Notes under the pieces: generated by a model | The model's database searches: none | What the model saw: only the letters and a program-made list of their open reading frames with translations | Told to the model about the DNA's origin: nothing | Position numbers and translations under genes: made by a program | In this document: one piece after another, positions 1 through 32,011 of the stretch | Layout of the letters: each line of letters starts with the position of its first letter | Position numbering within the stretch: the stretch's first letter is position 1 | Source: Nitrososphaeraceae archaeon | GTDB taxonomy: Archaea > Thermoproteota > Nitrososphaeria > Nitrososphaerales > Nitrososphaeraceae | DNA: 32,011 bases | NCBI GenBank assembly: GCA_044870765.1 | Contig: JBIOZG010000004.1 | Span: 1 to 32,011, forward strand | Direction: 5' to 3'

Positions 1-117
1 GTAAATCAGCCACCGGGACTTTTGGAGTCTATATTGAATCCTTACGCAAGTCTTGAAAAGAAGATAGACTTGCTGGAAACTAAATTAGATTCATTCATCT
101 CTATGAATAAAGTCTAA
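1..117 (+). CDS. 3' end of a CDS entering from the left (…VNQPPGLLESILNPYASLEKKIDLLETKLDSFISMNKV*), function unknown
   Basis: Frame 1 is open from base 1 to TAA at 115-117; the peptide looks like a natural coiled-coil-type tail. Confidence 0.55.
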   Translation, partial: VNQPPGLLESILNPYASLEKKIDLLETKLDSFISMNKV

Positions 118-196
118 TCGCCTTCAATTACAGGTGAGACACTAAGAGCTAATATTTGGCGGTACCTTCCAACGGTAAGTTAATAAACGCTTCTGT

Positions 197-358
197 TTTT
201 ATGACGACTTTTGTAACCATTAATGCATATCCGGGATTACTTTATGAGGGTTTTATGACGACTTTTGTAACCATTAATGCATATCCGGGATCACTTTATG
301 AGGGTTTTATGACGACTTTTGTAACCATTAATGCATATCCGGGATTACTTTATGACGG
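197..358. repeat. 54-bp tandem repeat, ~3 near-identical copies
   Basis: Unit TTTTATGACGACTTTTGTAACCATTAATGCATATCCGGGATTACTTTATGAGGG starts at 197, 251 and 305; copy 2 has one T>C change; copy 3 diverges in its last few bases. Confidence 0.95.
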
Positions 359-750
359 CTTTTTAGCTAAAATCACAGATTCAACCTTGACATTAAAGCA
401 TCGATTGATAAAAATCCTCGCTCTAATTAAATCAACATGTATGCTGAAGTCTACATCTAACAGCTACACAATTTACAATCTAAATTTTATGGAAAATATT
501 CTAGTTTTTGATAAGTTAATACTTAGTATTCACAGGTCATTATTGTTTGAAAAAAGAATTTTGAGGATTTATTTATTCTAGTCACTTTTTCTATGTTTCA
601 TTTTGTCCGTATGCTTTCAGTGCAGACAGCAGAAGGTTAACTTTTTTCTTGCTCTCGACTTAACTTTAGTATAAATATTTAGCATCCCTCGAATTGATTC
701 TAATAGTTGTATTTTTAGTTAAGTGACAAAATAAAAAAGATTTTAGACGA

Positions 751-1272
751 TTAATTTATTGTGAATACAAATGGTTTCGTAACATTGCCGGGCTGCCCAT
801 TCTCTGTTAGATAATAAACAGTTGCAGTCGCTGGAGTTTTTCCAGCCTTGATTGCTTGATATATTGTGCCAGAAACTGGACCGGCTACTGTAACCTCTTG
901 TCCTGGGTTTAATTCGAATGGTGGCGATGTCGCGGTGCAACCTTGGGTATGTCTTATAACCACATTATTAGACATAAAGAACGCGGTTAAAGGTGAATCG
1001 CAAAGCCCAGCAGGTAACAGTATCTTGCCTGGTGAATTATTAACTACAGTTGATAATATTTCAAATTTGCTGCCAGCTTTTACATTTGCTGGCGAGGGAT
1101 GTGTGTCTATTAGGTCAACTCCAGAGCCTGTTGCATTTGCAGTCGAATTGGTTTTGGAAGATTGGGAGTGCACATAGGGAACTTGGTCCAATGAAAAACT
1201 GAGTATAGCCATAGCTATGAGTGTGACTAATAAGGGTAATTTGATATCCTGTTTTACTTTGCAAGATTGCAT
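751..1272 (-). CDS. Secreted/membrane-anchored hypothetical protein with beta-rich (Ig-like) domain
   Basis: N-terminal hydrophobic signal-like segment, S/T/N linker, beta-rich domain with two Cys. Confidence 0.7.
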   Translation of the reverse strand: MQSCKVKQDIKLPLLVTLIAMAILSFSLDQVPYVHSQSSKTNSTANATGSGVDLIDTHPSPANVKAGSKFEILSTVVNNSPGKILLPAGLCDSPLTAFFMSNNVVIRHTQGCTATSPPFELNPGQEVTVAGPVSGTIYQAIKAGKTPATATVYYLTENGQPGNVTKPFVFTIN

Positions 1273-1368
1273 AAAGCATTATATTTCCTGAACTATTTGT
1301 GCTTATCCCTAGTGTGTCGAGGTGTCTGACTTCATAGAAAGGATAATTCAATAAAGCCAAGTATGATT

Positions 1369-1749
1369 TCAGGGTCTGAGAATTGCTGTCATTATCGTTC
1401 TTCCTATCACCAAAGCAAGAATCGAGAGACCTACGTTTCCAATTAAATTCAATCCAAATAGTGCAAAGTGTTTGGAATCAATTAGACTAACAGATTGAAG
1501 TGCAAATGAAGACATTGTTGTGAATGATCCACAAAACCCTATGGCTATAAAGACAGAATACTTTGGATCGAGATTGAAATACATAGATATAACCACGAAC
1601 ATTCCCAGTATGAAACTTCCAATTACATTTATAATTAGAATATTGATTGGTAACACTCCTAGGAGGGTAGGAGACTCTGCTATCTTATACCTCAAAAATG
1701 CGCCTGCTAGAGCACCTAATCCTAATAACAGAAACTCAATTCCTTTCAT
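1369..1749 (-). CDS. crcB: Fluoride efflux channel Fluc/CrcB
   Basis: GxGALAGAFLRY, NVIGSFILG and GFCGSFTTMSSF motifs, 4 TM; ATG at 1749 chosen because a GGTGG SD-like element lies just upstream. Confidence 0.95.
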   Translation of the reverse strand: MKGIEFLLLGLGALAGAFLRYKIAESPTLLGVLPINILIINVIGSFILGMFVVISMYFNLDPKYSVFIAIGFCGSFTTMSSFALQSVSLIDSKHFALFGLNLIGNVGLSILALVIGRTIMTAILRP

Positions 1750-1775
1750 TTTTGCCCACCATTTTTTATTCATTG

Positions 1776-1836
1776 GTAGGCATTATCAGCATTTAAAAAT
1801 GCGGTTTTGGTATTTCCACGGCTAATGCCATAGCCC
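1776..1836 (-). ncRNA. Fluoride riboswitch (crcB motif) in the crcB leader
   Basis: Minus strand GGCUAUGGCAUUAGCC…AACCGCAUUUUUAAAUGCUGAUAAUGCCUAC: P1 GGCUA/UAGCC, P2 GCAUUU/AAAUGC, pseudoknot GGCAU/AUGCC, conserved AACCGC, GCUGAU and CCUAC; directly upstream of crcB. Confidence 0.93.
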
Positions 1837-1856
1837 GGGTATGTTTTATGACCTTA

Positions 1857-1866
1857 GATATATTAA
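1857..1866 (-). promoter_or_regulatory. Archaeal TATA box for the riboswitch-crcB transcript
   Basis: TTAATATA on minus strand about 25 nt before the first riboswitch G. Confidence 0.6.
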
Positions 1867-1901
1867 TTGTTTACTGATACCTTCGATACTTCAATCGAGG
1901 A

Positions 1902-3122
1902 TCACAACCTTGTGTCAGCAACTTCTGCCTTAGCATATGCTTTCCTTAACCACATTGGAGTAATTAGTGTAGTTACAGCAACCATAATGATGACGGTCGT
2001 GTATATGTTTGATGACAAAACACCCGATGTTACACCAATACCCGCCACTATCAGGCCAACTTCCCCTCTTGATATCATTCCAATACCCACGATCATAGCC
2101 TTAGATTTATCTCTCAAAAATAATAGGGATGGCAATCCGCATCCTAGTAATTTACTGACAATAGCAATGACAATTACAATTGCCGATAAAATCAGGACAT
2201 CGATATTAACTCCGGTAAGATTGACTTGTGCGCCAATTATTGCGAAAAATAAGGGACCAAAAATTATTTCTAATTTATCGACGTATTCTTCGACTCGTTT
2301 GATTATTTTTGTGCTGGCAACGGCCATTCCTACGGAAAATGATCCTACTATAGGCGATAGTCCTACTGCCGCGGCTATTGCTGACGCTCCAAAGAATGAA
2401 GCAGTAACTATACCCTCGACACTACCTCTAGCCTTCCATAATCTTTCTGTGTTTACTATTCTTGGTATTATGATTATGGCCCCCAGGAGTAACCCAGCAA
2501 AGATACCTAGTATTTTTAGAATTAGAATTATAATATCAATAATATTTGGTGCCAGGTTGCCGGTTTGAACCATTGTGACTACAACGGATAAAACTGCAAT
2601 AGCAAGAATATCATCTACTATGGCCGCTCCCAGAATAACTTTGGCTTCTTTTGTCTGCATTTTACCAAATTCTGTTAACACGCTCACTGATATTGCAACA
2701 CTGGTTGCAGTGAGTGCTGTTGCAATGAGAACAGATTCCAAAGCGTCTAATCCATATAAGGTAAACACATAATATCCTAAGAGGAACGGAACAATAACTC
2801 CACATGCACCTATTGTAAAAGACGCCCCTCCTCCCCTCAAGAATTCTTTTGGAGTGATCGCAAGGCCTGCAATGAATAATATGACAATTCCGGAGATTTG
2901 ACCTATTTGCAGAACTGTTTCATTTAAGATGACAAGTGCTTTGCCATCCAATATGGGTATTGAACCAAGAGCGAAAGGACCAACAATGATACCTGCAATC
3001 AATTCGCCTAAAACAGCCGGAAGTCGTAATTTATTGAAAATTTCAGCAAATATTTTTGCCGCAAAAAACAGAACGGCAAGGGAAATTAAAACATGTATTA
3101 TTGCTTCTTGCTCTGCTGCCGA
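1902..3122 (-). CDS. Cation:proton antiporter (CPA2/NapA/Kef-type); start codon apparently disrupted
   Basis: LTATSVAIS, GAAIVDDILAI and GMISRGEVGL motifs; the frame extends 40 codons upstream of the ORF-track start (SAAEQEAIIHVLISLAVLFFAAKIFAEIFNKLRLPAVLGEL) with no ATG/GTG/TTG. Confidence 0.88.
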   Translation of the reverse strand, partial: SAAEQEAIIHVLISLAVLFFAAKIFAEIFNKLRLPAVLGELIAGIIVGPFALGSIPILDGKALVILNETVLQIGQISGIVILFIAGLAITPKEFLRGGGASFTIGACGVIVPFLLGYYVFTLYGLDALESVLIATALTATSVAISVSVLTEFGKMQTKEAKVILGAAIVDDILAIAVLSVVVTMVQTGNLAPNIIDIIILILKILGIFAGLLLGAIIIIPRIVNTERLWKARGSVEGIVTASFFGASAIAAAVGLSPIVGSFSVGMAVASTKIIKRVEEYVDKLEIIFGPLFFAIIGAQVNLTGVNIDVLILSAIVIVIAIVSKLLGCGLPSLLFLRDKSKAMIVGIGMISRGEVGLIVAGIGVTSGVLSSNIYTTVIIMVAVTTLITPMWLRKAYAKAEVADTRL

Positions 3123-3267
3123 TCTTTAACTCTACATATATCATTTAATAAATATATGATTGCATTGATTTTCAAGTTATTTTTGATTTAATTAAAATAT
3201 CCAGAATTCTTACTACTTAGTTTCCTTGTTGAGTTAACGAAAATTAGGGATACATATATAGCGCAAT

Positions 3268-3813
3268 ATGATTAGTTTCGATATGACAAGGACTTATCTG
3301 TTGTATCTAATTGTGGTGGCAGCACTAGCGGTTGGACTTTTATCCGTTTTGTCTATTGAACAAGCATCGGCTCAAATGATGAATCCTAACACAATGATGA
3401 ATCCCCAAATGATGTTTAATGGAAGTTGGGTGAACCCCATGACTAATCAAAGTCAGAATATAACGGGTTCAATCAATTTAGCACCCACATTGTTTAACGC
3501 TATATCACCCCAGATAAAAGTCAGTATAAGTGATGCGGTAAAAAGTGCAGAAACGCAACTAGGCAATAATTCACGTGTTGTAGCGGCGAATCTTGGACAC
3601 GAAAATGGATATTTGACGTATACTGTCTGTGCAATGGATGAAGAAATGAATTTACATAGGGTTATAATAGACGCAGGAAATGGAAAAGTTTTGTTATCGA
3701 CAGTTCTCCCAATGCAGAAATTTATGCTTAGTCATATGATGGGACCTATGTTGGGTCCTAACACGATGGGATCTATGATGAATCCAGGATTTATGGGATC
3801 TATGATGCGATAA
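3268..3813 (+). CDS. Secreted PepSY-domain protein with Met-rich flanks
   Basis: Signal peptide ending ASA; VSISDAVKSA…YTV…VIIDAGNGKVL matches PepSY; MMNP/MGSMM repeats on both sides. Confidence 0.8.
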   Translation: MISFDMTRTYLLYLIVVAALAVGLLSVLSIEQASAQMMNPNTMMNPQMMFNGSWVNPMTNQSQNITGSINLAPTLFNAISPQIKVSISDAVKSAETQLGNNSRVVAANLGHENGYLTYTVCAMDEEMNLHRVIIDAGNGKVLLSTVLPMQKFMLSHMMGPMLGPNTMGSMMNPGFMGSMMR

Positions 3814-3880
3814 ACCCACTCATTTAGTATTCAGTTATTAACTATACACAGAGGCACCCTAAACTCTTAAAATCCTTCCA

Positions 3881-3924
3881 AGTTATCAACCCCGGTGAAT
3901 AGCATAAGGGTTCAAATCCCTCTT
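3881..3924 (+). repeat. tRNA-T-arm-like dispersed hairpin repeat, copy A
   Basis: AGTTATCAACCCC…GCATAAGGGTTCAAATCCC; similar sequences at 6098, 7489, 18211 and 18274. Confidence 0.6.
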
Positions 3925-4024
3925 AAAAATTCTGTAGAATAATATAGATAAAAATGATAGAAGACTATAATAAAATTATTAAATGAATAAAAAACTTTAA
4001 TGTATATAGGGAAGATTTTAACAA

Positions 4025-5959
4025 ATGAAACCTGACTTTCCTTACTATTCTCAGATAGCATCTGCAGCCAGAGCAGTGAGAAGTATGAAGTGGAATTTGG
4101 ATTTTAGCTATTTTAGAAAGTGGATAGTGATTGGTTTTCTATTAGGCGTTGTTGCGGGACTGGGGGCAGTGGCGCTGTTTCTTTCCGTCGAATTTTTTAC
4201 ACGGTTATTCCTTGGATTAGGAGTAGGATATTTGCCTCCGTTGCCAGGCGGATTTCAAAGTAATTTTGTTTATACGCTTTTTATCCAGAAGCCATGGATG
4301 TTGCCTTTGATAACGGGATTAGGAGGTCTTTTGGTTGGATTGATCACTACAAAGTTCTCACCAGAATCTGAAGGACACGGAACGGATGCAGTAATTGATG
4401 CATACCATCACAAAAGTGGTAATATAAGAGGCAGGGTTCCTCTTGTTAAGGGAATTGCCTCATCTATCACTATAGGAAGTGGGGGGAGTGGAGGCACGGA
4501 AGGACCCTCAGGGCAGATTGCAGCCGGCTTTGGATCACTCATAGGTAAATTATTCAAACTGGACGAAGATGAAAGAAGGATTGCAGTTGCGGCTGGTCTT
4601 GGAGCAGGTATCGGAAGCATATTCAAGGTTCCACTAGGAGGTGCCGTCTTTAGTGCTGAGGTTTTCTATAGAAGAGATTTTGAGGTTAGAGCCTTGATAC
4701 CTGGATTGGTAGCTTCCGTAACTGGTTATACTGTCTTCGGTTTCGTTTTTGGATGGGACCGTCTCTTTACCATTCCTCTTGATCTAGTAAAATATACAAA
4801 TCCGATTTCACTACTTCTTTATGCTCTGGTTGGGCTGATCTCCGCAGGAGTCAGTATAGGATATGTAAAGACTTTTTATACGATATCGGATTATTTCAGT
4901 AAAATTCGGATTCCAAAATATCTGAAACCAGCTATTGGAGGTTTGTTAGTAGGAATGATTGGAATAGTATTTCCTCAAATATTGGGAACATCCTATGGAT
5001 GGTTGCAAATAGCGATAAACCAGAATTACACTATTTTACCACTATGGATTATTGGCTCAATAGTTATCTTAAAGATATTGGCAACTTCATTAACATTAGG
5101 TTCAGGTGGAAGCGCCGGTGTCTTTGGACCTTCTATGGTAATAGGAGGTTTTTTAGGAGCATTTATTGGAACAGTTTTCCACTTACTAGGATTATTTACA
5201 TGGGTAGATGTTTCTTCGGTGATCATAGTCTCAATGGTTTCGTTTTTTGGTGCCACTGCAAAGACACCGATATCGTCAATAATAATGGGAAGCGAGTTAA
5301 CAGGAGGCTATGCTCTTTTAGCACCTATGATGTTAGCTACTTTCGTTGCCTACATAATGTCAGGACAGCACAACTCCATATTCCGAAATCAAGTGCTAAA
5401 TAGGTCTGATTCACCTGCCCATAGAATGGAATATCAACTACCCATACTAAGAGATATGTATGTAAAGGATGCTGTTAGAGTTCCTGTCAATAAACTCTCC
5501 AAAGATGTTACAATTGATGAAGCACTACAAATAATGAATCGAAATAATAGCAAAATGATTGCAGTCGTTAATGAAAAGGAGTTGCTTAATGGTGTCGTTT
5601 ACAAACACAGGCTCTATGAGTTTCCTGACGAATATCGCAAGTCTATTAAATTAGAAAGTATTATGATAAAAGATCCATTTTTTGCATATAGCTCTGACTC
5701 GCTTCACAACGCATTAGTTAGACTATCCTCGAACGAGCTTCAAGAAATGCCAGTTTTATCAAATGAAAATAATAAGGTCCTTGGAATCATAACGATAGCA
5801 GATTTAGTAAAACTCTACGATAAAGAGGTAGAAAAGATAGTGAAAGTAAGGAACCCGTCAATTCCGGATATCGGTAATAAAAGAGACGAAATAGACAACA
5901 GTAATGATCGTCATTTAAGAGATAAAACTACAAATAGAGATAGTAATGCTCAAAAATGA
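4025..5959 (+). CDS. CLC-family chloride channel/Cl-/H+ antiporter with two C-terminal CBS domains
   Basis: GHGTD, GTEGP (gating Glu), GVFGP motifs, many TM helices, CBS pair. Confidence 0.93.
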   Translation: MKPDFPYYSQIASAARAVRSMKWNLDFSYFRKWIVIGFLLGVVAGLGAVALFLSVEFFTRLFLGLGVGYLPPLPGGFQSNFVYTLFIQKPWMLPLITGLGGLLVGLITTKFSPESEGHGTDAVIDAYHHKSGNIRGRVPLVKGIASSITIGSGGSGGTEGPSGQIAAGFGSLIGKLFKLDEDERRIAVAAGLGAGIGSIFKVPLGGAVFSAEVFYRRDFEVRALIPGLVASVTGYTVFGFVFGWDRLFTIPLDLVKYTNPISLLLYALVGLISAGVSIGYVKTFYTISDYFSKIRIPKYLKPAIGGLLVGMIGIVFPQILGTSYGWLQIAINQNYTILPLWIIGSIVILKILATSLTLGSGGSAGVFGPSMVIGGFLGAFIGTVFHLLGLFTWVDVSSVIIVSMVSFFGATAKTPISSIIMGSELTGGYALLAPMMLATFVAYIMSGQHNSIFRNQVLNRSDSPAHRMEYQLPILRDMYVKDAVRVPVNKLSKDVTIDEALQIMNRNNSKMIAVVNEKELLNGVVYKHRLYEFPDEYRKSIKLESIMIKDPFFAYSSDSLHNALVRLSSNELQEMPVLSNENNKVLGIITIADLVKLYDKEVEKIVKVRNPSIPDIGNKRDEIDNSNDRHLRDKTTNRDSNAQK

Positions 5960-6097
5960 TAATTAAAACTACAATTCTAATAGCTATGAATAATATAATA
6001 AATCCTAAGGTTCTTGAGGATCCACCAAGTAAATGCGGCGATTATCTAAAATAAATAGAATCATGATTATGTCAGTTAAGGGCTCATTATCCGTCTG

Positions 6098-6144
6098 GGT
6101 TATGAACCCCTCTACTAGCAAGGTTCAAAACCTACCGACTACGA
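6098..6144 (+). repeat. tRNA-T-arm-like dispersed hairpin repeat, copy B
   Basis: GGTTATGAACCCCTCTACTAGCAAGGTTCAAAACCT; TGAACC/GGTTCA inverted arms. Confidence 0.6.
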
Positions 6145-6376
6145 CCTTGTAATAGTTCTCTAATTGGACTAGTGTAAAATTCCACATGGTTCCCACCGAA
6201 CCCGGAGTAACTATAAGTTCAATCTAATGTTACTGCACAAACTTCATATGAAAGTAAAAGAATGGACTTAAAATTTATGTCAAATATGATTCACAAACCT
6301 CCGAGCCAAACAAAATTTAGATACTAAAGATATTTTGTTCTCAAAATTTTAGTAGCTCGGTTTGCTTAGTTTAATC

Positions 6377-7348
6377 ATGGAGTCGGAGATCCGTCGCCTA
6401 AGAGAAGCTGACTTAGGAGAAGCAGATAAGATATTTAGATTATCCTTTGGAACATTTCTTGGATTGCCTGACCCGATGAGTTTCTTCGGCGACACGGACT
6501 ATATAGGGACACGATTTTGGGCGGATCCCTCATTATCTTTGGCTGCAGAAGTAGATGGAAATTTAGTCGGAACAAACTTTATCGCAAACTGGGGTAGTGT
6601 GGGAATTTTTGGGCCACTAACTATCCATCCTGATTTTTGGGACAAGGGAATTGCAAAGCTTTTATTAGATAAGACGATGGATATCTTTAAGCAACTAAAA
6701 ACTAAACACATTGGAATTTTCACCTTCTCCCACAGTTCTAAACATATACATCTTTACCAAAAATACGACTTTTTGCCTAGGTTCCTTACAGCAGTAATGT
6801 CAAAACCCATCAGATCAGAACAGGCAACGAAAGATACTCGCAGGAGGTTAAGTTGGAAAAAATATTCCGACATGCAAAAAGAGAAACCATTGGAGGCTCT
6901 TGGAAACTGTTATTCTCTAACAGATTCGATTTACGGCGGGCTAGATCTCAAGATTGAAATACTATCTGTAGCAAATCAGGAACTTGGAGACACAATTCTC
7001 TTGATTGACAATAAAGATAATAAATTGGTAGGGATAGCGGTATGCCGCTGTGGATCAAAAACCGAAGCTGGAAGTAATACTTGCTATATCAAGTTTGGCT
7101 CAGTGATCTCAAGTGAAGACAGATCTGAATCTGCTAATTTTAATGAACTCATTGATTGTTGTGAACAATTTGCGGCATCTCAAGGATTATCCAAACTTAT
7201 TGGCGGAGTTAACATTGGTAACTTGGCCGCCTACAGGGAAATGATTTCCATGGGGTTTAGGACTGAATTCCAAGGCGTTATGATGACAAAAAACAATGAT
7301 CCAGGATATCATTTAGAGGAAGTTTATGCGATCGATGATTGGAGATAG
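6377..7348 (+). CDS. GNAT family N-acetyltransferase (two-domain)
   Basis: GPLTIHPDFWDKGIAKLLL acetyl-CoA motif A and HLYQKYDF motif B; ATG at 6377 preferred over TTG 6362. Confidence 0.85.
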   Translation: MESEIRRLREADLGEADKIFRLSFGTFLGLPDPMSFFGDTDYIGTRFWADPSLSLAAEVDGNLVGTNFIANWGSVGIFGPLTIHPDFWDKGIAKLLLDKTMDIFKQLKTKHIGIFTFSHSSKHIHLYQKYDFLPRFLTAVMSKPIRSEQATKDTRRRLSWKKYSDMQKEKPLEALGNCYSLTDSIYGGLDLKIEILSVANQELGDTILLIDNKDNKLVGIAVCRCGSKTEAGSNTCYIKFGSVISSEDRSESANFNELIDCCEQFAASQGLSKLIGGVNIGNLAAYREMISMGFRTEFQGVMMTKNNDPGYHLEEVYAIDDWR

Positions 7349-7488
7349 ATTATTAAAAACAGTGAGATAACGGGAATCCTCAAATTAAATCTAACGTATA
7401 CTATCAAATGCATTCACTGGGAACGCTAGATGAGCTTAACACTATGTCGAACAGTTCGGTATTCGTTAGTGGGATAGTATTTGGATTC

Positions 7489-7534
7489 GTAGTAGAACTT
7501 TACTACATGCAAGGTTCGAATCCTGACCGCTTCA
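7489..7534 (+). repeat. tRNA-T-arm-like dispersed repeat, copy C (most tRNA-like)
   Basis: GTAGTAGAACTTTACTACATGCAAGGTTCGAATCCTGACCGCTTCA: canonical GGTTCGAATCC T-loop followed by an acceptor-like 3' strand. Confidence 0.55.
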
Positions 7535-7571
7535 GACCTTATGTGCATGAATAGTTACATAAATAATTATT

Positions 7572-8276
7572 TTATGAATTCTCAACTGATTTTGGATTTA
7601 TTATTCTTCTTAGCTTAAAAGCAACCAACGAAGTGCCAATAAAAGGAGCAGTCCAATATATCCACAAATCCCCTAAATAACCTGATAATAGAGCAGGAGC
7701 TAAAGAGCGAGCAGGATTCATTGAAGCACCGGAGATAAGTCCAAAGAAGAATATATCCAACCCAACTATTCCACCGATTGCAATACCGCTAAAGCCTCTT
7801 AGTCCTTTTGTAAGAACCACTGTACATATAACCGCCATTAAAAGTGCAGATGCCAAAACTTCTATCCCGAAAATGAAAGGAAGAGAAAAGTTATAGTTTG
7901 GAGCATTAGCTCCTAGATTAGCTTCCGTTCCAATGGCATATTTTACAAAAAGACTTGCAATTAAAGCACCTATTATTTCGGCACCAAAATACCATACTAG
8001 CAAATTTTTTCGTAGATGTCCTGTGATTAAGTAACCAATTGTAACAGCAGGATTAAAGTGGGCCATTGAAATCTTACCAAAAAGATAAACACAAATTGCT
8101 ACACCGATAAAAGGAGCAAATGCTATAAACGGAATTCCCAGTATTCCTCCAAGTTTTACGTCAATAACAATAGAACCTGTAGCGAACGTTACTACTATGA
8201 ATGTGCCAACAAGTTCAGCAAAAAATTTTTTTTGAGTTGTTGTTAACTTACTGATGAATCTTGATACTTGCGACAA
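7572..8276 (-). CDS. MIP/aquaporin family channel, probably arsenite-conducting (AqpS-like)
   Basis: HFNPAVT and SMNPARS NPA boxes; last gene of the arsM-arsC operon, overlapping arsC. Confidence 0.9.
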   Translation of the reverse strand: MSQVSRFISKLTTTQKKFFAELVGTFIVVTFATGSIVIDVKLGGILGIPFIAFAPFIGVAICVYLFGKISMAHFNPAVTIGYLITGHLRKNLLVWYFGAEIIGALIASLFVKYAIGTEANLGANAPNYNFSLPFIFGIEVLASALLMAVICTVVLTKGLRGFSGIAIGGIVGLDIFFFGLISGASMNPARSLAPALLSGYLGDLWIYWTAPFIGTSLVAFKLRRIINPKSVENS

Positions 8277-8688
8277 GCTCTTTTACTCGCTGGTCAATTT
8301 CATCTCTTATTTCCCTTATTTTTTCAAAAGATTTACCTTTAGGGTCTTCCAAATTCCAATCTAAAACGTTTGGTAAAAATATTGTTGGACATGATTCCTT
8401 ATCCATGCAACCCATATTCACAGTTTTGAAAGAGTTTCGCATCATATCCTCCGTAATTTCCTTGGATTTTTGATTACTAATATCAATACCAACTTCCTTC
8501 ATGACATCAATTACAACAGGATTGATTTGCGATACTGGCATTGTTCCTCCACTAACAGCTTTGTATCCTTCAGGTGGACTTTTGTTAAAGAAGCCTTCAG
8601 CCATCTGACTTCTAGCAGCGTTTTCCACACACACAAAAAGGATTATCTTTTCTGATTTTAGTTTAGACTTGCCAAGTGACAATTTCAT
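8248..8688 (-). CDS. arsC: Arsenate reductase, thioredoxin-coupled LMW-PTP type
   Basis: CVENAARSQMAE P-loop, resolving pair GCMDKESCP, W-LEDPKG. Confidence 0.92.
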   Translation of the reverse strand: MKLSLGKSKLKSEKIILFVCVENAARSQMAEGFFNKSPPEGYKAVSGGTMPVSQINPVVIDVMKEVGIDISNQKSKEITEDMMRNSFKTVNMGCMDKESCPTIFLPNVLDWNLEDPKGKSFEKIREIRDEIDQRVKELVASIKIHQ

Positions 8689-9458
8689 TTTGTCATCGCT
8701 CCAACAATTATACTTGTTATATTTCTTCCATCAGTCTTGTCTTCATTCATGTATAACTGTTCATTCAGGACTCTTACATTCTGAAATCCGGCTTCCTTTA
8801 TGCTGTTAATGTAATTTTCCTTTGTTAAAGCTCCATCAATGCAACTACACCAATCATCGGCGTTGATTGACTCTCCATGAACTTCTTTGTTTGTTACTAA
8901 ATCTGAAATTATCATTCTCCCTTTACCTTCTTTTTTCAGAATCCGATAAACTTCTTTGAAAGTTTTTACCTTATCAGTAGACAGGTTGATAACACAATTA
9001 CTAATAGCAACGTCCACCGAATTATCGTCAACTGGAATCGTATCTTCTATGTCTCCTTTTCTAAACTCAAGATTGATAAAGCGATTTTCTTTGGCAGCGG
9101 AAGCCGCTTTACGTAGCATCTCGTCAGTAAAGTCTATTCCAATCACCTTTCCACTATCCTTAACTTGTCTTGATGCCAGGAATGCATCTATTCCAGCACC
9201 TGAGCCCAAATCTACCACAATTTCTCCTGTTTTCAAATTAGCATAATTAATTGGAGCACCGCAACCTAGTCCAAGTATAGACGACTTTGGTATAGATTCC
9301 AATGCCTTGCCATCATATCCAATCGCAACCGAAGACAATTCTGGATTGGATTTAGTCGAGTTGCAGCAGTCTGGACCGCAACAACTTTCTGAATTCCCAT
9401 CCAACGCAATTTTGCCATATCGTTGTTTGATTTTTGCCTTCAAGCTTTCTTGTTTCAT
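8685..9458 (-). CDS. arsM: Arsenite S-adenosylmethionine methyltransferase
   Basis: SCCGPDCC, LGLGCGAP, VDLGSGAG (SAM motif I), SNCVINL, WCSCIDGA; 4-bp overlap with arsC. Confidence 0.93.
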   Translation of the reverse strand: MKQESLKAKIKQRYGKIALDGNSESCCGPDCCNSTKSNPELSSVAIGYDGKALESIPKSSILGLGCGAPINYANLKTGEIVVDLGSGAGIDAFLASRQVKDSGKVIGIDFTDEMLRKAASAAKENRFINLEFRKGDIEDTIPVDDNSVDVAISNCVINLSTDKVKTFKEVYRILKKEGKGRMIISDLVTNKEVHGESINADDWCSCIDGALTKENYINSIKEAGFQNVRVLNEQLYMNEDKTDGRNITSIIVGAMTK

Positions 9459-9524
9459 ACTATTATTGTTTACTACAGAAACTATTTAAATTATCAAGGA
9501 GACTATAGTAAAGCAGGTGACAAA

Positions 9525-9914
9525 TTGGAAACTAAAGGACAAGAAGTAAACCGACTGCCTATGCTTAAGAATGAATGTAACTTTGAAGGATATGATGCAT
9601 CAACTTTAATGAAGGAAACTGCAAAGGTTAGAAAGTTAATTACCAAAAGAGGAACAATGGAAATGTTAATTCCACTGTGCTGTTCTACGACTCCAGTAAG
9701 ACATAAGGAATTTAGACAATTGCTCAGAGGATTTAGTAGCAAGACGCTCGCCCGCAGATTAAAGGAATTAGAAAAAGGTGGAATATTAGAAAGACAAGCC
9801 TACAACGAGATACCTCCTCGGGTGGAATACAAACTAACTGCAAAGGGGCAAGAGCTCGTGGAATCGATAATTAATTTGCTGCAATGGATGAGAAAGTGGT
9901 CAAAGTCTAAGTGA
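9525..9914 (+). CDS. HxlR-family winged-helix transcriptional regulator, divergent from the ars operon
   Basis: GFSSKTLARRLKELEKGGILERQAYNEIPPRVEYKLTAKG; start uncertain (TTG 9525 or ATG 9561) because the ORF-track start overlaps arsM. Confidence 0.88.
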   Translation: METKGQEVNRLPMLKNECNFEGYDASTLMKETAKVRKLITKRGTMEMLIPLCCSTTPVRHKEFRQLLRGFSSKTLARRLKELEKGGILERQAYNEIPPRVEYKLTAKGQELVESIINLLQWMRKWSKSK

Positions 9915-10207
9915 TAATACGATAAATGTCGGAATATCAAAAAGAAAAATAAATATTGCCAGAGTAATGTTCTCTATTTAAAGAAATTAGAAATTCTAAT
10001 TGAGATCTATCTAAAAATCAGATCCATCCCGACGACTCAGATACGAATAAGAAAATTTTATCAAGATCAGAAAAAATTATTCCTGCAATCCGCCACCTCA
10101 CGTATTAATTTTGATTGCCTTACGTAATCATATATCGATTGAATGTGGAGGATAATCACAAAAGAAGAATCTTGTAAAAAAGTATACGATAGCAATATTA
10201 TAACAAG

Positions 10208-10322
10208 TCCCCTGCATGGTAAGGGGCTTTTTTCGGCCAGTCCCGTATTTGGCCTTTCCCCTTTACCGCAATAGTGCTTCGGGGAACGGGACCGAAACCC
10301 GAGACACCATTTATGCAGAAGA
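10208..10322 (-). ncRNA. Candidate structured ncRNA (three-way junction with kissing-loop pseudoknot), family unknown
   Basis: GC-rich island. P1 UCUUCUGCAU/AUGCAGGGGA; P2 UGGUG…UCGGG/CCCGA…CACUA; P3 GGUAAAGGGG/CCCCUUACC with GGCCA/UGGCC; loop-loop GUCCCGU/ACGGGAC; upstream TATA and downstream T6. Confidence 0.7.
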
Positions 10323-10477
10323 TAATGACCATGGGGCTAAAAAGTTTAATACAATTACTATCCACAACTTGGACCTCTTTCTTCGACTTCAAATATTATG
10401 AGGTTACACAAGGAAGGAGTATGTCAGAGATAATAAATCGAGTAATAGTCCCCTCTTCGAAAATAAACTATTTTTTA

Positions 10478-11626
10478 TCATATTATTTGTTCGTCATATC
10501 TGTTTTCTCTAATTAATTTTGACATATTTACCGCACCTATTACTGTTCGCTTGATATCTGTCCTCATTGCTGCACCCTCGTGAGACATCATTTTATCATA
10601 ATTGTTCTCAGTATCTTCAGCGTACCATCCTCTAGTCCATCCTGCGAACGGGAATTTACCAAACACAAATCCTAACTGTGACCAAAAAGTGAGCATCTCT
10701 CCAGCGACATGCTGAACATTGTCTTGACCTCCGGTTATTATAAAAGCCGCCGTCTTATCCCGGATTAGGTATTGTTGATTAGTAACTGATTGATTTTGAA
10801 CACAATTCATCCTTTGAACCATTTGATAATATAGAGAGCTTGCATTTCCCCATCTTATCGGAGTAGAAACAAGAACAACATCGGACCAAATTATAACCTT
10901 TTCATAGACTTGTAGCATTTCATCTTCTTTATCCATTTCTGAAATTGAACAAGGGAAAACACAAGCCTTTGCGTTTTTAGAATAATATCCTTCACAGTGC
11001 TTAAATTTCATGTTTCTCAGTTTAATCATATAACTTTCGGCACCTAGTTTATTTTTGGCATAATCTAAAGCAAATTTCAATGATTCTTCAGATGTGCTTT
11101 TTCTTGGGGCGATCTCGTCATTAGTATTGGTTGTAGAAATGCCCAAGACGTGAATTTTGTTATCACTTTGAATTATCGAGTCATTATCCTTATGTGATAA
11201 ATAGTTTCCAACAGAGTCTCGTAGTTCACTGTAGGCTTTGTGCGGCTTATAGGAAGTTGTTCCTAGCCCTGAAGGAATCATATCTACATACAATTTGTTA
11301 CCAACGATGTGTATTTTGTAAGTATTTACACTATCTCCTCCTTGATGTGGCGATTTTCCATTAAAAACATTATATTTCCATCCATGCCAAGGACATGTCA
11401 CTATATTGTTTTCCAAAGACCCCTGACTCAATGGGCCTGCTTTGTGTGCACAGACGTTAGAGATTGCATAGAATTTATCGTCTATATTAAACACTGCAAT
11501 ATCTTGCTTGATGCCTTTGGCTGGAGAAATAGAAAAGGCCTTTGATTGACCTTTTTTTATCTCAGTTTTCAAACACAGGTATTGCAGGCTCGGAGGTTGC
11601 TTGCGACTAGATGCAAATCTTTTCAT
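10478..11626 (-). CDS. Rieske [2Fe-2S] domain fused to flavodoxin-like (WrbA/Isf/NADPH-FMN reductase) domain
   Basis: CAHKAGPL…CPWHGW Rieske ligands; C-terminal STPIRWG and IITGGQD flavodoxin-fold motifs with CEGYYSKNAKACVFPC. Confidence 0.88.
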   Translation of the reverse strand: MKRFASSRKQPPSLQYLCLKTEIKKGQSKAFSISPAKGIKQDIAVFNIDDKFYAISNVCAHKAGPLSQGSLENNIVTCPWHGWKYNVFNGKSPHQGGDSVNTYKIHIVGNKLYVDMIPSGLGTTSYKPHKAYSELRDSVGNYLSHKDNDSIIQSDNKIHVLGISTTNTNDEIAPRKSTSEESLKFALDYAKNKLGAESYMIKLRNMKFKHCEGYYSKNAKACVFPCSISEMDKEDEMLQVYEKVIIWSDVVLVSTPIRWGNASSLYYQMVQRMNCVQNQSVTNQQYLIRDKTAAFIITGGQDNVQHVAGEMLTFWSQLGFVFGKFPFAGWTRGWYAEDTENNYDKMMSHEGAAMRTDIKRTVIGAVNMSKLIRENRYDEQII

Positions 11627-11685
11627 AATATCTTATCCACATCATTCATCATAAGGAACTCGCTTATCTCAGGTTTCCAAATTGA

Positions 11686-12774
11686 TTAATACCCTGTGAA
11701 TTCTTCAATTTTTATTCGCTCAGATGGAATTTGCAGGTTGTCATCGAGCATTTGTTGCATAGCCTTTACCATAGCAGGAGGACCACATATATAGAATATT
11801 GAATCTTTAAAGTCAGCCGGCTGAAGATACTTTTTCAACATTGCTTCGTCTATTCTTCCTTTTTCGCCTTCCCAGTCCTCGACCATTTTTTCCTCTTCTG
11901 TAACTGTATAAATGATTCTTAAATTCTTGTTACTTTTTGCGCATTTATCAAATTCTGTTTTATATAATATGTTTTGCTGATTTCTGTTTGAATCAAACAT
12001 AAAAATTCTAACTGGAAGGTTCTTATCTGTTGCATATTTTATCATGCTCCTAAAAGGAGTAACGCCTATACCACCGGATAGAAATACCGCAGGCTTTGAA
12101 TAGTCTTCATGGAGAGTAAATGTTCCTTCTGGCCCACGAACTTTGACTGTTGTTCCCTGCTGCAATGAATCCAGCCTCTTCTTATAAGGACTGTCTCTTA
12201 TCCTTGTGCTAATTAGAATAAAGTCCTCAGTTGGCGACGAAGCTATTGTAAAATGTCGTATGGGTCCCTTTGGATCATTATGCACATTTCCAATATCAAA
12301 GAACGCAAACTGGCCAGCAATATATTCTAATATTCTGTTTGGTCCATCTTTTTCCTGCTTGTTAAATTTTAATGTCAATATATCTGTTCCTTCTAATGTT
12401 TGTCTTTCTTTAAGTAACAAACTGTATTCAGATGAATCTGCAGCTTTACCTTCCTGTTTCCCAGAATCTAATCTAATCATTATATCATCTCCCTCTATTT
12501 TTATTTGATAGACGGATTGGGATTCAGTAGCAGGAGGAGCTTTAACCTCTCCAGTCCTCATATCGAACCTAGACTGGTGCCAGGGGCATTCGACCTCATG
12601 GCCTTCAAGTTTACCGTCAGCAAGTGGACCTCCTTCGTGACTACAAGTATTATTGATAGCATAGTATTTGCCATCAATATTGGAGATACAAATACTCTGA
12701 CCATCGACTTTAACTTCTAACATCTGGGAATCTGCAATGTCCCTTCTATTTGCAACCTTCACAAAACCATTCAA
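11686..12774 (-). CDS. Rieske ferredoxin fused to FNR-type FAD/NAD(P)H oxidoreductase
   Basis: CSHEGGPL…CPWHQS; RHFTIAS, GGIGVTP, YICGPPAM and C-terminal EEF motifs. Confidence 0.9.
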   Translation of the reverse strand: MNGFVKVANRRDIADSQMLEVKVDGQSICISNIDGKYYAINNTCSHEGGPLADGKLEGHEVECPWHQSRFDMRTGEVKAPPATESQSVYQIKIEGDDIMIRLDSGKQEGKAADSSEYSLLLKERQTLEGTDILTLKFNKQEKDGPNRILEYIAGQFAFFDIGNVHNDPKGPIRHFTIASSPTEDFILISTRIRDSPYKKRLDSLQQGTTVKVRGPEGTFTLHEDYSKPAVFLSGGIGVTPFRSMIKYATDKNLPVRIFMFDSNRNQQNILYKTEFDKCAKSNKNLRIIYTVTEEEKMVEDWEGEKGRIDEAMLKKYLQPADFKDSIFYICGPPAMVKAMQQMLDDNLQIPSERIKIEEFTGY

Positions 12775-12914
12775 TCTAAATTAATCTGTAAATATTTTAA
12801 CCAACAAGTAATAAATTAGTTATAATTAACATAAAGCTGCTCTAATTGTAAAGTTTGGAATTCGTAGAAAGGATTCTAGAAAGGAACTAACAAACGACTC
12901 ATATAACTTTTATT

Positions 12915-13008
12915 ATGGAAAGTACGAAGACATGCGACTGTTGTAAACAAAAAACTGATGCGCTTTATGGTTTGTTTAAAATTGATGATTTGTAGAAAAT
13001 GTCATTGA
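12915..13008 (+). pseudogene. CxxC…CxxC zinc-finger microprotein, split by +1 nt
   Basis: MESTKTCDCCKQKTDALYGLFK continues as LMICRKCH* if one A of A4 at 12978-12981 is removed. Confidence 0.45.
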
Positions 13009-13086
13009 AGACTAATTAATTCATTTCAACAAGGAATTAGCGTATAACAATATAAAATAAATATCTTAATTCAGATGTATTATTAA

Positions 13087-13578
13087 ATGAGCTCAGAAAC
13101 TATCTTGGTTTCAAAACTAATGAATCGCAAGGTGCAAACAGATTATCAAGATCAAAATATAATGAGTGCTTGCAATATTATGCATGCGAACGATATCGGA
13201 TCTGTAATAATTGTTACTCGTAATGAAGGTAGAACTCCCATAGGTATAATTACTGAGCGTGATATAGTTCGCATTTTGGGTAAACTTAATCCAGATTTGC
13301 TCAACACACCACTTGAAACGCTCATGAGTAGCCCCTTAATTACTATAGAAGAATCCGCATCCATGGCTGACGCAAGTAAGCTCATGAATACTAAGAAAAT
13401 TCGCAGACTTGTAGTACTTGATGCAAATAACAAAATGAGTGGGATATTAACACAAAACGATATATTCAGAGCCATCGATAAGAACCCTACCTTATTTTCT
13501 GAATTATATGGCAAGAGTTTCTCTTCAAAATTTAAGGAAATTTATGAGAAATACAATCAGTATAGATCCGAGGACTAA
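13087..13578 (+). CDS. Stand-alone CBS-pair protein
   Basis: IGSVIIV…GIITERDIV and IRRLVV…GILTQNDI. Confidence 0.92.
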   Translation: MSSETILVSKLMNRKVQTDYQDQNIMSACNIMHANDIGSVIIVTRNEGRTPIGIITERDIVRILGKLNPDLLNTPLETLMSSPLITIEESASMADASKLMNTKKIRRLVVLDANNKMSGILTQNDIFRAIDKNPTLFSELYGKSFSSKFKEIYEKYNQYRSED

Positions 13579-13663
13579 TTAAGGACAACTGAAGTGGTTT
13601 GTGTGCTTTTTGATTAGTTCCATATTTTTAGTATGAATGTTTTAACAACGAGTGCGGCCTTTC

Positions 13664-14266
13664 TCAATGAAATGAACCTGTTTTAATTTCGCCGGACCTT
13701 TTGTAGTTGGCTATTATGACTCCGTTTGGGAAAGCTTTAGATTCTATCAACTCAAAAGCGGCAGGGATTGTTCCCTCGGCAAATAATCGCTTTCCGGTGC
13801 CAAGTGTAACAGGAAATATTCTTAGCCGAAGTTCATCAATCAGATCGTTCTTTAGAAGTGTTTGTATAAGCTTACCACTGCCGTGCACCTGAAGTATCGG
13901 TCCCTCCTCTTCTTTCAAGGCTTTGATTTTAGCAACAACATCATCACTAATGAGAATTGATTCGTTCCATGTAAGATTTACGGTTTCATCTGATACCACA
14001 TACTTTTTCGCTTTATTGAACGGGCCACCTATTGCACCTGTATGTTTAGGCCAATACGCAGCAAATATCTCATACGTCTTTCTGCCGAGCAGCAAGTCAA
14101 ATGGCACACTCAATTCTTTGTTGATTGTATTGCCTAAAGAATCATCAGCATATGGGACGGTCCAGCCTCCATAGTTAAAATCGCCTGAAGTATCCTCTTC
14201 TGGACCACCTGGTGCCTGCATAGTCCCGTCAAGGCTGACCATCGTCAAAACAACTATTTTTCTCAT
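13664..14266 (-). CDS. Dihydrofolate reductase family (RibD C-terminal-like) protein
   Basis: MVSLDG, LLLGRKTYE, GSGKLIQTL, DELRL.IFPV.LG.GKRLF. Confidence 0.92.
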   Translation of the reverse strand: MRKIVVLTMVSLDGTMQAPGGPEEDTSGDFNYGGWTVPYADDSLGNTINKELSVPFDLLLGRKTYEIFAAYWPKHTGAIGGPFNKAKKYVVSDETVNLTWNESILISDDVVAKIKALKEEEGPILQVHGSGKLIQTLLKNDLIDELRLRIFPVTLGTGKRLFAEGTIPAAFELIESKAFPNGVIIANYKRSGEIKTGSFH

Positions 14267-14856
14267 ATTTTGTAGTTGATCCTTTCTTGCTTCTATTTGT
14301 TAAAGTCTATTATGGCGGACAGGGTTTGAATATTGTATATTTTGGGCACCAAAAATATTATTAGTCTGGACGTCTATTTTTTTGTGAAGTAAAGGTTCTC
14401 TATTCAAAGAATTCCGAAATTCTAAGTTTAACTAATCTGAAAAACCAGATCGGCCCGACGATCGAAGACTACTAACATATTAAATGCATTTCCACCGACC
14501 GCACATACAACAATCTATCAATCCAAGAGGTACACGGAGAACCTCGCTTAACAAAAAAATGAAATATAAAATACTAGCCAATCAGAAACATTTTCACTTT
14601 ATCGTGTACATAACTGACACTTTAAGTAATTTTCCGTTCATAATCAATTTCCCATAATTCCTGTTCGTCATCATTCAGAACTGCGAATTCAATCATATTA
14701 TCATACATAGACACAGCGATTTATTATTTATATATAGAGGAATGGCGCAAATAGAAAATTCATTATTAATATACTATACATTTTGGCTAAAATTGCCATC
14801 TGACTTTTGCCGAAAAATATCGTGGAAGAATGTTAATATCTGATGGATGACCTGAA

Positions 14857-15420
14857 ATGTACGTGCAAAATGATGAGTACGCCAGGGGCAAGATGCCCAC
14901 TTCTGCAGAAATAGTAGATGTCGCTCCTCCCAATATAGATAGCGATTCCATTTCAAAATCAGAACTTTTAGAAGGAGTCACTGAGTTGAGCAAGGAAGAG
15001 CTATCCCGGCTATTTCAGTTCAGGAATTTAGTCTATGTAGGAACGTTATCAAATGATGGTTCACCCCATATCACTCCAGTCTGGGCCGAAATGGTTGAAG
15101 ATTTAATTCTGATAAATACATTCGAAGAATCTGCGAAGATTAGTCACATATCAAAAGACAAAAGGATAGCCCTATCAGTCGTTGAGCAAAACAATCCATT
15201 CAATATGGTATCAATAAAAGGAAGGGTCGTGGAACAAACTAGTGAAGGAGCTGATGAACATTTAAAAAAGCTCGCAAAGCGATATTTAGGAATTGGAAAA
15301 TATTACTATCGTAAGCCAAATCATAAAAGGGTAATTCTGAAGATAAAGCCAGAAAAAATAATGGGTCTATCAATTCATCCAGCTTTCTATTTTCTGGCGT
15401 ATTCACCTTGGTTGAAGTAA
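14857..15420 (+). CDS. PPOX-class (pyridoxamine oxidase-like) F420-dependent oxidoreductase
   Basis: GTLSNDGSPHITPVW, K…DKRIALSV, MVSIKGRV, RVILKIKPEK; start could be 14893. Confidence 0.85.
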   Translation: MYVQNDEYARGKMPTSAEIVDVAPPNIDSDSISKSELLEGVTELSKEELSRLFQFRNLVYVGTLSNDGSPHITPVWAEMVEDLILINTFEESAKISHISKDKRIALSVVEQNNPFNMVSIKGRVVEQTSEGADEHLKKLAKRYLGIGKYYYRKPNHKRVILKIKPEKIMGLSIHPAFYFLAYSPWLK

Positions 15421-15633
15421 AATAACTGTTCCTCTAGCAAGTGCCACTTACAGTTCATAAAAAACCCTTTGTTGTATTATTGTATAGTATGTGAAAAATG
15501 GCCCTCATTATAATGTCATACGTTCTTTCAAAAAAGTAACTACGTAAAAACTCTGAAATTGCATCTCGGTTGAATTTGTTTTCATCGTAGTTCTCTTTTT
15601 AGAGATTATTGGGGATATTTGTCCTGAGCGTTT

Positions 15634-17343
15634 TTATTCTTGGAGTATTCTATGAACAAATGAGATCACTGTTGATCCCTCGCCAACAGCAGCCGCAACA
15701 CGTTTAATGCTGCCGCCTCGTACATCCCCCGCCGCGAAAATACCTGGTAAACTTGTTTCAAGCAAGTATGGTTCCCTTTTAAGAGACCAACCTACGGCCC
15801 TCAGCTTTTCAGGTGATAGATCAGGACCAGTATTTATAAAGCCTTTTGCATCAAGCATAAGACAATCATTAAGCCAACTGGTGTTCGGATCGGCGCCGGT
15901 CATGACGAATATGTGTTTTATGTTGCGCTTCTCGGTCTCGCCTGTTTGATTATTTCTCCAGTGAACTGAATCAAGTTGATGGTTACCTTCAAGAGTAATA
16001 ATCTCTGTGTTGGACTTCACTACGATATTAGGGGCTTCCTCAATCCTGCTGATTAGATAGCGTGACATACTAGTTGCCAAACTAGCAGATCTTACGAGAA
16101 CGTAGACTTGTTTTGCTGTCTCTGACAAATAGACGGCAGCTTGACCAGCTGAATTTCCACCGCCAACAACAATTACTTCATCTCCTCCACACAATTGTCT
16201 TTCCACAAAAGTGGCACCATAATAAACTCCGGCGCCTTCAAATTGGGAAAGGTGCTCCAATGGAAGTCTTCGATATTGAGCACCCGTTGCTATCAAGACA
16301 GTTCGCGCTGGAATTCGAGCGCCGGACTCGGTTTCTACTATGTAGGGCCGATGATCGCAGAGAATTCTTGTTGCCCTAGATATTAGCATCTTAGCACCAA
16401 ACTTCTGCGCTTGCATATAAGCCCTGCCTGCTAGATCCTGGCCTGAGATGCCGGTGGGAAATCCTAAGTAGTTTTCAATTTTCGAGCTTGAACCAGCTTG
16501 ACCTCCGGGAGAAGTCGTTTCCAGTACTACCACATCCAGTCCTTCTGAAGCACCGTACACTGCGGCAGCCAATCCTGAAGGGCCGGCACCAACGATAACC
16601 AGATCACGCGTCTGAGTTTGGTCGATAGACTCGTTGAATCCTAGGCAGGCTGCGATTTCCTGATTATTGGGATTCCGTAATACCACTTGACCGCGACAGA
16701 TCAATACTGGAATATCACTTGCGGAGGTTTGGAAACTATCCAATAGATTCTGCACGTCAGAGTCTTGTTCCAAATCTACGTAGGAATATGGATGGCCATT
16801 CCTCAGTAGAAAGTCTTTAATCCGCAACGTGCCGGCAGAATGAGCTGAACCAATAAGGATAAGGTCTCCCACACCGGCAGCTATTAACTCTACTCTGCGA
16901 AGGATGAAAGCCCTCATTAGTATCTCGCTCAGCTCAGCATCATTTTGTACTAATCTCAGTAGATCCTTGTTCTGAAGTTCGATTACTTCGCTTGGTACGG
17001 TGGCCCGTGCTCGAACAATCGATCGACGCCCAGATATCATGTTAACGTCTCCTGTGAATTGGCCATTGCCATGGACGGTGATGAGGGTCTCGTGGGTTCC
17101 GAAGGGGCTCACAATCTCTACTTCCCCTGTCATTACAACAAAAAATGGCATTGGAGTATCTCCTTGTTCAATTAGGATGTCACCGGGTTTGACTGAACGA
17201 GTATGGCCGTACAATGCAATACGATCGATCTGAGCCTGCGTCAATTTCGGAAATATTTTCTCAATACGAGATCTAGTAACAGGAAGTCCCTCCCGTGTAC
17301 CGCTGGTATCCTCACTTCTAGGGTACTTAATCGCCACATACAA
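15634..17343 (-). CDS. cNMP-binding domain + glutaredoxin-like domain + thioredoxin-reductase-like FAD/NADPH oxidoreductase
   Basis: LIEQGD…G.FTGD (cNMP), GAGPSG, IENYLGFP, GGGNSAGQAA, TSLPGIFAAGD; CxxC position reads YYGATFVE; exact start uncertain. Confidence 0.88.
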   Translation of the reverse strand: MYVAIKYPRSEDTSGTREGLPVTRSRIEKIFPKLTQAQIDRIALYGHTRSVKPGDILIEQGDTPMPFFVVMTGEVEIVSPFGTHETLITVHGNGQFTGDVNMISGRRSIVRARATVPSEVIELQNKDLLRLVQNDAELSEILMRAFILRRVELIAAGVGDLILIGSAHSAGTLRIKDFLLRNGHPYSYVDLEQDSDVQNLLDSFQTSASDIPVLICRGQVVLRNPNNQEIAACLGFNESIDQTQTRDLVIVGAGPSGLAAAVYGASEGLDVVVLETTSPGGQAGSSSKIENYLGFPTGISGQDLAGRAYMQAQKFGAKMLISRATRILCDHRPYIVETESGARIPARTVLIATGAQYRRLPLEHLSQFEGAGVYYGATFVERQLCGGDEVIVVGGGNSAGQAAVYLSETAKQVYVLVRSASLATSMSRYLISRIEEAPNIVVKSNTEIITLEGNHQLDSVHWRNNQTGETEKRNIKHIFVMTGADPNTSWLNDCLMLDAKGFINTGPDLSPEKLRAVGWSLKREPYLLETSLPGIFAAGDVRGGSIKRVAAAVGEGSTVISFVHRILQE

Positions 17344-17371
17344 AGTTTATTGACTCATACCAATAAAGGGA

Positions 17372-17399
17372 TCTAATATCCGATTTCTAATATCCGATT
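17372..17399. repeat. Perfect 14-bp direct tandem repeat upstream of the TrxR-like gene
   Basis: TCTAATATCCGATT x2. Confidence 0.8.
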
Positions 17400-17418
17400 C
17401 GAAAATTTGTTTTCTATT

Positions 17419-17554
17419 TTAAGGTCTTCTTATTTTGATCACTGCACAATCTTTGCATAACAAAAAGGAAAGACTAGGTGGATTTATTCTCCATATTCCT
17501 TGTGTATTGTGCCACAATTTTTCTGATGCTACCACATTTGTTGCAAGTTGCCAT
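17419..17554 (-). pseudogene. CxxC…CxxC zinc-ribbon microprotein, frameshifted
   Basis: MATCNKCGSIRKIVAQYT… in one frame and …LLCKDCAVIKIRRP* in the +1 frame; total length 45 codons + 1 nt. Confidence 0.45.
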
Positions 17555-17701
17555 GTTTCCAATGTAATCCCTGAATAGCATAATTTCAATGTGAGTGAAT
17601 GTTATTGCCTTTTAGACGTTGTCCTAATGAGTACAGTAGATCATCCTTGCAAAATTCCTCTGTTGTTTTTCTAACTTTTATAAATGCATGGCAGATAGAA
17701 C

Positions 17702-18142
17702 ATGATATTGAGTGGGTGGAAAATCGCAAATGAAAGACAGACCATTATTACAAGTTGGTTCATCGGCATAAGCGCGATTTTGCTAGTGTTATATCTGACA
17801 GAACCCAAGCCAAATATTGACAAAGAGTGGTTCGATTATTACTTTGAAGCAAGTGCAGTTATTTTTCTAATCGTCTCATTATTCTTGTACCTTTTGTCTG
17901 CAACATATCTACTCAAACCATTCTATCAGGATGATGAACCCACGAATGAGCAACTAAGGCAATCTGCTTTCAATGCAAGACGTGTACAAGTTCCTGGATG
18001 TTTTATGATATTTTGGGCCATTGGATTTCTGATCCTACTTAAATTGGAATATTCTGGTGCTGTTTTGGCATATTCTATTGTGGCGTTCGGTGCTCCAATA
18101 CTATGGTTGATCCTCAGGAGATTTTCCCAGATCAAGCTCTAG
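17702..18142 (+). CDS. Hypothetical 4-TM membrane protein
   Basis: 146-aa ORF with four hydrophobic segments; TTTATAAA about 20 nt upstream. Confidence 0.65.
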   Translation: MILSGWKIANERQTIITSWFIGISAILLVLYLTEPKPNIDKEWFDYYFEASAVIFLIVSLFLYLLSATYLLKPFYQDDEPTNEQLRQSAFNARRVQVPGCFMIFWAIGFLILLKLEYSGAVLAYSIVAFGAPILWLILRRFSQIKL

Positions 18143-18210
18143 TAGGTGCATAATAGATGTGAAATACTTCATTGGCATCATTAGAGAACAGTAGCCGACA
18201 GTTAACACTC

Positions 18211-18317
18211 AGTCATGCCCCTAACATAACAGCATGTTCAAAATCCCCTTGGGCCCACTTTATTCAACTCAATGAATTGACCCCACTTATCGGCAAGGTT
18301 CAAATCCCACTGGTCCC
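18211..18317 (+). repeat. Two tandem tRNA-T-arm-like repeat copies (D and E)
   Basis: GTCATGCCCC…GCATGTTCAAAATCCCCTTGGGCCCA and ATTGACCCC…GCAAGGTTCAAATCCCACTGGTCCC. Confidence 0.6.
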
Positions 18318-18705
18318 TCTCAAAGATATAGGATTTTGATATTTGGATATTGAATCCTATTTTAGAGACAAATTTGTTCTTCATCCCTCCGGACCCGTTT
18401 CGATATGTTTTGGGAGAAAAAAGTTATCAGAAGAATTTGAACTAGACACTTGGAAGTTATTTATGAATGTTAAAATCACCTAAACTAAAATAATTAGCCA
18501 TGATACTAATTGTAAAGTCAGACGGCGATTGTATTTTCGATACCATCGGTAGTTATTCTTGTTATCCTTGCGAGAATCTCAGAATGTATTAATTTACTAA
18601 TCTGCAGCAACTGAGTCTTGCTATGGGCACTTACATCTGCGAGCTCTGCCAGGTCTGTTTTCTGTAAAACAACATCCCTAAATATGATTTGGATAATATA
18701 GTAAT

Positions 18706-19250
18706 ATGGAATTACCAACTGGGATTGCCATAAGAAGACCTCCAGGTATAATAGCAGGTTTGACTGCGGCGTGGGCAATTTTTGGATTATTCTTGGCTAT
18801 AGGTGATGAAATGGGAGGGGAACCAGGTGCGTTATTTCAAATGGTTGGAGTAGCGTTTGGAATAGATACATCTTACGCAGTCTGTATTGGATTTCTCTTG
18901 TATATGATAACTGCCGTTATTATTGGAATTATTTACAGTGCTATAACAAAGAGAATTAAATATTGTATATTAATTCTGTATTAAAGGCAGTAGGCACTGG
19001 TATCTTAGCAGGAATAATAGTTTTGGGAGTTCTGTTTTTGCCAATAAACTATTTAATTATGGAATCAACTCTACAAAAGTTGCTAGTAGAATCAGATCCT
19101 TCATCTTCACAATATGCAATGGCAAAAAACCTTATCGAGCTTTCAAGTAACATCTTTTGGGGTTCACTATCGCTACATATAGTGTTTGGTGGTGTAATGG
19201 GATTTTGTGCAAGACTTGCCATAGCTGAAGGCAGTATTATACATGACTAA
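18706..19250 (+). pseudogene. Multi-TM membrane protein split into two ORFs by a 1-nt deletion (or sequencing error)
   Basis: Adding one A at 18958-18960 joins …AITKRIK to ILYINSVLKAVGTG… in one 4-TM protein ending with HIVFGGVMG. Confidence 0.7.
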
Positions 19251-19299
19251 TTTGCTTTGATAAAGTGCCAATGGAAGTTAAACAATATTTAACAATATT

Positions 19300-19653
19300 T
19301 TAGAAGTCACTGGATCCACCTGCGCTGAACTTGCTGCCTTTTATACTTATAATATATTCTAGGTCGTTTATCCATTTCAAGAAATCCAAGTCGAGTGTAT
19401 GACTAACTATCATCTTAGTGCCGGTCAGATAGAAGCTAGGAGCCATTCCAGTCTTGTTAATGACCCTGTCACGGATAGCTTTAGTGTCCATGCCGGGTTT
19501 CAATATAGCCTCTATAGTGTAGATGTATTTTCTGTTTGCATTTCTGTCGAATATCAAAGAAACTACTAAAAGCGGATCTACCTTTGAATAAACTTGTTTT
19601 AACGTGTCATCCAGTATATTGAATTTGTTTACAACATCTTCTACTCTGCTCAT
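19300..19653 (-). CDS. Hypothetical protein
   Basis: 117-aa ORF of globular composition; TTTTTATA upstream on minus strand. Confidence 0.7.
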   Translation of the reverse strand: MSRVEDVVNKFNILDDTLKQVYSKVDPLLVVSLIFDRNANRKYIYTIEAILKPGMDTKAIRDRVINKTGMAPSFYLTGTKMIVSHTLDLDFLKWINDLEYIISIKGSKFSAGGSSDF

Positions 19654-20711
19654 CTAAAGACTTAGTTGAGGAACGATCTATAAAAATAAATCCATTACAA
19701 TAAAAACATAAAATGCATTCATATCTTAAAATGCTCACCTCTATTCGAAACGACAGTGCCTGACTTTTAAATGCGATGACAACAACTTTGGTGGAAATGA
19801 TATAAAATAACATTATGAACCACAAAATTGAATCAAATATGTTTCACAAACCTCCGGACATCATAAAATGGTATTGTCACCTTCTTGTCATGAGTGCAAA
19901 AGTCTAAGCAACATAAACCATATTGGGGCACTTACCTTAATATTCATTACACTTAGATAAATATAATGTTACACATAATAGGATAGGTCTAATCACTGAA
20001 AATAAACTCGACTAGTTTCCAATTGATCTATCTTACTATGAGCATCATATCTGGATGAAGATCACAATTACACCTCTTACTCCACATCCCAATGATCCGG
20101 AATATGGAAACTCGTCAAGCCAAGGGTCGCCCAGCGTTTAGCAACGTTCAATTTCGTATTTGTGCATTTTCATGGAGGCGAGTTAGAAATACGATGGAGT
20201 TAGAGGTTGTGATGAACAACAAACAACCATTTAACCCCTTATTGGTCTATGCTTAGAAGCTGTGAATATATTAACTGTTTCACGATAAAATGATTTACAA
20301 AATGAAAAATATAGATACATATTGACACAGTGAGAATATTGTAAATCAACAAGAAATCATATTACTCCTTTCTCCTAAATGGTAATAAACCTAATTATTT
20401 TTAAGCCTGATAATTTCCAAATAATCATATATCACTTGTATTTGTAAACTCACAATCTACCTAGGCATATTATTAGCACTAGAATGAAAGGGTTATCTTG
20501 TTTGTACTCTATCTGCTTAAAATGAGAATGAGATCAGACACAGAATATCACTCACCTAAGAATTCAATAAGAAAAAGTGTAAATTCAAAATCTATTGGTA
20601 AAACACTGACAGCGCAATCATAGATTAGTAATATTATAAGATATGTGGTGATATCTTGAGCATGACGAAGGTAGCAGCTGAAGAACATTTATGTCAGAAA
20701 TGACAGAAACC

Positions 20712-22001
20712 TCATGTTCTTAACAGTCGAAAAGACATAACAAAAACTGAAAATATTACTGCGGCGCTAACTAGAAAGGTTGCTCCTCCAATCAAATTAT
20801 ACAAGACTCCACCCGCAATTAATCCAATGATACTCGCTACACCTCCAACACTACCTGCAATACCCTGAACAGCTCCTTGAAGAGCTGTTCCTGCACGTTT
20901 TGAAAGAATAGACATGAAAGAAGGCCACATAAGGCCGTTACCAAGAGCAAATAAAACTACAGCTAAAGATATTGAGATAATATTATTTGAAAAAAATAAA
21001 ACGAAATTTGTTCCCAAGATTATGCTGCCAAGAATAACTAGTTTTTCTTCAGAAAATTTGTTTAATGCTTTACGTAATACTGGTCCTTGGACGAAAACCA
21101 TAACTCCACTTAATACGGCATAAAAGATTCCCAACTGTGTTATTGACCATTTAAGTTCACTTGCTGCATGAGTCGGAAATGAAGCATAGTATAAATTAAA
21201 TCCAAGAAATATCAAAAAATATAGTACCAGTAGAAACGAAATATGTTTTAGTTTGAAAACATCTCTAAATTTAGGTTTTATAGGACTCGTAGGTTCGTAG
21301 CAATCTTTACATTCTTGTGCAAAGACTTTTCTAATGGTTCCTTCTTCAGAAATCATTATTGGATTAGATTTAATCCTGGATTCTCTTAATAGGAACCATA
21401 TTACAAATAGTGTAACTAAAGACAGTATTAATGCTGCTAGAACTGGAAGTATTGCCCCATAAACTGTTCCGGCCAAAATTCCAGCCAGCGCAGGACCTAA
21501 AATAAAACCCAAGTTAGAGGATATTGCCATTTTTCCGAAGTTCTTACTTCTGTTTTCGTCCGATGAAATATCTGAAAGATAGGCGTTTGCAACAGAAATA
21601 TTGCCACCAGTAATTCCATCTATTGCTCTTGCAAGGAATATGAATAGTAATGGAACTACTACAACAATTGTTCCGAAAGAGATTAAGTTGATACTAAAGC
21701 TCTCTTCAAATGGCACAACTAATGCAACAAGAAATAATATCCAACCAATTGCTGTTCCTGCATTGCTCAACAAAAGTACTTTTTTTCTTCCGTAAATATC
21801 AGACCATCTACCCAGGATTGGAGCTCCAATAAGTTGGAAAGCTGGATACGTTGCTGCCAGGAGACTATAAACTACAGCATTACCTCCGAACTTCATGACC
21901 AAAAATACGAGGAAAGGCAAAACGATACTAAATCCTAATGTACCTATAAAATTAACTAACAATAATGGAAAAAGTGGAGTCCGTTTTTCTTTACTAATCA
22001 T
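20712..22001 (-). CDS. MFS transporter (TetA/DHA1-like)
   Basis: GRWSDIYGRKKVLL motif A, ARAIDGITGGN, GFILGPALAG, 12 TM; ATG at 22001 preferred. Confidence 0.92.
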   Translation of the reverse strand: MISKEKRTPLFPLLLVNFIGTLGFSIVLPFLVFLVMKFGGNAVVYSLLAATYPAFQLIGAPILGRWSDIYGRKKVLLLSNAGTAIGWILFLVALVVPFEESFSINLISFGTIVVVVPLLFIFLARAIDGITGGNISVANAYLSDISSDENRSKNFGKMAISSNLGFILGPALAGILAGTVYGAILPVLAALILSLVTLFVIWFLLRESRIKSNPIMISEEGTIRKVFAQECKDCYEPTSPIKPKFRDVFKLKHISFLLVLYFLIFLGFNLYYASFPTHAASELKWSITQLGIFYAVLSGVMVFVQGPVLRKALNKFSEEKLVILGSIILGTNFVLFFSNNIISISLAVVLFALGNGLMWPSFMSILSKRAGTALQGAVQGIAGSVGGVASIIGLIAGGVLYNLIGGATFLVSAAVIFSVFVMSFRLLRT

Positions 22002-22053
22002 GATTTGAGCATATAAATAAAACAAAAGTATTCAATAGCATCTTGCAACAGCC

Positions 22054-22293
22054 TTATCTAAATGAACAATTTCGTTTGCTGCTATAATGAGCACGTGAAG
22101 GAAGTGATCCTGTTGCATGAAAATGGACTTCGGTGAAACCCTTTTCTCTCAAATAATCTTGTATGGTTCCATCATATCTTGTCATTTTATTTTTAACTAT
22201 GTTTAATTCTGAAATATTAATCGCAATTTTCTTTTCATAATCTATTTCCCATAACTCTTGTTGATCACCTTCCAAGATTACAAATTCATTCAA
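22054..22293 (-). CDS. Small hypothetical protein
   Basis: From TTG 22293: LNEFVILEGDQQELWEIDYEKKIAINISEL…; natural-looking composition. Confidence 0.45.
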   Translation of the reverse strand: MNEFVILEGDQQELWEIDYEKKIAINISELNIVKNKMTRYDGTIQDYLREKGFTEVHFHATGSLPSRAHYSSKRNCSFR

Positions 22294-22524
22294 TATCCTA
22301 TATATGGAATCAATGAGTATTTTAATACAATATATCGAACTAGGTTTCGAAATGAGCATGTTTTTCATATATAGTTCTATTATAGGAATATCCTACTCCA
22401 ATATTTTCTAATTAGATCGACAAAAATGTATAGAGAAACGAATTGTGATATTGAATTTATAGATGTTTAGTCTTTTAAGTATTTATGAAAATTAATAAAT
22501 CAAAACTATCAACTCAAAACGTAT

Positions 22525-23352
22525 TTGTTAAATCTCTTACCATTCTTGACAAGATTAAGTGAGAATCTTCAAAGGGTTAATAATCGAGTTAATAAATACT
22601 TGAAGTCTCCTAATGCAAAGCAGATTCATGATGTTAGAACTGCTATTAGGCGGCTGGATGCTACTTTTCTGATATTGCCAAAGAAAAATAGGAGTGGATC
22701 ATCATTATCTGAATACGTACTAAAATGTAAGGAACTTTTTAAGGTTAATAGCGAAATTAGGGATTTAGATATTATCTATGAAAAGCTACAAAAATATCCT
22801 TCAAATGATCAAAGGAATAGCGTAATTGAATCCTTGAAGGCAACGAGAGATGCAAATTTAGAAAACGCAAAGACAATTGCACGTTCCATAAAAAGGATAG
22901 ATACAATCAAAATCGTAGACAAAATTGGCGTGACAGAAAAGGAGCTGCAAAAAAGATATGATAGAATGGTATCAAGATTAATATCGATGATCGAATCTAC
23001 ATTTCCAGTTGTTCTTACCAGTCCATCGAAACTAGAAGAATTACATGATCTCAGAATATCTTGTAAAAAGTTAAAATATTTGTTGGAATTGCAAGCAGAT
23101 GAAAAAAAGAGTGTATTGAAAACAAGAAAAACTCTTCAAAAACTTCAAGACATACTTGGCGTAATTCATGATTATGATTTTGCGATTGAATATCTTGGCT
23201 CTTTAGGACAATCATCACCTGAAATTCAGGAAATTATAGCTGTTGAAAAGGAAGAAAGACGTGCAAAATTTGATGAATTCCTTAGGTTCTGCAAAAGACG
23301 GTTAGGTATATCGCCAGATTCATTTTTGATAGCCTTAAGAAATTTGAACTAA
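22525..23352 (+). CDS. CHAD-domain (polyphosphate-binding) protein
   Basis: IHDVRTAIRRL, RDLDI, LHDLRISCKKLKY, LQDILGVIHD. Confidence 0.92.
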   Translation: MLNLLPFLTRLSENLQRVNNRVNKYLKSPNAKQIHDVRTAIRRLDATFLILPKKNRSGSSLSEYVLKCKELFKVNSEIRDLDIIYEKLQKYPSNDQRNSVIESLKATRDANLENAKTIARSIKRIDTIKIVDKIGVTEKELQKRYDRMVSRLISMIESTFPVVLTSPSKLEELHDLRISCKKLKYLLELQADEKKSVLKTRKTLQKLQDILGVIHDYDFAIEYLGSLGQSSPEIQEIIAVEKEERRAKFDEFLRFCKRRLGISPDSFLIALRNLN

Positions 23353-23462
23353 ATTGCATCTGAATTATAGTGCTATTGAGATTACCCCTTGTTAATGGGG
23401 AACTGGATGGTGCAGATATGATATGAATTAGCGAGGAACAATCTATCTCAGTTAAGATGTTA

Positions 23463-23521
23463 ATACTGGTGGGACGGACGAAATGGGATAGGCGGTCCGA
23501 TATTAAAAAACCCCCCAGTAT
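23463..23521. repeat. Inverted-repeat hairpin element, copy 1
   Basis: ATACTGGTGGG…CCCCCCAGTAT arms (one mismatch), inner CGGAC/GTCCG stem. Confidence 0.65.
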
Positions 23522-23853
23522 GAGAACGCTAATTGAGTATGCCACAGCTCACAGTAAAACGATTTGTATAAAGTAAATATAGAATATATTGACTATTTAG
23601 AAAATTTGTGACTCACTGAGGTATCCATTGATTAAAGAAGTTTATATACTCTCTATTTTGAGACTATTAAATTAATAAATCATTATCTTGGTTGACGTAA
23701 CATATCTTTCTACTTTTAACAATGGCCAGCTTACTGTTTATAAAAATCCATTTGATGAAAGTATTATCATGTTGGGTATGCGATATGTATAAATAAGTTA
23801 ATAGTTATATTATATCGGATGACCGATATAGCTTTTGATGAAGTGATTGTAAG

Positions 23854-24819
23854 TTGATACCAATATCGGAAGATTCGATTGTAAACGCAGTCGAAAAAGT
23901 CAGCAAGAGCGTAGTCAACATTGCCAGTGTTAGAATGATGCAGGACCAGCTTTTTAGGGTATTTCCAGTACAAGGGGTTGGATCGGGTATTGTTATTGAT
24001 AGTAGAGGACACATACTCACAAATAATCATGTAATAGATGGGACTGATAGATTAAGAGTAACATTTGGAGATTCAAAACAGGTTAATGCAAAAGTAATAG
24101 GAACAGATGAGGAAACTGATTTGGCCGTGGTTAAGGCTGAACTTCGTGATTTAAACAGTAATGGTAAAGATGAGGTTAAACTGCAACCTGCAAATTTTGG
24201 AAACTCTGAGGAGCTCAAGGTCGGGCAAATAGTCATGGCATTGGGTAATCCATTCGGCCTAACTGGTGGACCAACTGTAACTGCTGGAATTATCAGTTCA
24301 TTAAATAGAAACGTACAATTTGAAAATGGGATCTTGGAGTTAGTACAAACTGACACAGCAATAAATCCCGGAAATTCAGGTGGTCCATTAATTAACACAA
24401 AGGGCGAAGTAGTAGCAATAAATACAGCAAAAATTCCGTATGGACAAGGAATCGGATTTGCAGTTCCTATTAATACTGTAAAATCAGTATTAACCGACTT
24501 GGTAGAGAATGGGCATGTCACGCGACCATGGCTGGGAATAAGTACAGTAAAATTGAATTCTAGAATAGCTAGTTTTTACAGGTTGCCGCTAGTACATGGT
24601 CCGCTAATAGTCAATGTCGAGCCATATAGTCCGGCAGAAAATGCAGGATTAAGAAGAGGAGACATAATCGAAGAAATAAATGGAAAGAAGATTGAGAATC
24701 CTTCACAAATATCATCATATATCAGAAAGAAAAAGATGGTTAGTGATTCAGTAACAGTCGTTATTAACAGATATGGCAGAGTTTATGAAGTGCCTTTACA
24801 ATTAGAGGCTCGTCCATAA
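23854..24819 (+). CDS. htrA: HtrA/DegP-like trypsin serine protease with PDZ domain, no signal peptide
   Basis: TNNHV, TDLAV and GNSGGP catalytic triad motifs; RPWLGI…SPAENAGLRRGDII PDZ. Confidence 0.92.
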   Translation: MIPISEDSIVNAVEKVSKSVVNIASVRMMQDQLFRVFPVQGVGSGIVIDSRGHILTNNHVIDGTDRLRVTFGDSKQVNAKVIGTDEETDLAVVKAELRDLNSNGKDEVKLQPANFGNSEELKVGQIVMALGNPFGLTGGPTVTAGIISSLNRNVQFENGILELVQTDTAINPGNSGGPLINTKGEVVAINTAKIPYGQGIGFAVPINTVKSVLTDLVENGHVTRPWLGISTVKLNSRIASFYRLPLVHGPLIVNVEPYSPAENAGLRRGDIIEEINGKKIENPSQISSYIRKKKMVSDSVTVVINRYGRVYEVPLQLEARP

Positions 24820-25060
24820 CAAATGCTTTTTAAAATTAATTCCATAGGTGTGTTGACTCTTTGATACTAGAGAAAATCAACAAAATATTAACTTGGCCTG
24901 GAGTTACCATTGATCAGCCTCCTTTTGGAAGCACTGAATTTCGTTTGGGAATGTAGCAAACTTTTTTTGTATTAGAACTCTGAATAGATCATGTCAATAT
25001 TATACTATAGTACCAACAGTCAGCATTAAAAATATGGATAACATTTAAAGTTTAAAGATG

Positions 25061-25193
25061 TTCTTTCAAATTTGAAGTAACGAAATTGAAAGAATGTAAA
25101 AAATAATATTGTGGCTAATCGTGCTTGTATGCCCTTGGCCTCATCTTTACTAACTTCGAACCACAGTTTATCTTCCTCAAATCTTAGAGCCTT
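25061..25193. repeat. 133-bp direct repeat of 31372-31503 (3' half of a small gene plus trailer)
   Basis: 5 substitutions and 1 indel between copies by manual alignment. Confidence 0.95.
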
Positions 25194-25281
25194 TACGTTT
25201 GTAAGTAGAATCGTCTTTTTCAATTACAATCCATCTATCAGAATCTTTAATTTCATTTTGTAGTAATTGTTCAACATTCAT
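25177..25281 (-). pseudogene. Truncated small gene (MNVEQLLQNEIKDSDRWIVIEKDDSTYKR) abutting the duplicated fragment
   Basis: ATG 25281 frame runs into the repeat at 25193 and stops at 25177-25179. Confidence 0.4.
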
Positions 25282-25529
25282 GGAAGTAATTGTGGTCAGA
25301 AGGATTTAAGATACCAAGTGCGAATCAGGGAGGAGTGAATTAATTTTAATAATTTTATTTATTTAGGATACTCAACATAGAATCCTCAAGTTTATGCATT
25401 CTCACAGGTTCTGTTGTCCAGGAGATTAATATGGTCAAAATAGTATAAAAATTTAACGGAACGATCATAAAAGTGAAAAGAATGAATTTATCGACAAATT
25501 TTATACATTTATCGGTTTTTTGGGTTATT

Positions 25530-25925
25530 TTATTTATTCACCAAGTTTAAGATAGAATGTTCAATTTCGTCTAGTTTTACTGGCTTTAGTAATACGTCAA
25601 CTTTCTTATCGCGAAATATGGGGTTCTTTTCTATTTCCTGAGGTTGACGGTAATCAGCAGTAATGAATAGTATGGGCGCTGATGGATATACATCTAATAT
25701 TTCGGTGGCAACCTCTGTTCCGGTTTTCTTGCCTGGTAATTTCGAGTTTATTAGATAGAGATCTGGCAAATATCTTTCAAGGTCTGACTTGATGTTGTTT
25801 CCTTTTGTATATCGCGCAATAACCTGATATCCCTTCTTCGATAGGTAGTCACTATAAAGGGTTAGAATATCCTCATCATCTTCAACTATCATGATTTTAA
25901 GGCTTTTTTTTGACCTCCTACCCAT
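25530..25925 (-). CDS. Stand-alone response-regulator receiver, phospho-acceptor Asp replaced by Asn
   Basis: IMIVEDDED, PDLYLINSKLPG, FITA, LLKPV. Confidence 0.88.
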   Translation of the reverse strand: MGRRSKKSLKIMIVEDDEDILTLYSDYLSKKGYQVIARYTKGNNIKSDLERYLPDLYLINSKLPGKKTGTEVATEILDVYPSAPILFITADYRQPQEIEKNPIFRDKKVDVLLKPVKLDEIEHSILNLVNK

Positions 25926-26152
25926 AGATTTCACTCTTGTGAATGTTAATACATCTACAACAAGTTATATACGGATTCAAATTATTGCGCACCGCTCTAA
26001 TTCCGCCGGTTTAAAAATATTTTTATAACTTGTTGACTGTTTAGTAAATTAAAAAAATTTGAACTGAGTTCAATTCCGATAGATTAAGATCAACTAATTG
26101 AATATTGTACGGACACAAAAAAATAGGGGACTATGTTTAGCGCTTAACAGAC

Positions 26153-26452
26153 TTAAATTTCTGTCATTCCTTTCCTTCTGTACTTTTCTTGTGCTTCTGT
26201 GCTTCTTGTACCTGCTTGTCCCTCTTCGACTATTTCCGAATTTTCTTGATCCCTGTTAATTGCAGTAGGCTCGTGTTCTCTTATATTTTCAGGGGACATT
26301 GGATCGTTGGTTCTGTCATTTTCGTTAACCATTTCTGCTGCTTCTTCTCGCAAATTTTCCGCTGGTCCTGTAGTATGTGGGTCATCTTCTGCTGCTCCAA
26401 TATCTCTTTGATCTTTCTGTGCCCTGTCAAGATTCCTTTCGTCATCGGTCAT
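26153..26452 (-). CDS. Acidic hydrophilic, probably disordered small protein (hydrophilin-like)
   Basis: 99 aa rich in D/E/N/R with almost no aromatics; internal ENLRE/ENIRE repeat. Confidence 0.75.
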   Translation of the reverse strand: MTDDERNLDRAQKDQRDIGAAEDDPHTTGPAENLREEAAEMVNENDRTNDPMSPENIREHEPTAINRDQENSEIVEEGQAGTRSTEAQEKYRRKGMTEI

Positions 26453-26579
26453 TGTGTTAATATTTATGCAACAAAAGTTAAGAATATTTCATAGTCTATA
26501 ATTTAGTAATTAAAAAATAATGTACATGTATCCCGTAATTCTAATGTGCATTGAAATATAACGTACTATCGTAAACGTT

Positions 26580-26633
26580 TACTGGTGGGATCTCTTGCTG
26601 TTGGCTTCATGGCGGAGCGCTCACCCACCAGTA
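26580..26633. repeat. Inverted-repeat hairpin element, copy 2
   Basis: Perfect TACTGGTGGG/CCCACCAGTA arms around a G·U-rich inner stem. Confidence 0.7.
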
Positions 26634-26859
26634 TTCTTTACCTACTAGAAACATATTTTTACAATTTAAAGATGAGTGAACAGCTTATCTATAACAATGG
26701 AGAAAAATATAATATCTTCAAAGCAGGCAGATGCAAACAAGTATTCACTTGATAATTCCTAAAGCATATGCAAGCATAATCAGTATGCACTACGGCTGGA
26801 AGTCAAGCCATCACCTAACGGATGAGCCGAATCTTTGAAAACAAAATATTCGAGTTGTT

Positions 26860-27189
26860 TTATGGTTGAGTGGGCAATTTTGGACTGTAGCCAGTGCATC
26901 CTGAAGACGGTAACAAGAACTTCAACTGTTCTTCTGGGATTCCAAAAGACTTAGACAGTCCCCCTAGCATAAGACAGACTAAAATTTTTCTTCCGTGGTC
27001 GGTCGACGCGGTGCCATTATGACTGATCAGCGAATCGCAAGGTTCTGTGACTAGATTATCGACAAGTGGATTTGCACATATCTTTGACCAGTTAATCGAC
27101 GAAGTTCTTTCAGCTGCAATAGCAACATTCAGAATACTAATGATGACAGCAATAAGGAATAAAGGGATAAATAACCAAATCTTTTTCAA
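26860..27189 (-). CDS. Secreted Cys-containing small protein
   Basis: Signal peptide ending AIA; four Cys in the mature part. Confidence 0.7.
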   Translation of the reverse strand: MKKIWLFIPLFLIAVIISILNVAIAAERTSSINWSKICANPLVDNLVTEPCDSLISHNGTASTDHGRKILVCLMLGGLSKSFGIPEEQLKFLLPSSGCTGYSPKLPTQP

Positions 27190-27239
27190 TAGTGACTACA
27201 GTTTAGCCTCCGTGAATTTCCTCTCTAAAGCACCTTTCT

Positions 27240-28274
27240 CTATTTTGGTTTGTTTCTTTTTGAGATACTGCTTTGCGGTGTTCTATCAGTATCCTCATCA
27301 GAAATTTCCTTATCGATTTTTTTGACTGCCTCCTCTACTTTTTTTTCAGGGATTTCAGGTTCAGGACCAGATTCAACTTGAATTTCCTTTTCAGCGATCT
27401 GTTTCGTTGGGACAATTACTGTTTTCCCATTTTCATCTTCAAGGATAATGTGAAATGCTCCAGCCTGTTTTATCGTCCCAACGCGGCCTTCGAAATTGAT
27501 CCTCTGTCCGGGCTTTAGAGTTGATTGTACATTTGTCATACCGTATATCAATGATGGTAACAGATCTTTGAGCGCATATGCCAATCCCACTCCTAGACCT
27601 ATTGCTATTGCCCCTGCCATGCCCCACACTAGCGCGGCGATGACCATATTGAGTATACCTGCACCTATCTGTAACTGGGTTATCGCTGTTACAAAGACTA
27701 TGGCATACAAAATTCCCTTAGCACCTAGACCGATCGCCCTACCTCCAGGCACCCCTCTGGCAGGAAGTTCTTTTTGTGCCCAGTTCCCCACAAAGTCTGC
27801 GATTATCGAACCTATGACTATTATAATTATGAATGCTATCAAATTCGGTATCCATAGCCATATACTCTGAAGCGCTTGAGACAATGATGTAAATTGAAGG
27901 GCGTCTACTGCGGCGGTGATGAAGAAAATATAGATAAACCATTTTGCGGCCGTAGAAATAATTCGGCTCATGCTCCAGCCAGATCTGGATACAGCCTGAC
28001 CCACTCCGGTCTTACTAATAGTGCTTTCAAGATTCATTTTTTCTAATATCTTTGATATGATCCAGCCGACTGCTCTTCCTATAATATATCCAATTAGAAG
28101 AATTATGCCGGCGGCGATTATTCGTGGTATGAGCGCAACTGCCTGTGCGAAAAATTCATTCAGTGAATTTATCGCTGGCGCAACAACGGCAGAACTATTT
28201 CCTTGTATCGTAGCAAATACTATGCTTAAATTTAGGACATCAAGTATTTCCAATGTTACCGTATTGCACATCAA
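27240..28274 (-). CDS. Mechanosensitive channel MscS/CmpX-like protein with TM-helix repeats
   Basis: IPRIIAAGIILLIG and IPNLIAFIIIIVIG repeats, GLAYALKD, LKPGQRI…G.I…VIVP beta domain; start uncertain. Confidence 0.85.
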   Translation of the reverse strand: MMCNTVTLEILDVLNLSIVFATIQGNSSAVVAPAINSLNEFFAQAVALIPRIIAAGIILLIGYIIGRAVGWIISKILEKMNLESTISKTGVGQAVSRSGWSMSRIISTAAKWFIYIFFITAAVDALQFTSLSQALQSIWLWIPNLIAFIIIIVIGSIIADFVGNWAQKELPARGVPGGRAIGLGAKGILYAIVFVTAITQLQIGAGILNMVIAALVWGMAGAIAIGLGVGLAYALKDLLPSLIYGMTNVQSTLKPGQRINFEGRVGTIKQAGAFHIILEDENGKTVIVPTKQIAEKEIQVESGPEPEIPEKKVEEAVKKIDKEISDEDTDRTPQSSISKRNKPK

Positions 28275-28428
28275 TGTTAATATGGGTTATAAATTCGCTT
28301 TACCAAGTCTCGCTGTTAACTTCTTCTAGATGGAAATTTGATGTCTTGCCAATGATAGCCCTATGCACGTCTGTTACTTAAAGAACGCACAAGCTTTGTA
28401 GTAAGTTTAGAAAAAAAAGGGAGATGGT

Positions 28429-28914
28429 TTACTCGGAAGCGGCATTGCTCTTAGCCAGTTTCGTGCATAGGTCCAGATGTCGTTTTTCTTCTTTGAGTAT
28501 GGCTCTAACTTTTGTTCCAAACTTCTTGTTTTTTACATCCTTTGCTACAGATACCAAAACTTCATAATGCGTTACTTCTCCTCCTTCTGCTAGACATAAA
28601 AATTCCAACGCTTCTTGAGTATCAGGATCTTCTCCCAAATACGTTTCCATTATTTTTGAGCCTTTCTCAGCTGTTTCTGCTGCCTTTTCTTCTATAGTAG
28701 AAGTGTCAAATCCATCACTGTCTGCGAGTTCTTGGACCAATTGTTGCATTTCTTCCTCTTGATCACTTGCCTCTTCTCTCATATTCGCTAGTTTTTTCAT
28801 ATGTTCGGGTTTTAACAGTCCTCTTGAATCCAAATCTTCTACAGCCTTCTGTGCTGCTTTTTCCAATCCCAAGGCTTCACCTATCTTTTCTTGTATCATT
28901 TCTTGATCTGCCAT
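28429..28914 (-). CDS. Ferritin-like four-helix di-metal protein (DUF892/YciE-like)
   Basis: LGLEKAA, AEGGEVTHYEVL and EEKRH carboxylate/His motifs; ATG at 28914 preferred. Confidence 0.8.
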   Translation of the reverse strand: MADQEMIQEKIGEALGLEKAAQKAVEDLDSRGLLKPEHMKKLANMREEASDQEEEMQQLVQELADSDGFDTSTIEEKAAETAEKGSKIMETYLGEDPDTQEALEFLCLAEGGEVTHYEVLVSVAKDVKNKKFGTKVRAILKEEKRHLDLCTKLAKSNAASE

Positions 28915-28976
28915 ATACAAAGACAGAATGTACATTATCTCTTAATACCGATATTTGCCAGAGTTAGCAAAAGCAA

Positions 28977-29152
28977 CTAGTTCCTTGACTTCGTTTTCCC
29001 TTTCAAATTTTTATCAAGACTGCGATCATATTCCTGAGATGCGTCTGGCATTTGCGGGATATCAAATCCTTCCAGAAGACCATCCAATGCGTCTAATTCG
29101 CCATCGCCAAATGGAAATGAACCTACGAATATTTCGGAGAGACCGGATGCAC
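28977..29152 (-). pseudogene. Possible small acidic protein with 1-nt deletion
   Basis: GTG 29152 MHPVSPKY… then another frame VGSFPFGDGELDALDGLLEGFDIPQMPDASQEYDRSLDKNLKGKTKSRN*; TTTTATAA about 21 nt upstream. Confidence 0.35.
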
Positions 29153-29514
29153 GAAATTTTTGGACTATACGGTTATAAAATTTTAAATTTATGTTTCATC
29201 ATCTCCCTTGATGAGTTCGTTTCTAAAAATGGATACTTGGAGAAAACGGCCTAAATGACATACTGCTTGAGAACACTTTGTATTACAAGCGCGAATGAAG
29301 CACTATACCTAGATCTGATTCGGACCCTTTCCACTTAACATTTTAATTCTAAACAAATGACAAATGGCATTCGCATTTCTGACAGGTATGCCTAGGATTC
29401 GTACGCTTCTTATAATATCTATACTACGAATGTAGGTCCTTTAGGTAACCACAATACAAACCCACTTTGGCTTCACTTGGGTAAACAAATAGAAGTCAAA
29501 AAACTTGTATTTCT

Positions 29515-30123
29515 TTAATCAATTCTTATAGATTTACTTTTTGCCTTGTCCTTTGACTTCTTGTTAAAAGTTATTTCAAGCAATCCATTGATAAAAGTGG
29601 ATTTAACACTATCAATATCTACTTCAGCGGGCAAATCGATAACCTCATGATATTTCCTTTTTGGGTCTTCTGTTTTTATGTCCACCTGACTGTCATTCGC
29701 ATCTATCTTAATTTGTTCCTTAGAAACGCCTGGTAGTTCTACTGCAACTTTTACCTCTTTATCAGTAGTAGAAACCTCGGACAATGGCTGTCGTTCTGTC
29801 AAAATATTTGGTCTTGACCCTGATCTCATTCTAGGCTTGACGTTTCCGAACTCCCTTACGATCGGCTTCCCATCGGCCCCTATTGTAGTTGTAGAACCAT
29901 ACACTAAGGGACCAATTTCCCTAACTTTGGCGCCGTCTTCTGTCACATATTCCCTTATCAAATCTTTAGGTACTTTATTCTCAATATCTCTAAGATTTTC
30001 TTCAAATTCTCTTTCCATTTCTCTTCTCATTTCGTCAAATCCTTCAAATAGACTGTTCCTTCTACCAAAAGGTCTATTACCTCCGAAGAATCGATTAAAC
30101 CAGTCGAAAGGTTCGATACTCAT
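29515..30123 (-). CDS. hsp20: Archaeal small heat-shock protein Hsp20
   Basis: GPLVYG…G.DGKPIVREFGN archaeal insert; VAVELPGVSKEQI…NGLLEITF alpha-crystallin domain. Confidence 0.93.
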   Translation of the reverse strand: MSIEPFDWFNRFFGGNRPFGRRNSLFEGFDEMRREMEREFEENLRDIENKVPKDLIREYVTEDGAKVREIGPLVYGSTTTIGADGKPIVREFGNVKPRMRSGSRPNILTERQPLSEVSTTDKEVKVAVELPGVSKEQIKIDANDSQVDIKTEDPKRKYHEVIDLPAEVDIDSVKSTFINGLLEITFNKKSKDKAKSKSIRID

Positions 30124-30506
30124 AATTATTTTTAGACATTATTATATTTAAAAATTAAATTGTCACTTATAAGATGGCAGAAAAAGAAAGGACAATATCG
30201 CACGGGCAGTACACCGACGTATTATAAATCAGAATTACTGGACAAACAGTTCCTCTTATCTAATTGCAATTCGAAAGAAACAAGTGAAAAATATTCAGCA
30301 AAGGTCGGACAGGAACGACAGAAAGATCCTTTATGTTCTCTTATTCAAAGCTGTATAACTCTGCGGGTAGCAATGCTGCAGACTTGTATTGATTCATCCG
30401 ATCCTTATCTCAATTATTTTGAACATTCCCGCACAACTTGAGAAACTAAGAAAATTCGTTGGGGGTAAAAAGTAAATTTTTATTTGTAAAGTAATTCTGA
30501 TAGAAT

Positions 30507-30623
30507 ATGGCCATGCAAGACGTTTGCACTCATTGCCATCATAAAAGAGAAAACATGTGCCAGATTTGCCTGACGGGAGGAGTTCCTGATTGCAATTGTC
30601 ACCGATTTGAAAATAAAAAATAA
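30507..30623 (+). CDS. 38-aa Cys/His-rich metal-binding microprotein
   Basis: MAMQDVCTHCHHKRENMCQICLTGGVPDCNCHRFENKK*; below ORF-track cutoff; resembles the neighbour at 30716. Confidence 0.6.
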   Translation: MAMQDVCTHCHHKRENMCQICLTGGVPDCNCHRFENKK

Positions 30624-30715
30624 TTGAAGTCTCTAAAGTGAAGACTAAGTTGAAGTGGCACAGTAAATTGTTCAACACTTTGAACTGTTATAAGTTAATT
30701 TGGCCTGTACATGTC

Positions 30716-30853
30716 ATGCAGTTACATGACATCTGCCTTAGTTGTGGGCACAGAAAAGATGAACATACTCCGGATGGTTCTAGGTGTCAAAACGAATATT
30801 GCCCTTGTTTGCGATTTAGGACAACACTCTTGCAATATGGCTCGGGCTCATAA
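30716..30853 (+). CDS. 45-aa Cys/His-rich metal-binding microprotein
   Basis: MQLHDICLSCGHRKDEHTPDGSRCQNEYCPCLRF…; TTATAAG about 22 nt before ATG (leaderless geometry). Confidence 0.7.
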   Translation: MQLHDICLSCGHRKDEHTPDGSRCQNEYCPCLRFRTTLLQYGSGS

Positions 30854-31425
30854 GTTTCAAATCTGATGATTATCGATTCGATACCAACTTGACATAACCT
30901 CAAAAAGTAAATTTTTTATTGTTTTTTTATTAAATGGCGTCCTATCTAATCGCCGTATGAAAAAACATAATTAATGCACAGAATGTTTAAGGTCCTGTAT
31001 AGTTCCGTAGGTGGGATGATTCTGCCCATGGTGAAATCAATAATCTCCGTTTGTACATAAGAAATTATAATGCCAGCAGGTCAATATTCTAAACAGCTAG
31101 AAAGTAAAATAAGTGTGAAAAAACGTTTTAGAATATTTCAGGGTGATGTATTCTTTAAGTTACAAAATTAGTCGAACAGGGCTCAGATAAGAGATCTCCG
31201 AATGAAGTAACTTAGGTTTTAATATATCAACCTTGGTAATACCTCAAGTCCATCATTCTTTATTTTGGCCTGTTTCTTTTCAAATCACAGGAATTTAATG
31301 CTGAACCTAAAACTTTTGTAGTTCTCAAAGGAATTTCCAGTGGACCTAGAAGGACAATTTCGGATTGGATATTCTTTCAAATTTGAGGTAACGAAATTAA
31401 AAGAATGTAAAAAATAATATTGTGG

Positions 31426-31657
31426 CTAATCGTGCTTGTATGCCTTGGCCTCATCTTTACTAACTTCAAACCATAGTTTATCTTCCTCGAATCTTAGAGC
31501 CTTGCTTCTAGGTAGATAAAACTTATCTTTATCAACAACTCCTTTCTTTGTTATAACAATATCTTCATTTACTTCTTGAACCTCACCCAAATCGTAGTCG
31601 TCCAGTCCCCTTGCTTCTTTTTTTTATGACCTTTTTCCAGTCTATTATTTCATTCAT
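31426..31657 (-). pseudogene. 76-aa small beta-rich (PRC-barrel-like) protein interrupted by +1 A in an A8 run
   Basis: With A7 instead of A8 at 31618-31625: MNEIIDWKKVIKKEARGLDDYDLGEVQEVNEDIVITKKGVVDKDKFYLPRSKALRFEEDKLWFEVSKDEAKAYKHD*. Confidence 0.7.
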
Positions 31658-32011
31658 ATAGAATTGGTATAGCAACATTTGATTTAACGATTGGATCCTG
31701 CAAACAGTTAAAAAATTAAATCGATTATCCGATCCGATCCTTATGTCTATTATTTTTGAATATTAAGCAACTAGTTATGTTAAGAAACTCTGTTGAGATT
31801 AAAGAGTAGATTTTTTATTTTAAGGAATAGAACAATTGTGCGATATTTTTTATAAGGATTATATCATAAATGAAACTATTCAATCATCCAATTTATATTA
31901 TGGAATTTGCTTCATCGGTCTTTGAACGCTAAATTTTACTTGAATGCCTTGAAGCGTCAGGTGATCGTAACGTATAAAAAATATGGATATATTGCGGCGT
32001 TTCGCTTAATC

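Follow-up and report, generated by a model that had tools for sequence, protein, structure and literature searches.

A structured RNA with a covarying kissing helix in Nitrososphaeraceae, recurrently linked to a Rieske/FMN-reductase gene

The ammonia oxidisers of many soils are dominated by Nitrososphaeraceae, for which, to our knowledge, hardly any regulatory or structural RNAs other than the universal ones have been described. The stretch of DNA analysed here (the window, 32,011 nt) contains a short segment in which the GC content reaches 0.54 (10200–10299), with 0.28–0.38 in the flanks. A first-pass annotation, made from the letters alone, had read this segment as an independently transcribed structured non-coding RNA, possibly undescribed and without a downstream gene to regulate. 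The locus thus raises the question of whether the segment encodes an RNA, whether that RNA belongs to a catalogued family, and what it might do. Comparison with Rfam, the homologues and their covariation, the coding check and the promoter signal all speak for a structured non-coding RNA, which would be transcribed from the minus strand.

Results

Fold and kissing helix

All the elements named in the first-pass annotation (P1, P2, P3, the kissing loops, the TATA-like box and the T6 run) were confirmed on the minus-strand reading, and they are located as follows.

10478–11626, minus strand: Rieske [2Fe-2S] and FMN-reductase fusion of 382 aa, the upstream neighbour of the RNA (Pfam Rieske 1.3e-15, FMN_red 8.7e-07)
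10344–10351, minus strand: TATA-like box TATTAAAC, beginning 29 nt upstream of the P1 start
10205–10324, minus strand: whole RNA gene, an end-to-end covariance-model match (R1, 146.7 bits)
10208–10322, minus strand: folded core, a three-way junction of P1, P2 and P3 in the minimum free energy (MFE) fold
10313–10322, minus strand: 5' strand of the closing helix P1, UCUUCUGCAU (sequence, MFE fold and covariation)
10298–10311, minus strand: 5' strand of P2, with P2a at 10304–10311, a 2-nt internal loop and P2b at 10298–10301 (MFE fold)
10286–10292, minus strand: kissing strand of L2, GUCCCGU, pairing with 10240–10246
10270–10283, minus strand: 3' strand of P2 (MFE fold and covariation)
10251–10267, minus strand: 5' strand of P3, with P3a at 10258–10267 (A10263 bulged), an AAA internal loop at 10255–10257 and P3b at 10251–10254
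10240–10246, minus strand: kissing strand of L3, ACGGGAC, the perfect complement of the L2 7-mer (sequence, covariation and shuffle test)
10218–10238, minus strand: 3' strand of P3, with P3b at 10235–10238, an A-rich 8-nt internal loop at 10227–10234 and P3a at 10218–10226
10208–10217, minus strand: 3' strand of P1, AUGCAGGGGA, pairing with 10322–10313 (sequence, fold and covariation)
10176–10181, minus strand: T6 run located 27 nt beyond P1; at most a local stop signal

P1 is built of ten base pairs, two of which are G–U on the minus strand (U10320–G10210 and U10319–G10211). RNAfold returned the same three-way junction for this strand at −49.7 kcal/mol (z = −2.86; one of 200 shuffles was as stable), the value for the plus strand being −42.7 kcal/mol. 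A 7-nt Watson–Crick complement between L2 and L3 arose in 103 of 20,000 composition-preserving shuffles of the loops, and the L2–L3 duplex is predicted to be stable by itself, at −11.2 kcal/mol.

Covariation and the transcribed strand

Covariation statistics were obtained from A4, an alignment of 57 distinct sequences taken from the window's genome and named public records. It was built from 56 sources (E ≤ 1e-4), chosen by eye among 83 loci (L001–L003 and L076–L155) to cut near-duplicates. The comparative data put the feature far beyond chance: 93.6% of the cells are paired, compared with 80.1% in shuffles, compensatory changes on both sides are found at 31 of the 41 pairs, and none of 500 shuffles matches any of the covariation measures. 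The score of 0.437 drops to 0.08–0.105 when the 3' partners are slid by 1–3 columns.

The covariation sought in P1, P2, P3 and the kissing helix was present in all four. Both-side changes occur at each of the nine modelled pairs of P1, at seven of the eight pairs of P2a and at all nine pairs of P3a, in which 99.4% of the cells are paired. The kissing helix (columns 42–48 with 102–108), which is absent from the model behind the alignment and the search, is 99.7% paired, with one unpaired cell in total. Three of its seven pairs are compensatory and switch pair types (G–C/A–U, 49/7; U–A/C–G/U–G, 39/12/6; U–A/C–G/U–G, 33/18/5). Five L2 codes were seen, GUCCCGU, GUUCCGU, GCUCCGU, AUUCCGU and ACUCCGU, and their L3 partner is mostly the exact complement, differing otherwise by a G–U wobble or, rarely, one mismatch.

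A near-invariant G–U pair in P2 (columns 20/68; G–U in 43 of the 57 sequences) fixes the transcribed strand; read on the opposite strand, the G–U pairs of the RNA are A–C mismatches. The minus strand, already proposed from such pairs, is borne out by this position and by the score of model R2, which reaches 129.7 bits on the minus strand and 10.7 bits on the plus strand.

Conservation is highest in the kissing strands, in the loop bases beside them and in the A-rich loop inside P3; the junction shows no such conservation and is tight, with about 3–6 unpaired bases distributed over strands of 1–3, 2 and 0–1 nt of variable sequence. A mutual-information scan of A4 found no extra tertiary pairs outside the known helices. 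In the same scan, columns 44, 51, 101, 116 and 119, which are not complementary pairs, switch together between two clades.

Promoter, 3' end and coding potential

That the RNA has a promoter of its own is supported by a TATA-like box at a fixed position across genera. Such hexamers cluster at −26/−27 from the model start in a set of 66 distinct upstream regions, 40 of which have one starting between −42 and −22, and the box is kept among paralogues and within the window's genus. The T6 run, also put forward in the first-pass annotation, did not prove to be conserved as a terminator: in the 80 nt downstream, T5 was present in 18 of 69 sequences and the control A5 in 23 of 69, and no conserved terminator was found there.

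Nine sequencing runs from six studies were found, each with only 4–9% of the sampled words. When four runs were aligned to the window, only about 10204–10326 was covered, at 90–99% likeness, followed by unlike sequence. The contigs of the runs continue into these unlike flanks, and therefore derive from relatives or paralogues. According to their records, two of the four are RNA libraries; all consist of assembled contigs, which are mute on ends, strand and transcription, and the lack of coverage in the flanks carries no weight either.

ORFs of 61–80 aa overlap the region on both strands. Homologues in A4 differ in length by 1 and 2 nt, not by multiples of three, which breaks the reading frame and argues against an overlapping ORF.

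Distribution and copy number

The RNA is not a one-off. Covariance-model matches were found in 109 of 151 Nitrososphaeraceae genomes, representing 16 of 18 genera, and in 33 of the 40 genomes of the window's genus; the same search gave none in 127 genomes from 19 other families of the order. Within the family the search yielded about 190 matches in the 109 genomes, the details of loci being taken from the best 150 of these. The genomes are mutually related, and such counts overstate independence. Some or all of the unpublished genomes G020, G045, G087 and G125 are included in the genome tallies. Among the matches listed in a pattern scan of sequence records, 79 of 80 are labelled archaeal, all of them from ammonia-oxidiser lineages or their phylum; Ca. 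Nitrosocosmicus agrestis SS is among these, as is Ca. Nitrososphaera sp. FF02.

Copy number varies. The covariance-model search gave a single copy in each of six single-contig genomes, whereas some genomes of the window's genus have 3–7 matches each, and the genome of the window itself holds three near-identical copies and two divergent ones. The divergent copies (type B) keep P2, P3 and the kissing helix, with no recognisable P1 at the same place. Their loops, GCUCCGU/ACGGAGC, and those of type A, GUCCCGU/ACGGGAC, form mutually non-matching codes in paralogues of one genome. Truncated or chimeric copies are found (L011, L016/L052, L055, L057, L065 and L067), as well as pairs in direct orientation 2.5–13 kb apart on one contig (L107, G006:C85 and G053:C70). 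These data are best read as an ancestral single-copy gene of Nitrososphaeraceae that was multiplied in the window's genus.

Model R1 is based on alignment A1, which contains 18 of 20 near-full blastn hits, L011 (5' truncated) and L016 (3' degenerate) being left out; one row of A1, and hence of R1, comes from the unpublished genome G020 (L006). The analyses based on A3 were done without two opposite-strand matches (L151:1143-1274 and L103:2852-2985).

Gene neighbourhood

The window ORFs flanking the RNA contain, according to Pfam, Rieske/FMN_red, HxlR, Rieske-FNR and methyltransferase domains. The first-pass view that no downstream ORF could be regulated in cis was correct for the window, where the next downstream gene is convergent, as it is for two other copies of its genome. 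It does not extend to six genomes of three other genera, in which the RNA lies 5' of a Rieske/FMN-reductase gene.

The RNA is recurrently linked to this gene: it lies within 1.5 kb of a Rieske/FMN-reductase homologue in at least 14 genomes from 5 genera (13 when the unpublished G087 is left aside), of the 68 holding both, and full-length copies of the protein number only 1–3 per 2–3 Mb genome. Four arrangements are found: with both on one strand, the RNA lies 5' of the gene in 6 cases and 3' of it in 3; the two are convergent in 4 cases and divergent in 1. In the first arrangement, the gap between RNA and gene is 21–63 nt in G182, G068, G087 and G124, and about 270 nt in G090 and G100. At L133 and L147, two named Nitrososphaera loci, only a few tens of nucleotides separate the RNA from the gene downstream, and no T-run was found between the two; in this setting the RNA is probably a 5' leader. 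The protein is absent, at E ≤ 1e-40, from 41 of the 109 RNA-bearing genomes, so it is not an obligate partner.

Besides Rieske/FMN_red, no consistent class of downstream gene was found at the loci examined. Other genes downstream on the same strand are heterogeneous (PolX, DUF559, PhoU, a polyketide-cyclase-like protein, a cytidylyltransferase and a metallophosphoesterase), and neighbours at other loci include redox enzymes, hydrolases, TFIIB, UvrC and PolX.

Comparison with known RNA families

The suggestion that the RNA is none of the known families was upheld for the window copy and two distant members. At gathering thresholds, Rfam 15 detected only a fluoride riboswitch at 1770–1844 in the whole window. 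For region 10000–10500 at E ≤ 10, the best match was STnc430, on the other strand and at 23.8 bits against a cut-off of 47, and the two distant members (L133 and L079) gave scattered chance-level matches with no family in common.

Several universal or widespread RNAs were considered individually. 5S rRNA (RF00001) is similar in being a GC-rich three-way junction of about 120 nt, encoded in an AT-rich archaeal genome by a gene that is separate and has a promoter to itself. The genome's 5S gene proper was located at G000:C12:42686-42805 (76.4 bits), and the RNA has no RF00001 match at E ≤ 10; we know of no loop–loop helix in 5S rRNA. The Alu domain of SRP RNA (helices 2–4) also combines a three-way junction with two hairpin loops that base-pair mutually, but the arms and the kissing helix are much longer here, and there is no RF01857 match. 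An Alu domain acting in trans was rejected, a full-length SRP RNA being encoded elsewhere (G000:C30:10711-11024, 98 bits, model positions 1–317 of 317).

Archaeal H/ACA guide sRNAs are hairpins with a two-sided pseudouridylation pocket; their upper stem contains a K-turn or K-loop, and an ACA box follows on the 3' side. In the present RNA, the P3 internal loop is 3 × 8 nt and A-rich, and inspection of A4 revealed no GA/AG signature of a K-turn; the apical loops are paired with each other, the bases after P3 belong to P1, and there is no H/ACA match in Rfam. A TnpB omega RNA or a retron was discarded as well: the 382-aa upstream ORF has the size of a TnpB, but Pfam identifies it as the Rieske/FMN_red fusion. 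No genes for TnpB/IscB, reverse transcriptase or IS110 recombinase were found near the window copy or the other loci examined.

The RNA fits no catalogued family or system, and no claim of a new mechanism is made. No description of it was found in the open full-text literature, supplementary files and subscription journals being beyond that search. Passages of PMC13475601 deal with the SRP and RNase P RNAs of N. viennensis.

Discussion

We consider it probable, at roughly 0.6, that the locus is a free-standing gene for a non-coding RNA of about 115–120 nt, with its own TATA-type promoter and a kissing-clamped junction, which would serve as a binding platform, act in trans and have a link to redox functions. 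Transcription would start from the archaeal TATA-type promoter, at the P1 start or within a few bases of it. The tight three-way junction would give rise to P2 and P3, both of them long arms interrupted by an internal loop, and their tips would be clamped by the 7-bp loop–loop helix. Because conservation lies in the kissing strands, the adjoining loop bases and the A-rich P3 loop, and not in the junction, we infer that the functional surface is made up of the distal clamp together with the A-rich loop, and that it may be a platform to which a protein or a small ligand binds. The RNA would act mainly in trans, free-standing rather than as a classical leader, and is probably tied to a redox module built on the Rieske/FMN-reductase fusion protein.

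An unlikely alternative is a cis-acting sensor, i.e. a riboswitch-like aptamer or leader whose ancestral target was the Rieske/FMN-reductase gene; the signal might be a flavin, a metal or some redox-related ligand. Copies that stand alone would then be orphaned, or act via read-through or antisense transcription. The position of the RNA directly 5' of the gene in four genomes, and about 270 nt away in two, agrees with this, as do L133 and L147, with their gene closely 3' and no intervening T-run. Most copies, however, have no consistent downstream gene, the next one being convergent in the window and two paralogues, and 8 of the 14 linked cases have the RNA 3' of the gene or in a convergent or divergent orientation to it. 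It also occurs without the gene in 41 genomes, and has neither a recognisable expression platform nor a conserved terminator. Riboswitches are in use in this lineage, as the fluoride riboswitch of the window shows, and invariant loop bases are typical of ligand pockets.

In architecture, a P1 closing helix and two arms from a three-way junction with a loop–loop contact at their tips are shared with the purine riboswitch (RF00167) and other "tuning-fork" aptamers. The purine aptamer contact consists of two G–C pairs plus base quadruples; here it is a 7-bp Watson–Crick helix, and the arms are about twice as long and have internal loops. The few, variable unpaired bases of the junction form no conserved pocket and leave it too tight for one of the purine type, and RF00167 gives no match. 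A further difference is that this RNA comes with a promoter of its own and, in most cases, without a gene that it could control. The position of a leader of purine metabolism or transport was not found either, the window gene being convergent and no purine gene occurring among the downstream genes scanned.

A very unlikely reading is that the complementary loops pair between molecules, giving dimers or closed rings that act as an assembly scaffold, like the pRNA of phage phi29 (RF00044). Covariation proves that the loops pair and is blind to whether they do so within or between molecules, the loop–loop duplex is stable alone, and the non-matching type A and type B codes of paralogues would keep assemblies separate. 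To bridge two arms of about 13–16 stacked layers each within one molecule would require bending at the internal loops; on the other hand, the arms are of similar length and the internal loops might serve as hinges, so that intramolecular closure seems feasible. The phi29 pRNA is alike in its length of about 120 nt, its stand-alone nature, its three-way junction and its two mutually complementary loops, which pair between molecules over 4 nt, forming a ring on the phage portal. The complement found here is 7 nt long, the host is an archaeon and the loci are chromosomal only, and there is no Rfam match. No viral or packaging-motor context is apparent, and the pattern scan of IMG/VR, which bears on a viral origin, gave 0 matches.

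Multiple or partial copies and variable neighbours would be explained if the RNA were a self-cleaving ribozyme or belonged to a repetitive or mobile element, a reading that is in our judgement highly improbable. The 3–7 matches in some genomes of the window's genus, the truncated or chimeric copies and the direct-orientation pairs fit it, but each of the six complete genomes has one copy, every copy has its own promoter, no transposase, TnpB, reverse transcriptase or integrase lies beside the copies examined, and viral contigs hold no match. Hammerhead and twister-sister ribozymes, which are often multi-copy, come to mind through their three-way junction and distal loop–loop tertiary contact. 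The junction strands of the present RNA are variable and too short for a hammerhead core or other such catalytic core, and no Rfam ribozyme family matched any of three members at E ≤ 10.

The element's repetition in the genome and the overlapping ORFs might speak for something other than an RNA, such as a repeat at the DNA level, a site bound by a protein or a small protein-coding gene. This reading is effectively refuted by the compensatory changes at 31 of 41 pairs, the G–U pairs that would become A–C mismatches on the other strand, the strongly strand-asymmetric model score and the frame-breaking length differences between homologues.

Returning to the free-standing RNA, its comparative support is unusually clean and includes a long-range 7-bp loop–loop helix with several compensatory states. 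The Rieske/FMN-reductase linkage is a first handle on function, and the presence of the RNA in named cultured or enriched strains (Nitrosocosmicus and Nitrososphaera) makes wet-lab work directly possible. Its covariance model can be used as an annotation marker for Nitrososphaeraceae. More speculatively, and rather improbably, it could be a new sensor or catalytic RNA, in which a flavin, a metal or a redox-related ligand would be held in a pocket between the clamp and the A-rich loop, or in which the loops would drive intermolecular assembly, and which would control or partner the Rieske/FMN-reductase module. It would then be among the very few lineage-specific archaeal riboregulators, tied to the poorly understood electron flow of soil nitrifiers. 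Should it prove to be a sensor or a component of a ribonucleoprotein, it would constitute a new archaeal RNA class; as an orphan structured RNA, it would still be a solid new family worth depositing.

The partial 3' copies and the direct-orientation pairs also raised the idea of an attachment site for integrative elements. This is unsupported, no integrase being present among the ten ORFs scanned, of 20 of at least 90 aa, on G053:C70, where seven of the ten lie between a full copy and a 3'-half copy. One of these ORFs has no family, and the others correspond to luciferase-like monooxygenase, radical-SAM, ADH, glyoxalase, HxlR, ABM, tautomerase, SnoaL and Rieske proteins.

Fold and transcription signals of the element

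The RNA element (window 10208–10322, minus strand) contains all the parts proposed in the first-pass annotation: a 10-bp closing helix, P1, two hairpin arms, P2 and P3, and complementary 7-mers in their loops (L2 and L3), which pair as a 7-bp kissing helix.

Features of the RNA element and its flanks, read from the sequence (window positions)
10351–10344, minus: TATA-like box TATTAAAC
10322–10313 with 10217–10208, minus: P1 closing helix, 10 bp including two G-U pairs
10311–10298 with 10283–10270, minus: P2 hairpin, 14-nt loop
10292–10286, minus: L2 kissing strand GUCCCGU, inside the P2 loop
10267–10251 with 10238–10218, minus: P3 hairpin, 3 x 8 nt A-rich internal loop, 12-nt apical loop
10246–10240, minus: L3 kissing strand ACGGGAC, exact complement of L2
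10181–10176, minus: T6 run

RNAfold agrees, returning the same three-way junction (−49.7 kcal/mol, z = −2.86; 1 of 200 shuffles equally good), and the plus-strand fold is weaker (−42.7 kcal/mol). The element forms a GC island (0.54 vs about 0.3 in the flanks), and a 7-nt L2/L3 complement arose by chance in 103 of 20,000 loop shuffles.

A promoter with a start near 10323 had been proposed, and 66 distinct upstream regions anchored on the model start bear it out: TATA-like hexamers stand at a fixed distance, peaking at −26/−27, with 40 of the 66 regions containing one between −42 and −22, which puts the start at roughly P1's first base. The T6 run is present as described, but it does not represent a conserved downstream signal; T5 occurs within 80 nt 3′ of the RNA in 18 of 69 cases and is thus no commoner than A5 (23 of 69), so that this run is a local feature at best. 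Sequencing runs sharing words with the region contain the conserved core of relatives only, as assembled contigs. Independent transcription of the RNA is likely.

Covariation and strand

Base pairing was counted in A4, an alignment of 57 distinct rows taken from the window's genome and named public records only. Both sides change in 31 of the 41 pairs, standard pairs fill 93.6% of the cells vs 80.1% in shuffles, and the covariation score is 0.437 vs 0.08–0.105 in slid controls; none of 500 shuffles attains any of these measures. The counts for the nested helices lean toward the model, because these helices were in the model that made A4. The loop-loop helix was absent from that model and is paired in 99.7% of cells, three of its seven pairs switching type (G-C/A-U, 49/7; U-A/C-G/U-G, 39/12/6; U-A/C-G/U-G, 33/18/5). 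There are five loop codes (GUCCCGU, GUUCCGU, GCUCCGU, AUUCCGU and ACUCCGU), whose partners are mostly the exact complement, the remainder differing by a G-U wobble or, in rare cases, a single mismatch, such as the C-A mismatch of a few copies (for example, locus L003). The innermost P2b pair is unsupported, being G-C in the window's clade and G opposite A in 35 of the 57 rows, and a mutual-information scan of A4 found no additional complementary pairs. Judged from this alignment, the structure is under selection, kissing helix included, and it is almost certain that sequences with this fold make up a genuine family of structured RNAs. The gene bears its own promoter and is ~115–120 nt long, and its product is constrained to a three-way junction, the arms of which are clamped by the kissing helix.

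The assignment to the minus strand from G-U pairs also holds. P2 contains a near-invariant G-U pair (43 of 57 rows), and this pair and the asymmetry in model score (129.7 bits on the minus vs 10.7 on the plus strand) both make the minus strand of the window the transcribed one. Homologues differ in length by 1–2 nt, which excludes a conserved reading frame and speaks against the codon-like conservation considered earlier.

Distribution and copy number

Homologues, for which a BLAST search had been suggested, were found. Blastn recovered two further near-identical copies in the window's genome, on contigs C36 (97% identity) and C54 (93%), and copies in 17 of the 24 genomes sampled from the window's genus, with none in 16 genomes from 16 other families of the order. 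Homology between the paralogues runs from the TATA-like box to a few bases past P1, and their flanks are unrelated. A covariance model, R1, built from 18 of 20 near-full hits (the degenerate L011 and L016 were left out), matched 33 of 40 genomes of the genus, divergent copies at 20–70 bits included. R2, the second such model, drew on 57 diverse sequences and matched 109 of 151 Nitrososphaeraceae genomes in 16 of 18 genera (78 of 103 high-quality family genomes), and 0 of 127 genomes across 19 other families of the order.

The six single-contig genomes have exactly one copy each. R2 has five matches in the window's genome: on C4 (the window's contig), C36, C54, C57 and, more weakly, C22 (23623–23738, minus; 44.7 bits). 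The divergent C57 copy (7488–7595, plus, equal to L063 1501–1608; 62.9 bits) is of type B, keeping P2, P3 and the kissing helix with the code GCUCCGU/ACGGAGC, and lacks a recognisable P1 in the corresponding position. The window's genus has truncated or chimeric copies (L011, L016/L052, L055, L057 and L067), in which other sequence takes the place of the P1 5′ strand, the 3′ half is degenerate, or P1-like ends enclose a replaced inner part.

A degenerate pattern across both loops was run against prokaryotic genomes, one for each species, and matched at least 118 stretches, in records including Ca. Nitrosocosmicus agrestis SS and Ca. Nitrososphaera sp. FF02; among the 80 matches listed, 79 are labelled ammonia-oxidising archaeon or Thermoproteota. 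The sole non-archaeal label among these 80 belongs to an 82-bit match (L146, 157–279, minus) on a 2979-nt contig, probably mis-binned, of a MAG labelled Burkholderiales.

Genomic neighbours and proposed role

The RNA lies between convergent genes in the window, as first described. On its own strand, the gene for a 382-aa Rieske/FMN-reductase fusion has its stop codon 154 nt before it, and a convergent HxlR-type regulator gene lies downstream.

Genes near the RNA element in the window
8685–9458, minus: SAM methyltransferase
9423–9914, plus: HxlR regulator
10478–11626, minus: Rieske + FMN-reductase (flavodoxin-like) fusion
11686–12774, minus: Rieske + FAD_binding_6/NAD_binding_1 (FNR-like) fusion, adjoining the 10478–11626 gene

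The 191 ORFs of 100 aa or more lying up to 1.5 kb from one of 74 RNA hits have the Rieske/FMN-reductase family as their largest homology cluster (13 members). The coordinates of RNA and protein matches were compared across the 151 family genomes. Of the 68 that have both, at least 14 place them no more than 1.5 kb apart, a lower bound because it is based on the best 150 of ~190 RNA matches. These 14 cases come from five genera and show four arrangements: on a shared strand, the RNA precedes the gene in 6 and follows it in 3, and the two are convergent in 4 and divergent in 1. The protein has one to three full-length copies per 2–3 Mb genome; adjacency by chance is estimated at well under one case, though related genomes do not count as independent. 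The link is not obligatory, since 41 genomes have the RNA without the protein at E ≤ 1e-40 and RNA and gene are 40–460 kb apart in several complete genomes. The remaining neighbours are varied and often redox proteins (DAO-Rieske, luciferase-like monooxygenase, Rieske-FNR, SnoaL, glyoxalase), which may merely reflect the abundance of those families in these genomes.

The clamp with its surroundings and the A-rich P3 internal loop contain the invariant bases, and the junction and the P2 internal loop vary, a pattern that makes the distal part the most likely functional surface. This surface would bind a protein or small ligand, the internal loops possibly serving as hinges that let the arms close. 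Co-location suggests a functional tie to the Rieske/FMN-reductase module, the RNA perhaps acting, by genus, as 5′ leader, 3′ partner or convergent transcript of the gene; confidence in any specific partner is low. Most copies have no gene to control, which favours a free-standing RNA. We give the reading as a stand-alone binding scaffold, taken as a whole, a probability of about 0.6. A cis sensor of the Rieske gene, which the 5′ same-strand cases would suit, is unlikely.

In the complete genome G068 (C1, 979661–980595, plus), the Rieske/FMN-reductase gene directly 3′ of the RNA appears as two overlapping match pieces with an in-frame stop inside each, and may be frameshifted or decaying. L107 carries two full copies (4944–5060 and 7551–7671, both plus) in direct orientation, 2.5 kb apart; between them, the opposite strand encodes a 560-aa FAD-oxidoreductase (DAO) whose C-terminal domain is a Rieske domain. 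L206 (G053, C70) has a full copy (1363–1495) and a 3′-half copy (14531–14596) in the same orientation, 13 kb apart; the interval encodes a luciferase-like monooxygenase, glyoxalase, ABM-like, radical-SAM, zinc ADH, HxlR regulator and tautomerase proteins, with no integrase among the ORFs scanned.

Comparison with known RNAs

The window copy and two distant members match no Rfam 15 family, and full-text searches of openly available main articles found no description of the RNA. The suspicion that it was undescribed gains weight, and we rate it an undescribed family that belongs to no known kind. In architecture it is similar to purine-type “tuning-fork” aptamers, the SRP Alu domain and 5S rRNA, whose defining tests it fails, and to phi29 pRNA, from which it differs in genomic context. 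The junction strands (1–3, 2 and 0–1 nt) are so short that neither a purine-type pocket nor a hammerhead core would fit, and the pattern is absent from IMG/VR, the context that a pRNA would call for. SRP RNA and 5S rRNA were rejected as identities, a full-length SRP RNA and the 5S gene lying elsewhere in the genome. An intermolecular assembly is improbable, and a ribozyme or repeat-element RNA slightly more so; no TnpB, reverse transcriptase, recombinase or integrase adjoins the copies examined. That there is no RNA at all is scarcely credible beside the covariation. The sole Rfam family above threshold in the window is the fluoride riboswitch RF01734, at 1770–1844 on the minus strand (43.2 bits vs a gathering score of 34).
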